From Candidatus Eiseniibacteriota bacterium (GTDB lineage: Bacteria; Eisenbacteria; RBG-16-71-46; JABDJR01): a stretch of 64,000 bases of DNA. Positions within the stretch are counted from its first letter, which is position 1. The number at the start of each line of letters is the position of its first letter. The DNA is taken from positions 128,001-192,000 of the forward strand of contig CAVXKA010000002.1 of assembly GCA_963762255.1 (NCBI GenBank), in the 5' to 3' direction. The position numbers and the translations under genes were made by a program. Shown here piece after piece: positions 1-64,000 of the stretch. The notes beneath the pieces were generated by a model. It was not told where the DNA came from and did not search any database. It saw only the letters and a program-made list of their open reading frames with translations.

Positions 1-57
1 GGAAACCTGTTTCCCCCAGAGAATAGCTGACCGTTTATCGTGTATCCTGGAGGTAAG

Positions 58-2868
58 TTGATCGCTATTGGAGTGGATCGCCTGCGCCTGAGCTTGCTCC
101 TCATCCTTCTCGCCGCGGCGATGCCGCACGCGCTGTGTTGGGCGGAGCCGCCGGCCGACCCGGTCGAGGAAGCTCGAAAGGCCGAGCAGGAGGGTCGATG
201 GAGCGAGGCCGTGGCGGCGTGGGAGAACCTGGCGCGCTCGGCGGGCACGAGCGATTCCGGGGAGGATCTGATCCGGGTCGGCGGGTTCCTTCGGGCTCTT
301 GCCGCAACCGGACAGGTGGAGCGCCTCGATGCCGAAGCGGCGAAGGCTCTCGCCGCGCGACCCGGATGGGACGAGGCGGTCATCCTGCGCGCGCAGTCGC
401 TGGAGGCGCGGGGCAAACCGGAAGACGGCGTGGAGCTCTTGAAGCCGCTCGCCGTGCGCTCGCTGCCGGCGGCGATGGAACGGGCGCGACTTCTGGAGGT
501 GATCGGGCGCCGTGACGAGGCCGCGGAGATCGCCGCGGGAATCGTAAAGGCCTACAAGGCCGCCGACGCGTACACGGTGCGCGAGAAGGTGGCCATCGGC
601 GACGCTGCGCGTGCGCGGGGCGACTTTCGGGGCGCGGCGCGCATGTACGAGTTGGCCTACACAGACAGCGCCGACTACGTCGAGGCGCGCGTGTGTCTCA
701 TGCTTCTCTTCCGCGACAAGTCGCAGTCGCAACTCGCCGGGGACGAACTCGCAGCGCTCGGGCGGGTCGCGCCGAGGCATCCCGATGTGCTCCTGGCTGC
801 CGCCCGCCTGGCCGCGCTCGGCACCGACCTGACCCGCGCGGAGAACGCGGCGAAGGCGGTGCTGGCCGTGCGCCCCGGAGACCCGGGCGCCGCATCGGTG
901 CTGGCCCGCGTGGCGATGGCAAGCGAGCGCCCGCAGGATGCGCTGGCGCTCCTGGCTCCGGTGCTGGAGCGCAATCCCACCGACCGCGAGGCGAGAGCGT
1001 TCCATGCGGCCGCCTACTATCTGACCGCCGATTCCTCCGGCTACCACCGGGAGGTGGACCGCCTGCTCGAGCAGGATCCGGGCTACCTGGATGTCTTCCT
1101 CGATCTGGCGCGGATCCTCGAACAGTCCCGGCGCAACGACGAAGCGATCGCTCTCTACCGACGCGTGCTCGCGCGCGATCCGGAGAACGCGGACGCGCTG
1201 ACCGGAATGGGTCTCCTCGCCATGCGCGAGGGGCGTGAGGACGAGGCGCGCGGCTACCTGGAGCGCGGCTTCAAGGGCGATTCGTACAACATCCGCGCGT
1301 TCAACCAGCTCGAGCTGCTGGACAAGATGGACACCTTTGCAGTGTATCCGGGGAAGCGATTCACCCTGCGCATGGAGGCGGGACCCGACACGCTCCTGGC
1401 CCCGCTCCTCGAAGAGCGGCTCGGCCGTATCTACGACGATCTCGTCGCCAAGCACGGCTGGACGCCGCCGGTTCCCACGGTCGTCGAGGTGTTCCCCGAC
1501 CACGAATGGTTCAGCGCCCGGGTGACCGGCTTCCCGTGGCTCGGGGGAATCCCCGCGGTCTGCTTCGGCCACGTCGTGGCAATGGACTCGCCTCGCACGC
1601 TTTCGGGATCGAACAACTGGGAGCAGATCCTGCGCCACGAGTTCGGGCACGTGCTGGCGCTCGGCATGACCGACAAGAAGGTGCCGTTCTGGTTCACCGA
1701 GGGCCTGAGCGTTCACCTCGAGCAGTATCCTCGCGGGCTTCCGTGGGATCAGAACCTCGTCGCTGCTTACGTCGACGACGAGTTGGTCCCCGTGGACTCG
1801 CTCACCCTCGCCTTCACCCGCCCCCGCGACTTCGATCAGCGGTTGCTGGCCTATCACGAGTCGGGGCTCATCATCGACGATCTGGTGGCGCGCAAGGGTT
1901 GGAAGGTGATCCCCGCGCTCTTGCGCGCGTTCGGCGAGGGGAAGGATCTGCCCGAGGCGCTGCGCGAGGAGGCGGGCGAGAGCTACGAGGCATTCGCCGC
2001 GCGGGGTCTCGATGTCGTGAGAGAGCACGCCGCGGCGCTGTCGGTCTGGCCGGCGGCGAGCCTAGAGCGCGTGGAGCGACTCAAAGAGCGGGCGCCGAAG
2101 CACAAGGACGATGCGCGCTTCGTCGAGCAGCTTGCCCTGGCCTGGATCCAGGTCGAGCAGTTCGACGACGCGGCGGCGAGCGCGCGCCGGCTTCTCGCGC
2201 TGGAGCCGGACAATGCGCGGGCGCGCACCGTGCTGGGGCTGGTTGCCCGGCAGAAAGACCAGCCGGACAGCGCGCGCGTCTGGCTCGAAGATGCCGTTCG
2301 TTCGGGGAGCCGTGACGTTCCTGCCTACCTCGCTCTGGCCGAGATGGCGGCGGGAGCGGGGGACACAGCGGCCGCCTTGGCCCACTATGCGAAGGCTCTG
2401 GAGATCTACCCCTTCACCAGCACGGCGCTGCAGAGGCGTGCCGGGCTCTTCCTCGCGACGGGAGATACCGCTGCCGCGATCGACGAGTACGAGCGCCTCA
2501 TCGCGCAGGACGACTCCCAGGGGCAGCCGGCGATGGACCTGGCCCGCCTGGAACTGGCGCGCGGAAACGCCGAGGGCGCGGCGCGGTCCCTTGAGTACGC
2601 GGTGGCCGTGCTCCCGCTGGACGCCGACGTGGAAGCGCTGCGCGGGCAGGCGTATCTCCTGGAGGATCGCGACCAGGAAGCGTTTGCGCTCTTCACCAAG
2701 GCGCGCCGGCTCGACTTGAAGAGCGTCGAGTCGATGGCGGGGATGGCCGGCTACTACCTCAAGCGCGGCGACGTCGAGGAAGCGACCTACTTCGCCGAAC
2801 TCGCTCTCAAGTACGCGCCGCACCACCCCGCGGCGCTCCGAGTGCTTGCCGCCGCGCAGGCCTGGTAG
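58..2868 (+). CDS. Secreted TPR-repeat protein with central zincin (peptidase MA-like) domain
   Basis: N-terminal hydrophobic signal; many TPR-like helices; HEFGH (HExxH) followed by PFWFTEGLS. Start uncertain (GTG 40, TTG 58 after GGAGGT, or GTG 73). Confidence 0.8.
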   Translation: MIAIGVDRLRLSLLLILLAAAMPHALCWAEPPADPVEEARKAEQEGRWSEAVAAWENLARSAGTSDSGEDLIRVGGFLRALAATGQVERLDAEAAKALAARPGWDEAVILRAQSLEARGKPEDGVELLKPLAVRSLPAAMERARLLEVIGRRDEAAEIAAGIVKAYKAADAYTVREKVAIGDAARARGDFRGAARMYELAYTDSADYVEARVCLMLLFRDKSQSQLAGDELAALGRVAPRHPDVLLAAARLAALGTDLTRAENAAKAVLAVRPGDPGAASVLARVAMASERPQDALALLAPVLERNPTDREARAFHAAAYYLTADSSGYHREVDRLLEQDPGYLDVFLDLARILEQSRRNDEAIALYRRVLARDPENADALTGMGLLAMREGREDEARGYLERGFKGDSYNIRAFNQLELLDKMDTFAVYPGKRFTLRMEAGPDTLLAPLLEERLGRIYDDLVAKHGWTPPVPTVVEVFPDHEWFSARVTGFPWLGGIPAVCFGHVVAMDSPRTLSGSNNWEQILRHEFGHVLALGMTDKKVPFWFTEGLSVHLEQYPRGLPWDQNLVAAYVDDELVPVDSLTLAFTRPRDFDQRLLAYHESGLIIDDLVARKGWKVIPALLRAFGEGKDLPEALREEAGESYEAFAARGLDVVREHAAALSVWPAASLERVERLKERAPKHKDDARFVEQLALAWIQVEQFDDAAASARRLLALEPDNARARTVLGLVARQKDQPDSARVWLEDAVRSGSRDVPAYLALAEMAAGAGDTAAALAHYAKALEIYPFTSTALQRRAGLFLATGDTAAAIDEYERLIAQDDSQGQPAMDLARLELARGNAEGAARSLEYAVAVLPLDADVEALRGQAYLLEDRDQEAFALFTKARRLDLKSVESMAGMAGYYLKRGDVEEATYFAELALKYAPHHPAALRVLAAAQAW

Positions 2869-2889
2869 CGAGAGGCGCGCTGCGGCCGC

Positions 2890-5331
2890 TTACGCCGTTC
2901 GCCACGGAACGAACGCCCGCGCGACCTCGGCGAGTTCCGCCAAACGCTCGTCCACCCGGCGGAAGAGCGTCCCTTCGGCGAAGCGATCGTCGGGACCGCG
3001 CCGGCCGGCGGGAAGCCCGGTCACCAGCTCGATGCCTTCCTCCACGTGTTGGATGGCGTAGATGTGGAATCTTCCCTCCCGCACCGCCCGCACAACCGCG
3101 GGGCGCAGCATGAGGTGGGGCAGGTTCGGCGCCGGAATGATCACGCCTTGGGCGCCGGTGAGACCGCGCGCGGCGCAGAGGTCGAAGAACCCCTCGATCT
3201 TCTCGTTCACGCCGCCTACCGCCTGCACCTGACCTTTCTGGTTCATGGAGCCGGTCACGGCGAGATCCTGGCGCACGGGAACATCGCCCAGCGCGGCGAG
3301 GAGCGCGAACATCTCCGCGGTCGAGGCACTGTCGCCGTCCACTTCGTCATAGGACTGCTCCAGGGTGAGGCTCGCAGCCAGAGTCAGCGGGCGTTCGCTC
3401 GCGAACTTCTGTCCCAGGTATCCGGTCAGGATCAGGATGCCCTTGTCATGGTGGCTCCCGGAAAGGCGAGCCATGCGCTCTATGTTGGCCACACCGCTAT
3501 GCCCGGCGGCCACGCTCGCGGTGATTCGGGTGGGGCGACCGAAACGGTGGTCCCCGACGTCGAGCACGGCGAGACCGTTCACCTGTCCGACCGCGGAACC
3601 CTCGGTGTCGATGAGGATCACCCCTTCGCGAATGAGGCGCTGCGTCTTCTCCTCGACGAGGTTCACCCGAGCGCGCCGCTCGTCCAGAGCACGATGGACG
3701 TCCTCGGATCCGATGGGGCCGGGGTGGCGCCGGCTCGCCCAGAACGCAGCCTCCCGGACGAGATCGCCCACCTCGGTGAAGCGGGTGGTGATGCGGCTGC
3801 GATGGCCGGCCAGGCGCACGCCGTATTCCACTACCGCGGCCACCCCCTCGGCGGTGTACGGGGGAAGCTCGTCCTGATCGCAGATCCCCCGGATCATGCA
3901 CGCATACTCCGTGATGGCCTGGGGTCCGAGCTCCATCTCGGTGTCGAACTCCGCTTTCACTTTGAATAGCTTTGAGAAGTCGGGGTCGAGGCTGAGCAGA
4001 TCGGAGTAGAGGTCGATGGTGCCGATCAGGATCACCTTGAGATCCACCGGCACCGCCTCGGGGCGAAGTGCGCGGGGCATGGGGGCAGCTGCGGCGTCCT
4101 CGGTCTCGACCTGCACCTGGCCGGTGCGCAGGGTGCGCTTGATGACGCCCCAGGCGCGCCCCTCTCCGTCGAGATCCTCGACGTGCAACACGAGGAATCC
4201 GCCATGGGCCTGGATCATGGAGCCCGACTTGATGTGGGTGAAGTCGGCGACCACCATTCCGTTCGAGCGGACCTCTCGATCCACGGTACCGCGGAGGTTC
4301 GACACGGTGGGGTTGTTCTCCGTCACCACCGGCCTCGCCGTGCGCCCCGTGTTGTCGAGGACGAGGTTCACTTGGAGCTTTCGGAACGAGGCCTCGGTCT
4401 CCTCGTCCTCGCTCTCGTCCTCATCGTCTCCGTTCTCTTCCTCGTCGGCGCGGAAGAGCCCCACCCGCGCCTCGAGGAAGGCTTCCACATCGCGCAGGTA
4501 GTCCACGACCTTGGCCACGTCCTGGTGCTCCTGATAGACACCGCTCAGGACCAGGTTCAAGTACGGACGCGCCAGTTCCTGATCGAGGGTGGCGAGATCG
4601 GCCTCTGCGTCCTGCACCAGACGGTGGGCGGCTTCGCTGAAGGAGCGCAGAGCCGGATCGAGCGCGTCGCGGGCATCGAAGAGACGACCCAGCTCCTCGG
4701 CGGGGAACTCCGACGCGTCCACCTTCGTCTCGAGGTCCTCGAACGCAACCGGCTCGTTGTCGACGAGGGGGAGCAACTCGGCCTCGGTGTGCTCGCCCAT
4801 CTCGACCTGCACCAGCACGAGACCGACATCGGACGCCTTGTTCCTGAGCGGGGTCGCCAGCTCATCCATGCGCGTGGAGTAGCGCTTCACCCGCGCGCGG
4901 CGGCGCTTCACATAGACGTCGCTCTGGAAGATGCGGGGAATCCCGTCGCGCAGTCGCTCCACCGCATCGCGGATCGCCTCGCGAAAGAGGGCCCCGCGTC
5001 CCGCCGGAAAACGGAGAAGCGTGGGGCGGTCGGGATCGTGGAAGTTGTAGACGAAGCAGAGATCCTCCGGGGCATATCCCGGATCCTGGTACCGGTCGAG
5101 AAGGTAGCGAACGGTTTCCGAGCGGTTGGTCCCCGGATCGCCGGCCACGTAGACGTTGTAGCCGTGCCCGCGCAGGGCCAGGCCCAGTTCGAGCGCACGG
5201 ACCGCGCGATTCTGCCCCGGGGTCACGGCGCATGGCGCCACTTCATCGGTGCTCGCGAAGCCCAACTGCGAGGGCGGCAGCGTCCACCGAAGCTGCTCCG
5301 GATCCACCCGCAAGCGGTCTATGGTATTCAT
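2890..5331 (-). CDS. Lon-like protease (S16, LonC/LonB type) with AAA-like N-terminal module
   Basis: GQVNGL, catalytic Ser in VDGDSAS, TGSMNQKG...VGGVNEKIEGF (Lys of the dyad). ATG at 5331 with GGGGAGA upstream. Confidence 0.9.
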   Translation of the reverse strand: MNTIDRLRVDPEQLRWTLPPSQLGFASTDEVAPCAVTPGQNRAVRALELGLALRGHGYNVYVAGDPGTNRSETVRYLLDRYQDPGYAPEDLCFVYNFHDPDRPTLLRFPAGRGALFREAIRDAVERLRDGIPRIFQSDVYVKRRRARVKRYSTRMDELATPLRNKASDVGLVLVQVEMGEHTEAELLPLVDNEPVAFEDLETKVDASEFPAEELGRLFDARDALDPALRSFSEAAHRLVQDAEADLATLDQELARPYLNLVLSGVYQEHQDVAKVVDYLRDVEAFLEARVGLFRADEEENGDDEDESEDEETEASFRKLQVNLVLDNTGRTARPVVTENNPTVSNLRGTVDREVRSNGMVVADFTHIKSGSMIQAHGGFLVLHVEDLDGEGRAWGVIKRTLRTGQVQVETEDAAAAPMPRALRPEAVPVDLKVILIGTIDLYSDLLSLDPDFSKLFKVKAEFDTEMELGPQAITEYACMIRGICDQDELPPYTAEGVAAVVEYGVRLAGHRSRITTRFTEVGDLVREAAFWASRRHPGPIGSEDVHRALDERRARVNLVEEKTQRLIREGVILIDTEGSAVGQVNGLAVLDVGDHRFGRPTRITASVAAGHSGVANIERMARLSGSHHDKGILILTGYLGQKFASERPLTLAASLTLEQSYDEVDGDSASTAEMFALLAALGDVPVRQDLAVTGSMNQKGQVQAVGGVNEKIEGFFDLCAARGLTGAQGVIIPAPNLPHLMLRPAVVRAVREGRFHIYAIQHVEEGIELVTGLPAGRRGPDDRFAEGTLFRRVDERLAELAEVARAFVPWRTA

Positions 5332-5462
5332 CCGTCGCCGTCTCCCCGCGTGGTTGGGCTGTGAGGCCCGGACGCGATCCAGGCTTGCTCCGACTCGATG
5401 CGCGTGTTGTAGTCTCGCCGTACTTCGGTGAGCCGCGCAGAGCATAACGGAGCGGGCCGCGG

Positions 5463-5669
5463 GTGGACACATCCCGCAGCGGCCTGGGCGAGGAGGGTAA
5501 GGTGCGACTGTATCCGCGCGTCGGCGCGTATCTGAACGGCGGACCGGCGGCCGCGCTCCTCGTCGGGAGCATCGCGGTCAAGGTGCTCGAGAAGTGCGCC
5601 GCGCCTGTCCTGATCGTCAAGGAGAAGGGGGAGACGTTGAATCTCCTCGAGGCGCTGCTTCCGCATTGA
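5463..5669 (+). pseudogene. Universal stress protein C-terminal fragment
   Basis: ALLVGSIAVKVLEKCAAPVLIVK resembles the USP C-terminal motif (GSVAxxV...PVLVV); no N-terminal half is visible. Confidence 0.5.
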
Positions 5670-5679
5670 GGCGAAGGGG

Positions 5680-5766
5680 TGGTGCCGGAGGCCGGACTTG
5701 AACCGGCACATCCTTGCGGACGGGGGATTTTGAGTCCCCTGCGTCTGCCAATTCCGCCACTCCGGC
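5680..5766 (-). tRNA. tRNA-Leu (CAA)
   Basis: Reverse strand GCCGGAGTGGCGGAATTGGCAGACGCA-GGGGA-CTCAAAA-TCCCC...GGTTCAAGTCC...CTCCGGCACCA; long variable arm; encoded CCA. Confidence 0.97.
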
Positions 5767-5794
5767 ATCGGTGGGTCGGGCGGGACGGGTCAGG

Positions 5795-5824
5795 ATTTTC
5801 CGGGCCGCGTGCGGGCTCTGTCAA
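5795..5824 (-). promoter_or_regulatory. Putative sigma70 promoter for tRNA-Leu
   Basis: TTGACA-N18-GAAAAT on the minus strand, about 30 nt upstream of the tRNA. Confidence 0.55.
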
Positions 5825-5845
5825 CCGTTCAACGAGACCCTCGGC

Positions 5846-5861
5846 TGGTACGGCTCTTGCT
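5846..5861 (+). promoter_or_regulatory. Putative sigma54 (-24/-12) promoter
   Basis: TGGTAC-GGCTC-TTGCT matches TGGCAC-N5-TTGCW with exact GG/GC spacing. Confidence 0.6.
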
Positions 5862-5926
5862 CTAATTCCGGATGGACTGCGCGCTGGGCAGTATGCGCCC
5901 CCCGGCAGATCTGGAAAGGCAGCACC

Positions 5927-6085
5927 GTGACCCCGATCGATCTTCAAGAACCCGCCGTCCCTGCGGGGATGGATTCCTTCCCAACCGATGATGCCGCCGT
6001 GCTTTCCGAGGACATCGCCGCTGCGCTCGGAGAGGGGACGCTCTACCTCCGCCTGGATGCCGCCGCGGTCTGGCTGGTCGACTAG
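5927..6085 (+). CDS. Small acidic hypothetical protein (52 aa)
   Basis: GGAAAGG then GTG; MTPIDLQEPAVPAGMDSFPTDDAAVLSEDIAAALGEGTLYLRLDAAAVWLVD; lies downstream of the sigma54-like motif. Confidence 0.5.
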   Translation: MTPIDLQEPAVPAGMDSFPTDDAAVLSEDIAAALGEGTLYLRLDAAAVWLVD

Positions 6086-6265
6086 AGAGGCAGACACCAG
6101 TCCGTCTCGCACCGGGACCGGTACCCGAGGTCGCAGGGGGGAAGGGCGTATGCGCGGACCTGCTTCCCGGTCTCGTTGGGTACATTGGTTCCAGCATTCG
6201 ACCACTCGCACGGAGATTCGAGCCCCAAGGCGGATCGTGGGAAAGGATCGTTCAAGTAGGCCGCT

Positions 6266-8899
6266 TCAGGGAAGCCTCTCCTCGACACGCGTGATCCGAT
6301 AACGGCGGGTGCCGGTCTCGCGCGGAATATCGATCTCCTCCCCTTCGCGCCGGTTGAAGAGTGCCTGCCCGACCGGGGCTCGAAACGAAACCACGTTGTC
6401 GCCCAGCGCTTGATCCCCCTCGCCGAGAAGCCAGAGCGCCATCGAGGCTTCGTGCGGGTTGCCGTCGGCGGCGGCGAGGTGAACCTCGGTGCCCGGCATC
6501 GCCACCCCGGCTGGGCGCTCCAGGCTCTCGATCAGGCGCACGCGGTGGAGTTGGGTCTCCAGTTCCTCGAAGCGACGGGCGTAGGTGGCCTGCTTGTCCT
6601 TGGCCGCGTGATACTCCGCATTCTCCTTGAGGTCACCCAGCTCCCGCGCTTTCTGAATCGCTCGCGGGATCGTGGTCTTGAGTTCCATGCCGATCCGCGA
6701 GCGCTCCTCCTCGATGCGGGCCAGCGTGCGTCGCGTGACCACGAGATCGCCGTCGTAGGGATCGTCGGTCTCGAGCGCGATGCGTTGTCCGAGCTTGGCC
6801 GCCGAGCGCACGCGATGTCCCTCGACCTCCTCGGCGATCGCGGCGTGTCCGACTTCGCGCAGGAAGTCGAGCAGAGGGAAGCGGACGCGGTCGGTTCCCT
6901 GCCAGCGCTTGAGGCGCAGCGTGAACGTGTCCTGCTCCTCCTCAGGAACGGGCGCACGGAGGAGCCAACGGGCGAGCGGGGAAGTCGGCGTCATGAGCGC
7001 GAGGGCCCGCTTCTGATGGGTCTCGCGCGGTGGTCGCTCGAGCAGGTTCAGAAACGCGACCAGGTAGAGCGCGGTCCACACCGGATCTCCGGCCCCCGGG
7101 GCGCCGAGGTCGAGCCCTTCTTCCAGAACGAAGAGCGCTGCCTCGGGACGCTCCTGCGCTCGGGGCAGCAGGGCGCGCAGCGTCGCCTCGATCAAATCCC
7201 GCTCACCCAGGCGCGCCCAAACGTCGCGCCGTACACCGGCCAGACGGGAGTCGAGCGCCGCCATCAGAGCCTCGGGCCGGGTGAGCCGCTCGAGCAGGGC
7301 TTCCTGCTCCGACTTGCTCAGTGCGTTGAAGTCGAAGTCCGCCGTGACGGCGGCGGCGGGGTCCACTCCGGCCTTGGGGTCGAGACGCAGGAGCCACAGT
7401 CCGGCGGCGACTCTGGCCTCCGCCGTACGGCGAGCGTCGGAGACCACCGCCTCCACGCGCTCTCCGAAGGCCTCCAGCACGCGGTCCCGTTGCCGCGGGT
7501 GGTGGGCGAGGAACATGTCGAGGGCGGCCAGGTTCTTCGAGAGATCGCGTTTCACATCCCAGCCGGGGAGCTGGATCTCCTCCGATTCCTCGTCGCCGCC
7601 CGCCAACCGATAGACGTTTTCATAGGCGCGTCGCGCGTCGATGCGCGAGTCGGCGGCCACGGCAGCGCGCGCGCCCTTCCACCAACCCGCCCATGCCGTG
7701 GAAGGAAGCACGGCGGGCACGAGCACGCGGCGCAGGTCGTCGACCGAACCCTCCCCCTTCTTGAGCGTGGCCAGCGCAAGGACGGCGAGTTCCGCCGGAG
7801 CCTCGCGACGGAGGCGTTCGATGCGGGCGGGATCCACCGCGAGAACCACGCGCAGGTCTTCGGCGGCAAGCGGCTCCAGAGCATTCTCCGCCGTGGCGAA
7901 GGACATTCGATGCATCGGTTTCGACGGGAAATCGACGAGAATGTTCTCGGTGTCGTTCTCGCGGATGCGACCGATTCCCCAGCCGGAGTGCCGCGCGAAG
8001 TAGCCGGGAGGAAACCGCGTGGCGCGGCGCAGGCGTTCGAGCACAACCCCCGCGGACTGCGATGGACGCTCTATCTCCGACACGCGCAGGAGGGCCTCGG
8101 GATCCGGATACGCGGCCAGCGCCACGCGCGAGACGCGGGCGGCGGCGCGGCGCAGGCTCTCCCGCTCCGGATGCTTGAGCCACAACTCCTGCGTGACCGG
8201 CCACGCCAGATCCGCGGCGCGCTTGGTGGTGGCCGCGTCGGCGGCCAGATCCAGCACCGCATCGAATCGGCTCCACGCTTCCTGGCGTGCCAGAATCGCG
8301 AGCGCGGCCAGGAGGGCCTTCAGCGCGGCAAGGCCGGCATCCTCCGCCAGAAGGAGGAGCGCCTCGTCGGCGGTCTCGTAGTTCTTGTCTTCGAGAAGCT
8401 CCGGGAGGGCGATGGCAGCGGCAAGTGCGGCGCCGGCGGCGTCTCCACGAGCGACGCGGGCCTCCGCGGCCCGCCAAGCCAGAAGTCCGTGACGGGGAAA
8501 CGCGGCGTGCGCGGTCTCGAGAAGTTCGTCCGGCACGGCATCGCGCCCGCCCTGCGTGCGCGCGCGGGCGATGAGCGGCGCCGTCTCACGCGCATGGGTG
8601 TCGACCAGCGGCGCGGTGACCCGGGCCAGAGCCGTCCAGTAGCCGGCCTGGTTCAAGCGCTCGGCGAGAGCGAGGAGCACATCCGCGGCGGCGTCCGCGT
8701 CTCCGCGGGCGAGGAGCGCGCGGCCGAGCAAGCGATGCAGGCCGACCGTCACCCCCTTCTCCGGAAGACGGGCGCGCACGGCGGCGGCGGCAGGTAGAGG
8801 ATCGGCCTCGTCGGCTTGGGCCAGCGCGGCCAACGCCGCGTCCTCGGAGGCGAGCTCGACACCTACCTGGGCGGCCAGGCGATCGGTGAGTTCGGTCAT
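6266..8899 (-). CDS. greA: Extended GreA/GreB-family transcription elongation factor with large helical N-terminal region
   Basis: C-terminal Gre domain AIQKARELGDLKENAEYHAAK...VSFRAPVGQAL; central HSGWGIGRI...VDF...HRMSF segment; ATG at 8899. Confidence 0.85.
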   Translation of the reverse strand: MTELTDRLAAQVGVELASEDAALAALAQADEADPLPAAAAVRARLPEKGVTVGLHRLLGRALLARGDADAAADVLLALAERLNQAGYWTALARVTAPLVDTHARETAPLIARARTQGGRDAVPDELLETAHAAFPRHGLLAWRAAEARVARGDAAGAALAAAIALPELLEDKNYETADEALLLLAEDAGLAALKALLAALAILARQEAWSRFDAVLDLAADAATTKRAADLAWPVTQELWLKHPERESLRRAAARVSRVALAAYPDPEALLRVSEIERPSQSAGVVLERLRRATRFPPGYFARHSGWGIGRIRENDTENILVDFPSKPMHRMSFATAENALEPLAAEDLRVVLAVDPARIERLRREAPAELAVLALATLKKGEGSVDDLRRVLVPAVLPSTAWAGWWKGARAAVAADSRIDARRAYENVYRLAGGDEESEEIQLPGWDVKRDLSKNLAALDMFLAHHPRQRDRVLEAFGERVEAVVSDARRTAEARVAAGLWLLRLDPKAGVDPAAAVTADFDFNALSKSEQEALLERLTRPEALMAALDSRLAGVRRDVWARLGERDLIEATLRALLPRAQERPEAALFVLEEGLDLGAPGAGDPVWTALYLVAFLNLLERPPRETHQKRALALMTPTSPLARWLLRAPVPEEEQDTFTLRLKRWQGTDRVRFPLLDFLREVGHAAIAEEVEGHRVRSAAKLGQRIALETDDPYDGDLVVTRRTLARIEEERSRIGMELKTTIPRAIQKARELGDLKENAEYHAAKDKQATYARRFEELETQLHRVRLIESLERPAGVAMPGTEVHLAAADGNPHEASMALWLLGEGDQALGDNVVSFRAPVGQALFNRREGEEIDIPRETGTRRYRITRVEERLP

Positions 8900-9000
8900 G
8901 CGGGGATCCTCGAAGTGGGGTGAATGCGATGGCGAGTCATCGTAGCATAGGCGCCCGCGGAACCGGCGCAACGAGCGGGCAGTGACCTCGCATCCGCGCG

Positions 9001-9030
9001 TTGACACACGCGCGACCACACAGGTAAGCT
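9001..9030 (+). promoter_or_regulatory. Putative sigma70 promoter for tRNA-Ala and downstream genes
   Basis: TTGACA-N18-TAAGCT, 46 nt upstream of the tRNA. Confidence 0.65.
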
Positions 9031-9076
9031 CTTCCGCTTCGCGGCGGCTGCCGGTGTGCCGCCCGGATACCGCGAT

Positions 9077-9152
9077 GGGGCTGTAGCTCAGATGGGAGAG
9101 CGCTTGTCTGGCAGACAAGAGGTCACGGGTTCGATCCCCGTCAGCTCCACCA
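9077..9152 (+). tRNA. tRNA-Ala (GGC)
   Basis: GGGGCTGTAGCTCAGATGGGAGAGCG-CTTGT-CTGGCAG-ACAAG...GGTTCGATCC...CAGCTCCACCA; G3:U70 pair; 76 nt. Confidence 0.97.
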
Positions 9153-9177
9153 ACTTTCTCACCGTTCGGAGCGCGAC

Positions 9178-9816
9178 TTGGGCTTCACTCTCGAACCGCT
9201 GGCGATACCGCCTCTCCTTTTTGCGCTCTGTTTCCACGAGTACAGCCACGCGCTGACCGCGAACCGCCTCGGCGATCCCACCGCCGCCGCCATGGGACGT
9301 CTCACGCTGAACCCGCTGCGTCACCTGGATCCGATGGGGACCTTGCTGCTGTTCTTCGCAGGGTTCGGGTGGGCTCGTCCGGTTCCGGTGAATCCCTTGA
9401 ACCTGCGCAACCCGCGGCGCGACATGCTCTGGATCGCCGCCGCGGGGCCGGGCTCCAATCTGGCCCTGGCGCTTCTCTCCGGCCTTCTCCTGCGCGCGGT
9501 CGTCCCCATGATGGGGGGCACATCGAGCTTGGCCGGCGCCGCGGCTTCGATGCTGGTCTACTCGCTCCAGATCAACCTGGTCCTGGCGGTCTTCAACCTG
9601 ATTCCGCTCCCGCCGCTGGACGGTTCCTCGGTGCTGAAGGGCCTGCTTCCCCTGGCGCAGGTCCACGCATGGTCGCGGATCGAGTCGGTCGGCCCGATCC
9701 TCCTGCTCGTGCTCGTGGGCTCGCGGTTCATCCTCGGGTTCAGCCTGCTCAGCCTCATCATCGGTCCGCCGATTCGCGTGCTCTCTTCCCTGTTCACGTT
9801 CGGGCTCCTGGGATGA
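9178..9816 (+). CDS. Site-2 protease (M50 family)
   Basis: HEYSH, AGPGSN and [11 protein letters not shown] motifs; hydrophobic throughout. Confidence 0.93.
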
Positions 9817-9837
9817 CGCCGGCGCGGGGAGGCCATC

Positions 9838-10830
9838 GTGGCGCACGATACTGATCCGACCATCCCCCCCGAGGATTCGCAGGAGGAGCGCCCCGAACCG
9901 ATCTACGCCAAGGGGCCGGCGCTGCGGGTGCCGCGCGAGGATGTGCAGCTCACTTTTCTCGATGCCGCCGCCACACGCCCCTCGGCGCCCGCCGGGCCCG
10001 ACGAGGTGGACGGCGAGGAGCCGGAGTTCCTGAGCACCACGCCGCTGGGCGTGCGCATCCCGGTCTTTGAGGGGCCGCTCGATCTGCTGCTCTACCTGAT
10101 CCGCCGCGATCAGCTCGACATCTACGACATCCCCCTTGGGCACATCACCGCGCAGTACCTGGAGATGCTCGGCGTCATGCAGGTGCTGGATCTGGAGGTG
10201 GCGGGGGAGTTCCTGGTGATGGCCGCGACGCTCATGCGCGTCAAGGCCCGCATGCTCCTTCCCACGTGGCCGGAAGGGGAGGAGGATGAGGAGGACCCGC
10301 GGGCTGAGCTCGTGCGCCAGCTCCTCGAGTACCGCCAGTTTCGCGAGGCTGCGCGCCTTCTGAAGGGGCGCGAGGAGGAACGCCGCCACTGGTACGGACG
10401 CGGTTTCATCCCCATCTTCGAGGGGGAGCTTCCCGCGGAACTGGAGCCGGTATCGCACTTCGCCCTCATCGAGGTGATGAAGGATGTGCTGGCCCGGGCG
10501 GGGGAGCAGTTCTTCTACGAGGTCACCCTCGAGGACGTCACCGTCGAGGAGAAGATCTTGCTCGTGCAGGGTGAACTCGCGGCGCATGGGCGCGCGCTTT
10601 TCCTGGACCTTTTCGCCCGGTTTCCCCGGCGACTGCACGTCGTGGTGACCTTCATGGCGCTTCTCGAGATGGCCCGTCAGGGGGCCATCGTCATCGCGCA
10701 AGAGAGTAACTTCGGACAGATCTGGATCTACCCGGTGCTGGAGGGGCGGGTCGTGCTTCCGGAAGTGGGGAGCGCCGAGGCCCCGGGCGCCGTGCCCCCG
10801 CCGGCGGAGGACGTGGATGGAAACGCTTGA
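9838..10830 (+). CDS. scpA: Segregation and condensation protein A
   Basis: FEGPLDLLLYLI, ITAQYL, AGEFLVMAATL, VVTFMALLE. Confidence 0.95.
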   Translation: MAHDTDPTIPPEDSQEERPEPIYAKGPALRVPREDVQLTFLDAAATRPSAPAGPDEVDGEEPEFLSTTPLGVRIPVFEGPLDLLLYLIRRDQLDIYDIPLGHITAQYLEMLGVMQVLDLEVAGEFLVMAATLMRVKARMLLPTWPEGEEDEEDPRAELVRQLLEYRQFREAARLLKGREEERRHWYGRGFIPIFEGELPAELEPVSHFALIEVMKDVLARAGEQFFYEVTLEDVTVEEKILLVQGELAAHGRALFLDLFARFPRRLHVVVTFMALLEMARQGAIVIAQESNFGQIWIYPVLEGRVVLPEVGSAEAPGAVPPPAEDVDGNA

Positions 10831-11665
10831 TCTGACCCCGCTCCTGGAGGCGCTGCTCTTCGTCTCCGACCAGCCGGTCACCGTCGCCGCCCTGGTGAAG
10901 ACCGTGGACGACGAAACCGTGACCGCGGCCGAGGTGCGAGCCGCGCTCGACGCGCTGGCCGAGGCCTACGAATCCGAGAACCGCGGATTCCATCTGGCCC
11001 GTCTCGGTAGCGGCTACCAGGTGGTGACCCGGGAGCGATACGCCCCGTGGATCGAGTCGTTCCTCGCCGGGAGGCGCAAGGCACGGCTCTCGCGCGCGGC
11101 GCTGGAGACGGTGGCGGTCGTCGCCTACAAGCAGCCGATCACGCGTGGCGACATCGAGCGCATTCGCGGCGTGGACATCGGCGCGGTGCTCACCACGCTG
11201 CTCGAGCGGAACCTCATCCTGATCAAGGGTCGGGATCCCGGTCCCGGCCGGCCGCTGCTCTACGGCACGACCCAGGGGTTCCTCGACTATTTCGGCCTGT
11301 CCCGGCTCACCGATCTCCCGCGCCTCGACGAGATCGCGGCGCTGGCCAAGGCGGAGGCCCCCGCGATGTGGGGCGACGACGAGATCGCGCGGTTCGAGAA
11401 GCACGGAGTGGACGCCGCCGCGGTGCCCTTCCCCGACATGGAGCCGGCGGGGGAGGATGCGGCCCCCGAGATCGGCGAGCAGCGCGACGAGGAGCTGGCC
11501 GAGTTCCAGGACGTGGTGACTTCGTTCAGCGTGCACGCCCTCGACGAACCCGGAGCCGCCGCCGACTCGGTCGACGCCGGAGCGGAACTCGATTCACCGG
11601 ACGCGGACGAAGATCTCGACGACGACGACCCGCGCGAGGATCTGAACACCTCGATCGAGCCCTGA
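10817..11665 (+). CDS. scpB: Segregation and condensation protein B
   Basis: LEALLF, LSRAALETVAVVAYKQPITRGDIERIRGV, GRPLLYGTT; acidic tail; overlaps scpA. Confidence 0.96.
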   Translation: METLDLTPLLEALLFVSDQPVTVAALVKTVDDETVTAAEVRAALDALAEAYESENRGFHLARLGSGYQVVTRERYAPWIESFLAGRRKARLSRAALETVAVVAYKQPITRGDIERIRGVDIGAVLTTLLERNLILIKGRDPGPGRPLLYGTTQGFLDYFGLSRLTDLPRLDEIAALAKAEAPAMWGDDEIARFEKHGVDAAAVPFPDMEPAGEDAAPEIGEQRDEELAEFQDVVTSFSVHALDEPGAAADSVDAGAELDSPDADEDLDDDDPREDLNTSIEP

Positions 11666-11689
11666 CCGCGGCGCGGACCGCGACCGCCG

Positions 11690-13468
11690 TCACAGCATGC
11701 GGAATCCCTCGTCCTCGTTGCCGAGGATCCACGCCACCACGTTGCCGATCTCGATGCGGTCGGAGACGTAGGTGGCCCGTGAGACGCGGGAGGTGGCCCA
11801 CCCCGCTCCCTCGGCGCGCGAACGACTTTCCTGCATGCGCGCAAAGGTATCGAGCCACCAGGCGATATGCGTGGGACGCAGGTCGATCCAGGTCTTCACG
11901 TACTCGTCGATCTTCTCCGGGGTGATCTCGATCGTGCTCCTGAACTTCCGGTACGGCGGAGCATTGATCACCGGCCCGCGCAGAAGTGTTTCGCCGTCGG
12001 GGCAGAGGATCGGGATCCCCACCGAGGCGGCGAGGCTCGCGAGGAGCGGTTCCGCCTCGAGCAGGGCGAAAAGCTCCCGGCTTACCGCTTCGGCGGCCCC
12101 CTTGGTTCCGCGCCGCGAGACGACCTTGTCGATGGATCCGTAGACCCGGTCGAAGAGATACGCTTCGAAGAGGTGCTTCGCGAGGCCGGGAGGTCCAAGA
12201 CGCGCCAGCGCGATGGACGGCACTCCGTGCTCCTTCTCCAACTCTTCGAGAATGGTCAGCGCCGCTCCCCGCAGGAGCCCCGCCTTGTACGTCGACCCGA
12301 GCACCGACGAGTCGATCGCGCTCACCACGTCGCGACCGGTGCCGACCCCCTCGACCTCGAGCAACACGATGTCGGCGATCTCCTCGGGGGTGATGTACTC
12401 CATCTGGTCGAGCGACGTGATGGCCTCGAACTCACCGCGGGTGAAGAGACCGTTCTCTCCGGTATCCACGAGGGGCACCCGGAACTCCGACGAGCCGTCG
12501 GGGAGGGCGAGGGGCTCGTACCCGGTGGGATCGGGGGTGAGGTCGAGTGCCTTCCCCAGATCGACGCGCCGCGCGTGATACAGAATGTACGGCTCGCTCC
12601 CTTCCGCCTGCTCGTAGGCCACGCGTCCGCCTTCCTCCACGCGGTGAAACTGCTTGCCCACCGCCGTGCGGAAGTCCACGCCGCGATATCCGATGAGCGC
12701 GGCGGGCTTCAATTCCTTGATGATCGGGCCACCGGGGGTGCGGGCCATGAGGAAGAGCATGCCGGTCTGCGCGAAGGCGATGGCGTTCTTGTTGAGGAGC
12801 TGCGGACTCGGCCGCTCCTCGCCGTGGGTGTAGGGGATGTTGAGCCCCATGCCGCCGGTGCCGGTGGTCCCGACCTTGAGATAGAGCCGGGCACCCACCT
12901 CGACGAGCGCGCGGTTGAGGATGCGCACGTGGAGGATGAGCTGAGGGATGGAGATGGAGACCATGAGCTTCTCCACGCTCTCCTTCAGTTGATCCCAGGA
13001 CGCGGGTCCCTCGTTCAGACTCGATTCCACCGCCTGGCAGGACGTGAACACGTCCTGATAGGAGATGCCGGTGGCCGTGTTCACGCAGTCCACGACCACG
13101 TCGGGCTTTTCGGCCAGGATGAGGCGCGACAGGAAGGACTCCCGGTACGCGGAGTCGAAGTCGCGATAGGTGTCCTGAAAGAGACGCCGGCGCAGCGAGG
13201 GATCGCGGCGATGGGGCTGCGGGCGCTCGGCGTGTTCCGCCGGCGAAGGCTCGCCGGGAAGGAACATGTCGCCGTAGTACCCCTTCCACGTGTGTTTGGG
13301 GAAATCGCGTCGCAGATCCTCCACCGCCGTGCGCGTTTCCTCGCGGAAGCGCGCGGCGATGACAAACTCCCGAATGTCGGTCCGGCCCGCAAGCTTTCGC
13401 GCGACCTGATAGCCAACCAGTCCGCTCCCGCCGAGGATCACCGCCTTCTTATCACCCTGACCCATCAT
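11690..13468 (-). CDS. Uncharacterised NAD(P)-binding Rossmann-fold (SDR-like) protein, about 590 aa
   Basis: N-terminal VILGGSGLVG; DVVVDCVNTATG; YLKVGTTGTGGMGLNIPYTH; AGGAAGGAG upstream of the ATG. Confidence 0.75.
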   Translation of the reverse strand: MMGQGDKKAVILGGSGLVGYQVARKLAGRTDIREFVIAARFREETRTAVEDLRRDFPKHTWKGYYGDMFLPGEPSPAEHAERPQPHRRDPSLRRRLFQDTYRDFDSAYRESFLSRLILAEKPDVVVDCVNTATGISYQDVFTSCQAVESSLNEGPASWDQLKESVEKLMVSISIPQLILHVRILNRALVEVGARLYLKVGTTGTGGMGLNIPYTHGEERPSPQLLNKNAIAFAQTGMLFLMARTPGGPIIKELKPAALIGYRGVDFRTAVGKQFHRVEEGGRVAYEQAEGSEPYILYHARRVDLGKALDLTPDPTGYEPLALPDGSSEFRVPLVDTGENGLFTRGEFEAITSLDQMEYITPEEIADIVLLEVEGVGTGRDVVSAIDSSVLGSTYKAGLLRGAALTILEELEKEHGVPSIALARLGPPGLAKHLFEAYLFDRVYGSIDKVVSRRGTKGAAEAVSRELFALLEAEPLLASLAASVGIPILCPDGETLLRGPVINAPPYRKFRSTIEITPEKIDEYVKTWIDLRPTHIAWWLDTFARMQESRSRAEGAGWATSRVSRATYVSDRIEIGNVVAWILGNEDEGFRML

Positions 13469-13643
13469 CCTGCTCCTTCCTCGCCGCGCGAAGAGCGCCT
13501 CATCGCCGGATCGCGGGGGCGGGATAAACCGCCCGCATTGTACCGACGCGGCGCGCGCGGAGCGAGCCCCTTGAGCACGAACGTGCCGGCGGATACACTC
13601 GCACGGTTTAGCCCATATCTTCCGAGAGACGGGGTTTTCGTTC

Positions 13644-14921
13644 ATGCATGCCCGCAACGCCGCCAACAGGCTCCGCTGGAAGCCCCGGCTCCCCGGCGAC
13701 AAGTCGATCACGCACCGGGCCTACCTTCTCGGCGCTCTCGCCGAGGGGACGACAGTGGTCGATCGTCCCAACGAGGGGGAGGATTGTCGGGCCACGCTTC
13801 GTGCGCTGGAGTCGCTCGGCGTGCGCGTGGAGCGGAGCGAAGCGCGCGTTCGCGTGGGTGGGTGCGAAGGCCGCCTGCGGGCGCCGGGCACACCCCTCGA
13901 TCTCGGCAACTCCGGAACCGGATTGCGGCTCTTGCTGGGAGTGCTCGCCGGACAGCGGTTCACGACCCTTCTCACCGGGGACGCATCGCTCCAACGCCGA
14001 CCGGTGGAACGCGTGCTCGCTCCGCTGCGAAGCATGGGGGCGCGCGCCGAGGCCCCCGGAGACCATCCGCCTGTGACGCTCACCGGCGCTGCTCTCACCG
14101 GCATCGCGCATCGCCTCGCCACGCCCAGCGCCCAGGTCAAGTCGGCGCTCCTTCTCGCCGGAATCCAGGCGAGCGGACGCACGCGCCTCGAAGGGATCGC
14201 CGGCTCGCGGGACCACACCGAGCGGCTCCTTCCCGCGTTCGGGTGTCCGGTTGTCTTGGCGCCGGACGCGATCGAGGTGGAGGGGCCCTGCGCGCTCCGC
14301 TCCGCCGATGTTCGGATCCCCGCCGACCCCTCGGCGGTGACCTTCTATTTGCTGGCTGCCGCGCTCCTGCCGGGTAGTGAAGTGACGCTTGAAGGGGTGA
14401 GCCTCAACCCCACACGAATCAGTCACTTCGACATCTTTCGCCGGATGGGTCTCGCCCTCGACGTGACGCCGGAATCGGAGCCGGGACCGGAGCCTCGGGG
14501 GCGGATCGTGGCTCGGGGAGGAGAGCTGCGCGGCGTGGAGATTGGTCCCTTGGAAGTCGCCGGCCTCATCGACGAGCTTCCCGCCATCGCCGTTCTCGCC
14601 GCCTTCGCCCGCGGCACGACGCGAGTCACCGGCGCGGCCGAGCTTCGGGTGAAGGAATCGGATCGCCTGAGCACCGTGGCGGCGGGCCTGGCGGCGATCG
14701 GAGGGCGGGTTACCGCTCTGGCCGATGGGTGGCTCATCGAAGGGAGCGCGGGAGCGCCTCTGCCGGGCGGCGTGGTGGAGACGCAGGGCGATCATCGAGT
14801 GGCCATGGCGTTCCTGATGGCGGGGCTCGCCACCCGGGGCGGCGTCCGTCTCGCCGGAGCGCCCATGATCGAGACCTCGGATCCGTTTTTTCTCTCCAAC
14901 CTCAAGGCTCTTCGGCCCTAG
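13644..14921 (+). CDS. aroA: 3-phosphoshikimate 1-carboxyvinyltransferase
   Basis: PGDKSITHRA, GNSGTGLR, SAQVKSA, RDHTER, RVKESDR, DHRVAM. Confidence 0.96.
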   Translation: MHARNAANRLRWKPRLPGDKSITHRAYLLGALAEGTTVVDRPNEGEDCRATLRALESLGVRVERSEARVRVGGCEGRLRAPGTPLDLGNSGTGLRLLLGVLAGQRFTTLLTGDASLQRRPVERVLAPLRSMGARAEAPGDHPPVTLTGAALTGIAHRLATPSAQVKSALLLAGIQASGRTRLEGIAGSRDHTERLLPAFGCPVVLAPDAIEVEGPCALRSADVRIPADPSAVTFYLLAAALLPGSEVTLEGVSLNPTRISHFDIFRRMGLALDVTPESEPGPEPRGRIVARGGELRGVEIGPLEVAGLIDELPAIAVLAAFARGTTRVTGAAELRVKESDRLSTVAAGLAAIGGRVTALADGWLIEGSAGAPLPGGVVETQGDHRVAMAFLMAGLATRGGVRLAGAPMIETSDPFFLSNLKALRP

Positions 14922-14922
14922 C

Positions 14923-15642
14923 ATGAAGCGCATGAAAACCACCCCGCGATCCCTCGCCCGCATGCGCATCGCCATCGACGGCCCCGCCGGAGTCGGGAAG
15001 ACGACCACCGCGCGGGCGCTGGCCGACGCCTTCGGCCTCCTCTACGTGGACACCGGAGCCATGTACCGCGCGTTGGCGGTCCGTGCTGCAGCTGTGGGCG
15101 TTTCGGTGGACGACGCCGAGGCCTCGACGGCGCTCGCGCGGCGCATGCGCGTCTCACTCGACCGTGAACCCGGCGGTGGCTTGCGCGTCCGCGTCGACGG
15201 CGAGGACCTCACCGAGGCCATCCGTAGCCCGGCGGCTTCGGATGGGGCGAGCCGCATCTCCGTACACCCCGACGTCCGACACGAGTTGGTGCTCTGGCAG
15301 CGCGAGATGGCCGAGCGCAGCGGCGTCGTCATGGAGGGGAGGGACATCGGAACGGTGGTTCTCCCGGAGGCCGAGGCCAAGATCTTCCTGACCGCGTCCG
15401 CCGAGGAGCGGGCCCGGCGCCGCCACCGGGAGCTGGTGGCCCGGGGAGAGAACCCGGCCTTCGAGGCGGTGCTGCGGGACATCCGGGAGCGCGACGCCCG
15501 GGACCAGGGGCGGGAGGCCTCGCCGTTGCGTCCCGCCCCTGACGCGATTGTGATAGACTGTAGCGCCCTTGACGCCCCGTCCCAGGTGGCCGCGGTCCGC
15601 CGCGTGGTGGAAGCGTGGGTCGCCATGTCCGATAGACCCTAA
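14923..15642 (+). CDS. cmk: Cytidylate kinase
   Basis: IAIDGPAGVGKTT, YVDTGAMYRA, VMEGRDIGTVV. The true start may be 14962. Confidence 0.96.
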   Translation: MKRMKTTPRSLARMRIAIDGPAGVGKTTTARALADAFGLLYVDTGAMYRALAVRAAAVGVSVDDAEASTALARRMRVSLDREPGGGLRVRVDGEDLTEAIRSPAASDGASRISVHPDVRHELVLWQREMAERSGVVMEGRDIGTVVLPEAEAKIFLTASAEERARRRHRELVARGENPAFEAVLRDIRERDARDQGREASPLRPAPDAIVIDCSALDAPSQVAAVRRVVEAWVAMSDRP

Positions 15643-15750
15643 CCCCCGGCAAGCCGGTGCACCGAGCGAATGCTCGGCGCGGGCGCGGCCGGACCGTGGA
15701 AGGCCGCAGAGCGCGGCTCTCCCTGGAATCATAAAGGAAGCCCAACCACC

Positions 15751-17604
<1,854 letters not shown>

Positions 17605-17618
17605 GAGACATCCGCGGC

Positions 17619-18974
17619 ATGAACAGAATGCCGCACGCGATCGCGGAGGCGACCCGCCCGGTGCGGGTCGCCTTCCGCACATTCGGGTGCAAACTCAACC
17701 TCTACGAATCCTCGGGCATGGCTCAGGCCGCGGCCCGGAGCGGCTATCGCATCACCGAGGAGTTGGACGACGCCGACGTGGTGGTCGTGAACACCTGCTC
17801 GGTGACGGCGCGTGCCGACCAGGAGGCGCGCCAGTTCCTGCGGGCCATGCACCGTCGTCGCCCCGGCGCCCGGCTGGTGGTGACCGGCTGCTACGCGCAG
17901 CGCGCGGCCCAGGAGCTGGCCGCGATCCCCGGCGTGGCCCTGGTCGCCGGCCACGGCGAGAAGGATGACCTGCACGAGCTTCTCGGCGCGCTACCCGCTG
18001 CCGGTGAGCCTTCCCGCATCGCGGTGAGCCCGCTCTCGGGCAAGACGATGACGCGGCTGCGAGCGGTGGGGGTGGAGGGGCGCACCCGGGCGCTGGTGCG
18101 CGTGCAGGACGGCTGCGACTCGGCATGCACCTACTGCATCGTCCCTCGCACGCGCGGTGCCTCGCGGAGTCTCTCCCTGGAGGAATCGATCGAGGAGGCC
18201 CGGCGCCTGCTCGCCGCCGGCTACCGGGAACTCGTGGTCACCGGCACGCACCTCGGTCAGTTCGGGACCGATCTGTCGCCGCGCCGCTCGCTCGCCGACC
18301 TCGTCGAGGCGCTCATCGCCCTGCCCGCCCCGCACTTCTTCAGGATCCGGCTCTCGTCGATCGAACCTCAGGAGATCGACGCCCGTCTCATCGAGATGCT
18401 GGCGGGCTCGCCCGCGCTGGCGCCGCACCTTCACCTGCCGCTGCAATCCGGGAGCGACGACTTGCTCCGCGCCATGCGCCGCTCCTACCGCACGCCGGCG
18501 TACCGCCGGCAGGTGCAGGCGGTGACGTCCCGCGTCGCCCCGTTGGCCTTGGGCGCGGATCTCATCGTGGGTTTCCCCGGAGAGACCGAGGCCGACTTCC
18601 GGCGCACCCTGGAATTCCTGAACGAGCTTCCGTTCACGCACCTCCACCCCTTCACCTTCTCGCCCCGGCCAGGCACCCCCGCCGCAGTCCGGCCCGGCCG
18701 CCCTCCGGGGGACATCTCCGCCCGCCGGCTCGCCGCCGCCAACTCTCTGGTCGGCGAGAAGAACCGCGCCTTCCGGCGAGCGCTCCTCGGCCGCACCGCG
18801 CGAGTGCTGGTCGAAGAGACCGCTCCGGACGGCGTGAGCGAGGGTTTCAGCGAACACTACGTGCGCGTGCGTTTCCCGGCCCCGCGCGATCTCGCCGGGT
18901 TCTTCGCCGATGTGGCGCTTTCCGAGTTGACCGAGGACGGCCTCTCCGGTCACCTTATCGAGGCACTCCCTTGA
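17619..18974 (+). CDS. mtaB: tRNA t6A37 methylthiotransferase
   Basis: TFGCKLNLYES, NTCSVTARA, VVTGCYAQ, radical SAM CDSACTYC, LHPFTFSPRPGT. Confidence 0.88.
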   Translation: MNRMPHAIAEATRPVRVAFRTFGCKLNLYESSGMAQAAARSGYRITEELDDADVVVVNTCSVTARADQEARQFLRAMHRRRPGARLVVTGCYAQRAAQELAAIPGVALVAGHGEKDDLHELLGALPAAGEPSRIAVSPLSGKTMTRLRAVGVEGRTRALVRVQDGCDSACTYCIVPRTRGASRSLSLEESIEEARRLLAAGYRELVVTGTHLGQFGTDLSPRRSLADLVEALIALPAPHFFRIRLSSIEPQEIDARLIEMLAGSPALAPHLHLPLQSGSDDLLRAMRRSYRTPAYRRQVQAVTSRVAPLALGADLIVGFPGETEADFRRTLEFLNELPFTHLHPFTFSPRPGTPAAVRPGRPPGDISARRLAAANSLVGEKNRAFRRALLGRTARVLVEETAPDGVSEGFSEHYVRVRFPAPRDLAGFFADVALSELTEDGLSGHLIEALP

Positions 18975-18993
18975 GGCCCGGCCAAGGACCCCT

Positions 18994-20319
18994 ATGAACG
19001 CCTACCTCGAAACGTACGGCTGTCAGATGAACCTCAACGAATCCGACGTCCTCGGGCGGCGGCTCACTGAGGCGGGCTTCGTCATGGTGGCACGCCCGGA
19101 GGACGCCGAGGTCGTGCTGCTCAACACGTGCAGCATTCGGGAGCACGCCGAGCACAAGGTGGTGAGCCGGCTCGGCGTGTTGCGCAAGCTCAAGGACGAG
19201 GGCACCTGTCGTGTCCTGGGCGTCACCGGCTGCATGGCACAGCGCCTGGGGGGCGAGTTTCTGTCCCTCGCCCCGTTCCTCGACCTCGTCGTGGGCTCGG
19301 GGGCCTACCCGCGATTCCTCGACACCCTGCGCGCGCAGATGGACTCCGGCCGGCCGCAGGTGGACGTCGGCTACGCCCGCGACTTCGAAGCCGAGGATCT
19401 TCCGCAGCTCGAGCCCGGAGAGATCAAGACCTTCCTCAGCATCATCCGGGGCTGCGACAACGCCTGCCATTACTGCATCGTTCCCTTCACCCGCGGCCGG
19501 GAACGATCCAAGCCGATGGGGCAGATCCTGCGCGAGACCGAGTGGTGCGTGGAGCAGGGTGTCAAGGAGATCACGCTCCTCGGTCAGAACGTGAACCATT
19601 ACCGGGATGGGGAATTCGGGCTGGCCGAGTGCCTGCGTCTGGTGGCGCGGGTGGCCGGCCTGGAGCGGGTCCGCTACACCACGTCGCACCCCGGGTACAT
19701 GACCGACGACGTTCTCGTGGCCATGGCCGAGGAGGAGCGGGTGATGCCCCATCTGCACCTCCCCGTGCAGTCCGGCAGCGACCGGGTACTCGCCGCCATG
19801 AATCGCGAGTACACTGTCGCGCGGTACCGGGCGCTGGTGGATCGGGCTCGCGACCTGATGCCGGACATCGCCATCACGACCGACATCATCGCGGGCTACC
19901 CGGGCGAGACCGAGGAGGACTTCCGAGCCACGTATCGACTCATGGAGGACGTGCGCTTCGATTCCGCCTTCATGTTCAAGTACTCGCCGCGCCGGGGCAC
20001 GGTCGCCGCGGGAACGCCCGACGACGTGACCGGCCCGGAGAAACAGCGGCGCCTGGCCTCGATCATCGATCTGCAGCGCAAGATCACCCACGAGCGCTCG
20101 GTGCGCTTCGTGGGGCGGGAGGTCGAGGTTCTGGTGGACGGGATGAGCGGCCGCGGCGGCGGGGCGGTGACGGGCAAGACCCGTGAGTTCAAGAGCGCGG
20201 TGCTGCCGGGGGATCCTTCGTGGATCGGCACCCTGCGGCGCATGCGGGTGACCGAGGCGCGCGGGGTGACCCTCACCGGCGTGCCGGCGCGAACGGAGGC
20301 CGCGGTCCCCGCGGCGTAG
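18994..20319 (+). CDS. miaB: tRNA i6A37 methylthiotransferase
   Basis: ETYGCQMN, NTCSIREHAEHK, CDNACHYC, LLGQNVN, TTSHP, C-terminal TRAM domain. Confidence 0.95.
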   Translation: MNAYLETYGCQMNLNESDVLGRRLTEAGFVMVARPEDAEVVLLNTCSIREHAEHKVVSRLGVLRKLKDEGTCRVLGVTGCMAQRLGGEFLSLAPFLDLVVGSGAYPRFLDTLRAQMDSGRPQVDVGYARDFEAEDLPQLEPGEIKTFLSIIRGCDNACHYCIVPFTRGRERSKPMGQILRETEWCVEQGVKEITLLGQNVNHYRDGEFGLAECLRLVARVAGLERVRYTTSHPGYMTDDVLVAMAEEERVMPHLHLPVQSGSDRVLAAMNREYTVARYRALVDRARDLMPDIAITTDIIAGYPGETEEDFRATYRLMEDVRFDSAFMFKYSPRRGTVAAGTPDDVTGPEKQRRLASIIDLQRKITHERSVRFVGREVEVLVDGMSGRGGGAVTGKTREFKSAVLPGDPSWIGTLRRMRVTEARGVTLTGVPARTEAAVPAA

Positions 20320-20329
20320 GAGGCGGCAG

Positions 20330-20683
20330 ATGTGGTTCGTGAAGGCCCTGCTTGGGATTGTCTTGCTGGCGGCCGCGCTGTGGGTCGGCTATCTGAACAT
20401 CAATCAGGAAGTCAGCATCTACCTCACCGACCCCAACATCCCCAGCTTGCCCTCGGTGCCCCTGGCCATGGCGCTCTTGGGTGCGTTCATCCTCGGGATC
20501 CTCGTCTGGTTCGTGATCTCCTTCTACCAGGTCGTCTCGGCCAAGTCGGAAGTGGCGGCGCTCAAGCGCAAGAGCCGCCAGTTGAGCCGGGAGTTGACCG
20601 ACCTGCGGAACATGCCGGTCAAGGATCTCGATCCGGAGAGCCTGGTGACGGAGGGCGCGGATGAGGAAGGTCGCGGCCGCTAG
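20330..20683 (+). CDS. lapA: LapA-family lipopolysaccharide assembly protein
   Basis: Two TM segments, NxxxVxI motif and C-terminal coiled coil; immediately upstream of a LapB-like gene. Confidence 0.75.
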   Translation: MWFVKALLGIVLLAAALWVGYLNINQEVSIYLTDPNIPSLPSVPLAMALLGAFILGILVWFVISFYQVVSAKSEVAALKRKSRQLSRELTDLRNMPVKDLDPESLVTEGADEEGRGR

Positions 20684-20704
20684 GCGGCGGGGAGGCGTAT
20701 CGCG

Positions 20705-21859
20705 ATGAAGCCGTCGGAAATCCTCCTCCTGGCCATCTTCTCGCTCGCTTTGATCGCCCTGCTCTGGCTCCTGTGGGCCTGGGTTCGGGTGCAGCGACGC
20801 CGAGCGGCCCCTCCTCTGGCCCCCTATACGCAGGCGCTTTCCGCTCTGGTCGGCGGGGACCGCGTCGAGGCGCTGCGCCGGCTCAAGGAGGCGGTGCAAC
20901 TCGACTCCGAGAACCTGGATGCGTACGTGCGGCTCGGCGATCTCCTGCGCGAGAGCGGCCAAGTGCAGAAGGCGCTCGCCGTGCACCGCGACCTGACCGT
21001 GCGTCCGCGCCTGCAGGAGGCCGATCGGGTGCGCATCCTCGAAAGTCTCACGCGCGACTACCTCGCCGCGGATCGCTTCGAGGAGGCGGGCCAGAGCGCG
21101 GAGCGCCTGCGCCACATCGATCGCACCAATCGTTTCGGTGCGCGCGCCCTGCAACAGGTGGCGGAGGCTCTGCACGACTGGTCCCGCGCCCTCCAGGTGG
21201 TGGAGGAGCGGACGAAGCAGGAGGGGCTCGACAAGACCTCTCTGTCCCGCTACCGCGGATTCGTGGGGGCGGAGGAGCTGGCCGTCGGGCGGACCAAGGA
21301 GGCGCGCCAGCACTTCGAGGAAGCCCTCAAGCTCGACCCGGAATGCCTGCTCGCCGAGCTCTACCTCGGGGACATGGAAGAGACGGAAGGGCGCATGGAC
21401 AAGGCGGTGGATCACTGGCGCAACGTGGCCCTCAAGGCCCCGCAGCACGCCGACCTCGTCTTCGATCGTCTCGAGCGCGCGTTCTTCGAGCTGGGCAACT
21501 ACGGCGAGGTCGTCTCGTTTTATCGGGAGCTGCTGGACCGGTCGCCGCGCGAGGCATCGGTGCCCGCCCTCCTCGCACTCGCCGAGATCCATCGCCGCAA
21601 GGGGGATCTCGTGGAAGCCGAGGCCTTCATCCAGGAAGCGCTCGAAGTGGATCCCGACCACATGCGGGCGCGCCGACAACTCGTGAAGCTCGCCCTGGAT
21701 CGGCGGGATCCTCACGCGGCGCTCATCCACGTGGATCGTCTCCTCTCGAACATGGAGCGCGGCGAGGGGCCCGGGAATTGCCGCCACTGCAGCCGCCCCC
21801 TCGATCGCGCTCTCTGGCGTTGCCCGCACTGCCGGGGGCTCAACCCCCTGGGGCTCTAG
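20705..21859 (+). CDS. lapB: LapB-like TPR protein with rubredoxin-type C-terminus
   Basis: N-terminal TM, TPRs, LGDLLRESGQVQKALAVH, C-terminal CRHC...WRCPHC. Confidence 0.85.
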   Translation: MKPSEILLLAIFSLALIALLWLLWAWVRVQRRRAAPPLAPYTQALSALVGGDRVEALRRLKEAVQLDSENLDAYVRLGDLLRESGQVQKALAVHRDLTVRPRLQEADRVRILESLTRDYLAADRFEEAGQSAERLRHIDRTNRFGARALQQVAEALHDWSRALQVVEERTKQEGLDKTSLSRYRGFVGAEELAVGRTKEARQHFEEALKLDPECLLAELYLGDMEETEGRMDKAVDHWRNVALKAPQHADLVFDRLERAFFELGNYGEVVSFYRELLDRSPREASVPALLALAEIHRRKGDLVEAEAFIQEALEVDPDHMRARRQLVKLALDRRDPHAALIHVDRLLSNMERGEGPGNCRHCSRPLDRALWRCPHCRGLNPLGL

Positions 21860-21860
21860 G

Positions 21861-22979
21861 GTGCGACGGTCGCTCCCTTGGGTCGCCGCGTCGATCGTTC
21901 TGCTCGGCGCCGCTGCGGGGCAGGCAGCATCCATCGGAGATGTGCGCGTTTTGCTCGACCGCGGTGAGCGCGCGCAGGCCCGCGAGACGCTCGACGCGAT
22001 GCTTGGCGGCCAAGGCGGGCTTGACGGGGAGGCGCGCGACGAGGCCGCCATCCTTCGCGCCGATCTCGAAGAGGACGGCGCGCTCTACGAAGAGCGCCTG
22101 CGTGAGCTGCTGGACGACGGCGGCAGCCCAGCGCGGGAGGCCCGCCTGCGGCTGGCGCTCGGGCACGCGCTCTTCGCGCGCGGGGAGATCCATCTCGCGC
22201 TCGGTCAGTTTCAGAAGGGGCGCGAAAAAGGACTCATCGAGGAAGGCAGCCTCTGGGAGGGCATGTGCGCTCTCGCACTGGGCGACCCTCCTTCGGCTCG
22301 CGAGGCGCTCGACCGGGCGGCGTTCTCGGGGAACCCCGCGACGCGTCAGCGCGCGCTCCTCGCTCTCGGCGACTCCTACCGCCTGGCCGGGGATCCGGAA
22401 GAAGCAATGGCCTGGTATCGGCGAGTCACCGACGACTCCGCCGACGGACCGGGTTGGTCGGCGAGCGCCCGACTCCATCACGCGGAGTGCCTGCGCACTT
22501 TGAAGCGCGACGACGAGGCGCAGGAGATTCTGCGCGAGTTGCTCGACACCGCGCCCGCTTCCTACGACGCGCCCGCGGCCCGCGCGCTGCTACGCGCGCT
22601 CACCCCCGCGCCGCCGGCTCCGCAACCGGTGTCCGACGTCGTTGAGCCTTCCGCGGAGCCGCCTTCCGGTGCGCTTCCAGATTCCGCGGTCGTCACGCCG
22701 CCGACCGACGACGCGACGGACGGTTCGGGCGATGCGCCTGCGGCCGGCACCTTCGCCGTCCAGCTCGGCGCGTTCACTTCGGAGGAGAACGCGGTGGCGC
22801 TGGCCGCCGCGGCGCGGGAGCGCACCGACCGCCGGGTGCGCATCCTGAAGGGGAGCGACGGGCTGCTTCGCGTGGTCGTCGGGGACTTCTCCGATCACGC
22901 CGCGGCAGGCGCCTTCGGAGACTCCCTGAGCTCGGCGATCGGCGCGAACGCGTCCGTCGTGCCCGCCCCCGGAGACTGA
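21861..22979 (+). CDS. Exported TPR protein with C-terminal SPOR domain
   Basis: Signal peptide, TPR helices, Pro-rich linker, FAVQLGAFTSEENA...LRVVVGDF. Confidence 0.85.
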   Translation: MRRSLPWVAASIVLLGAAAGQAASIGDVRVLLDRGERAQARETLDAMLGGQGGLDGEARDEAAILRADLEEDGALYEERLRELLDDGGSPAREARLRLALGHALFARGEIHLALGQFQKGREKGLIEEGSLWEGMCALALGDPPSAREALDRAAFSGNPATRQRALLALGDSYRLAGDPEEAMAWYRRVTDDSADGPGWSASARLHHAECLRTLKRDDEAQEILRELLDTAPASYDAPAARALLRALTPAPPAPQPVSDVVEPSAEPPSGALPDSAVVTPPTDDATDGSGDAPAAGTFAVQLGAFTSEENAVALAAAARERTDRRVRILKGSDGLLRVVVGDFSDHAAAGAFGDSLSSAIGANASVVPAPGD

Positions 22980-22980
22980 C

Positions 22981-25572
22981 GTGGCACGCGCGCCCAGCCC
23001 CTCGGAAACCCCGGTGATGCGTCAGTATCTTTCCTTCAAGGAGCGGCACCCGGACGCCATCCTCTTCTTCCGCATGGGCGATTTCTACGAGATGTTCTTC
23101 GCCGACGCGGAGCTCGCCGCCCGGGAACTCGGCCTCACGCTCACCTCACGCGACAAGGGGAGAGAGGGCTCGGTGCCCATGGCGGGGGTGCCGCACCACG
23201 CCGCGGAGGGCTATATCGCCCGGCTCGTGCGCAAGGGGTATCGGGTGGCGGTGTGCGAGCAGCTCGGCGATCCGGCGAAGACGCGTGGGATCGTGGACCG
23301 CGGGGTGGTCGAGGTGATCACGCCTGGCACCGCGCTCAGTGACGCGCTCGTCTCCGAGACCGTCAACAACTACGTGGCCGCCGCGCACCGCGCGCGGGAT
23401 GTGGTGGGGTTCGCCGCCGCGGACATCACGACGGGTGAGTTCTTCCTGGAGGATTTCCCACTCGAACGCTTCGAGCAGGACGTGGCCCGGCTCTCGATCG
23501 CGGAGTGGGTGGTGCCGGACGGAGAAGAGATGTTCGCGCTCCCCCGAGACGCCGCGCCCCCCGTCCGACGGCCGGGCTGGTGGTTCGACGAAACGCGGGG
23601 GCGGCGCGAGCTGGAGGCGCACTTCCGCGTGCAGAGTCTCGCCGGCTTCGACTGCCACGACCTCGGTCCGGCCGTCGGCGCGGGGGGCGCGCTTCTCGAC
23701 TACTTGCGCGAGGTGCGAGGTCCCGAGCTGCGTCACGTGGTGCGCGCGAGGCGTCTGGGCGCCCGCGACTTCATGGTGCTCGACGCCACCACGCGGCGCA
23801 ACCTCGAGCTCACCGCCTCGCTCCTCGGCGAGGGGCGCGATCTCACGCTGCTCGGCGCCATCGACCGCACGCTCACGAGCCTCGGCGCGCGCCGGCTGCG
23901 CGCGTGGCTGGAGCGCCCTCTCGTCCGGCGCGAGGCGATCGAGGCTCGGCTCGATGCGGTCGAGGAGTTGGTGAACCGGACCGAGGAGACGGAGCTTCTC
24001 GCCGAAACCCTTCGCCGGTTCCGCGATCTCGAGCGGCTGCTGGGCAAGGCGGCGTGCGGCAAGGCCTCGCCGAGGGATCTGCGGGCGCTCGGCGAGGGAG
24101 CGCTGGCCACCCCGGAACTGCGCGAGCGCCTCGGCATGTTCCGCGCCGCGGTGCTGCACGACTTCGCGACCGCTGCGCCGGACCTGTCGGCCCTCGGCCG
24201 GCGCCTCGACGAGGCCCTCGTGGACGCCCCGCCGCTCGCCGTAGGAGAGGGAGGCGTCTTCCGACCGGGCTGGAACGCGGAGCTCGACGCGCTTCGCGAC
24301 CGCTCCCGGGGGGGCAAGGACTGGATCGCGCGCCTGCAGGAACAGGAACGCCAGGCGACCGGCATCGCGACGCTCAAGGTGGGCTACAACCGGGTGTTCG
24401 GCTACTACCTCGAGGTCACCTCCGCGCAGCAGGACAAGGTGCCGCCGCACTATATCCGCAAGCAGACGCTGGTCAACGCGGAGCGCTACGTCACGCCCGA
24501 GTTGAAAGAGGAGGAGGAACGCATCCTCGGCGCCGAGGAGCGCCTTCGCGCGCTGGAGATCGAGCTCTTCGCCGCGCTGCGCAACGAGGCGGTCGATTGT
24601 GCCGGAGACATTCAGTCGGTGGCGGAGGCGGTGGGAGCTTCGGATGCGCTGCAAGGGCTGGCGCGGGCTGCCCGCGAGGGACGCTACGTCCGCCCGGAGA
24701 TCGTCGAGGAACCGGTGCTCGACCTGCGCGACGCGCGCCACCCGGTGGTGGAGCGGCTGCTGGCCGCGGGAGAGTTCGTTCCCAACGACCTCGCCCTGGA
24801 CGCCTCGGCGCGCCAGATCGCCATCATCACCGGACCCAACATGGCCGGCAAGTCCACCTTCCTGCGCCAGGCGGGCCTTCTCACCCTTCTCGCGCAGATG
24901 GGCTCGTTCGTTCCCGCCACGCGCGCGAAGGTGGGGATCGTTGACCGTGTCTTCACGCGCGTGGGCGCCTCGGACAACATCGCGCGCGGCCAGTCCACGT
25001 TCATGGTGGAGATGGAGGAGACCGCCACCATCCTCAACGCGGCCACCGGACGGAGCCTCGTCCTCCTCGACGAAGTCGGCCGCGGGACGAGCACCTACGA
25101 CGGGCTAAGCCTCGCCTGGGCGGTGACCGAACACCTTCATGAGCGGCGGGAAGGACGTCCCCGCACGCTCTTCGCCACCCATTATCATGAGCTGACCGCG
25201 CTCGGGGAGCATCTTCCGCGGGTGGTGAACCTGAACGTGCAAGTCAAAGAGTGGAACGGCAAGGTGATCTTCCTGCGGAAGATCGTCGAGGGCGCCGCCG
25301 ACAAGAGCTACGGGATCCACGTCGCCGAGCTGGCCGGCCTGCCGGCGGAAGTGGTGGCGCGCGCCAAAGAGGTGCTGGCGAAACTGGAGGAGGGGCGCTT
25401 CGCACGCACCGCGGGTGACACGCGATCGCCGGAGCCCCAGCTCACGCTTTTCGAGCCGGTCGGTCACGAACTGCTGGACGCGCTGGCCGACCTGCGACCG
25501 GAGGCGATGACCCCGCTGGACGCGTTGGCGCTTCTCACCGCGTGGAAGAAACACTATGGAGGACCTTCGTGA
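22981..25572 (+). CDS. mutS: DNA mismatch repair protein MutS
   Basis: TPVMRQY, FFRMGDFYEMF, TGPNMAGKST, STFMVEM, DEVGRGTST, SYGIHVA. Confidence 0.98.
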   Translation: MARAPSPSETPVMRQYLSFKERHPDAILFFRMGDFYEMFFADAELAARELGLTLTSRDKGREGSVPMAGVPHHAAEGYIARLVRKGYRVAVCEQLGDPAKTRGIVDRGVVEVITPGTALSDALVSETVNNYVAAAHRARDVVGFAAADITTGEFFLEDFPLERFEQDVARLSIAEWVVPDGEEMFALPRDAAPPVRRPGWWFDETRGRRELEAHFRVQSLAGFDCHDLGPAVGAGGALLDYLREVRGPELRHVVRARRLGARDFMVLDATTRRNLELTASLLGEGRDLTLLGAIDRTLTSLGARRLRAWLERPLVRREAIEARLDAVEELVNRTEETELLAETLRRFRDLERLLGKAACGKASPRDLRALGEGALATPELRERLGMFRAAVLHDFATAAPDLSALGRRLDEALVDAPPLAVGEGGVFRPGWNAELDALRDRSRGGKDWIARLQEQERQATGIATLKVGYNRVFGYYLEVTSAQQDKVPPHYIRKQTLVNAERYVTPELKEEEERILGAEERLRALEIELFAALRNEAVDCAGDIQSVAEAVGASDALQGLARAAREGRYVRPEIVEEPVLDLRDARHPVVERLLAAGEFVPNDLALDASARQIAIITGPNMAGKSTFLRQAGLLTLLAQMGSFVPATRAKVGIVDRVFTRVGASDNIARGQSTFMVEMEETATILNAATGRSLVLLDEVGRGTSTYDGLSLAWAVTEHLHERREGRPRTLFATHYHELTALGEHLPRVVNLNVQVKEWNGKVIFLRKIVEGAADKSYGIHVAELAGLPAEVVARAKEVLAKLEEGRFARTAGDTRSPEPQLTLFEPVGHELLDALADLRPEAMTPLDALALLTAWKKHYGGPS

Positions 25573-28121
25573 TGCGAACTCCTTGGCGATGCCGGTGGCA
25601 GACGGGGTTGGCGGCCGCGCTTGCGGGGGTGCTGGGAAGCATGTCGGTGATCGTATCGGCGAGCGCGGCTGACGCGCCCGCGCGTCTCGATTCGCGGCTT
25701 CGGCTCGCCGCGTCGCGCCACGTGGCCGCGGCGCTCGCGCCTTCCTCGAGGCAGGAGGGGGAGAGCCCGGCCCAATCTCCCCGGGTCTCGCTCTTCCTGA
25801 AAGGCGATCCCGACCTCGCAGCGCTGGACCGCCTGGGCGTTCGCCTGCGGACGCGCGTCGGCGATCTCTGGACCGCCGACGCCCCGCTCGACGCGGTGCC
25901 CGGTCTGACCCGCGTGCGCGGCCTCGCGGCGGCCTCCCTCGGCGCTCCCATGGTCACGTTGCTGGACGCCTCCGTGATCGCCGTGAACGCGGACACGCTG
26001 CGAGAGCGGGCGGGCGATGCCTGGTCGGGGCGGACCGGCGAGGGGGTTGTGGTTGGGATCGTGGACACGGGGATCGACTTCACCCACGAAGATTTCCAGC
26101 GACCCGACTGGACCACCCGGATTCTCTATCTCTGGGATCAGGATGACGTCGTCGGGCCGCCCCCGGGCCAGGAAGTCCTCACGGACGGGTACGGCACGGA
26201 ATGGACGTCCCTGCAGATCGACAACCCGGGCGTCTCGGTGCGCGCCAGAGACGAGGTGGGGCACGGGACGCGCGTGGCGGGAGTGGCCGCGGGCAACGGA
26301 CGCGCCTCCGATCTGGAAGAGCGGCGATACCAGTACGCCGGCATCGCACCGGAAGCGGACCTGATCGTGGTGAGCGTCAAGAACTTCGTGACCGACGCCG
26401 AGATCGTCGACGCGATCGGCTACATCTTTCGCCGCGCAGAACTGTTGGGGAGACCGGCGGTCGTCAACCTATCCCTCGGAACGCATTTCGGTCCGCACGA
26501 CGGCACCGGTTTTCTCGAGCAAGCCATCGACGGCCTCGTCGGTCCGGGTAGGCTCCTCGTGGCCGCCGCGGGGAACGAGGGGGACGACAGCGTTCACGCC
26601 GAGCTGCACGTGCCCGCATTCGGCGGAGACAGCGCCACGGTGGCGGTCGAAGCTCCGGCGGAAGTGGCCGTCGAACTCTTCAGCATCAACGCCTACTGTC
26701 GCCGCCCGGACTCCCTCGCCGTCACGCTGGTGAGCCCGGCGGGAAAGCGATTCGGCCCGTACCACCTGGGCGACGAGGAGGACCCGGGAAGGCTCACCGG
26801 AGAGGGAACTCTTGCTCTGCTCTATCAGGACGTCGATCCTGTGGGGAGCAACCTCGAGGTGCTCATCGATCTCAGCGATTACAATCCTTCGGGCAGCGGG
26901 ACGGTGCCTCCTCCGGCCAAGGGACTCTGGCGGGTTGTATTCACCGATCTGAACGGCGCTCCCGGAGGAGGTGAGGTCGATCTCTGGATCGCCCAGCACT
27001 ACCCGACATCCGCTCAAGCACACTGGCGGGGGCACGGCTACGATCCGACGGAGGAGATCGCGTCACCGGGTACCGCCATGCGGGTCATCACCGTCGGCTC
27101 CTTCAACAGCAAGCGCTGTTGGACCAACCCCAGCGATCAGTCGCAGTGCACAACCGCTCCCGAAGCGGTGAGCCAGATCGGGCAGGTCACGTTCTTCTCG
27201 AGCCGCGGTCCCACGCGCGACGGACGGCTGAAGCCGGAACTCTGCGCACCCGGTTTCATAGTCGCCTCGGCCTTCTCGCATCAGATGGACCCCACGTTGC
27301 CGGCGATGGGGTTGGGCCAGACCGTGGACCCCGACGGCCAGCACGCGGTCTTCGCGGGAACGAGCATCGCCGCGCCTCACGTGACCGGGGCGTTCGCGCT
27401 CCTGCTCGAGACGATGCCCACCATTACACCGGAGGAGACGATGACGCGCGTGCGCTCCTCGGTGCGCACCGACGAGTTCACCGGCCCGGTGTGGAGCGCC
27501 GCGGGAGGGTTCGGGAAGCTGGACGTGGGCCGGCTGGTCGATCCAGCGCTGGTCCCGGTGTTGGAGCGTCGCTTCCTCGTCTCGACCGGCGAAGGCGGGC
27601 TCCCGGTCCTGTCCTGGGAGGCGCTCCCCGAGGACCCGACGATCGCCTTCACGTTGCAGCGGAGCGACGGCGGTCCCGACTGGAGCGACCGCGCGTTCTT
27701 CACCGGCCCCGGCCCGCACCTCTGGCAGGAGCGGATGCCGACCCCCGACGGCACACGGTATCGGCTGCTGGGACGGACTCGCTCCGGCGAGAGCGTTCTC
27801 TGGGGGGAGACGGCCTGGTGGGGGAGCGCCCGCCAACCCGGGCTTGTCCTGGCCCCGCCGATGTCGAACCCGTTCCGCTCCACCGCCGAGGTAGCGTTCC
27901 GACTGGATGGGGCGACCGGCCCCGTGCCGCTGCGAGCGTCGATCCGCGACGCGGCGGGGCGTCTCGTTCGCCTCCTCGGTGAGGTGATGACCTTCGGAAG
28001 CGGCAGCGTGCGATGGGACGGCCGCGACGATCGCGGCACCGAGGTTCCCGCAGGGGTATATTGGCTCAGCGTGGAAGCGGGCCTCTTCGCGAGGTCTGTG
28101 AAGCTGGTTCGTTTGCCATGA
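25572..28121 (+). CDS. Secreted S8 subtilisin-like peptidase with FlgD-Ig/T9SS-like C-terminal domain
   Basis: Catalytic triad motifs VDTGID, HGTRVAG and GTSIAAPHV; C-terminal SNPF...DAAGRLV...WDGRDDRG...VPAGVY. Confidence 0.9.
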   Translation: MRTPWRCRWQTGLAAALAGVLGSMSVIVSASAADAPARLDSRLRLAASRHVAAALAPSSRQEGESPAQSPRVSLFLKGDPDLAALDRLGVRLRTRVGDLWTADAPLDAVPGLTRVRGLAAASLGAPMVTLLDASVIAVNADTLRERAGDAWSGRTGEGVVVGIVDTGIDFTHEDFQRPDWTTRILYLWDQDDVVGPPPGQEVLTDGYGTEWTSLQIDNPGVSVRARDEVGHGTRVAGVAAGNGRASDLEERRYQYAGIAPEADLIVVSVKNFVTDAEIVDAIGYIFRRAELLGRPAVVNLSLGTHFGPHDGTGFLEQAIDGLVGPGRLLVAAAGNEGDDSVHAELHVPAFGGDSATVAVEAPAEVAVELFSINAYCRRPDSLAVTLVSPAGKRFGPYHLGDEEDPGRLTGEGTLALLYQDVDPVGSNLEVLIDLSDYNPSGSGTVPPPAKGLWRVVFTDLNGAPGGGEVDLWIAQHYPTSAQAHWRGHGYDPTEEIASPGTAMRVITVGSFNSKRCWTNPSDQSQCTTAPEAVSQIGQVTFFSSRGPTRDGRLKPELCAPGFIVASAFSHQMDPTLPAMGLGQTVDPDGQHAVFAGTSIAAPHVTGAFALLLETMPTITPEETMTRVRSSVRTDEFTGPVWSAAGGFGKLDVGRLVDPALVPVLERRFLVSTGEGGLPVLSWEALPEDPTIAFTLQRSDGGPDWSDRAFFTGPGPHLWQERMPTPDGTRYRLLGRTRSGESVLWGETAWWGSARQPGLVLAPPMSNPFRSTAEVAFRLDGATGPVPLRASIRDAAGRLVRLLGEVMTFGSGSVRWDGRDDRGTEVPAGVYWLSVEAGLFARSVKLVRLP

Positions 28122-28775
28122 ACGGAGGGGGCATGATCACGCGCGTTCTTCTGGTGACGCTGGCGATGAGCGGGGCGGCGGCGGTCGCCTGGGCAGAGGC
28201 GCCCATCGTTCCCACGCCGCATATCTATCTGAGCCCCACGGCCGGGATCGCGCGTTGGGACAAGCACTCCTTCGAGAGTGCGGAGGTACCCGATCGCACA
28301 GCCCCTCTCTACGGGGGGCGAGTCGGGTACACCCCGATCGAGGCGTTCTCCGCCGAGGTCGTTCTGTTGACCGGCCGCAACGATGTCGAGGTTGGGGGCA
28401 GCTCCCATTCGGTGAGGCTCACCTCCGCCGAGGCCTCCATGCTGGTCAACTTCAAGAACCCTCATGGACACGCCGGTCTATCCATTCCTTGCGCTGGGGG
28501 CTGGAGCGTCGATTCGCAGGGGGCCCGCCGTCGTTCTTCCCGAAGCGTACGACTTCGACGATACGCATCTCAGCTTCCACCTCGGCGGGGGGGCGAAGGT
28601 GGATCTGGCCCCTCGGTGGGGAGCGCGACTCATCGTGCGCGATACGTTCTTCACCGACACCCAGGTCGAGGAGAATCGTGAGACGCAGGTGACGGTGGAC
28701 GTGGTGGAGGTGAGCGCCTCGATCGAGTACCGCATCCCATTGGGGCGTGGCGGAGGTCCGAAGCGGCTGCGGTGA
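28118..28775 (+). pseudogene. Outer-membrane beta-barrel (OmpA-like) protein interrupted by a one-base frameshift near 28457
   Basis: Frame 1 gives a signal peptide and GGRVGY...SAEV strands. Frame 2 (from 28458) gives TPVYPFLALGAG...HLGGGAK...SIEYRI. Removing one A in TTCAAGAACC fuses them. Confidence 0.7.
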
Positions 28776-28837
28776 TTGGATCCCGCGGGCGTCGGCAAGT
28801 TGCTTTCCATCGAGATGGAGGATTTTGGGCGGCTCCA

Positions 28838-28866
28838 TTGACAGTTGGCAGGATTGCACTTAGATT
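28838..28866 (+). promoter_or_regulatory. Sigma70 promoter
   Basis: TTGACA-N17-TAGATT. Confidence 0.75.
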
Positions 28867-29059
28867 GAGTTGAACCGAACGGGACCACGCCGACTCGAAT
28901 GGGGGGTGTCGGGGTGGAGCGGAAGGGCAAGGCAGCAGCGATCAGACTCTGGCATTTCTGACCTCCTTAGCACCAGGGTTCGGTCGAAGACCCAACTGCC
29001 GCCCCGGCTCCCCACTACTTTGCTCCTTGGCTTGGTCGGTGGTTCCCTCGGTTGGACTC
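28867..29059 (+). ncRNA. Candidate 193-nt long-hairpin ncRNA or structured leader
   Basis: 28867-28894 pairs with 29035-29059. Further nested helices contain G-U pairs that favour the + strand. It lies directly after a consensus promoter. Confidence 0.55.
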
Positions 29060-29184
29060 TGGACCCTCCCCGGATTCTTCTCCCGCGTGATGCGGGCCTG
29101 CTGTCCGCTGCCTCGCCTCATCTGATACCATCAACGATTCAGACGCAGCCCCGGATCCTCGGGCTTGGGAGCGAGTGTACCGGC

Positions 29185-29643
29185 ATGTTATATCGATGGT
29201 TCCGCCGTCCGGCGGCTTGGCTTGCGGTCGTCGGCCTGCTGGCGCAGACCGCGTGCGCCGGGGGTGCCAAGACCCTGAACCTGGCCGACTTGGCCGATCC
29301 CAAGCCGGCCAGCGCCTATCTCGTTTTCCTGCGTGACGGAACTGCCCGAACCCTCATCTCTCTTCATCGGGAGGGAGATTGGCTCCTGGGCACCGAGCGA
29401 ATCACCGTGACGCAGACCCTCGGCGAGGGGGAGACCGTCCGCACGAACGTCACCAATCGCTATCAGGATGTGCGGCTTCCCATGGCGGAGGTGGAACGCG
29501 TCGACGCCGAGGGGAGTAAGGGGATGGACGGGAGCCTGTTCATGGCCGCCGGAGGCCTTATGCTCGGGGTGGCGGCTTTCATCCTCCTCACCCAGGATTC
29601 CGACCCGGCTTCCTCCGATGGGGGAGGCGTCAAGACAAAATGA
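29185..29643 (+). CDS. Hypothetical lipoprotein with C-terminal TM segment
   Basis: MLYRWFRR...LLAQTAC lipobox-like signal; hydrophobic C-terminal helix; GGGAG upstream. Confidence 0.7.
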   Translation: MLYRWFRRPAAWLAVVGLLAQTACAGGAKTLNLADLADPKPASAYLVFLRDGTARTLISLHREGDWLLGTERITVTQTLGEGETVRTNVTNRYQDVRLPMAEVERVDAEGSKGMDGSLFMAAGGLMLGVAAFILLTQDSDPASSDGGGVKTK

Positions 29644-29710
29644 AGCGGGCCGTCGGCGGCCATCACAAAGACATCAGCTTTGCAGTCAACTGGAAGGAGA
29701 TCGCTCTAGA

Positions 29711-30043
29711 ATGGGAAAGAACACGGTAGAGCTCACGGACGCCAACTTCGCCACGACGGTGGAGCAGTCTGAAGTGCCGGTGATGGTGGATTTCTGGGCG
29801 CCGTGGTGCGGGCCCTGCCGACTCGTCGGCCCCATCGTCGAGGAACTGGCCGAGACGTACACGGGCCGGTTGCAGGTGGGGAAGCTGAACACCGACGACA
29901 ACCCCGCGGTGGCCTCGCAGTTCAACATTCGCTCCATTCCCACGATCCTCTTCTTCAAGAACGGCCAGGTGGTGGATCACGTCGTGGGTGCGGTTCCCCG
30001 CGAGAAGCTGCAGAAGAAGGTGGATGAGATTCTGGGCGCCTGA
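29711..30043 (+). CDS. trxA: Thioredoxin
   Basis: VDFWAPWCGPC, IRSIPT; GGAAGGAG ribosome-binding site. Confidence 0.97.
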   Translation: MGKNTVELTDANFATTVEQSEVPVMVDFWAPWCGPCRLVGPIVEELAETYTGRLQVGKLNTDDNPAVASQFNIRSIPTILFFKNGQVVDHVVGAVPREKLQKKVDEILGA

Positions 30044-30063
30044 TACGGCGTCGAGCTCGAGCG

Positions 30064-30100
30064 CGCCCCGGGTCCACGGCGGGTCCGGGGCGTCTTCGTT
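30064..30100 (+). terminator. Intrinsic terminator after trxA
   Basis: CGCCCCGGGTCC-ACGGC-GGGTCCGGGGCG hairpin followed by TCTTCGTT. Confidence 0.6.
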
Positions 30101-30116
30101 CACCGCCGGAGGCGCG

Positions 30117-30145
30117 TTGAGCCTCTCGGGAGCGCGTGCTAGCGT
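30117..30145 (+). promoter_or_regulatory. Sigma70 promoter giving a probably leaderless transcript
   Basis: TTGAGC-N17-TAGCGT with TG extended -10; ATG follows after 7 nt; no Shine-Dalgarno. Confidence 0.6.
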
Positions 30146-30152
30146 CACGATC

Positions 30153-30899
30153 ATGCCCCCCTGGTACGATCGCGCCTTCGGTCCCTGGTATCTGAAGCTC
30201 TATCCCCATCGGGGCCGGGACGAGGCGGAGCGCGCCGTCTCCGCGCTGCTCCCGTTCCTGCCAGCCTCGGGAGCGCTGCTCGACGCGGGGTGCGGATCGG
30301 GCCGTCACATGGGAGCACTCGTCGAGCGAGGCTACCGCGTCACGGGACTGGATCGTTCCCGCGTCCTCCTCGCCGAAGCCGGGCGCGATCGCGCCATCGC
30401 CGGATCTCTCGTGCGAGGTGACATGCGCCGCCTGCCGTTCCGATCCGGTGCGTTCGCCGGCGTCCTCAGCATGTTCACGAGCTTCGGCTACTTCGAGACC
30501 GCGGACGCCAACACACGCCTCCTGACCGAGTACGCGCGTGTCGCGCAGCCGGCGGGGCTGCTCGTTCTGGACTATGTGAACGCGGCGCGGATTCGAGCCT
30601 CCCTGGAGGAGGAGAGCACGCGGCGGGTGGACGGATGCCACGTGAGGGAGCGGCGACGCATCGAGCGCGACCCGGATGGCGAGCGCGTCGTGAAGGAGAT
30701 CGACATCACTGCGGAGACGGGCGCCGTCGTAGAGCGATACTGCGAGTCGGTCGCTCTCTACGACCGTCCTCGACTTCTGGAGATGCTCGCAGCGGCGGGG
30801 TGGCGCGAGCGCGCCAGCCTCGGGGACTACGGCGGGGGGCCCTGGCACGCCGAGGCGGAGCGCCTCATCGTGATCGGCGAGCGCGGTGGAGATCGATGA
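30153..30899 (+). CDS. Class I SAM-dependent methyltransferase (candidate NmbA, N-methyl-bacillithiol synthase)
   Basis: LLDAGCGSGRH, GLDRS, GDMRRLP, MFTSFGYF; ATGA overlap with bshC. Confidence 0.85.
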   Translation: MPPWYDRAFGPWYLKLYPHRGRDEAERAVSALLPFLPASGALLDAGCGSGRHMGALVERGYRVTGLDRSRVLLAEAGRDRAIAGSLVRGDMRRLPFRSGAFAGVLSMFTSFGYFETADANTRLLTEYARVAQPAGLLVLDYVNAARIRASLEEESTRRVDGCHVRERRRIERDPDGERVVKEIDITAETGAVVERYCESVALYDRPRLLEMLAAAGWRERASLGDYGGGPWHAEAERLIVIGERGGDR

Positions 30900-32404
30900 A
30901 GGCGCCCCTTCTCTCCTGGGTGTCGCCGGGCGCGCCGGTGGGACTGCCCGAACTCCCGCCGCCCGCTCCCAAGCATCTTTCCGCAGCGTTGATCGATCGC
31001 TGGCGCACGGCGCTGGGCGAATGGGGGGCGCCGCCGCTGGTGCGATCCAAGCTCGAATCGCTCTCGGATCCCCGAACCGAGGTGATCGTGACCGGTCAGC
31101 AGCCCGGCATGTGGGGCGGGCCGCTCTACTCGATGTACAAGGCCGCCACCGCGGTCGCGCTTGCCGAGCGTCGCGCACGATCTTCCGAAATTCCCACCGT
31201 GGCGGTCTTCTGGATCAACGCCGACGACACCGACTGGGATGAGGTGGCGTGGGGCGCGATTCCGCTTCCCGACCTGTCGCTCTTCCGTGCCCGCTGGGAG
31301 GGGTCCCCGGGCGCGCGGCGCTGGGTCGGGGGCGCCCGGGTGAGCGAACCGCCCGGCGCGCGTGAGGCCTTTGGAGCGTGGCCAAGCGCCGGCCCTCTGG
31401 TCGGCGGGCCGCGCGGCGAGGACCCGGTGGAACTCGGTGACGCCTTCGCGCGCACGCTCCTCACCTGGTTCGGCGACCGCGGCCTCGTGCCGCTCGACGC
31501 CCGCTGGCCGGAGGTGCGAGCCGCCGCTGAATCGCTCTGGCGCGACTACATGGACCGCCACGATGCGCTCGCGGCGGCGGTGCGCGCGAAGGGTGAGGCG
31601 TTGAGGCGCCTCGGCGAAGCCGCGCCGATCGACGACGAGGCGGCGGAACGCGGGCTCTTCATTCTCGACGGGGATCGCCGTCTGGCTCCGGACACGCCGG
31701 AGTGGGCGGCGGGCGTCCGTGCGCTTCTCGACCGCGGGGAGGCGGCGCAACTCGCTCCCTCGGTGCTCCTGCGCGCGGTGTTGCAGGACCGGATGTTCGG
31801 TACGTCCGCCCATGTGGTGGGCGACGCCGAGGCCGCCTACCTGAAGCAGCTTGCTCCGGTGTACGAGGCGCTCTCGGTGCGTTCCCCCGCGCGGGTACCG
31901 CGCTTGCGCGCGACCATCGTGCCGGAAGGGCTCGCTCCCCTCGATCGCATCGCGGAGGTCTGCTCGGATCCGGAGGCGTGGCTGAGCGAGGAGGCACGCG
32001 CCCTCGTTCCCGTCGCGACGGCTCGCGCTCTGGAGGCCCTGCGCTCCGATGTCGCGACGCGGCTCGATGAGATCGCCGCGTCCTCCAGTACCTTCCTCAA
32101 GGACATGGGCCAGCTCACCGGGTCGGCGCGAGCGAAGATGGACGCTCAGGTGCATCGCCTGGAGGAGGCGCTGGATCGAAGGGCGCGCCAGCGGCTCTAT
32201 CAGGAGCGCCCGATGCTGCGAAACCTTCCCGAATTCCTTCGGCCTCGCCGGGCACCACAGGAGCGCGGGCTCTCCGCAGCCACCCTCGCGCTCTTCTTCG
32301 CCGATGCGGCGCCGCGCGCGGCGATGGACGCCGCCCACGCGCACCTGGCTCGGCTCGACGAAGGGACCCTGCACCACTTCATCCTGGAGGGAAACCGTGG
32401 CTGA
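30896..32404 (+). CDS. bshC: Bacillithiol biosynthesis cysteine-adding enzyme
   Basis: IVTGQQPGMWGGPLYSMYKA, VFWINADDTDWDEV, PSVLLRAVLQD, AEAAY, PQER. Confidence 0.88.
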   Translation: MKAPLLSWVSPGAPVGLPELPPPAPKHLSAALIDRWRTALGEWGAPPLVRSKLESLSDPRTEVIVTGQQPGMWGGPLYSMYKAATAVALAERRARSSEIPTVAVFWINADDTDWDEVAWGAIPLPDLSLFRARWEGSPGARRWVGGARVSEPPGAREAFGAWPSAGPLVGGPRGEDPVELGDAFARTLLTWFGDRGLVPLDARWPEVRAAAESLWRDYMDRHDALAAAVRAKGEALRRLGEAAPIDDEAAERGLFILDGDRRLAPDTPEWAAGVRALLDRGEAAQLAPSVLLRAVLQDRMFGTSAHVVGDAEAAYLKQLAPVYEALSVRSPARVPRLRATIVPEGLAPLDRIAEVCSDPEAWLSEEARALVPVATARALEALRSDVATRLDEIAASSSTFLKDMGQLTGSARAKMDAQVHRLEEALDRRARQRLYQERPMLRNLPEFLRPRRAPQERGLSAATLALFFADAAPRAAMDAAHAHLARLDEGTLHHFILEGNRG

Positions 32405-33116
32405 CGTCCTCGCCGTTGCACCTCATCCCGACGACGTTGAGATCGCCGCCGGAGGGACGATCGCTCTCTTGAGCGCGGCGAAGCGAACGGTCGTCCTCCT
32501 CGACCTGACCCGCGGGGAGCGCTCGACCCGGGGCAACCCGGAGCTGCGCGCGCGCGAAGCCGACGCGGCGGCGAAGGCTCTCGGCGCGGCGTCGCGGGAA
32601 ACCCTGGAATTGCCCGACGGCGGGCTCGATGCCCACGATCCGGAGCAGATGCAGCGCCTGGTGGAGGCGATCCGCCGGCACCGCCCGCGCCTCGTGGTGG
32701 CCATGCACTGGCACGACGATCACCCGGATCACATCGAAGCGGGGGAGATGGTGCGGCGGGCTCTTTACCTGGCCCGACTGCGCAACTATCCGTCGCCGGG
32801 GCAGTCGGCGCACCGCACCGAGCGCGCGGTGTTCGCGATGGGACGCCGACCGTTTCGTCCCAGCCTGGTGGTGGACGTGACCTCCACGTACGCCGCCAAG
32901 CGGAGCGCGCTGGAGGCCTTCCGGAGCCAGTTTCACCGGGACCCGGACGACCCGCTGGTCACCCCCATTTCCGACCCAGAGTTTCTGCCGCGCGTCGAGG
33001 GGCGCGATCGGTATTTCGGCGGAATGATCGGAGCGACTTTCGGTGAACCCTTCTTCGAGATCGGCCCCGGCGCGGCGCGGACGGCACGCGATCTCCTCGG
33101 AGACGAAGCGCCATGA
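32397..33116 (+). CDS. bshB1: Bacillithiol biosynthesis deacetylase
   Basis: PHPDDVEI, DLTRGERSTRG, DDHPDH, AFRSQF; located between bshC and bshA. Confidence 0.9.
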   Translation: MADVLAVAPHPDDVEIAAGGTIALLSAAKRTVVLLDLTRGERSTRGNPELRAREADAAAKALGAASRETLELPDGGLDAHDPEQMQRLVEAIRRHRPRLVVAMHWHDDHPDHIEAGEMVRRALYLARLRNYPSPGQSAHRTERAVFAMGRRPFRPSLVVDVTSTYAAKRSALEAFRSQFHRDPDDPLVTPISDPEFLPRVEGRDRYFGGMIGATFGEPFFEIGPGAARTARDLLGDEAP

Positions 33117-34225
33117 AGGTGGGCATTTCCTGTTACGCGAGCGAGGGCGGAAGCGGAGTGGTGGCCACGGAGCTGGGGAAGGCGCTGGCGCACCTCGGAC
33201 ACGAGGTCCACTTCATCACCTCCAGCCTTCCCGTGAGGCTTCGCCATTTCTCCGAGAACATCTATTTTCACGAAGTGCGCCCCGATCACTACCCGCTCTT
33301 TGTCTACCCTCCCTACACCTTGGCGCTGGCCGCCAAGATGGCTGAGGTCGCGGAGGCTTACCACCTCGACGTGCTGCACGCGCACTATGCCATCCCGCAC
33401 GCCGTCTGCGCGTATCTGGCCAAGCAGATGCTGGGATCGCGCAAGATCAGGACCGTCACGACGCTGCATGGCACCGACATCACCCTCGTCGGCCAGGCCC
33501 CCTCGTTCCACGCGGTGACTCGGTTCTCGATCGAGCAGTCCGATTGCCTCACCTCGGTGAGTTCCTGGCTCAAGAAGGAAACACAGCGGGTGTTTCAAAC
33601 CGAACGTCCCATCCACGTCATCCCGAATTTCATCGATATCGAGACGTTTCATCCGGCCCCCGCGCCGGAGCGGCGGGCGCAATTCGCCGCGCCCGACGAG
33701 AAGGTGATGCTCCACATCTCCAACTTCCGCCCGGTGAAGAACGTGGGCGCGGTGGTGGAGGTCTTCGATGCGGTGCAGCGGACCGTCCCGGCGCGCCTCC
33801 TCTTCGTCGGCGACGGCCCGGAGCGGATTCCGACGGAGCAGCGGGTCGCTGAGTTGGGTCTGACCGACCGCGTCGTGTTCCTTGGAAACCAGGAATACGT
33901 GGAGGATATTCTCCCGCTTGCCGATGTCCTCTTGCTTCCATCCCTGCACGAGAGCTTCGGCTTGGTGGTGTTGGAGGCGATGGCGGTGGGGGTGCCGGTG
34001 GTGGCGACGCGGAACGGGGGCACCGTGGAAGTCGTGGTGGATGGAGAGTCGGGATTTCTTCGCGACCCCCACGACGTGCCGGGGATGGTGGAGGCAACCC
34101 GGCGGCTCATGACCGACCCCGCGCTCGCAGAGAGGATTCGCGCGGCGGCGCTGAGCCGCGCGCGGGACCGCTACCGGGTTGAGGCGATCGTGCCCGAGTA
34201 CCTCAAGGTCTACGCCTCGTGCTGA
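33113..34225 (+). CDS. bshA: N-acetyl-alpha-D-glucosaminyl L-malate synthase
   Basis: GGSGVVATELG, HAHYAIPHA, TTLHGTDITLVG, HISNFRPVK, ESFGLVVLEAMA. Confidence 0.95.
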   Translation: MKVGISCYASEGGSGVVATELGKALAHLGHEVHFITSSLPVRLRHFSENIYFHEVRPDHYPLFVYPPYTLALAAKMAEVAEAYHLDVLHAHYAIPHAVCAYLAKQMLGSRKIRTVTTLHGTDITLVGQAPSFHAVTRFSIEQSDCLTSVSSWLKKETQRVFQTERPIHVIPNFIDIETFHPAPAPERRAQFAAPDEKVMLHISNFRPVKNVGAVVEVFDAVQRTVPARLLFVGDGPERIPTEQRVAELGLTDRVVFLGNQEYVEDILPLADVLLLPSLHESFGLVVLEAMAVGVPVVATRNGGTVEVVVDGESGFLRDPHDVPGMVEATRRLMTDPALAERIRAAALSRARDRYRVEAIVPEYLKVYASC

Positions 34226-34893
34226 TCGGGGGGCGCCACCACGGCATACGTGACGTTTCGCCCGCCCGCGCCGCCGCTGCCACGGTGGGAATGCAGCAGA
34301 TGCTGATGGCATCGGGTGCAGGGTGGCGCGCCGGCGATCCCGGCAGGGGCGACCCCGGCCGCCACGAGACGGCGCGCAGCCGCGGCGAAGAGGTCCACGT
34401 GCGGCCGGCCGGCGGAACGGGGAAAGCTCACATCGCCCGGGAAACGGTCGGCCACCTCCGCTCCGACTTCGAAGCAGCATGGGCCGATCGCGGGGCCGAG
34501 CAGGGCGCGCAACCGAGCAGGTTGGCGGAAGTGCGCGACCGCCTTCTCGAGGATCCCCGCGGCGAGCCCTCGCCACCCCGCGTGCACGAGAGCGATCCCG
34601 GAATCGGGGGAGGCGAGGAGGACCGGCAGACAGTCGGCGACGCGCACGCTGAGAACGAGGCCGGGTACCCCGCTCACAACTCCGTCGCAGCCGGCGAGAG
34701 AGCCGATACCTTCGGCGCGGCGCACCGCGGAGCCATGGACCTGATCGAGTCGCACCGCCGCCCGGTCGCCCAGAGGACCGGGTGCGGCCGGGGTCAGAGA
34801 GCGTCCGACGACGCCGAACTCGGCGACGCCGGCTGGAAGGGGAGCGAACCTGAGAACGAAGGCGCCGCCTTCCAAACTCCACTGCCAACTCAT
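34210..34893 (-). CDS. pgeF: Peptidoglycan editing factor PgeF/YfiH (polyphenol oxidase-like)
   Basis: QVHG, ADCLPVL, VHAGWRG, GPAIGPCCFEVG, CTRC, SHR. Confidence 0.9.
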   Translation of the reverse strand: MSWQWSLEGGAFVLRFAPLPAGVAEFGVVGRSLTPAAPGPLGDRAAVRLDQVHGSAVRRAEGIGSLAGCDGVVSGVPGLVLSVRVADCLPVLLASPDSGIALVHAGWRGLAAGILEKAVAHFRQPARLRALLGPAIGPCCFEVGAEVADRFPGDVSFPRSAGRPHVDLFAAAARRLVAAGVAPAGIAGAPPCTRCHQHLLHSHRGSGGAGGRNVTYAVVAPPDQHEA

Positions 34894-34912
34894 GGCCGGG
34901 GAGCATAGCAAG

Positions 34913-36811
34913 TTGGCGAAGGGCTGGTCAGCGCGCCGCGATCCTGCGATCTGGGCGATCTTCATCCTCGCCCTGGGCCTGCGGATCTTCTATCTGGCGG
35001 ACTTGCGGCACACACCGTTTTTCAGCGACCCCCAGATGGACGCGCTCTACCACGACCAGTGGGCGCGACGTCTCGCGGCCGGCGATTGGTGGGGAGGCGG
35101 CGTGTTCTTCCGCGCGCCGCTCTATCCGTACTTCCTCGGCCTCGTGTATGCGCTCACGGGGACGGACTACCTTGCGGTGCGCCTCGTGCAGTTCGCGATC
35201 GGGGCGGGAACGGCGGTGCTCACCGCGGTCCTGGCCGGCCGGCGATTCGGACGCCCGGCGGGGATCCTCGCCGGGGTGCTGGTCGCCACGTACGGCCCCC
35301 TCATCTACTTCGAGGGGGAGTTGCTGCTCGTGGTTCTCGAGGCGCCCCTCAACCTCCTCGCCGCGTGGTCCCTGGATCGAGCGATCACGCGGGGGGGGCG
35401 ACGCCCGTGGCTGACCGCAGGGCTCTGGTTGGGGCTGGCCGCCCTGGTTCGACCCACCATCCTGGCCTTGGTGCCGGTGGTCACAGTCTACCTGGTGCTG
35501 CGAAGAGGACGCGCTGCGCTACGGCCGTCGCTCCTCTACGGCGCCGCGGTGCTTGTGACCGTGAGTCCCGCCCTCGTGCACAACGCCGTCGCGGGGAGGG
35601 ATTGGGTCCCGGTCGCCGCGCAGGGAGGTCTCAACTACTTCCTCGGCAACAACGCTGCCGCCGATGGCATGTCGGCGGTCGCCCCCGATTTTCGACGCAC
35701 CTGGACCGGCGGGGTCGAGGATGCTCAGCGCCAGGCGGAAGTCGCCTCGGGCCGCACCCTCAAGCCGTCCGAAGTCTCCAAGTACTGGTTCGGCCGGTCG
35801 CTCGCGTGGGCCCGGGAGAACCCCGGCGCCTTCCTCCGGCTTCAGGTCCGCAAGCTCCTATACTTCTGGGACGCTTACGAGATCCCCAACAATCAGGATT
35901 ACTATTTCTTCTCGCGACTCACTCGGATCTTCCGATTCCCATTCCTTGTCGGCTTCGGAGTGCTGGGGCCGCTTGCCCTCGCCGGGCTCGGGCTTGGGTT
36001 GGCGCGCCGCCGGCTTCCATTTGCGTGGGGGGCGGTGCCGCTCACCCTGACCGCAGTCGTCGTCGCCTTCTTCGTGTGCGACCGTTTTAGGGTGGTCTTG
36101 GTCCCCATGTTCGCGGTCTGGGCGGCGGCCGGGATCGTCTGGCTCTTCGAGTCGCTGCGCGAACACCGCCGGGGTGCCGCGGCATTCTATGGCGTGCTCC
36201 TCTGCGCGTCGGCGTGGGGAATGAACGCGGATCTGGCCGGCCACCGACGAGAACACAGCCGCGCTGAATCGAACCTGCGCATGGGGATCTTCTACGCCGC
36301 CCGCGGGGACAAGGCTCGGGCTCTCGCGTACTACAAGATGGCGGTCGGCGATTCCCCCGGCTTCGCGGACGGATGGAACAACCTCGGAGTGGTTCAGGCG
36401 CAGGGAGGGGATCTGGCGGCGGCGCGCGATGCCTTCGAGTCAGCGTTGCGCGCGGAACCTCGTCATCCCAAGGCACTCGGCAACCTCGCCTCCCTCGCCT
36501 TGCAGGAGGGACGGCGCGCCGAGGCGGATTCGCTGGCGCGCCGGACGCTTCGCGTGGCGGGAAGAGACCCCGAGGCGCTCTACAATGCCGCGGTGGTGCT
36601 GGGAAACCTGGGCGATGTGGCCCTGGCGGGGGAGGCGTTTCACCAGATCGTTCTCATTCAGCCGTGGAACGCCCCGGCTCGACTCGGGGAAGCCAGGGCC
36701 CTGGCCGCGCTGGGAAGGCGCGCGGAGGCGATCGCGGTGCTGGAGTCGCTCCCCCCGAATCAGCGTCCACAGGACGTGCGCGCGTTCCTGAAGGAGATCG
36801 GAGCACCATGA
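34913..36811 (+). CDS. GT-C fold (PMT/GT39-like) membrane glycosyltransferase with C-terminal TPRs
   Basis: Many TM helices; DALYHDQWA, PLYPYFL, NYFLGNN; C-terminal TPRs. Start is TTG 34913 (GGGGAG upstream) or ATG 34892. Confidence 0.85.
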   Translation: MAKGWSARRDPAIWAIFILALGLRIFYLADLRHTPFFSDPQMDALYHDQWARRLAAGDWWGGGVFFRAPLYPYFLGLVYALTGTDYLAVRLVQFAIGAGTAVLTAVLAGRRFGRPAGILAGVLVATYGPLIYFEGELLLVVLEAPLNLLAAWSLDRAITRGGRRPWLTAGLWLGLAALVRPTILALVPVVTVYLVLRRGRAALRPSLLYGAAVLVTVSPALVHNAVAGRDWVPVAAQGGLNYFLGNNAAADGMSAVAPDFRRTWTGGVEDAQRQAEVASGRTLKPSEVSKYWFGRSLAWARENPGAFLRLQVRKLLYFWDAYEIPNNQDYYFFSRLTRIFRFPFLVGFGVLGPLALAGLGLGLARRRLPFAWGAVPLTLTAVVVAFFVCDRFRVVLVPMFAVWAAAGIVWLFESLREHRRGAAAFYGVLLCASAWGMNADLAGHRREHSRAESNLRMGIFYAARGDKARALAYYKMAVGDSPGFADGWNNLGVVQAQGGDLAAARDAFESALRAEPRHPKALGNLASLALQEGRRAEADSLARRTLRVAGRDPEALYNAAVVLGNLGDVALAGEAFHQIVLIQPWNAPARLGEARALAALGRRAEAIAVLESLPPNQRPQDVRAFLKEIGAP

Positions 36812-37419
36812 GCGTGGATGTCGCCCTCTTTCGGCTCATCAACATCGCGTGGGGTTGGGATGCGCTCGCCCCGGCGATGCGGTTCCTCAGCGGGCTCGTC
36901 TACTGGATCCCGCTTCTCGTGCTGCTCCTTCTCTGGATGCTGTTTCGCGACGGCCGTCGCGGCAGGATCACCGTGCTTCTCCTGCTCTTCCTCGTCCCGG
37001 CGACCGACCAGATCGCGAGTCATGTGCTGAAGCCGCTCGTTGCGCGGCCCCGCCCCTGCCGGGTGGAGGCGGGGATCGAGGGGGTGCGCACTCATGGAGC
37101 GCGCTGTTCGCGCCGCGGGTCGTTCCCTTCGTCCCATGCCGCCAACGTGGCCGCCGCGGCTGCCCTCTTCGCCCTTCGCTATCGCCGGGCACGCCTCCCC
37201 GCCGGCTTGATCGCTTTCCTGGTGGGTTACAGCCGCGTCTATCTGGGGGTCCACTACCCGAGCGACGTCGCCGGAGGGTGGCTTCTTGGGGCCCTCCTGG
37301 GTGGAGCGGCGGCGGGGATCCCGTTGACGATGCGTCGCAGCGGGCCTACACTCTTGGCACGGGGTTGGAATCCAAGGCATCGAAAACCCACTGCCTGCAG
37401 GAACATCGACACGCGATGA
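36808..37419 (+). CDS. PAP2-family phosphatase
   Basis: KPLVARPRP, SFPSSH, SRVYLGVHYPSDV. Confidence 0.93.
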   Translation: MSVDVALFRLINIAWGWDALAPAMRFLSGLVYWIPLLVLLLLWMLFRDGRRGRITVLLLLFLVPATDQIASHVLKPLVARPRPCRVEAGIEGVRTHGARCSRRGSFPSSHAANVAAAAALFALRYRRARLPAGLIAFLVGYSRVYLGVHYPSDVAGGWLLGALLGGAAAGIPLTMRRSGPTLLARGWNPRHRKPTACRNIDTR

Positions 37420-40268
37420 GGTCTTCCTCGACGCCCCGTCCGCCGGCTCGTGGCAACCGCAGCCGGCGAATCCTCACCCTGGCCGTGCTCTTCGCCGCCC
37501 TCTGTGCGGTACGACCGGGTGAGTCGACCGTCCCTCCGCCGGCCGGCGTCGGGTGCGGCCCCGCAGATGCCGCCGGTCTTTCTCCGCAGGAGATCCGCCT
37601 GTGGAAAGATCAAGACCTGGGACGGCCCGCCGACCACCTCCTCGGGCAGAGTGCCGAGCGCAAGGCGGGGGAGACCACGGTGCTCCGCGTCGTGGTGATC
37701 CTCGTCGATTTCCCCGATCTCGCCGCCGACCGCGTCCTGCACACACCGGAGTACTACGAGCACCTGATCTTCAGCCGGGGCGTGCGCCCCGGAGGTTCGG
37801 TCGCAGACTTCTTCGCCGAGTCCTCTCGAGGAAGGCTCCAACTGCAGGGAAAGGTCCGCGGTTGGTTCACGGTTTCCCAGACTCGAAACAGTTATACGGG
37901 AGGAGTGAGCGGGCTCGGGAGCTACCCGGTCAACTCTCAACGCCTCGCTGAAGAGGCGATCTATCTCGCCGACCCGTCCATCAATTTCGCCGATTACGAC
38001 AACGAGGGCCCGGATGAGATCGCCGATTCCGGCGATGACGACGAGGTCATCGACGGCCTCGTCCTCGTCCATGCGGGCTCCGGGCGCGCCGAGGGCGGCA
38101 CCACGACCAACGATTTCGTGAGCCTCCAGTGGTGGACGCCGGACCCCGTGCCGGTGGACGGCGTGTATGGGAGGTACTTCACGCTGAATCCCGAGAACGG
38201 GGAGATCGGGATCTTCCTCCATGAGATCGGCCACCTGCTCGGCTTGCCCGATCTCTACGACACGGACGGCGGGTCGGCCGGGGTCGGCCAATGGTCGATG
38301 ATGTCCGGAGGCTTTGTCCTCGACGGGGGCCGCACGCCTGCGGACTTCGATGCCTGGAGCAAGGTCCAGCTCGGGTTCGCCGACGTGAAGCGGATCTTCC
38401 TCAATCGCGCCGACGAGGAGATCCTTCCAACCGCTTCCTCGGGACAGGTGTACCGGCTCTGGGCGAACGGGGGAGGAACGAAGGAGTACTACCTCCTCGA
38501 GAATCGCCGCCGTACCGGGCTCGATGCGCGGCTCCCGAGTCAGGGGCTGCTGATCTATCACGTGGACGAGGGCGTTCCCAACAATCGCAATCCCAGTCAC
38601 TACAAGGTGGCGCTCGAACAGGCGGACGGTCTCTACCAACTGGAGAATCGATACGGCTCCGTCTCGTTCGGGGACTCCGGCGACCCCTACATCCAGGGGA
38701 GGGAGTTTGGCCGCGACACCGATCCATCCAGCTTTGCCTACGACGGGACGGAGAGCTACGTGGCTCTGTTCAACGTGCACGGGCCGGACGCGGCAGGAGC
38801 GTATACCGCTGACCTGCATGTGGAGCCGGGCGCGGTGGTGACGGTCACCGATCTGCAATTGACCGAGGTTTCCGGTGACGACGACGGGTTGGTCGTTACC
38901 GGCGAGACCGCCGGGTTGATGCCGCGGGTGAGCGTGGCACGCAAGGCGGCGGCGAACCTCGTGCTCTCCCTGCGGTCGCTCGATGCGCGCGCCGAGGTGC
39001 TCGATACGACCTGGGCCCCCGGCACCGTGCTCCCGGGTCAGCCCGTCACGCCGTCGCAACCCCTGCGCGTGCGGGTGGTCGGGCAACTCCCGACCAATCC
39101 TTACGGCCTGCGTCTCGAACTCACCGCGACGTGGGACGATGCGCCGCGGAAGATCGTGCCGGTCGAGTTGGGCCTGGGAACTGTCGTCGGCCTCTCGGCG
39201 GATTTCAACGCATCCCAAACCGGTTGGGTGCACGCCCCCTTGCGGTCGACCGCGGTCAACCAGTGGCTGTACGGCCCCAGCTTTGGATCCGGTGCGACCC
39301 CTGGATTCAAGTACGGAAGCGTGCCCTACGGATTCCTGGGTGGAGCGGACGCCGCTCTCGTTTCGCCGCCCATCCTGCTTCCGCCTCATGCCATCCTGGA
39401 GTTCGACCAGGCGGTGGACATCACCTATCCCGACACGGCGACGTTTCTGGGTGGGGGCGTCATCGAGGCATCCGCGAACGGCGGAGATTGGCAGCCCGTG
39501 ACGCCGGAGGGGGGATACCCGGAGTTCTACGGGGGATCGAGCCCCGGCTGGGAGGCTCGCCCCGTCTTCGCAGGTCGCCCGATGAGCGGCACCTACCATA
39601 CCGTGCGCGTGGATCTCGGGGGATTCGCCGGCGCCGTCCGCGTCCGGTTTCGTTTCTTCGCGGAGAAGGGAACGACGAGCGGCACCGGCTGGCGCGTGGA
39701 CAATGTCCGCGTGCTCTCCGATCCTACGCCGGTCCGCGTGGTGGCGGCGTCGGCCACGGCCGACGGCGGTGATGTCCTCTTGAGCTGGGAACTCGCCGAT
39801 CCTCTCCCTACCTTCCTGCGCTGGCGCCGAGGCCGGGATGAGGCCGGCGCGATGGCGATCTCCGACTGGGCGCCTGCGCAAGCCAGCGGCCGGCTTCGGG
39901 ACACCGGAGCGGCGGCGCTGGCTCCGATCCGCTACTGGCTCGACGGGTTGGAACGTGACGGCAGTGTGGAGACCTGGGGTCCGGTCACGTTGGCGGAGGG
40001 TGCGCCCCGTGTCGCCTGGAACTTGCTGGAGAATCCCTTCCGAGGCCCCGCGCGCTTCGCCTGGTCGCCCGCCCTCGATGAGGCCGCGCGGCTGGAGATT
40101 TTCGACGTGAGAGGGAGACGGGTGGCCCTTGTCGGAGTACCCGTGGGGAGTTCTCGGCTGGATTGGGACGGCAGGGGCGAGGGGGGGCAGCCGGTGCCTG
40201 CGGGCGTGTACTTCGCACGGCTTCAAGGAGCCGCGTTTCCGCCTCTCCGGCTGGTGAGGCTCCCATGA
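37416..40268 (+). CDS. Secreted M6 (immune inhibitor A-like) metalloprotease with FlgD-Ig/T9SS-like C-terminal domain
   Basis: VILVDFPD, HEIGHLLGLPDLY, WSMMSGG, YYLLENR, GLLIYHVD; C-terminal NPF...IFDVRGR...WDGR...PAGVYF. Confidence 0.9.
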   Translation: MRSSSTPRPPARGNRSRRILTLAVLFAALCAVRPGESTVPPPAGVGCGPADAAGLSPQEIRLWKDQDLGRPADHLLGQSAERKAGETTVLRVVVILVDFPDLAADRVLHTPEYYEHLIFSRGVRPGGSVADFFAESSRGRLQLQGKVRGWFTVSQTRNSYTGGVSGLGSYPVNSQRLAEEAIYLADPSINFADYDNEGPDEIADSGDDDEVIDGLVLVHAGSGRAEGGTTTNDFVSLQWWTPDPVPVDGVYGRYFTLNPENGEIGIFLHEIGHLLGLPDLYDTDGGSAGVGQWSMMSGGFVLDGGRTPADFDAWSKVQLGFADVKRIFLNRADEEILPTASSGQVYRLWANGGGTKEYYLLENRRRTGLDARLPSQGLLIYHVDEGVPNNRNPSHYKVALEQADGLYQLENRYGSVSFGDSGDPYIQGREFGRDTDPSSFAYDGTESYVALFNVHGPDAAGAYTADLHVEPGAVVTVTDLQLTEVSGDDDGLVVTGETAGLMPRVSVARKAAANLVLSLRSLDARAEVLDTTWAPGTVLPGQPVTPSQPLRVRVVGQLPTNPYGLRLELTATWDDAPRKIVPVELGLGTVVGLSADFNASQTGWVHAPLRSTAVNQWLYGPSFGSGATPGFKYGSVPYGFLGGADAALVSPPILLPPHAILEFDQAVDITYPDTATFLGGGVIEASANGGDWQPVTPEGGYPEFYGGSSPGWEARPVFAGRPMSGTYHTVRVDLGGFAGAVRVRFRFFAEKGTTSGTGWRVDNVRVLSDPTPVRVVAASATADGGDVLLSWELADPLPTFLRWRRGRDEAGAMAISDWAPAQASGRLRDTGAAALAPIRYWLDGLERDGSVETWGPVTLAEGAPRVAWNLLENPFRGPARFAWSPALDEAARLEIFDVRGRRVALVGVPVGSSRLDWDGRGEGGQPVPAGVYFARLQGAAFPPLRLVRLP

Positions 40269-41443
40269 GGCGTCTACTTTGCCTCGGGCTCCTGCTGGCC
40301 GCTCCGGCCTTCGGCGCGACCTGGCAACCGGGTTCGCAGGAGATCCCTGCACCGGAAATGAGCGCGAGCCTGGGGGGCGGACAGCCGGTCGCGTCGGGCA
40401 TCGGCGGCGAGGTGTTCATCCTCTTCCAGGACTTCGTCGATGACACGACGTTTCGTGTGGGAGCCCTCGTTCGCGCTGCTGACGGAACGTGGTTGCCGGC
40501 CGAGCTGCTCTCCGGCGATCGCAATGCGCGCAACCCGAGCGTGGCGGTCGGCCAGGATGGCCGCGCCCATGTCGTCTGGGAGGACATCACCGAGGGAGAC
40601 GGGGACATCGTGTATCGGGTCCGCGGTGCGGACGGCATCTGGAGCGAGACGATCTCGATCGCGCCGGCGGCGGGAGCGTCGCGCGAGCCGGTACTGGCCG
40701 TGGACGCGTTCGGCCGAGTTCACGCGGTATGGGTCGATGCGCGCACCGGCCTCCCTCAGATCGTGCATTCCGTTCTGCCTCCCGGGGGCGCATGGGCGCA
40801 ACCCGTTGTGATCAGTGTCGGCGGAGACAACCCGGACGAGCCCTCGGTGGCCGCCGACGGAGTGGGCGGGGTGCACATTGTCTGGCGCGACCGGACCGGC
40901 TCCATACGCACCGGCGTGAGCTACGACATCCTGTACCTGCGCATCGACGCGATGGAGCCCCCGGGTGCGCCGCTCCAACTGGTCAACCACATCGCCATGT
41001 CGCAGTGGCCGGCCATCGCAGCGACGGAGGACGGTGTGCTCCACCTCGTCTGGGCAGACAACCGGGACGCTCAGCGCGGATCCTTCTTCGAGATTTACTA
41101 CAAGCGGTACCTTCCAGGCGTCGGCTGGGGCCATGACAAGCGCTTCACCCGCGACCAGCACGACCACTCCCGCCCGGTGGTGGCCGTCGGCGCCGGCGCA
41201 AGCGTTAACGTGGCGTGGGAGGATTTCCGGGACGGAAATTCGGAGATCTATTTCCGGCAGATCACGCCCGAGTTGGGCTGGGATCCCGCGTCCACCCGTC
41301 TCAGCCTGGACATCTCCTCCTCGCAGACCCCGTCGCTCCTCGCTCTCCCGGACGGGAGCCTCCTCGCTTTGTGGACGGACGCCCGCGGCTTCGGGGACTT
41401 TCGTCTCCTCGTCAAGAGCGGGGCGATCATCGCTCCGCACTGA
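40265..41443 (+). CDS. Secreted beta-propeller (BNR/sialidase-like repeat) protein
   Basis: Signal peptide; about six repeats of P-x-[VLI]-A...G..H[VI]VW.D...IYY...W. Confidence 0.75.
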   Translation: MRRLLCLGLLLAAPAFGATWQPGSQEIPAPEMSASLGGGQPVASGIGGEVFILFQDFVDDTTFRVGALVRAADGTWLPAELLSGDRNARNPSVAVGQDGRAHVVWEDITEGDGDIVYRVRGADGIWSETISIAPAAGASREPVLAVDAFGRVHAVWVDARTGLPQIVHSVLPPGGAWAQPVVISVGGDNPDEPSVAADGVGGVHIVWRDRTGSIRTGVSYDILYLRIDAMEPPGAPLQLVNHIAMSQWPAIAATEDGVLHLVWADNRDAQRGSFFEIYYKRYLPGVGWGHDKRFTRDQHDHSRPVVAVGAGASVNVAWEDFRDGNSEIYFRQITPELGWDPASTRLSLDISSSQTPSLLALPDGSLLALWTDARGFGDFRLLVKSGAIIAPH

Positions 41444-41608
41444 CGCTCGAAGAGTGATTTCCCCCGATTCGGGGGCAAATTCCCCGCGGAGACGCGAATA
41501 CGCGTCCCCCGGGATCGCCTCGCACCTCCGCCCCGGCGATGCCCGGCGTTCCGTATCCGCCTATGGCGAAGCCGCTTGCCCTCCGGCAAGCGCGGCGGGG
41601 GAGTCGAG

Positions 41609-41624
41609 TGGCATGGCGGTTGCT
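41609..41624 (+). promoter_or_regulatory. Sigma54 (-24/-12) promoter
   Basis: TGGCAT-GGCGG-TTGCT with exact spacing; palindromes 110-150 nt upstream. Confidence 0.65.
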
Positions 41625-41676
41625 CAATCATAGATGCACGCGCGGAGCTCACCGGCGCACCGAAAACGAGCGGTGG

Positions 41677-41765
41677 TTTCCCTGCGGTGTTCGTGAAGAC
41701 CTGCGTTGAGACGTTGATCCGCCAGAGTAAACACAGTTCACCAGGCACACGGCATCAGCGGGGAT
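41677..41765 (+). ncRNA. Short 6S-RNA-like hairpin
   Basis: 5' TTTCCCTGCGGTGTTCGTG pairs with 3' CACGGCATCAGCGGGGAT, both resembling 6S terminal-stem sequences as I recall them; inner CCTG/CAGG and TGAG/TTCA helices. Confidence 0.6.
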
Positions 41766-41770
41766 CGAAG

Positions 41771-41802
41771 AGGGCCGGCCCCAGGGCCGGCCCTTTCTTC
41801 TT
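41771..41802 (+). terminator. Intrinsic terminator
   Basis: AGGGCCGGCC-CCAG-GGCCGGCCCT followed by TTCTTCTT. Confidence 0.8.
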
Positions 41803-41811
41803 CCCCTCGCG

Positions 41812-41841
41812 TTGACAGCAATTCCCGGCCTTTGTTAGCTT
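41812..41841 (+). promoter_or_regulatory. Sigma70 promoter for sppA
   Basis: TTGACA-N18-TAGCTT with TG extended -10. Confidence 0.7.
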
Positions 41842-41888
41842 CCCTCCACGTTTCGGCGCGCCTCCACCTCCCACAGAACGAGTCGCCC

Positions 41889-42770
41889 ATGGCCACCCGC
41901 ACACAAGGTCTCCTGCTCGGTTGCCTCGTTCTCTTCGTGATCGGCGGTTTCTTCCTCGTGGCCTCGTCGTTCCTCCTCTCCGGCTCCTGGCCGGGCGGCG
42001 ATCTCGGCGGCTTGGGGAGCGGTCGCGTCGGCCTCGTGGTCATCGAAGGTCCCATCGAATCGTCCCGGGACCTGGTGCAGGAGATCGACGACAACCGCAA
42101 GGATCCCAGTATCAAGGCGGTCGTGCTGCGGGTGGACAGCCCCGGTGGCGAGGTGGCTCCCTCCCAGGAACTCCACTCGGCGGTGAGCCGGCTCGCGGAG
42201 GTGAAACCGGTGGTGGCCTCGCTGGGGAGCGTCGCTGCATCGGGGGGATACTACGTCGCGGTCGCGGCGGATTCGGTCATCGCGGATCCGGGCACCCTGA
42301 CCGGCAGCATCGGCGTGATCTTCGCGTATCCCACCGCGAAGGCTCTCATGGACAAGCTCGGCGTGACGCTGCAGGTCTACAAGAGCGGCGAACTCAAGGA
42401 CATGGGTTCGTATGCGCGCGAGCCCACCGAGGAAGAGGGCGAGGTCTTCGACGCGTTGATCGCCGACGTGTACGATCAGTTCGTGAGCGCGGTGGCCGAT
42501 GGACGAAGGATGGAGAGGGATCGTGTGATCGCCCTCGCCGATGGGCGCGTGTATACCGGCCGGCAAGCGGTGGAGATCGGCCTCGTGGATCGGCTGGGTG
42601 ACCTGCACGAGGCGATCAACGTGGCTGCGGAGTTGGGCGGACTCCAAGAGGATCCCTCGGTCGTGCGCAAGGCCAAACCGCGACTTCCCCTCCTCGACCT
42701 CCTCGACACCGTCCTCGGCTCGGGGGCCCGGGCCACCTGGGGACCCCGCCTGGAGTACCGCCTCCGCTGA
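41889..42770 (+). CDS. sppA: Signal peptide peptidase SppA (36K type)
   Basis: LRVDSPGG, AASGGYYVA, TGSIGV, KSGELKD, ADGRVYTGRQA. Confidence 0.95.
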   Translation: MATRTQGLLLGCLVLFVIGGFFLVASSFLLSGSWPGGDLGGLGSGRVGLVVIEGPIESSRDLVQEIDDNRKDPSIKAVVLRVDSPGGEVAPSQELHSAVSRLAEVKPVVASLGSVAASGGYYVAVAADSVIADPGTLTGSIGVIFAYPTAKALMDKLGVTLQVYKSGELKDMGSYAREPTEEEGEVFDALIADVYDQFVSAVADGRRMERDRVIALADGRVYTGRQAVEIGLVDRLGDLHEAINVAAELGGLQEDPSVVRKAKPRLPLLDLLDTVLGSGARATWGPRLEYRLR

Positions 42771-42845
42771 TCCCCGGCGGTTCGACGGTTCAGGGTCGCT
42801 CGCCGGAACCGCCCCCACCAGCACGCTCTCTAGGGGCCCTCCCGC

Positions 42846-42874
42846 TTGAATTCCCCAGTATGTTGTGGTAGGGT
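42846..42874 (+). promoter_or_regulatory. Putative sigma70 promoter about 400 nt upstream of the PilZ gene
   Basis: TTGAAT-N17-TAGGGT with TG extended -10. Confidence 0.5.
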
Positions 42875-43277
42875 GCGCAGGTTCGTTGGCTTGCGACCGG
42901 ATGGCTTCAAGGGGGGCTTGGGGTCTCTCGGATCGTGCCCTGCACCCCGCCGCCCGCGGCGCCTGAGTGGCTGAAAACGCCGTCGCATGTGATAGGTTCT
43001 AGGAAAGCGACCGGCGTGCCACTTCCGAGGATGCCGTCGGTCGGATCGGCTTGCGCCCCCTCGCCGGGTTCTCTTGGGTTTGAATCCGGCCGACTGGGAT
43101 CGGGGGCTTTGCTCGCGGGTCCTTGGTCTTACCAGAGCGGAGAGTTCGGGAGCCCCGCACGCGGGGCTTTTCCGTGGGGAAGGGAACTCCCCGCACTGTT
43201 GGGTGTATCTGGAGCCGATGGGCGTTCCCCGGCCCATCCCCCGGCGACCCGCCATGTGGGCGGTGCGGAGGAGTGAA

Positions 43278-43685
43278 ATGGCGAAGAATGCGGTGAAGGA
43301 GCGGAGGAAAGCTCCACGTATCGATACGCGTCTGGCGTTGCAGGTGGAACGGGCTACGAAGCCTGCGACCGAGAGACCGATCACAACGGAGAGCCTGAAC
43401 CTGTCCAGCGGCGGGCTCTGCTGCCAGGTGCGTAGCTACGTCGAGCCACTGACCCGGGTCGGGCTCACGGTGCTTCTGCCTTCCTTCGGCAGGAAGGGTA
43501 AGAAGACGCAGGTGGTGACCTGCAACGGCGTCGTGGTGCGGTGCGATACCCATACTCCGCATCAGGAATACGAACTGGCCTGCACGTTCACGGACATCAA
43601 GAAAGAGGACAAGGTGCTCATCGAGGAGTACATTGGCTGGCGGCTGATGCAGGACCTCGTGGACGAGCGGCTGTCTCAACCCTGA
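43278..43685 (+). CDS. PilZ-domain c-di-GMP-binding protein
   Basis: ERRKAPR (RxxxR) and NLSSGG ([D/N]xSxxG); GGAGGAG ribosome-binding site. Confidence 0.9.
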   Translation: MAKNAVKERRKAPRIDTRLALQVERATKPATERPITTESLNLSSGGLCCQVRSYVEPLTRVGLTVLLPSFGRKGKKTQVVTCNGVVVRCDTHTPHQEYELACTFTDIKKEDKVLIEEYIGWRLMQDLVDERLSQP

Positions 43686-43723
43686 CCCCGGCCCGGGCCG
43701 GGAGTCGGATCGAAAGCGCACTC

Positions 43724-44752
43724 ATGAAACTGCGATCTCGACTGTCGTTCGCAAGCCGGCCCGAGCGGAAGCCCCGCATCGCGATCCTTGCCGCCACGGT
43801 GCTTGCCTTTGGGGCGCTGGCGTCTCCCGCCCTGGCGGTGGACAAATTCGCCGCGGAGTTCCTCAAGATCGGCGTGGGCGCCCGGGCTCTCGGCATGGGA
43901 GGCGCGTTCGTCTCCATCGCCGACGACGCCAGCGCCACGTACTGGAACCCCGCCGGCATCGTGCAGCTCCAATCGCGCGAGGCCCTGGGGATGCACGCGA
44001 GCCAGTTCGGCGGTGTGGTCGCCCATGACGTCCTCGGCGTGGTGGCCCCCTTGCGGTCCGGCGGATCGGACGCCGCCGTCGGCCTTACCCTGATCCGCCT
44101 CGGCGTGGACGACATTCGCGTGACCAAGGACGCCGTGATCGGCACCGACGAGAACGGTAACCCGGTCCTCGACCCATCGCTCATCACCAAGAAGAGCGCG
44201 TACGACCTCGCCCTGCTCCTCACGTACGCCCGCACGGTCGGGGTCCGCTGGGCGGCGGGCGTCAACGTGAAATTGATCCGCCAGTCGCTGGTGGGCGAGG
44301 GGGCGAGCTTCGGGATCGGCGCCGACTTCGGCCTGCGCTATCAGCCGAACCCGTCCGTGGCGTTCGGCGTGCGTCTGGCCGACATCACGACCACACAGCT
44401 CTATTGGGATACCGGAAGACGCGAGACGGTGGCTCCCACGGTCACGCTGGGCGTGCACGGCACGCGAGCCGTCGAAGCGCTCCAGGGCTCGCTGACCGTG
44501 GGCCTCGACTCGAACTTCGCCTTCGAGGGACAAGAGGCCGACCAGTTCCACACCGGGAACCTGTCCGGCAACTTCCTCCCGGGTCTCGAGTATCTGTTCC
44601 GCGACACCGTCGCCCTACGGGTGGGTTCCAATGCCGGCGACTTCACCGCCGGCGCCGGTGTACGCTACAGGCAAGTCGGGGCGGACTACGCGTATCTATC
44701 GCATGATCAATTGGACGGGACGCATCGCGTCAGCGCGCTCGTGCGGTTCTGA
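43724..44752 (+). CDS. PorV/PorQ-family (FadL-like) outer-membrane beta-barrel
   Basis: FLKIGVGARALGMGGAF...DDASATYWNPAG; terminal THRVSALVRF. Confidence 0.85.
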   Translation: MKLRSRLSFASRPERKPRIAILAATVLAFGALASPALAVDKFAAEFLKIGVGARALGMGGAFVSIADDASATYWNPAGIVQLQSREALGMHASQFGGVVAHDVLGVVAPLRSGGSDAAVGLTLIRLGVDDIRVTKDAVIGTDENGNPVLDPSLITKKSAYDLALLLTYARTVGVRWAAGVNVKLIRQSLVGEGASFGIGADFGLRYQPNPSVAFGVRLADITTTQLYWDTGRRETVAPTVTLGVHGTRAVEALQGSLTVGLDSNFAFEGQEADQFHTGNLSGNFLPGLEYLFRDTVALRVGSNAGDFTAGAGVRYRQVGADYAYLSHDQLDGTHRVSALVRF

Positions 44753-44821
44753 TCTGCTATCGGGCGGGGGCGCAGTGAAGCCGCGCGCTTCGGCACGCTG
44801 TCTATTGAAGAGGGGGGTGCG

Positions 44822-46054
44822 ATGAAGCGCGTCATGGCCTTCGCGCTGGCGGGGGGACGAACGCGAGGGCTCTCCGTCCTGTCCCAGCCGCGATCGGTCG
44901 CCGCCGTGCCTTTTGCCGGCAAGTTCCGCCTCATCGACTTCACCCTTTCCAACTGCGTCAACTCCGAAATCTCGGACATCGCGGTGTTGGCGCAATATGC
45001 GCCTCTCTCCCTGGCCCAACACCTCGGTCGGGGAGAACCCTGGGATCTGAACCGCCGGGACGGAGGCGTCCAGATCCTCCAGCCCTACGCGCGGCAGGAG
45101 GGAGCGCGCTGGTACGAGGGCACCGCCGACGCTCTTCGGCAGAATCTCGACGTTATCGAGAACTCCGGCGCCGAGCGAGTCTTCCTGCTTTCCAGCGATC
45201 TCATCTACAAGATGGACTATTCCTGGATGCTCCAGCATCACCTGGACTCCGGAGCCAAGGTCACGCTCGCCGCGGGGAATGTGCCTTACGGCGAATCGAT
45301 GCGTTTCGGCATGATCAGGACGGACGAGACGGGGCGCGTCCTCGAGTTCGTCGAGAAACCCACCGTTACCGACGCGCACCTCGCCTTTATGGGCGTCTAT
45401 CTTTTTGACGCGCCCTTCCTCAAACGGATCCTGACCGAGACGCAGGGGCCGAACCTCATCCTGGACGTCCTGATGCCCTTCATCCACGACGCGGACCTGG
45501 TGCGGACGTATTCCTTCGGCGGGTACTGGGATGACGTAGGGAGCCTCCCTCACTATTTCAGGGCGCATCAGCGACTCCTCGGTGACGATCCCGCGCCGAA
45601 CCTCTACGATCCGGGTTGGCGCATTTACACCCGAAGCGAAGAGATGCCCCCCGTGGTCTTCCACGACTCGGCGGAGGTCAGCGACAGCCTCCTGTCCAAC
45701 GGGGCGGTGATCGCGGGGAAGGTGGAGCGCTCCGTGCTCTCGCCGGGCGTGCACGTGGGCCCCGGCGCGGTGGTGCGGGACGCGGTCCTCCTGAACGGCA
45801 CGTACGTCGGGCCGGGCGCAGTGGTCGAGCGCGCGGTGGTCGACAAGAACGTGATGATCGGTCCCGGGGCCAGGGTAGGACGCATCGACGCCGATGCCAC
45901 CTGCGGAAACCCTGAGTTCGAGGGCATCACCTTGGTCGGCAAGTGGGCGCGCATCGCGGACGGAGCCCAGATTGAGCCGGGGGTCGTGGTGACCCCTGGT
46001 GAGCCGATGCCTGAGGAGCAACACTATGCCCGCATCGGCGAGGTGCAGATGTGA
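44822..46054 (+). CDS. Glucose-1-phosphate adenylyltransferase-like subunit (divergent, GlgD-like)
   Basis: AVPFAGKFRLIDFTLSNC, WYEGTADA, FVEKP and left-handed beta-helix tail; degenerate motifs RSVAA (for RAKPA) and SSD (for SGD). Confidence 0.8.
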   Translation: MKRVMAFALAGGRTRGLSVLSQPRSVAAVPFAGKFRLIDFTLSNCVNSEISDIAVLAQYAPLSLAQHLGRGEPWDLNRRDGGVQILQPYARQEGARWYEGTADALRQNLDVIENSGAERVFLLSSDLIYKMDYSWMLQHHLDSGAKVTLAAGNVPYGESMRFGMIRTDETGRVLEFVEKPTVTDAHLAFMGVYLFDAPFLKRILTETQGPNLILDVLMPFIHDADLVRTYSFGGYWDDVGSLPHYFRAHQRLLGDDPAPNLYDPGWRIYTRSEEMPPVVFHDSAEVSDSLLSNGAVIAGKVERSVLSPGVHVGPGAVVRDAVLLNGTYVGPGAVVERAVVDKNVMIGPGARVGRIDADATCGNPEFEGITLVGKWARIADGAQIEPGVVVTPGEPMPEEQHYARIGEVQM

Positions 46055-47340
46055 GCAGTGTCTACGTGATGATTCTGGCCGGCGGGGTGGGCAGCCGGCT
46101 CTCCATCCTCACCGAGCAGCGCGCCAAGCCGGCGGTTCCGTTCGGCGGAAAGTTCCGCATCATCGACTTCGCGCTATCGAACTGCGCCAATAGCGGTCTC
46201 TTCGACGTGGGCTTGCTCACTCAGTATCGGCCGATGTCGCTGATCGAGCACGTGGGCACCGGAAGGACATGGGATCTGGACCGAACCCTGGGCGGGCTCC
46301 AGATCTTGCAGCCGTATCTCGAAGCGGAGTCGGGCGACTGGTATCAGGGAACCGCCGACGCAGTGTGCCGTAACCTCGTGCAGATCACCCAGCGATCGGT
46401 CGAGGACGTGATCATCCTCTCCGGCGACCATGTCTACGCGATGGACTACCGGCCGCTCCTGCGCTTTCACCGCGAGCGGCGCTTTCCCGCCACCATCGCG
46501 GTGACGCCGGTCCCGCCCGATCTCACCCGCCACTTCGGCATCGTGCAGACCGATTCGCGCGCCCAGATCACCGGGTTCCAGGAGAAGCCGAAGGAGGCGG
46601 ACGGTAACCTCGCCTCGATGGGCATCTATGTGTTCCGGCGCGACACGCTGATTCGTTTGCTGCAGGAGAGCGGGGACGACGGCGCTCCCCGACAGGATTT
46701 CGGCAAGGACATCTTCCCCCGTCTCATCCAGGTGGCCGACGTGGGAGCACACACCTTCGACGGCTACTGGCAGGACATCGGAACGGTGGAGTCCTTCTAC
46801 GAATCCAACATGAAGCTGCTCGATCCCCACCACAGCCTCAAGCTCGCGCGTCACTCCTGGCCGATCCGCACTCCGAGCGTGGAGGCGCCGGCTGCCCGCG
46901 TCTGGGGACGCGGGAGTATTCGGCGCAGCCTCGCGGCCAACGGCGCCGTGGTGCGGGGCAAGGTGGAGAACAGCATTCTGTTCCCCGGGGTGGTCGTGGA
47001 CGAAGGCGCCGTGGTGCGGGACTCGATTCTCATGAACGATGTCCACGTGCACGCCAATGCCCGGGTGATACGCGCGATCCTCGACAAGCGCGCACATGTG
47101 GACACCGGGGCTCAGATCGGAGGCGACGGCCCCGGCGCGCCCAACGCGACCATCCCCGAGCTTCTCGTTTGCGGCATCACGCTCTTGGGGAAGGACGTGC
47201 AGGTCGGCGACGGCGCCCGTATCGGTCGCAACGCGTGCATCGGTGCCAAGCAGGAAGTGGACGCGGGGGACGACCTGCCGGACGGGGCCTACCGCGAGGG
47301 GCGCCTCGGACGTCCGGGAGTGCCTGCGACGCGGCGCTGA
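46051..47340 (+). CDS. glgC: Glucose-1-phosphate adenylyltransferase
   Basis: [45 protein letters not shown]. Confidence 0.92.
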
Positions 47341-47341
47341 A

Positions 47342-48652
47342 CTAGCGGGGGATTTTCAGCCGCTGCCCAGTGCGCAAGAGGCTCGACTTGCCGAGGGCGT
47401 TGGCGCGCTGAAGCGCCCCGACGGAGACGCCATAGCGCTTGGCGATTCCCCAGAGCGTCTCACCCGACTTGACCCGGTGCGTGCGCGAGTCGGGAGCCGC
47501 AGGCGTTCGCGGTTGGGTCAGAACTCCGCGCTCCAGACTGTCCCGCACGCGTGCGGCCGATCCCTGCGGAACGCGGGCGCTGACCTCGTGACCGTCGGCC
47601 GGAGTCACATCCCGCAGCCACGCCGGGTTCAACACCCGCAGCGACTCCGCCGGCGCCTCGCACACCTTCGCCAAGTCCGCGACCCGCACCGGATGGGGTA
47701 GCGTCACCACTTCGTAGTTGAGCGGCGTCTCCGCGGCGGGCAGGTTGAGCATGAACTCCTCGCCGTCGCCGACCAAGGATGCCAGAGCCACCGCCCGCGG
47801 AACGTAGCGCTTGGTCTCGGCAGGCAAGTCGAGGCTCCAGAAATCGGCCGAGTCCCGCCCTGCCGTCGCCCGATCCACGCAGCCAGGGCCGCAGTTGAAG
47901 GCAGCCAGCGCGAGGAGCCCGGTCCCCGTGTCCCGCTTGAGTTCGCCGAGGTAGCGGCACGCGGCGCGCGTCGCGATCTCCCAGTCCCGGCGCTGGTCGC
48001 GGTCTGGCGTAATCACCAGACCAAGGTAACGCGCGGTGGGGGAAACGATCTGCCAGGGACCGACCGCGTTGGAGGGGCTGCGCGCGCCGGGATCGAGTCC
48101 GCTCTCGATGAGGGTCAGCACCCAGAGTTCCGCAGGAAGCCCCTCCTCCCTGAGGACTCTCAGAACGTCCGCACGATAGGGCGCGGCACCGCGCAGCCAT
48201 CTGTCCACCGTGCGCGCGCCGTCCCCCTGGTAATGCTCCCGCCACCGCGCGACTTCCGGATGGGCTTCATCCGACCGGGTCCACCAGGGCGCGGCCGGCG
48301 GGGCGGCGCTGTCATGCGGCGCGGCGACCGCGCACTCGGCGGCCACCTGCGAGAACGCCATGAGCGCCAGGGCGGCGGTCACCAGAGAATCCCCCTCCGT
48401 CGAGGAGGAGAAGCCTTCCAGCTTGAGACGGCTCAGGAGCTCGGTGGCAGCGGCGGCAGCGGCAGCGGGCCTTCCGGACGCAAGCAGCATCTGCGCCCCT
48501 TCGAGCTGAAGCCGCAGGTCGTCGAGGCGGGGATCCGAGGCGCGCCCCGGCCCGGCGGTCGCCGGGGGCGCCGCGGGAGGCGGGGAGGTCGCGCAGGCGG
48601 CGAGCACCCATCCGAGCACAAGCATGAGGGGCAGGCATCTACGGAGGACCAC
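47342..48652 (-). CDS. mltD: MltD-like lytic transglycosylase lipoprotein with LysM domain
   Basis: Lipobox LAAC; SLT motifs IESG, AVGPWQI, ALAAFNCG, ETKRYVP; LysM HRVKSGETLWGIAKRYGV. Confidence 0.85.
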   Translation of the reverse strand: MVLRRCLPLMLVLGWVLAACATSPPPAAPPATAGPGRASDPRLDDLRLQLEGAQMLLASGRPAAAAAAATELLSRLKLEGFSSSTEGDSLVTAALALMAFSQVAAECAVAAPHDSAAPPAAPWWTRSDEAHPEVARWREHYQGDGARTVDRWLRGAAPYRADVLRVLREEGLPAELWVLTLIESGLDPGARSPSNAVGPWQIVSPTARYLGLVITPDRDQRRDWEIATRAACRYLGELKRDTGTGLLALAAFNCGPGCVDRATAGRDSADFWSLDLPAETKRYVPRAVALASLVGDGEEFMLNLPAAETPLNYEVVTLPHPVRVADLAKVCEAPAESLRVLNPAWLRDVTPADGHEVSARVPQGSAARVRDSLERGVLTQPRTPAAPDSRTHRVKSGETLWGIAKRYGVSVGALQRANALGKSSLLRTGQRLKIPR

Positions 48653-48700
48653 TGAGCGGCATTGTACCAGCCCGCGGCACGGGGGCCCATCACCTGCGGG

Positions 48701-48728
48701 TCAAGGACGACGGCAGGGCCGCCGATAA
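48701..48728 (+). promoter_or_regulatory. Sigma28 (FliA/WhiG)-type promoter
   Basis: TCAAG-N15-GCCGATAA, with a perfect -10 octamer 30 nt upstream of GTG 48758. Confidence 0.55.
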
Positions 48729-48757
48729 CAGGGGGATTGCCGAAGAGGGGGATCCAC

Positions 48758-49048
48758 GTGGCATTCGAAGACTACCGCATGAAGGCACAGGTCCGCGCGA
48801 TTCTCGTGCGTCGCTGGGTGGATCTGAGCAAGTTGGAGTACAGCGTGACCAATGGGGTCGTCTACCTTCGAGGGTCGTTACGTCCCTACCTGACAGAGAG
48901 AATGAAGGATTCCGCCAAGAACGACGATCTCGAGCTGGAGATGGTGGTCCGCCTGGAGCGGTCGCTTCGATCGCTCCAGGGTGTGCGGGACGTCGTGTTT
49001 CAGCTCGATCGATTGAAGAAGGTCGGCTGGCGATGGAGGATCCAATGA
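48758..49048 (+). CDS. Small BON-domain-like protein
   Basis: YSVTNGVVYLRG...LRSLQGVRDVVFQL resembles the BON pattern; GAGGGGG ribosome-binding site. Confidence 0.65.
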   Translation: MAFEDYRMKAQVRAILVRRWVDLSKLEYSVTNGVVYLRGSLRPYLTERMKDSAKNDDLELEMVVRLERSLRSLQGVRDVVFQLDRLKKVGWRWRIQ

Positions 49049-50370
49049 GCACCCTGCGCAAGCCGGTCCCTCGCTCGATCCTGGATCCCGATCTGGTGCG
49101 GCTCCTCGATGATGAGGCGGAGCGCCACCCCGAGTGGCCCGACGTCCAGAATCGTCTGGGGCTTTCGCTGTTCGCCCGGGGCCGCCTCACCGAGGCGGAG
49201 AGTCGATTCGAGCGCTGTCTCGAGATGAACCCGCGCTACGCGTGGGCGACCCTGAACCTGGCGCAGTGCCTCGCCGTTTCCGGCAAGAGCGAGCGCGCCC
49301 GGGCGGTCGCCGCCGGCGCACCGGATCCATCTCCCGGCGGCGCCGCTTTCGTGCGCGCCTTCGTGGAGCTGGCGGCCGGATGCTTCGAGGCTGCCGAAGC
49401 GCATCTGACCGACCTACCCACCCCGCTTTCGCGTCGCGCCGACTTCGTTCGCCTGCGTGCCGCGCTCGTCCGGCCCCGTGACGCCGCCGCGGCCGACGCG
49501 CTGCTCGCCGAGGCCCGTCTCGACCCCGAGGTGGCCTCATTCGATATCGCCCCCTGGGATGAGCCCGGCACCGGTCCCTCGGCGCTCCTCACCCTCGTGC
49601 CCGGGATGCATCAACTCTGGTTCGAAGTGAGCATGCTCGAAGCCCGCATGGGGCACCCGGCGCAGGCCGAGCTGTCCGCGGTGCGAGGGTACCTTCACTG
49701 GTCGGATCTCGGGCTGCTGCTCAACCAGCAGGGGCTCCTGGCTTCCCTGGCCGAGGACGAGGCGGCGTCGGTGGCGGCCTTCGAGCGCGCCACCGAGGTC
49801 TCGCCGCGCGATCCGCGGCCGCATGTCTCGCTCATGTACTACTGGAGCGCGGCCGGCGAGTTGGAGCGCGCCTTCGTCTCCCTGCGGGCTGCGATCGAGC
49901 GGGCGCCGGGCTGGGCCGATCTCCACCATCAGATGGGGCTCCTGGCGCGCGCGCGCGACGACGCGGAGAATGCGCTCGCCTCGTTCCTTCGGGCCATCGA
50001 GATCAATCCGAAGTACCGGTTGGCTCGTCTCGATGTGGCCGCTTCGCTCTCCGCGCTTGGCCGATGGGAGGAAGCCCGCACGGCGTACCTGGACGTTCTC
50101 GCCACCGGGCTCGTGTCCTCCGACATCTATCTCCACCTGGGGGAGGCGGAGGCAGGAGCCGGCGACATCCAGGCAGCCGAACGCTGCTTTCAGGACGCGC
50201 TGAAGCTCAACCCGGGGGAGGCGCTCGCGTACTACCGCCTCGGCAACTTGTACCGGGATCACGGGGACCGAGTGGGCGCACAGCGCGCCTGGAAACGGTT
50301 TCTCAAGCTCACCGGCGATCCCGAACAAGCGGCGGTGGTCCAAGCTCTACTTCAGGAAGACGAACACTAG
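49045..50370 (+). CDS. TPR-repeat protein
   Basis: Repeated P.W.D....LG and A..INP.Y TPR motifs; ATGA overlap with the upstream gene. Confidence 0.85.
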   Translation: MSTLRKPVPRSILDPDLVRLLDDEAERHPEWPDVQNRLGLSLFARGRLTEAESRFERCLEMNPRYAWATLNLAQCLAVSGKSERARAVAAGAPDPSPGGAAFVRAFVELAAGCFEAAEAHLTDLPTPLSRRADFVRLRAALVRPRDAAAADALLAEARLDPEVASFDIAPWDEPGTGPSALLTLVPGMHQLWFEVSMLEARMGHPAQAELSAVRGYLHWSDLGLLLNQQGLLASLAEDEAASVAAFERATEVSPRDPRPHVSLMYYWSAAGELERAFVSLRAAIERAPGWADLHHQMGLLARARDDAENALASFLRAIEINPKYRLARLDVAASLSALGRWEEARTAYLDVLATGLVSSDIYLHLGEAEAGAGDIQAAERCFQDALKLNPGEALAYYRLGNLYRDHGDRVGAQRAWKRFLKLTGDPEQAAVVQALLQEDEH

Positions 50371-50391
50371 GAGAGGACAGGGGGGACGCGC

Positions 50392-51558
50392 ATGCGCAAG
50401 ACTTCAACGACCGTCGAGCCGACGCCACGGCGCCGGCGGGGAGGGTTCTTCTGGGGGCTCGCCCTCGGACTCGTGGGTGCCCTCATGGTGATCGTGGCTG
50501 CCGACCTTGGCCTCAAGCCCGTGCCCTTGCGGGGAGCGGGGGAGGCCTCTGCGGGTCCCAACGGTCCTGCCTCCGTGACGCGGGAGGTCTTCCTCACCGC
50601 GGCCCTCTCTCCGGGGATGCACGTGACCGTGGACGGCAAGGCGGTCGAGATCCTCGCCCGCCCCGACGGCGCCGTGATTGAAGTGCCCCCCGGCGCTCGC
50701 AAGGTGGAGGTGCGGGGGAGCGGTGGGCCGCTCTGGTCTGCCCGACTGGACCTCGGTGGAGGCGCCCCCGACACCCTCTGCCCCGTCTTCGGGGGCGAGA
50801 TTGTCATCGAGGCCGACCGACTGGCGCCACGCGGCGTCATCTTCCTGGACGACACGCTCGCGGGAGCAGCGCCTGCCACGCTGACCGAGATCACCCCCGG
50901 GTGGCACACGATCAGCGTGCGCGACGGCGAAAGCATCCTCTATGAGGACGCCTGCGTGGTGTCGGCGGGACGGGTCACCCTCGTTTCGATTCCCGCGAGC
51001 CCGGCTCACGGGAAGGGCGGACTGGCCATCCGATCGCGAATCCTCGGAGATGAAGGCATCGAAGAGGGAAGCGGCGACCGCGTGTGGGTGGATGGCGAGA
51101 CGGTGGGATCCACCCCTTGGAATCGCATGCTTCCATCCGGCTTCCACAGCGTTCGGGTCGAGAGGGCGGGGTTCCCCGCGTTCGTGGAGGTGCTCTACCT
51201 CGAAGCCGGTCGCTCGCTCTTCGTGGACGCTCAATTCGGCGGCGCGGAACCCATCGAGGTGATGGCGGATCCTCCTGCGGAGGCGAACGTCCGGACTCCG
51301 GTCGCGATCCCGGTGTCGGTCGGCGCTGCGGGGGAGAGTGTGACGCTCACCGAGGGGTCTCTGTTTCTGGTCCGCGCCGGGCAACCGACAACGGTCTCGG
51401 TTCCTCTGGTCGCATCGGGAACGGATGCCCGTCTTTGGGTCGCGGTGATTCCCGCGGAGCTGACGGCGCGCCGGGGGCCGCTCTCCGGATACGTCTCCTG
51501 CACGGACGAGCAGGGTCGCCGGGGCACCTCCGACATCTTCCAGATCAACGTGCGCTGA
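50392..51558 (+). CDS. Membrane-anchored PEGA-domain protein
   Basis: N-terminal TM; VWVDGETVGSTP...LPSGFHSVRVERAGF and a second similar repeat. Confidence 0.8.
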   Translation: MRKTSTTVEPTPRRRRGGFFWGLALGLVGALMVIVAADLGLKPVPLRGAGEASAGPNGPASVTREVFLTAALSPGMHVTVDGKAVEILARPDGAVIEVPPGARKVEVRGSGGPLWSARLDLGGGAPDTLCPVFGGEIVIEADRLAPRGVIFLDDTLAGAAPATLTEITPGWHTISVRDGESILYEDACVVSAGRVTLVSIPASPAHGKGGLAIRSRILGDEGIEEGSGDRVWVDGETVGSTPWNRMLPSGFHSVRVERAGFPAFVEVLYLEAGRSLFVDAQFGGAEPIEVMADPPAEANVRTPVAIPVSVGAAGESVTLTEGSLFLVRAGQPTTVSVPLVASGTDARLWVAVIPAELTARRGPLSGYVSCTDEQGRRGTSDIFQINVR

Positions 51559-51680
51559 TCCCTTCGTCCCGCGCGGGGATCCCGCCGGCGCAGCTTCCGT
51601 GTTTGAGACGCCCTACTTCGTAGTATGATTATGCCTTCCCCCATCATGAACGATCTTAGGTTCGCATCCCCAAGGCACCC

Positions 51681-53579
51681 GTGCGTATTCGACATCTCTC
51701 GTTCATCACGATCCTGTCCCTCACCACCCTCCCGTCACCGACGGCGGCGGTCCCCGCAGCCCGTGAGCGCATCGCTCCCGACCCCGAGTACATCCTGACC
51801 CTGGAACTCAGGGACGAGACCGAAACCCCGATCGACGCGCGCGTTTCCGTACTCGATCCGATTTCAGGGCACTGCTTCGCGCCCGCGGATCCGACAGAAG
51901 CCGTTTACGAGAGTTGGAGCGGGCATCGGTTCTTCTATGCCCGGGATCGCGTGGAGGTGATCGTGCCGCTCGGCCCTGTCCGAGTCCTGGTGGCGAAGGG
52001 GCCCGAGTACAGCTATCGCGACGAGGTCATCGAGGTCGTTCGCAACCGGACCCACACCGTGCGACTACGACGATTGATCGACCCGAACGAGTTCGGGTGG
52101 TTCAGCGGGGACACCCACGTGCACCAGGCGCACGGAGGGGCGGGAGCGATCTACACCATCGATGATCAGGAGATGGCGAGGGTTTCGCGAGCGGAGGATC
52201 TCAACGTCACCTGCGTCCTCACCAACGGTCCCAACTTCAACGGTGGGATCGACCCCGCCGGCGATGCTCGCCACCTCATCCACTACGGCATGGAGTATCG
52301 CAGCGCCCTCTACGGGCATATGGGATTGCTCGGTATGAAGCAACTCATCTCTACAGGCTGCTGCATGCCCGGCTATCCGGCGTTCCCGCTCAACAGCACG
52401 ATCTGTGATGCCGCCCACGCGCAGGGCGCTACCGTGGTCTCCTCGCACCCTGTCACCATGGACCCCGCCCTGTTCATGACCGCGATCCTCGACTGGCCGT
52501 ACAGCGGGTTCGCGCGCGAGCTGCCGGTCGACGCGCTGTTGGGGGGCATTGACGCCATCGATGTATTCTCCTATTCCAACTACAGCGACGCACCCGTACG
52601 CCAACTCTGGTTCGACCTGCTCAACCTGGGTCTGCGGCTTCCACTCAGCGTCGGGACCGACACTGCGGTGAATCGGCTCTTCAGTCCGCCGGTCGGCGGG
52701 TACCGCGTCTACGTTCGCCTGAACGATTCGCTCTCGTTGGACTCCTGGCTGGAGGGACTGCGCGCGGGGCGAAGTTTCGCAACCAACGGGCCTCTCCTGA
52801 TGGACTTCTCTCTGAATGGCAAGAGATCGGGAGAAACCCTCCGGCTTGCGGCAGACGGAGGACAGACGGTGAAGGGCAAGTTGGTTCTGTTCACCAGGGA
52901 GCCGATGCAGAAGCTCGAGATCTACGTGAACGGTCCCCTGATGAGGACCTACACCCTCCCGAGCACCTCGGGCTGGATGGTCTACAACTTTACGTTCAAT
53001 CTCGACAGCGCGCCCGGGTGGGTGGTCGGTCGGGTGACCGGATCCACAGCGGCCCCCCCTACGCACGGGTGGCAGGAACAGGCCGTCACGAGCCCGATCT
53101 ACTTGGAGGTGCCCGACCGTCGGTTCGAACCGAAACTCCAGGCGTTGGAGCGCATCGACGGCTGGATCCGCGATCTGCAGACCCTCGTGCTGCAACGCGG
53201 GTCGTGGGCCGATCCCGGCCAGATGATCGGCGTGTGGAACGATCTGGAGGGCGCGCGCCACCGCCTCTATGGCCGGCCCGACACCGATGTGGAACCTCCG
53301 GTCGTGGAGCGTCCGCTCGATCCGGAGGCGATCGTCGTCACGCGCGCGGATCGTGGAACCTCCCACCTGTTCCGGGCGGCGGGAACCGGCGAGGCCGTGC
53401 TCGAGATCTTCGATGTGGCGGGGCGGCTGGTGCGCGTCTCCGAAGCACAGGCTCTCCCCACGGTCTTCACCTGGGACTCCACCAGCCCAACCGGTCCCGC
53501 CCCCTCCGGTCTCTACTTCGCGCGCGTGCGCGGAGCGTCGGCCACTTCCCCGGTGCAGCGCGTTCTCGTCCTCCGCTAG
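51681..53579 (+). CDS. Secreted PHP-like (CehA/McbA family) metallohydrolase with C-terminal sorting-like domain
   Basis: WFSGDTHVH, YGHMG, SHP, VGTD, GRSFATNGP; C-terminal IFDVAGRLV...WD...PSGLYF. Confidence 0.8.
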   Translation: MRIRHLSFITILSLTTLPSPTAAVPAARERIAPDPEYILTLELRDETETPIDARVSVLDPISGHCFAPADPTEAVYESWSGHRFFYARDRVEVIVPLGPVRVLVAKGPEYSYRDEVIEVVRNRTHTVRLRRLIDPNEFGWFSGDTHVHQAHGGAGAIYTIDDQEMARVSRAEDLNVTCVLTNGPNFNGGIDPAGDARHLIHYGMEYRSALYGHMGLLGMKQLISTGCCMPGYPAFPLNSTICDAAHAQGATVVSSHPVTMDPALFMTAILDWPYSGFARELPVDALLGGIDAIDVFSYSNYSDAPVRQLWFDLLNLGLRLPLSVGTDTAVNRLFSPPVGGYRVYVRLNDSLSLDSWLEGLRAGRSFATNGPLLMDFSLNGKRSGETLRLAADGGQTVKGKLVLFTREPMQKLEIYVNGPLMRTYTLPSTSGWMVYNFTFNLDSAPGWVVGRVTGSTAAPPTHGWQEQAVTSPIYLEVPDRRFEPKLQALERIDGWIRDLQTLVLQRGSWADPGQMIGVWNDLEGARHRLYGRPDTDVEPPVVERPLDPEAIVVTRADRGTSHLFRAAGTGEAVLEIFDVAGRLVRVSEAQALPTVFTWDSTSPTGPAPSGLYFARVRGASATSPVQRVLVLR

Positions 53580-53651
53580 ACTTTCTGTTCCCCGCCGATT
53601 TCGGCGCGATCCCCCCGCGCAATCCGACCTTGCTCCCGTCCGGGAGAGACC

Positions 53652-55952
53652 ATGCAACCCTGGCGCATGCCCGCGGGCCTCGGCACCTTCTGCGCGCTCA
53701 CCTTGGGGATCGCGCTCGCCCCTCAGGTTGCCTTCCCGATCGCTCTGAGCGGAGGAGGACTGGGCCTCGCCGCCACGGGTGTCGCGGGGCGGACGCGCCG
53801 TCGGGCCGTGAAAGCGACCGCGTCACTCGCGGCGGTCGTGCTCCTCGGGGGCGCTGCGGGCGCGCTGCGGGGAGTCGTCCCCAAATCCACCCCCCTCGCA
53901 TGGACGCCAGACGTCGAGGTTGCGGGGCGGGTGATCGCGTGGGATGTGACGGACCGAGGGGTCTCGGTGCGGCTCGAAGCGCATCGCATCGGGGCCGCGC
54001 GTCTCAACCCGCCCGCTCTGGTGCGATTCTACGGCGAATCGGAATGGGGATCCCTTCCGCGCTCGGAATGGCTTCGCCTGCGAGGCGATCTCGTCCCCGA
54101 CCGCTCCGGCACCAACCCGGGCGCCTGGGCGTGGGGGAGCGGTGGAGCACGACTCCTACCGGCGCGAGGGACCCAGCCGGTCTGGGGCCCGGCCGGCACC
54201 GGGCTTGTCGGGCTTCGCGAAAGTCTCGCTCAACGCGCGAGCCGGCTCCTTCCAGGATTCCCCGGCCGCTACGCGACCGGGGTCCTGCTCGGACGCGGCA
54301 GCGCGCTCACCCCCGATGAGCGATCCGTGTTCCGCCGCACGGGGGCGAGCCATCTCATCTCGGTGAGCGGGCTTCATGTCGGGCTCGTGGTCTCCCTCGT
54401 GATGCTTGCCCTCGGCGGCCTTTCCCGCGGCATGCGCGCGACCGGGGCGCTCGCGGCGGCCTGGGGGTACGCGGGCCTGGCCGGGTGGGCAGCGCCCGCC
54501 GTGCGCTCGGTCGCCATGATCAGCTTCTGGTGCGCGGGTGGGCTTCTGCGTCGGCCGCGCGCGGGCATCGCCTGGTTTGCTCTGGCGCTTCCGTGGATCC
54601 TCTGGTCGGCACCCGAGTACCTTCACTCGGCCAGCTTCCGCCTCTCCGCCGGTGCTGTGGCAGGACTCATCTTCGCTATGGAGATCGCTCCGCGGTGCGC
54701 GGGGAGAGGCGGGACTCTGCTCACCAGCGTGGTGGTGAGTCTCGGTGCGCAGTGGGGGACGCTGCCGACCTCGCTCCAGGTCTTCGGCACGCTCTCACCC
54801 CTCGCGACTCTGCCGAACCTGCTGGCCATCCCGCTCACCGCACTCTTTCTTCCCGCCGCCTTTCTCGCGCTGGCCGTCGAGCCGGTTCCCGCTCTGGGCC
54901 AGGTCTTTCGACACGCGGCGCTTGCGCTGGGGATCGCCGTCGAGCGCACGCTGACCTGGAGCGCGGGCCGGATGCCGTACGAAGCAGGACTGGCCGTTCC
55001 CCCGATCTGGGCGCTCGCCGGATTTCCGCTCCTCCTCCTGGTCTGGTTTACCGCGCCTGCGGCGAAACGCCGGTCGCCGCACTGGCGTGCCGCGGCTTGC
55101 GCCCTGGCCGTGGTGTGCGTCGTCCTGGCGCTTTGGCCTCTCGGACCTGCGCGTGGCCCCTGGGCGGCGTTCCTGGATGTGGGGCAGGGGGACGCGGCCG
55201 TGCTGCGGCTTTCCGACGGAACGGTGTGGCTCGTTGACGTGGGGGACGATCGCGGTCCCGGTGACGCGGCCGCCAACGCGATCCTCCCGTTCCTCCGCCA
55301 TGCCCGGGTGCGATCGGTGGATGGGCTCATCCTCACCCATCGCCATCGCGACCACACGGGAGCGCTCGGCCCGTTCCTCGACGGAGTGCCCGTGCGCGAG
55401 GTGTACGACGCCGGTTACGGATCCGGCCCGACTGCCGCCGCGGTCGACAGCATCCTGGGCGCGCACCGCCGATGGGCCTGCCTCGTCGCGGCGGGGGACA
55501 CCCTTCACGCCGCGCCGGGCGTACTCGTCACGGCCCTCCACCCTCGGCGGGGTGATCCGACGATGGACCCTCCCGGCGGCAATCTCAACGAAGCCTCGCT
55601 CGTGATCCGCGTGGAGGACGGCGACTGGAGCGCGCTCCTGGCGGGCGATGCGGAGGGCCTCGCCGAGGCGTCCTGCCTCGAATACTCGGCCTCGCTGCGC
55701 GCGCGCTTGCTCAAGGTCGGGCACCACGGCAGCCGGACCTCCACCTCGCCCGAATTCCTGCGCGCGGTGAGCCCCGAGTGGGCCGTGATCTCGGTCGGGA
55801 CCGGAAACCATTTCGGCCATCCCGACCCGGCTACGGTGGCGCGCATCGAGCAGGCGGGCGCATCCGTGTTCCGCACCGACCGCGACGGGGCGGTCTTCTT
55901 CCGGCGCCGCCGCGGCGCCTCATGGGAGATTGCGGTGCATCCTCCCGACTGA
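53652..55952 (+). CDS. comEC: DNA internalisation competence protein ComEC/Rec2
   Basis: GASHLISVSGLHVG, FLDVGQGDA, LTHRHRDH, LKVGHHGS, NHFGHP. Confidence 0.93.
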   Translation: MQPWRMPAGLGTFCALTLGIALAPQVAFPIALSGGGLGLAATGVAGRTRRRAVKATASLAAVVLLGGAAGALRGVVPKSTPLAWTPDVEVAGRVIAWDVTDRGVSVRLEAHRIGAARLNPPALVRFYGESEWGSLPRSEWLRLRGDLVPDRSGTNPGAWAWGSGGARLLPARGTQPVWGPAGTGLVGLRESLAQRASRLLPGFPGRYATGVLLGRGSALTPDERSVFRRTGASHLISVSGLHVGLVVSLVMLALGGLSRGMRATGALAAAWGYAGLAGWAAPAVRSVAMISFWCAGGLLRRPRAGIAWFALALPWILWSAPEYLHSASFRLSAGAVAGLIFAMEIAPRCAGRGGTLLTSVVVSLGAQWGTLPTSLQVFGTLSPLATLPNLLAIPLTALFLPAAFLALAVEPVPALGQVFRHAALALGIAVERTLTWSAGRMPYEAGLAVPPIWALAGFPLLLLVWFTAPAAKRRSPHWRAAACALAVVCVVLALWPLGPARGPWAAFLDVGQGDAAVLRLSDGTVWLVDVGDDRGPGDAAANAILPFLRHARVRSVDGLILTHRHRDHTGALGPFLDGVPVREVYDAGYGSGPTAAAVDSILGAHRRWACLVAAGDTLHAAPGVLVTALHPRRGDPTMDPPGGNLNEASLVIRVEDGDWSALLAGDAEGLAEASCLEYSASLRARLLKVGHHGSRTSTSPEFLRAVSPEWAVISVGTGNHFGHPDPATVARIEQAGASVFRTDRDGAVFFRRRRGASWEIAVHPPD

Positions 55953-55976
55953 TCGAACCGACACGCGCGCTGCTCC

Positions 55977-56006
55977 TTGTCGCGTGGAAAGACGCTCTGC
56001 TAGAGT
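55977..56006 (+). promoter_or_regulatory. Putative sigma70 promoter of the pur operon
   Basis: TTGTCG-N18-TAGAGT with TG extended -10, 26 nt before the purN start. Confidence 0.45.
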
Positions 56007-56032
56007 GCCCGCTTACCAGGGGGACGAGCAAC

Positions 56033-56647
56033 TTGACCACTCTCGGCATCCTGGCCTCGGGGCGGGGCTCCAACTGCGAAGCGATCCTCCACGCGGTGGA
56101 GGAGGGCCGCCTCGATGCGCGCGTCGGCCTCGTGCTCTCCGATCGCCCCGACGCCCCCGTGCTGGCTGCCAGCGCTCGCCGCGGCGTCTCGGCCCGCCAC
56201 ATCGATCCGGGCCGCCCCGGAGCGAGGCTCACCTCGGGCGCGGAGATCGCGTACGCGACGGCGCTGCAAGAGGCCGGCGTGGAGTGGGTCGCGCTGGCCG
56301 GATTCATGCGGATCCTTGGGGATGTCCTTCTAGGCGCTTTCGAGGAGCACGTCGTGAACGTTCACCCGTCGCTCCTCCCCGCGTTCCCTGGCCTGCACGC
56401 GCAGCGGCAGGCGCTCGAACACGGAGTGAAGGTGGCGGGCTGCACCGTGCACTTCGTGGACCGCGGCGTCGACACAGGGCCCATCATCCTGCAAGCGGCC
56501 GTGCCGGTTCGTGATGACGACACAGCGGAAACCCTCGCCGCGCGGATCCTTGTTGAAGAGCACCGAATCTACCCTGAAGCGCTGGGGCTCTTGATCGCGG
56601 GCACATTGCGCCGCGAAGGCCGCCGCGTCCTGCGCGTCACGACTTGA
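56033..56647 (+). CDS. purN: Phosphoribosylglycinamide formyltransferase
   Basis: LASGRGSN, LAGFMRIL, NVHPSLLP, GCTVHFVD..VDTGPII. Confidence 0.96.
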   Translation: MTTLGILASGRGSNCEAILHAVEEGRLDARVGLVLSDRPDAPVLAASARRGVSARHIDPGRPGARLTSGAEIAYATALQEAGVEWVALAGFMRILGDVLLGAFEEHVVNVHPSLLPAFPGLHAQRQALEHGVKVAGCTVHFVDRGVDTGPIILQAAVPVRDDDTAETLAARILVEEHRIYPEALGLLIAGTLRREGRRVLRVTT

Positions 56648-56657
56648 GAGGAGGAGC

Positions 56658-57593
56658 ATGAGCGCTTCCGATCGCGCGACCACCGCACTGACCACGCTTG
56701 CGCTGGACGGAGTCCGCCCCCTTCACCGCGGCAAGGTGCGCGAGATGTTCGACCTGGGGGACCGGTTCCTGATGGTGGCCACCGACCGCATCTCGGCCTT
56801 CGACTGCATCCTTCCCACCGGCATCCCCGGGAAGGGGCGTGTCCTCACCGCGCTCTCGGTGTACTGGTTCGAGGCGCTCGAGGGCGTGGTGCCGCACCAT
56901 CTGATCTCGCGACACGTCGAAGACTTCCCGGAGCCGTTTCGTTCGCACCGTGACACCCTTGAAGGGCGCGCGCTGCTGGTGCGCAAGGCGAAGCGCTTCG
57001 ACGTCGAGTGCGTCGTGCGCGGCTACCTCTCCGGCTCCGGCTGGAAGGAATACCGGCGGGACGGCGCGGTCTGCGGGATCCCGCTGCCGTCTGGACTGCG
57101 CGAGTCGGAACAGCTCCCCGAGCCGATCTTCACGCCCGCCACCAAGGAAGACGACGGACACGATCAGAACATCTCCTTCGAGACCATGGCCGGCATCGTC
57201 GGGCAAGGACCCGCCGAGAGGCTGCGCGCTCTCTCGCTCTCCATCTACACGAACCTCGCCGCCACCTGCGCGTCGCGGGGGATCCTCGTCGCGGACACCA
57301 AGTTCGAGTTCGGCACGGTGGGGGACACGATCACGCTCATCGACGAAGTCCTCACGCCCGACTCCTCGCGCTTCTGGGCCGCCGATCGCTATGCCCCGGG
57401 ATGCGGCCAGGCGTCCTACGACAAACAGCCCGTGCGGGATTATCTGGAGGCGCTCGACTGGGACAAGACGCCCCCCGCGCCCCCCTTGCCGCCGGAGGTC
57501 ATCGAGGCCACGGCGCGTCGCTACGCTCAGGCGCTCGACCGGTTGGTCGACCGCGAGCATCCGCTTCACTTCGACAAGGAGACCTGGAAGTGA
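56658..57593 (+). CDS. purC: SAICAR synthetase
   Basis: GKVRE, TDRISAFD, ECVVRGY, ADTKFEFG, DEVLTPDSSRFW. Confidence 0.97.
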   Translation: MSASDRATTALTTLALDGVRPLHRGKVREMFDLGDRFLMVATDRISAFDCILPTGIPGKGRVLTALSVYWFEALEGVVPHHLISRHVEDFPEPFRSHRDTLEGRALLVRKAKRFDVECVVRGYLSGSGWKEYRRDGAVCGIPLPSGLRESEQLPEPIFTPATKEDDGHDQNISFETMAGIVGQGPAERLRALSLSIYTNLAATCASRGILVADTKFEFGTVGDTITLIDEVLTPDSSRFWAADRYAPGCGQASYDKQPVRDYLEALDWDKTPPAPPLPPEVIEATARRYAQALDRLVDREHPLHFDKETWK

Positions 57594-59203
57594 CCACGAG
57601 CGCCGAGCCCACCACCGCAGGACGCGAGGATGCCGCTGCTATCACCGTCCGCCGTGCGCTGATCAGCGTCTACGACAAGACCGGTCTCGTCGAACTGGGG
57701 ACCGCGTTGGCCGCGGCCGGGGTGGAGGTGATCTCCACCGGCGGCACCGCGGCGCGGCTGCGCGAGTCGGGAGTGCAGGTGACGGAAGTGAGCGACGTCA
57801 CCGGGTTTCCCGAATGCCTGGACGGGCGCGTGAAGACGCTGCACCCCCTTGTCCACGCGGGCGTGCTGGCAGACCGCAGCAAGCCGGAGCATCTCGACCA
57901 GGCCGCGCGACTCAACGTGAGCCTCATCGACATGGTGGTAGTGAATCTCTATCCCTTCGAGGAGGCAGCGGCCCGCGATGGGATCCCGCGCGCCGAGCTG
58001 ATCGAAGAGATCGACATCGGCGGGCCGACGCTGCTCCGCGCGGCGGCGAAGAACGGCGACCACGTCCTCGCGGTCTGCGATCCCGACGATTACGCGCCGG
58101 TCGTCGAAGCGCTCGCCCGAGGCGCCGTGCCGCGCACGCTCGCGCGACGCCTGGCGGCCAAAGTCTTCACCCACACCGCCGCCTATGACGCCGCCATCTC
58201 GGCGCGGCTCGACGAGCAGGTCCGGCAGGAAACCGGCACGCCCCGGGCGCAGGGGCTCCCGTCCCGGATGCCCCTGGGACTGGTACGGAAGGTGTCGCTG
58301 CGCTACGGGGAGAACCCGCATCAAGAGGGGGCTCTGTACAGGCCGGCGGGGCTGCCAGAGCGGGGCCTGGCGGCCTTGAATCAACTTCAAGGCAAGGAGC
58401 TATCGTACAATAATTACTTGGACTTAGATGCTGCGTACCGACTGGCCAATGCCCTCCCCGAAGCGGCGGTGGTGATCGTCAAGCACCTGAACCCCTGTGG
58501 CGTGGGATTCTCCGAGGATGCCGAGGCCGCATACCGCCGGGCCCTGGCCTCCGATCCGCTGAGCGCCTTCGGGGGCATCGTCGCGCTCAACCGCCCGCTC
58601 ACGGCCGCCGCGGCGGCGGCGATGAGCGAGATCTTTCTGGAGGTGATCGTCGCTCCACGCGTGGAGCCGGACGCGCTCGCGGCGCTGGCCGCCAAGAAAA
58701 ACCTCCGGGTCATCGAAGCGCCCGCCGGGGAGCCGCCCTTCGGCGTCGACATCCGCTCGGTGTGCGGAGGCTGGCTCGTCCAGACGCCTGACGGCGAGGC
58801 GGGCGACACCGATCGCCGCGTGGTCACGAGCCGAGCGCCCACGGAGGCGGAGGCGCGCGCGCTGGAGCGGACGTGGCTGGTGGCGCGCTACGCCAAATCC
58901 AATGCGATCGTGATCGGCGCCGAGGACGGTCTGGCCGGTCTGGGTTGTGGCCAGACCAGCCGCGTGGACGCGGTGAAGCAAGCGGCGGATCGCGCGCGCC
59001 GCGCCGAGATCCCCGCCGGCGTGCGCGTGCTCGCCTCCGACGCGTTCTTCCCGTTCCGCGACGGTGTGGATGCCGCCGTGGAAGCGGGAGTGACGGCGAT
59101 CATCCAACCCGGCGGTTCGGTGCGGGACGAGGAAGTGATCCAGGCCGCGGAGGAACACGGCATGGCCATGGTCTTCACCGGAAGGCGCTGTTTCCGCCAC
59201 TGA
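57590..59203 (+). CDS. purH: Bifunctional AICAR formyltransferase / IMP cyclohydrolase
   Basis: [57 protein letters not shown]. Confidence 0.97.
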
Positions 59204-59247
59204 CGCTCTCGCGCCGCCACGCGCTCTCGAACGAAAGGCCTTCCTCC

Positions 59248-60780
59248 ATGATCCTCGTCCTCGACTTCGGCTCGCAATACACGCAGCTCATCGCGAGGCG
59301 CGTGCGTGAGCAAAGCGTCTCGTGCGAGATCCATCCGTACTCGCTTTCGATCGAGGAGATCCGCCGCCGCGAACCCTCCGGCGTGATCCTCTCCGGCGGC
59401 CCATCGAGCGTGTATGCGGCCACCGGGCCGCGCCCCGATCCCGCGGTGCTGGACCTCGGCGTGCCGGTGCTCGGCATCTGCTACGGCCTGCAGACCATGA
59501 TCCATCGCCTCGGCGGGCGCGTCGAACGGGTGGGCCTCGGCGAATACGGCCGCACCCCCGTGCACCTCACCTCCGAGGCCGGACCGCTCTTCGCCGAAGT
59601 GCCCGAGGCGAGCGTTGCGTGGATGAGCCACGGCGATTCGGTGACGGAGCTGCCGGCTGGATTCGTCAAGGAGGCCGTGACCGCCGACGGCATCGTGGCC
59701 GCCGCCGGCGACGAGGCGCGCGGTTACTACGGACTCCAGTTTCATCCGGAGGTCGTGCACACCGAGCACGGCCGAGTGATCCTGCGGAACTTCCTCTTCC
59801 GCATCTGCCACGCTCCCACGGACTGGGACCTCGGCGACTTCCGCAAGCGGGCGGTGGAGCGCATCCGCGCGCAGGTCGGCCCCGATGCCGGCGTCGTCTG
59901 CGGCCTCTCCGGCGGCGTGGACTCCGCGGTGGTGGCGTGTCTGCTGCACGAGGCGGTGAGGGACCGGCTCACCTGCGTGTTCGTGGATCACGGACTCTTG
60001 CGCACCGGCGAGGTGGAGGAGGTCCTGCGCGTACTCGGCGAGGAATTCGGACTGCGCATCCGGCACGTCGATGCGGCCGACCGCTTTCTCGACAAGCTCG
60101 CCGGCGTGGAGGATCCCGAGCGCAAGCGCAAGATCATCGGCGAGGAATTCATCCGCGTGTTCGAGGCCGAGGCGCGGGGACTCCCCGATGCGCGCTTCCT
60201 CGCGCAGGGCACGCTCTATCCGGACGTGATCGAAAGCGTCTCGGTGGCCGGCCCTTCCGCCCGCATCAAGTCGCATCACAACGTGGGCGGGCTTCCCGAG
60301 CGCATGGACCTCGCGCTGGTGGAGCCGGTGCGCGAGCTGTTCAAAGACGAAGTGCGCGAGTTGGGACGAAGACTGGGCCTCCCCGAGGCGGTCGTGGGCC
60401 GGCATCCCTTCCCGGGACCGGGGCTCGCCGTGCGCATTCTGGGACCGGTGACCCGCGAGGCGGTGAGCACGCTCCAGGCAGCCGACCGCATCTATCTGGA
60501 GGAGCTTCGACGGGCCGGTCTCTACGACGCGATCTGGCAGGCCTTCGCGGTGCTCCTGCCGGTGCGCTCCGTGGGCGTGATGGGTGACGAGCGCACGTAC
60601 GGCAACGTAGTGGCGCTCCGCGCGGTGACCAGCGTGGACGGCATGACGGCAGATTGGTATCCGCTCCCCGCCGAGGTTCTCGGACGCGCCGCCAACCGCA
60701 TCGTGAACGAATTGCGGGGAGTGAACCGAGTCGTCTACGATGTGACCTCGAAACCTCCCGCCACCATCGAGTGGGAGTGA
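59248..60780 (+). CDS. guaA: GMP synthase (glutamine-hydrolysing)
   Basis: [51 protein letters not shown]. Confidence 0.98.
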
Positions 60781-60804
60781 GGCAGGGCTGCGTGCCGGAG
60801 CGTC

Positions 60805-63471
60805 ATGAAGTCACTTCCAACCCATCCGTTCCCGGGGGTCGTGCTCGCGGTCGCGTGCCTGGCCCTGAGCGTCGCCTGCACGACCTTCGCCGCAGAGCGG
60901 CCCGCCCCGAGCTTCACCGGTCTCCGCGCACCTGACGCACCTGGCGCGCCGGTTACCGGCCTCAAGTACTTCCGCCTCGTACCGGCGTCGCCCGATACGA
61001 CCTATCGACTTCTGGTCATTCCGGTGCGCTTCCCCGAAAACCACGACCTCGGCATAGGCCGCGACGCGCTGGCCGAGCGGCTGAACGGCGAGGCGGCGGG
61101 CTCGGTCCGCGCGTACTGGCGCAGCGCCACCTACGGCCGCATGAACGTGGAGACAACCCTGGCTCCCATCGTGACCGCCGCGCACTCACGCGCCTATTAC
61201 ACATCGGAGGGGACCGACAACTACGGCTACGGCACCGACCCCGACGCCTACCCGCACAACGCCCAGGGTCTTGTCGAGGAGGTGACCGCCGCGATCGCCG
61301 ACGCAGTGGACCTGCGCCTGTTCGACAACAACGCGGACGGGATCGTCGACGGGCTTCTCGTGCTTCACTCCGGGCCTCGCGCCCCCGAGGTGATCGAGGC
61401 CTCCACGTCGCGGGATCTGATGCTCGCGCACGCGTTCACGACGTCGGTGCCGGTGGCCCGGCGCGACGCGATCGTCTTTCCCTACGCCATCGCCTCCGCG
61501 CGCGATCCGGTGGGGCCGTGGGTGCACGAGATGGGGCACCTCTTCGGCCTCCCCGACGAATACGTGGCCAGCGGCCTCTGTCCCGGGGAGGGCGTGGGGA
61601 TGTGGTCGCTCATGGCCACCGGGTCCAACCTTGGCGACGGCGAGTCTCCCTCCGGGTTGGACGCCTACTGCCGGCAGTTGCTCGGGTTCGTCCCGGCAAC
61701 GGCCGAAGGGGAGTGGACCTCACTCGCCGAGGGCGCGTTCGTGCGGGCCTTCGCTCCCGGCGCGGCAGGGGGACCGCAGTACTTTCTGATCGAGCGGCAG
61801 ACGATCGAGGTCGGGGACGTGACCCACCGAGCCACGCTGGTGCTCGCGGTGAACGAGGCCGCGGTCGACAACCGAAGCTGCACGCGGCCGCTGGTGGAAG
61901 TCCGGGCTGCGCTCTGCACCACCGGGGACCTCTGCACCGAGCACCTCGACGACGTTACCTCACCAAACCTGCGCGACGCCGACGATCGGCCGACCGGGCT
62001 CGCTCTCGACTTCATGCTCGACGCGGTGCGTGTGAGGTACCAGGACGAGGTCGGCCTCCATCTGGAGCGCGTGCGTCTGCTGCCCGTCGAAGCGGGCGGC
62101 GGGCGGCAGCCGATCGAGCTCACCGTGCGCAACCTGAGCTTCACCGCAGCGGTACGTGCCGACGCGCGGTTCGCGCTCCTGCCCGCGGCACTGAACCGCG
62201 TGGAGCGGGTGGGGGACGGCTGGCCGCGCATGATCGCCGCGGGTGAGACGGTCGTCGACACAAGCTGGGCGCTGGTGCCGCGCGAGCCCGCGACCGCGCT
62301 CGCCTCGCAGCCGCAAGCCCTGGAGTTCACGCTTGCCCCGGCCTCGGGGGGATCTACCTTCGTGGACACCCTCACCTTCGTGGCTGCGTCGTTTGGCCTC
62401 GAAGCGGACCGCCTCGACGAGTTCATCTCGCGGCGCCTCGACAGGAACGGCGCCGATCCATGGCGGCCTGATGGCGTGGAATGGGTGGCGGGTCCGCTAC
62501 CGCGCCGGGCCAACGCCGAGCTCTTGAGCCCATGGGTCACCGTGCCCGATCGCGCGACGCTCGCGCTCGATCATGCGTGGAGCCTTGCGGCGCTCTCGCC
62601 GGACGTCGCGTTGGACGCCGCCGGCGTACGCGTGCTGACGCAGACCGGGCCCGCGGTGGAGCTGACGCCTCCGCTGGGTTGGGGCTACACGGTGGAGCGC
62701 GGCACCGGAAACGCGCTGGGGGGGCAACCGGCGCTCTCCGGAGGCGGCGACCGCGTGCACGTCTTCGATTTGGCCGCGTGGGCGGGGGAGTCGGTGCGGA
62801 TCTCGTTTCGCGTGGCGGGGGACGTCACACTCGACGAGAGCACGTGGCGGGTGCGCGGCGCGAGCGTGGCGAGCGCGCCAGTGGCGGAGGCGACGCTCGA
62901 AGTGCTCACCCCTTCCGGCGCCGAGTCGGAGCTGCGCGGGTCGGTCGTCGCCGCAGGCCAACTTGCCGCGGTGGACTCGATCCGTCTCTACGTCGGTCCC
63001 GCGTGGCGCACACCGGGTGCGGCGCTTGGCGGGGACTACGGCGGGATAGGTTTTGAGATCCCACTTCACGAGCTGTTCGCCAACGACCGGAGCGGCCTGC
63101 CCAAGCGCTGCGAGATGGTCTGGAGAACCGGCGACGGCTACGGCTCGATCGCCCTCGATGTCGATCCGCCGGATGCGCCGCGCGTGCTCCTTCCGCCGGG
63201 ACCCAATCCCACCGCGCGAGGACTCGGACAGACCTGGGTGCTCGGCGTGCCCGAGAGCGGGAGCGCCGGGACCTATCGCCTCGCCCTCTTCTCCGTCGCC
63301 GGTCGCTGCGTCTTCGAGCGCGAGGTGCGTATCGACGAAGCGGGCCTTCGTGAGATCGCCTGGGACGGCCGCGACTTCGCCGGACGTGAGGTCCCCCCCG
63401 GCGTCTACTTCCTTCAGTGCCGGCGGCCCGGCGGCGCGACCGAGAGCAGGCGCGTGGTGGTGATTCCATGA
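60805..63471 (+). CDS. Second secreted M6-family metalloprotease with FlgD-Ig/T9SS-like C-terminal domain
   Basis: [28 protein letters not shown]; C-terminal PNP...FSVAGR...[15 protein letters not shown]. Confidence 0.85.
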
Positions 63472-64000
63472 CGTTCGTGCCGGCGCTCTTCATTGCGTGG
63501 CTCCTCACGCAGGCCGCTTCGAGCCCCGCGGAGTCCCTCGTCTCCACCGCCGGTCGTGCCGCGACGGTGGCCGCGCCTCTCGACTCGGTCGAGCTTTCCC
63601 GCCGGACCCTGGCTGTCGCGCTCTTTCGCGGCGACGCGACGGGCATGGCCGAGGCCTCGCGTTCGGAAGCCCGCGCCCTCGCAGCGCTCGACACCTTCGC
63701 CGACCACGAAGACTTCCCCGGCGCGTGGCGGGCGCTCGACTGGCCGTCGCGCCTGCGATGGTTCGCCCGTGCTGCGGAGGACCGCCGGGTGGATTGGGTG
63801 CGCCGCGCGCTGGAGCTCGACGACGCGGACCTCTTCCCCCGGCTGGGTTTCCCAGCCGGGGCTCGATAGCGCTGGCCGTCGCGGTCAACGCCGAGCAGGC
63901 GCTTACCGCCGCAACCCCACCCGAGCGAGCGCGTCTCGACGCGCTCATCGCACGCGCTCTGCGAGCGGCCACAGAGGCGCCGTCATTCCGTCTGCGCGAT
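63468..64000 (+). CDS. Exported hypothetical protein; apparent frameshift at the C5 run 63836-63840; runs off the window
   Basis: Signal-like N-terminus and ATGA overlap. The frame stops at 63869, but the -1 frame continues with coding-like codons (SIALAVAVNAEQALTAATPPERARLD...). Confidence 0.55.

Follow-up and report, generated by a model that had tools for sequence, protein, structure and literature searches.

A previously uncatalogued small RNA gene of Candidatus Eisenbacteria with an open anti-Shine-Dalgarno-like loop and a candidate target mRNA

Background

RoxS/RsaE of the Firmicutes and 6C of the Actinobacteria are short RNAs with several C-rich regions, whose unpaired C-rich loops pair with G-rich ribosome binding sites (RBS) and for which Hfq is not needed. 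The RNA presented here differs from these in having one loop, in displaying there the full CCUCC core with specific flanks, and in having no Rfam match. A second likeness, one of shape, is to 6S RNA (RF00013), with which the Eisenbacterial RNA shares a length of about 185 nt, a rod with a closing helix, and a strong promoter. However, the Eisenbacterial RNA lacks the large two-sided central bubble of 6S RNA, and its closing helix is not a family-wide feature.

The cuckoo or alpha-r14 small RNAs (sRNAs) of Alphaproteobacteria (CcsR1-4, NfeR1) carry, according to excerpts of two reports, a motif similar to the anti-Shine-Dalgarno (anti-SD) sequence in hairpin loops (PMC4615179, PMC10746234). They are described in an excerpt of the first as two to four short adjacent hairpins, each with CCUCCUCCC in its loop (PMC4615179), and NfeR1 is described as silencing mRNAs, the motif pairing with the translation initiation region (PMC4615179, PMC10746234). 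As far as these excerpts go, the cuckoo RNAs resemble the Eisenbacterial RNA in being stand-alone, in presenting the motif in a loop, and in having stems that vary by compensatory changes. In contrast, the motif is the only conserved sequence that the excerpts give for the cuckoo RNAs, whereas the Eisenbacterial RNA adds an invariant internal loop; and in place of adjacent hairpins, it forms one long rod with a single loop, GACCUCCUUAGC, and no second motif-bearing hairpin. There is no sequence or model match between the two, and the phylum is different. The Eisenbacterial RNA thus resembles the cuckoo/alpha-r14 RNAs in kind, yet it fails their defining architecture and shows no homology to them.

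The 3' tail of 16S rRNA itself shares ACCUCCUU with the RNA, where this stretch sits in a separate hairpin loop with different flanks. In Bacteroidia, the 16S anti-SD is sequestered by bS21/bS18/bS6, according to excerpts of two reports (PMC7797042, PMC9976891). For Candidatus Eisenbacteria, an uncultured phylum, a literature search combining the phylum with small RNAs yielded one unrelated paper, on CsrA variation, and no report of a regulatory RNA. The element described below is a previously uncatalogued small non-coding RNA gene, present once in each searched genome of the order.

Genomic setting

The window analysed here is a stretch of 64,000 nt from Candidatus Eiseniibacteriota (G000:C2:128001-192000, G000 being the window's own genome), and positions given without a contig are window positions. 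The flagged interval, 28838-29059 on the + strand, lies within a 410-nt intergenic gap between a gene resembling outer membrane proteins (OMP-like), which ends at 28775, and a small secreted-protein gene, which starts at 29185 and is followed by trxA (29711-30043). The gene order S8 peptidase, OMP-like gene, RNA, small gene, trxA, methyltransferase is constant as far as the loci extend: ten of the 11 loci extend to the upstream genes and nine to trxA, the others ending too early. Both loci of the sister family have the order mutS, RNA, small gene, trxA. The features of the locus are presented in Table 1.

An open reading frame (28870-29643) spans the RNA element. The coding reading was rejected: the homologues show gaps of 1-2 nt together with compensatory stem changes, and the true start of the downstream protein is 29185, not 28870.

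Two observations concern the neighbouring genes. The OMP-like gene (28115-28775) is split over two frames in G000 (ORFs 28013-28681 and 28464-28775), and its parts share one frame in relatives (e.g., L009 781-1119 and 1123-1383), so that G000 has either a frameshift or an assembly error. Beyond trxA and the methyltransferase gene, three ORFs at 30900-34225 resemble, from their translations, what we take to be the bacillithiol genes bshC, bshB and bshA; if these identities are true, the RNA heads a thiol-redox neighbourhood.

Table 1. Features of the RNA locus, in window positions.
Feature	Position	Strand	Basis
Promoter: -35 TTGACA (28838-28843), 17-nt spacer, -10 TAGATT (28861-28866)	28838-28866	+	sequence and homologues
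5' leader and 5' strand of outer closing helix	28867-28899	+	fold; duplex test, z -1.9
P1, 5' strand (GGG.G.GUCGGGGUGG)	28902-28917	+	alignment A4, columns 11-26
Invariant GGCAGCAGC, 5'-side internal loop	28931-28939	+	12/12; unpaired in consensus
P3, 5' strand	28940-28952	+	covariation
Apical loop CAUUUCUGACCUCCUUAGCA, 20 nt	28953-28972	+	consensus fold, invariance
GACCUCCUUAGC, anti-SD-like proposed seed	28960-28971	+	conserved
P3, 3' strand	28973-28985	+	covariation
P1, 3' strand (CCGCCCCGGCUCCCC), then pyrimidine/U-rich tract	28999-29013	+	covariation
3' strand of outer closing helix, lineage-variable	29035-29059	+	fold and duplex test
Weak terminator-like hairpin and TTCTTCTCCC, possible 3' end	29058-29084	+	terminator scan
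CATCTGnTACCAT block, extended -10-like	29119-29131	+	7/12 same-family homologues

Known families and distribution

When Rfam was searched at gathering thresholds, only two tRNAs were found in the whole window. Relaxing the threshold to E<=10 yielded only HOXA11-AS1_2, mir-1236 and v-snoRNA-1 at the locus, all scoring far below their cut-offs and for that reason taken as chance. The earlier note's statement that the RNA belongs to no known family is therefore borne out by the Rfam search. 6S and SRP RNA were both rejected as identities. Neither a 6S nor an Ms1 match occurs at the locus even at E<=10, and two other loci of the genome pass the 6S cut-off of 46.4 bits (C2:243811-243989, 87.3 bits; C1:103435-103588, 49.6 bits). 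A further, sub-threshold 6S-like match (28.1 bits) lies inside the window at 41676-41768 (+). The SRP RNA (RF00169) was found at G000:C3:338012-338111 (67.4 bits), with no RF00169 match at the locus.

BLASTN found the element in 7/7 other genomes of the same family and in 0/33 genomes of other families. A pattern scan of metagenomes yielded ten stretches, four of which are true homologues (L125, L126, L128, L133); the other six were dropped because they are without the flanking conserved blocks. In a scan of contigs, 5 of the 80 stretches listed, out of 112, are true, being identical to the sequences of G002-G004, G006 and G007, and the other 75 listed are probable chance matches in unrelated taxa.

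A first covariance model, built from 12 sequences, recovered the element in 6/6 same-family genomes and in 0/144 others of a phylum sample searched with strict filters. With filters off, the model was applied to the DNA upstream of trxA in five other genomes, where both sister-family genomes gave weak full-length matches (17.8 and 16.3 bits) and the trxA vicinity in three further families (L158, L161, L162) gave nothing above noise. The sister-family RNAs share the loop (..GCCUCCUUAGCGA); their stem covaries, and their closing helix is strong. A second model, with the sister-family sequences added to the first set, found exactly one copy per genome in all ten genomes of the order within Candidatus Eisenbacteria, and no copy at E<=0.1 in 34 genomes of 13 other families. 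We consider it highly probable that the RNA gene is real.

Promoter and transcript limits

The earlier note had proposed a promoter TTGACA-17-TAGATT read on the + strand, and both proposals hold. The promoter is the sole sigma-70-like site in 28600-29400, with 10/12 matches against a shuffle mean of 0.1. The pattern TTGACA-17-TAnnnT stands at the same position in 11/12 same-family homologues, all but M125, and its counterpart in the two sister-family homologues is TTGACG-17-TATATT, so that a promoter is found at a fixed distance in 13/14 homologues overall. As to the strand, 28865-29062 folds on the + strand with a minimum free energy of -89.9 kcal/mol (z -2.22; 6 of 200 shuffles equally good), compared with -75.4 (z -1.31) on the - strand, and P1 contains near-invariant U-G pairs.

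Transcription would start at about 28872-28875. Since this is about 7 nt past the -10 element, the first five pairs of the outer helix may be untranscribed. A leader motif, CCACRCCG, is present at the 5' end in most family members. At the other end, a terminator scan around the locus gave no clear intrinsic terminator in G000; the terminator-like hairpin at 29058-29074 is called weak because one was found compared with 0.6+-0.7 in shuffles. In several relatives a U-rich tail directly follows P1 on its 3' side (e.g., CCUUUUUCU in G002). The RNA may thus be about 150 nt long in some lineages, given this U-rich tract and an outer helix that is not kept there, and up to about 205 nt in G000.

Downstream of the RNA, the CATCTGnTACCAT block is probably a separate promoter of the downstream gene that marks the end of the RNA unit. 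Its sister-family counterpart, TTGAAT-16-TAGTCT/TAATCT, is found in both loci. A second conserved block (29161-29175, GGGCTTGrrAGCG) follows CATCTGnTACCAT by about 30-45 nt in 7/12 family homologues, and GGGCTTG is present in one of the two sister-family loci (L159). Together, the two blocks probably represent the promoter and 5' end of the downstream mRNA.

Among metatranscriptomes, two runs from different studies gave one contig each, with 95-99% identity and possibly from contaminating DNA. These contigs span 28897-29077 (180 nt), which ends inside the terminator-like region, and 28908-29184 (277 nt), which extends up to the downstream start codon. Two DNA runs gave contigs just as short, so the RNA-library contigs show neither transcript ends nor expression level. 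No sequencing run contained half of the sampled words. The contigs indicate close relatives in those samples and are compatible with transcription.

Secondary structure

The consensus fold and its covariation were obtained from 12 sequences, with slid pairings and 500 shuffles as controls. The modelled shape is a long imperfect rod comprising an optional outer helix, P1, an internal loop, a short helix P2, P3 and an open loop of 20 nt. In this fold, 91.9% of cells are paired, compared with 40-58% in the slid controls, and ten pairs change on both sides, seven of them in P3. None of the 500 shuffles reached the observed value on four of five measures; eight did so for pairs changed on both sides.

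P1 comprises 14 pairs, 95.2% paired in the 12 homologues, with G-U/A-U/G-C exchanges. P3 is 12-13 bp long, and at 7 of 12 pairs both bases have changed with pairing retained. Between them lies a one-sided internal loop of 9-12 nt, whose block GGCAGCAGC takes the form GGCACCGAC in the sister family. SD base-pairing leaves this invariant block unexplained, which hints at a protein or tertiary contact.

The earlier note had proposed two mutually exclusive inner pairings, of which the one between 28900-28917 and 28999-29014 corresponds to P1 and stands. The other, GGGCAAGGCAG/CTGCCGCCC, in which the P1 3' strand pairs with GGGC..GGCAG, is without covariation support: it is 84% paired with one covarying pair, its inner three pairs are broken in 3-6 of 12 sequences, and its motifs are absent from the sister family. 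The two apical hairpins that had been drawn around the loop (TCAGA/TCTGA and GGGTT/GACCC) compete with P3 and are not the conserved fold, being 71% paired compared with 66% after a slide of one column. The outer closing helix is moderate in G000, where the duplex scores -28.7 against -22.2+-3.4 in shuffles, the z in Table 1. It scores better in G004 (z -3.35), less well in M133 (z -1.4), and is visible by eye in the folds of G003, for which there is no duplex score, and of the sister family. As a feature of the family it does not hold, since 8 of 11 scored same-family sequences are no better than shuffles (z -0.2 or higher).

Apical loop

The loop core of 10-12 nt is invariant while the stems vary: GACCTCCTTA is invariant in the family, TTAGC occurs in 11/12 sequences, and CCUCCUUAGCG is retained in the sister family. 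The loop has a mean unpaired probability of 0.57-0.86 in 13/14 sequences, with 0.18 in G008, and the cost of opening it is 0.7-2.9 kcal/mol in 13/14. At 28961-28969 stands ACCTCCTTA, in which an exposed anti-SD identical to the typical 16S rRNA 3' end had been seen. An anti-SD-like loop is present and mostly unpaired; the perfect 9-nt identity is not. The organism's own 16S rRNA ends in ...GGATCACCTCCTTTCTAA (also read as ...GGAUCACCUCCUUUCUAA), and the match is therefore 8 nt (ACCTCCTT in the loop) rather than nine. On its two sides this match is flanked by an invariant GA and by AGC(G), respectively, which are sRNA-specific and differ from the 16S flanks.

Candidate targets

The RNA locus aside, G000 has only three sites with at least 11 contiguous nt complementary to the loop, all of which lie at the SD of secreted-protein genes. 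The three proteins are secreted, of about 235-250 aa, with a TTWGxxK-like C-terminal motif and no Pfam family. More generally, a large lineage-specific family (e.g., C3:650465-652158) comprises secreted proteins or domains about 240 aa long that have such a C-terminus and no Pfam match, with 16 matches in G000, 33 in G003 and 15-18 in the sister family.

The leading candidate is the gene of a secreted protein of about 237 aa on the - strand (G000:C2:101935-102645), with UCGCUAAGGAGGUA just before its AUG. This gene has its own promoter, GTTGACA-17-TGCTAnAnT, and a leader of about 175 nt. The end of the leader, ...CCGCAUCGUGCCUAUCGCUAAGGAGGUA, is almost invariant in all seven family genomes in which the 5' end is intact, and GCUAAGGAGGU is present in 7/7 of these orthologues; the proteins themselves are only about 50-70% identical across the family. 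In the sister family, 2/2 orthologues have UCGCUAAGGAGGUA (longer stretch: UUCGCUAAGGAGGUAACA), so that the UCGCUAAGGAGGUA leader, with 11-13 nt complementary to the loop, occurs in all nine orthologues seen in the order. Against the commonest form of the loop, ACCUCCUUAGCGA, the leader forms 13 contiguous pairs, compared with 11 in G000. The leader as a whole (G000:C2:102646-102850, L191) looks structured and hardly varies at its 5' end (CGGUGCAAGU) or over its last 30 nt.

A single copy of the 13-mer CGCTAAGGAGGTA, always at the candidate target gene, is present in each of 8/10 genomes of the order; of the exceptions, G002 has one mismatch, and in G005 the contig stops within the orthologue. 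Among 91 genomes from outside the order, one has the 13-mer, at an unrelated infC site. This match (L236 1499-1513, in G031) falls in the RBS of an infC-like gene with an apparent non-standard start codon. At the same sites, the loop is predicted to form duplexes of about -24 to -33 kcal/mol, values that are overestimates because stem flanks are included, and the 16S tail duplexes of -12.5 to -15 kcal/mol.

Among kin, the loop and the target site are co-conserved and do not co-vary, with no compensatory change: in G001 the loop's UUAGC has become UUAAC and the target still reads GCUAAGG, uncompensated. Translation alone could account for the conservation of a strong SD in a highly expressed secreted-protein gene. 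Nor is there a genome-wide excess of sRNA-specific SD flanks in G000, where GCU precedes AAGGAGG in 2/53 cases and UC follows it in 6/53. That the C2:101935-102645 mRNA would be a first target is a tentative assignment, which we hold possible and somewhat doubtful.

A second candidate target family (G000:C3:688191-688892) was set aside. Its site is complementary over 12 nt in G000 and over less in orthologues: among nine other top matches, six have AAGGAGGUC (9 nt) and one has AGGAGGUC (8 nt). This gene is the weaker candidate because its orthologues keep only 8-9 nt.

As for the translation context, 448 to 1543 GGAGG sites in G000 lie 4-10 nt before long ORFs, and given so many SD-type start sites, the ribosomes of this organism probably use SD pairing. 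Hfq was not found in G000, a genome 93.6% complete, which is why the sRNA is probably Hfq-independent.

Proposed function and alternatives

Of the three functions that the earlier note had put forward, namely a trans-acting RNA that pairs with SD sequences, a 6S/Ms1-like RNA and a switching leader of the downstream genes, the first fits best. This is because the RNA is preceded by a conserved promoter of its own, its CCUCCUUAGC loop is invariant and mostly unpaired, and a complementary mRNA leader is co-conserved with it. In the model we propose, a stand-alone + strand gene with a near-consensus sigma-70-type promoter would give a structured RNA of about 150-205 nt, whose apical loop would pair in trans with mRNA SD regions (sites like 5'-GCUAAGGAGGUC-3'). 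Such pairing would keep the 30S subunit from binding and so reduce translation, with no need for Hfq. We give an even chance to the RNA being a trans-acting, probably Hfq-independent sRNA that covers SD regions.

An unlikely alternative is that the RNA binds or decoys a protein, whether 6S-like, Y-RNA-like, or by imitating the 16S 3' tail and so titrating a protein; the rod and its two invariant unpaired blocks would then be protein contacts and not an mRNA seed. A rod of 150-190 nt with a strong, constitutive-looking promoter and a second invariant unpaired block, GGCAGCAGC, would suit such a role, and invariant unpaired bases with covarying stems are also in keeping with protein-binding RNAs. 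However, no 6S, Ms1 or other Rfam model matches even at E<=10, the 6S cut-off is already passed at two places elsewhere in the genome (87.3 and 49.6 bits), and the internal loop is short and one-sided, not a two-sided bubble. The 6S/Ms1-like suggestion fails on these points, and the loop is, moreover, the exact complement of a conserved mRNA leader.

We likewise hold it improbable that the RNA is a cis-acting leader (attenuator- or riboswitch-like) of the small secreted protein-trxA genes, in which P1 and the U-rich tail would act as a conditional terminator. The RNA keeps a fixed place on the same strand upstream of the small gene and trxA, in the 9 of 11 loci that reach trxA and likewise in the sister family; several relatives have a U-rich tract after P1; an alternative pairing of the P1 3' strand can be drawn; and the 28908-29184 contig keeps the reading alive, because it reaches the downstream start codon. 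Yet in both families a conserved block resembling a promoter separates the RNA from the ORF, about 170 nt lie between the end of the RNA core and the start codon, the downstream gene's RBS shows no complementarity to the loop, and the alternative fold is without covariation support, its motifs not occurring in the sister family. As the loci come from a single order, their synteny may also be no more than a sign of relatedness. The switching-leader suggestion is thus weakened by the intervening block and the unsupported fold, while the synteny and the bridging contig remain in its favour.

It is quite unlikely that the loop serves as a global SD sponge, a free copy of the 16S anti-SD that competes with ribosomes for many SD-led mRNAs. 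The 8 nt shared with the organism's own 16S tail, the hundreds of GGAGG-type start sites and the strong promoter would allow for it, but the invariant part exceeds the 16S-like core (GA... and ...AGC), which is needless for a generic sponge, and each molecule has one loop. Eisenbacteria and Bacteroidia presumably belong to the same superphylum (the FCB group). A free-standing mimic of the 16S 3' tail might tune SD-dependent initiation genome-wide, either by soaking up SDs or by titrating proteins of the bS21/bS18/bS6 type, a proposal that we regard as very unlikely. If true, the RNA would be a switch between SD-using and SD-blind translation, and GGCAGCAGC would be the protein contact.

A chance hairpin in non-functional intergenic sequence, to which a single-sequence fold z of only -2.2 would lend itself, is scarcely credible against a presence in 10/10 genomes of the order, a conserved promoter, covarying stems and an invariant loop.

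Significance

For the trans-acting SD-pairing RNA that we favour, the mechanism is most likely one already known, found in a new lineage, with no new mechanism opened. The finding provides an order-wide sRNA gene with a defined seed and a concrete candidate target, the mRNA of a secreted protein that looks abundant and belongs to a large lineage-specific family. sRNAs that present the anti-SD of the ribosome in a loop are a recurring pattern, to which the finding adds another independent lineage. Should the candidate target prove right, the RNA would offer a simple model of envelope-protein control without Hfq.

Follow-up and report, generated by a model that had tools for sequence, protein, structure and literature searches.

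A short RNA gene resembling the closing arm of 6S RNA and preceded by a sigma-54 type promoter: probable member of an undescribed RNA family of Candidatus Eisenbacteria

The locus at 41609-41802 of the window (the whole stretch of 64,000 nucleotides that was analysed) very probably belongs to an undescribed, phylum-wide family of RNAs in Candidatus Eisenbacteria, kin to an arm of 6S RNA. The original prediction had presented it as a single-locus oddity, a view that must be given up, since a covariance model built from 67 members matches 112 of the 151 genomes of the phylum at E <= 0.01, mostly with one match per genome (the tally takes in the unpublished genome G054). No description of such an RNA was found in the openly accessible literature that was searched, where the one paper to name both Eisenbacteria and small RNA is a survey of CsrA. 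The features of the locus are as follows.

41609-41624, + strand: sigma-54 type promoter TGGCATGGCGGTTGCT, with the -24 GG at 41610-11 and the -12 GC at 41622-23, in correct -24/-12 spacing
41634-41636, + strand: predicted transcription start, inferred from the -12/-24 spacing
41639-41675, + strand: variable 5' leader with two small hairpins (MFE fold)
41658-62 and 41671-75, + strand: small leader hairpin CACCG/CGGTG (MFE fold)
41675-41767, + strand: 6S-arm-like hairpin of 93 nt, the conserved core of the predicted RNA, bounded by our own covariance models (Rfam bounds 41676-41768)
41707-41740, + strand: inner helix, UGAG (41707-10) with UUCA (41737-40), which encloses the apical region, matches the Rfam 6S consensus CuGAgCC/GGuUCa and keeps its pairs in a six-genome comparison
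41713-41720, + strand: apical motif GUUGAUCC, family consensus G-Y-UGAUCC
41768-41802, + strand: putative terminator, a G+C-rich hairpin with the U-rich tail CTTTCTTCTT (fold; compensatory changes)
41812-41841, + strand: separate sigma-70-like sppA promoter, TTGACA (41812-17) and TGnTAGCTT (41833-41), conserved in six of six relatives
41889-42770, + strand: sppA (signal peptide peptidase, S49), ATG at 41889, Pfam Peptidase_S49 at E = 6.4e-47; not part of the RNA

The sigma-54 motif, the small hairpin, the long hairpin, the terminator hairpin and the separate sppA promoter named in the original prediction are all present in the sequence; for the long hairpin it had given 89 nt at 41677-41765, as against the 93 nt listed above. 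The transcription start was placed near 41635 because the GG/GC spacing of TGGCATGGCGGTTGCT fits the -24/-12 pattern of sigma-54 (TGGCAC-N5-TTGCW, in which GG and GC are separated by 10 nt); in sigma-54 promoters the distance from the -12 GC to the start is an established 12 nt. On the + strand, 41630-41802 folds at -73.4 kcal/mol (z = -2.63, a value equalled by one shuffle in 200), forming a pair of small hairpins in the leader, the long hairpin and a terminal hairpin rich in G+C, and the fold of the - strand is less distinctive (z = -1.59). The terminator candidate consists of a strong hairpin, which carries compensatory changes at three stem pairs among six genomes, and the tail CUUUCUUCUU, and it was left uncalled by a simple scan. 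In fact, simple consensus scans of 41000-42400, which are too strict for a G+C-rich genome, gave neither promoter-like nor terminator-like sites (0 of each), and a strict consensus scan made no call on the sppA promoter. Meanwhile, at Rfam gathering thresholds the whole window yields two tRNAs only.

The stretch is overlapped by two ORFs (79 aa and 56 aa), and overlapping ORFs of this kind arise easily because the genome has 66.7% G+C. A coding reading was rejected, since the members of the family measure 87, 89, 92, 93 and 98-105 nt, with differences that are not multiples of three, and since the substitutions in the stem are compensatory. Within the window the hairpin is flanked by a 426-aa ORF on one side and by sppA on the other, and thus lies outside the usual zapA/ygfA or rny/ymdB context of 6S, as had been pointed out.

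The assembly over the hairpin, for which a check had been advised, is sound. Four public DNA runs, from as many studies, have contigs across the hairpin, and these are free of indels and substitutions at 41671-41780, whereas the flanks differ; in one contig that spans 41450-41950, 29 differences and two one-letter gaps all fall outside the hairpin. The identity of the hairpin in four runs amid divergent flanks excludes an assembly collapse and indicates strong purifying selection. When 41600-41830 was compared by BLASTN with 40 relatives and the genome itself, matches were found in 10 of the 41 genomes, six of them long (this genome, one congener and four from a sister genus) and the other four of 25-47 nt. 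In the alignment of the six genomes, the -24/-12 motif is kept in all six while its flanks vary, the leader is variable, and the hairpin is highly conserved with an invariant block from GUUGAGA through GUUGAUCCGCCAGAGUA. Outside the genus, conservation of the leader sequence is lost, also in the small 5' hairpin, and the leader has only three weak consensus pairs. Ahead of sppA, TTGACA...TG-TA---T is kept in six of six genomes amid varying bases. The proposal of a self-contained non-coding unit, with a sigma-54 type promoter and a putative terminator of its own and separate from sppA, is supported.

A covariance model built from six hairpins (R1) found a match in each of the eight genomes of the family, with 103.2 bits for the locus described here, and in the two genomes added by this search the hairpin comes after a sigma-54 motif, or after a contig end inside the motif, and is followed by sppA. 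A second model from eight hairpins (R2) matched 67 of 151 genomes of the class at E <= 1 (98.5 bits for this locus). Broken down by family, the 67-member model matched all genomes of f1 (6/6), f2 (2/2), f3 (1/1), f4 (1/1), f13 (2/2) and f12 (5/5), most of those of f10 (56/60), f9 (31/32), f17 (5/6) and f18 (2/3), and none of the 32 genomes of f6, f7, f8, f11, f14, f15 and f16 together; these seven families, which have rpoN and canonical 6S, thus gave no match to the short RNA among the 32 genomes searched. The distinct members range in length from 87 to 105 nt, about half of them (32 of 63) having 104 nt. A pattern scan of the named genome collection gave at least 120 matching stretches, 80 of which were tested with a further model (R3): eight scored 49-83 bits, four of them titled Ca. 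Eisenbacteria and four 'uncultured bacterium', two reached about 20-21 bits, and the other 70 were chance matches. Outside the phylum, none of five single genomes was matched, nor was any of 81 genomes from the phylum of a Latescibacterota-titled MAG. The possibility that the hairpin is a mobile repeat was rejected, there being mostly one match per genome and, in this genome, a second match of only 22.2 bits (E = 0.2).

Covariation in homologues, which the original prediction had put forward as a check, is extensive. In a MAFFT alignment of 60 distinct members, made with no model fitting, 9 of the 19 pairs of the outer stem given by RNAalifold show compensatory double changes; one such pair, for example, is CG in 14 members, UA in 13, GC in 13 and AU in 4. 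In a model-fitted alignment (62 distinct rows, 31 pairs), 92.6% of cells hold standard pairs and double changes occur in 20 of the 31 pairs and 204 cells, values that none of 500 shuffles reaches, and sliding the partner by 1-3 columns leaves 17-26 double-change cells. The MAFFT result is the more independent one, because the model-fitted alignment leans towards the structure. Among the 60 distinct members, positions G39, T41, A43, C45 and C46 of the apical G-Y-UGAUCC never vary, and conservation at G42 and T44 is 90% or more; further invariant columns make up UCCCUG near the 5' end and GGGGA near the 3' end. The apex beyond the UGAUCC motif is a family-specific mini-hairpin of at most 2-6 bp in a loop of about 20 nt, and in most families C-rich bases come next to UGAUCC.

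The promoter motif accompanies the hairpin across the family. GG-N8-TTGC occurs within 160 nt upstream on the same strand at 60 of 68 distinct loci; of the two controls, the other strand of that stretch has it at 2 of 68 loci and the 160 nt downstream at 6 of 68. Among the eight loci that lack it upstream, one has ATGC for TTGC and in another the contig stops at TTGCA. Between the -12 GC and the hairpin there are 13 to 112 nt, which implies that no part of the RNA other than the hairpin is constant. The conserved sigma-54 type promoter predicts that expression should require an enhancer-binding activator. The genome encodes rpoN (Sigma54_DBD, 216 bits), as do 146 of the 151 genomes of the phylum, and being nearly universal there its co-occurrence with the short RNA is uninformative. 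Similarly, a genome-wide search with a strict sigma-54 motif found 7 sites where 4.4 were expected, showing no enrichment, and says nothing about a regulon. No activator gene was found among the genes that flank the locus within the window. A divergent hit elsewhere, L023, adjoins a sigma-54 activator gene.

6S is the textbook case of an RNA that regulates bacterial RNA polymerase (RNAP) by mimicking an open promoter, and a shorter 6S-like RNA, 6S-Flavo, exists in another phylum of the same superphylum. When the locus was compared with both models, as had been recommended, 6S was matched below its threshold through the closing arm only, and no 6S-Flavo match appeared. Over 41400-41900 the best Rfam match is to 6S (RF00013), at 41676-41768; it reaches 28.1 bits, where the cut-off is 46.4 (E = 6.9e-4 in the search of these 501 nt, 1.3e-3 when the whole genome is searched), and aligns model positions 1-31 and 165-187, with 38 nt in place of the 133 positions between them. 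Among the 4227 families of Rfam 15, 6S-Flavo is absent from the 10 matches at E <= 10 over 41400-41900, and the matches other than 6S are sub-threshold hits to unrelated families at E 0.03 or worse. Nine other members gave no Rfam family at threshold, and 6S was the only one at E <= 0.1; on the short RNAs of f9 the 6S model scores 26-34 bits, with E = 3e-5 to 3e-3 per genome.

A separate full-length ssrS, which the original prediction had suggested looking for, was found in this genome. Over the whole genome the 6S model gives a canonical 6S of 179 nt (87.3 bits), located between a pheT-like and a ymdB-like gene, then a second match of 154 nt (49.6 bits), and the hairpin as the third-best match. 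Canonical 6S scores above the cut-off in 117 of 151 genomes of the class, some of which also have the short RNA. This coexistence means that the short RNA is an additional gene and not a replacement.

Comparison of consensus elements supports the kinship. On the closing side, the 6S consensus has an outer stem, GUUCG, an internal loop and the helix gcccCuGAgCC/GGuUCaAgggc, followed by g-A at positions 43-44, the start of the 5' strand of the central bubble. The short RNAs have on the 5' side UUCCCUGC, 4 nt and xCGYG, then an internal loop, a covarying helix and GAU at positions 41-45, and on the 3' side AGUU(U/C)CA, CACGG and GCGGGGAA; the covarying helix ends in UGAGCU or UGGGCU, and in UGAGAC at this locus. 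Because the order of elements is the same, the short RNA corresponds to 6S model positions of about 1-44 and 143-187. It thus shares with 6S the outer stem UUCCCUGC...GCGGGGAA, the CGUG/CACGG segment, the inner CuGAgCC/GGuUCa helix, an arm of about 41-45 nt up to GAU (against model positions 43-44) and the form of a stand-alone non-coding gene. It differs in length (87-105 nt, against about 180-200 nt for 6S in general and about 180-220 nt for canonical 6S of the same phylum), in having no two-stranded central bubble, upstream (-35-like) arm or terminal loop, in its sigma-54 type promoter, and in lying outside the zapA/ygfA and rny/ymdB contexts and the local pheT/ymdB context of 6S. The Rfam alignment and the consensus comparison therefore uphold the likeness to the closing arm, including the UGAG/UUCA helix, and the loss of the apical arm that had been claimed. 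By this correspondence, an apical loop of about 20 nt takes the place of the two-stranded bubble, upstream arm and terminal loop of 6S, and UGAUCC appears to sit where the template strand of the 6S bubble begins. What had been described as a bubble with a short cap is really a closed apical loop with a conserved UGAUCC, so that a base-pairing role fits about as well. Judged from sequence, the short RNA is related to 6S by its arm, yet two defining features of the 6S family are absent from it.

Reduced forms of 6S have been engineered. According to PMC8876501, a 78-nt truncated 6S-1 of B. subtilis without the -35-like region binds sigmaA-RNAP about 10-fold more weakly and templates pRNA. The constructs described there (6S78 and 6S82cp, 78-82 nt) resemble the short RNA in being short and without a -35-like region, and they show that a much reduced 6S can work (PMC8876501). 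They are artificial, however, and they keep the whole bubble with a short helix on each side and have the closing arm cut (PMC8876501), whereas the short RNA keeps the whole closing arm and has lost the 3' strand of the bubble and the upstream helix.

Small RNAs that depend on sigma-54 form another point of comparison; examples are GlmY, Qrr, CrcZ and NrsZ. With these the locus shares a -24/-12 promoter, a short, terminated non-coding RNA and, presumably, an enhancer-binding activator. It shows no sequence or structure match to the families of such RNAs in Rfam, and we know of none among the four that resembles a 6S arm.

Our first-ranked reading, held tentatively and drawn from sequence comparison, is that the locus may be an independent small-RNA gene of the 6S-arm-like family with a role directed at RNAP. 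It is placed first because the nucleotides and the length of the 6S arm are kept and a conserved strand lies at the template start. In addition, the bases that are invariant in the short RNA (UCCCUG and GGGGA) are common to the canonical 6S of the phylum, which suggests that the two bind a common partner. In 6S, it is the closing arm that occupies the downstream-DNA channel of RNAP, and the product RNA of E. coli 6S starts at U44. The short RNA would dock in RNAP in the same manner, within the downstream-duplex channel, and its UGAUCC strand would reach the active-site region of the enzyme. Once switched on by a sigma-54 activator, the RNA would modulate the availability of polymerase or compete with canonical 6S, and it may also template short product RNAs.

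Several observations weigh against this RNAP-directed role. A search for RNA runs containing 41400-42400 found none. The short RNA has neither of the two parts of 6S thought to hold the sigma-70 holoenzyme, namely the upstream arm and the bubble's 3' strand. The conserved single-stranded UGAUCC with its C-rich neighbours resembles a base-pairing seed as well, the Rfam score of 28.1 bits remains under the cut-off of 46.4, the strict sigma-54 motif is unenriched genome-wide, no activator gene adjoins the locus in the window, and seven families with rpoN and canonical 6S gave no match to the short RNA in the 32 genomes searched. Moreover, the truncated 6S-1 that worked had a full bubble and helices on both sides (PMC8876501), and the short RNA is without them. 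If RNAP is the target, a natural RNA consisting of the downstream arm only would show which half of 6S has an independent function, and sigma-54 control together with a coexisting 6S would link enhancer-dependent signalling to global control of the polymerase.

A trans-acting base-pairing sRNA, which we rank second and consider somewhat unlikely, would pair, with the apical UGAUCC(C/G)C as its seed, to G-rich sites such as the ribosome-binding regions of mRNAs, and the 6S-like stem would be a mere stable scaffold inherited from a duplicated 6S gene. Both sigma-54-dependent base-pairing sRNAs and sRNAs with C-rich loops are known kinds. The most conserved single-stranded bases do lie in the apical loop, next to C-rich bases in most families, and the gene has its own promoter, its own terminator and variable neighbours. 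However, when the genome was scanned for 11-mers that complement the loop, the roughly 40 hits were scattered and for the most part intragenic, with no convincing target among them, and in f10 and f3 part of the C-run can pair inside the apical mini-hairpin. A base-pairing role also leaves unexplained why the stem keeps the nucleotides of the 6S closing arm and not just the pairs. Should it prove right, a copy of the 6S gene would clearly have been recruited here to scaffold a new regulator. On either account, the RNA would be the first defined candidate regulatory RNA of the phylum, which to our knowledge is represented by metagenome assemblies only, and it comes with a usable covariance model.

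That the hairpin is instead part of a cis-acting leader, in which the sigma-54 promoter drives the downstream gene and the hairpin and terminator serve as an attenuator or protein-binding leader that controls read-through, seems improbable. The hairpin does stand directly upstream of sppA on the same strand at all eight loci of f1 and at all seven f9 loci with 1.5-kb flanks, and a run of at least four T follows it directly in 10 of 63 distinct members, so that the hairpin itself could terminate transcription. In f10, f12, f3, f4 and f5, however, sppA is not downstream: the f10 loci lie between a gene for an oligopeptide ABC ATPase and microcompartment shell genes (BMC, EutN), those of f12 are ahead of an OPT oligopeptide transporter gene, and elsewhere the hairpin precedes an S8 peptidase gene or PFK. 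Furthermore, sppA has its own conserved promoter past the terminator, and the variable leader holds no conserved antiterminator pairing. The changing neighbours, the RNA's own terminator and the separate sppA promoter together argue for a trans-acting RNA rather than a leader.

A partner other than RNAP, either a processing or chaperone protein shared with 6S or the 3' end of 16S rRNA, is more doubtful still. The sequence of the closing arm is conserved beyond the needs of pairing, and the 16S rRNA of this genome ends in ...GCGGCUGGAUCACCUCCUUUCU, where GGAUCA, before the anti-Shine-Dalgarno, is complementary to UGAUCC; this complementarity, however, comprises six bases only and extends poorly in most families, and we know of no precedent. 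Finally, that the hairpin is functionless, being a degenerating 6S copy with an internal deletion, a palindromic mobile repeat or a hairpin that arose by chance, is scarcely credible, for although the Rfam score is sub-threshold and other 6S copies exist in the genome, the element is mostly single-copy in those 112 of 151 genomes, keeps a length of 87-105 nt and synteny within families, has double changes in 20 of 31 pairs and a conserved promoter, and bears zero substitutions in the hairpin in four environmental assemblies.

To return to the RNAP-directed role, a rather unlikely form of it would make the short RNA a natural minimal 6S, that is, a second, enhancer-controlled class of RNAP-binding RNA composed of nothing but the downstream arm and the first part of the template strand. 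In response to an environmental signal, such an RNA would occupy the main channel of the core, sigma-54 or sigma-70 polymerase, would work beside or against canonical 6S, and would perhaps be copied into product RNAs. Before the study reported in PMC11077062, no RNAs other than 6S and Ms1 were known to associate with RNAP, according to the abstract of that paper. If the minimal-6S form were true, closing-arm-only relatives in a neighbouring phylum would imply a wider, overlooked kind of regulator. Hairpins of 85-89 nt with the closing arm were found in 6 of 101 genomes from the phylum of a Longimicrobiaceae-titled MAG, and may represent a sister family or a truncation that arose independently. 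Four of them were inspected (L301-L304); they share the closing-arm sequence AAGUUCCCUGC...GCGGGGAACU with the short RNA, whereas their apex is another one, without UGAUCC, and no GG-N8-TTGC stands upstream. In three of the four (L301-L303), a U-run comes directly after the hairpin.

Four loci (L301-L304) from the phylum of a MAG titled Longimicrobiaceae carry hairpins of 85-89 nt with a 6S-like closing arm. This arm is common to these hairpins and the short RNA; however, L301-L304 have neither the UGAUCC apex nor the sigma-54 motif. A U-run lies directly 3' of the hairpin in three of the four loci (L301-L303). L301-L304 suggest that closing-arm-only relatives of 6S RNA are present in more than one phylum. 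A divergent hairpin was also found in genome G012 (contig C315, locus L023, positions 1501-1594), of which the closing arm is the same as that of the short RNA and the apex is different. It gives a model score on both strands and is adjoined by a sigma-54 activator gene of the response-regulator type, and the same genome also carries a regular member of the short RNA (L142).

In G000, the genome carrying the window, a second match to the Rfam 6S model was found on the plus strand of contig C1 (103435-103588; positions 1501-1654 of locus L002). It is only 154 nt long, and its score of 49.6 bits is barely above the Rfam cut-off. Counting this match and the canonical 6S RNA of 179 nt, G000 may possess three 6S-related RNAs.

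Within family f10, a conserved AACCGAAUA-like motif is located 5-8 nt 5' of the short-RNA hairpin in L024, L027, L029, L035, L036, L040 and L043, and the leader around it is otherwise variable. This motif could be a processing site or a portion of the mature RNA. Another conserved hairpin occurs about 5-75 nt 3' of the short RNA in L024-L031, L035, L036 and L043. It is about 65 nt long, has the form GGGCCC(UGA)...(UCA)GGGCCC and is followed by AUGA and, in some loci, by an additional terminator; the microcompartment shell genes lie downstream of it. The second hairpin could serve as a leader or be a small RNA in its own right.

Two genes lie upstream of the short RNA in the window:

Within 36849-41443, M6 peptidase (immune inhibitor A type), 1139 aa, with a C-terminal FlgD_ig-like domain
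Within 36849-41443, ORF of 426 aa, without a match in Pfam

The 426-aa ORF is kept beside the short RNA within the family of the window genome, and peptidase and peptide-transport genes repeatedly adjoin the short RNA across families.

Elsewhere in G000, a strict sigma-54 motif, TGGCACGCGGGTTGCA, is present on the minus strand of contig C1 near 719239. Within about 90 nt after it, there are a G+C-rich inverted repeat and a T-run, and the site may direct a further sigma-54-driven short transcript.
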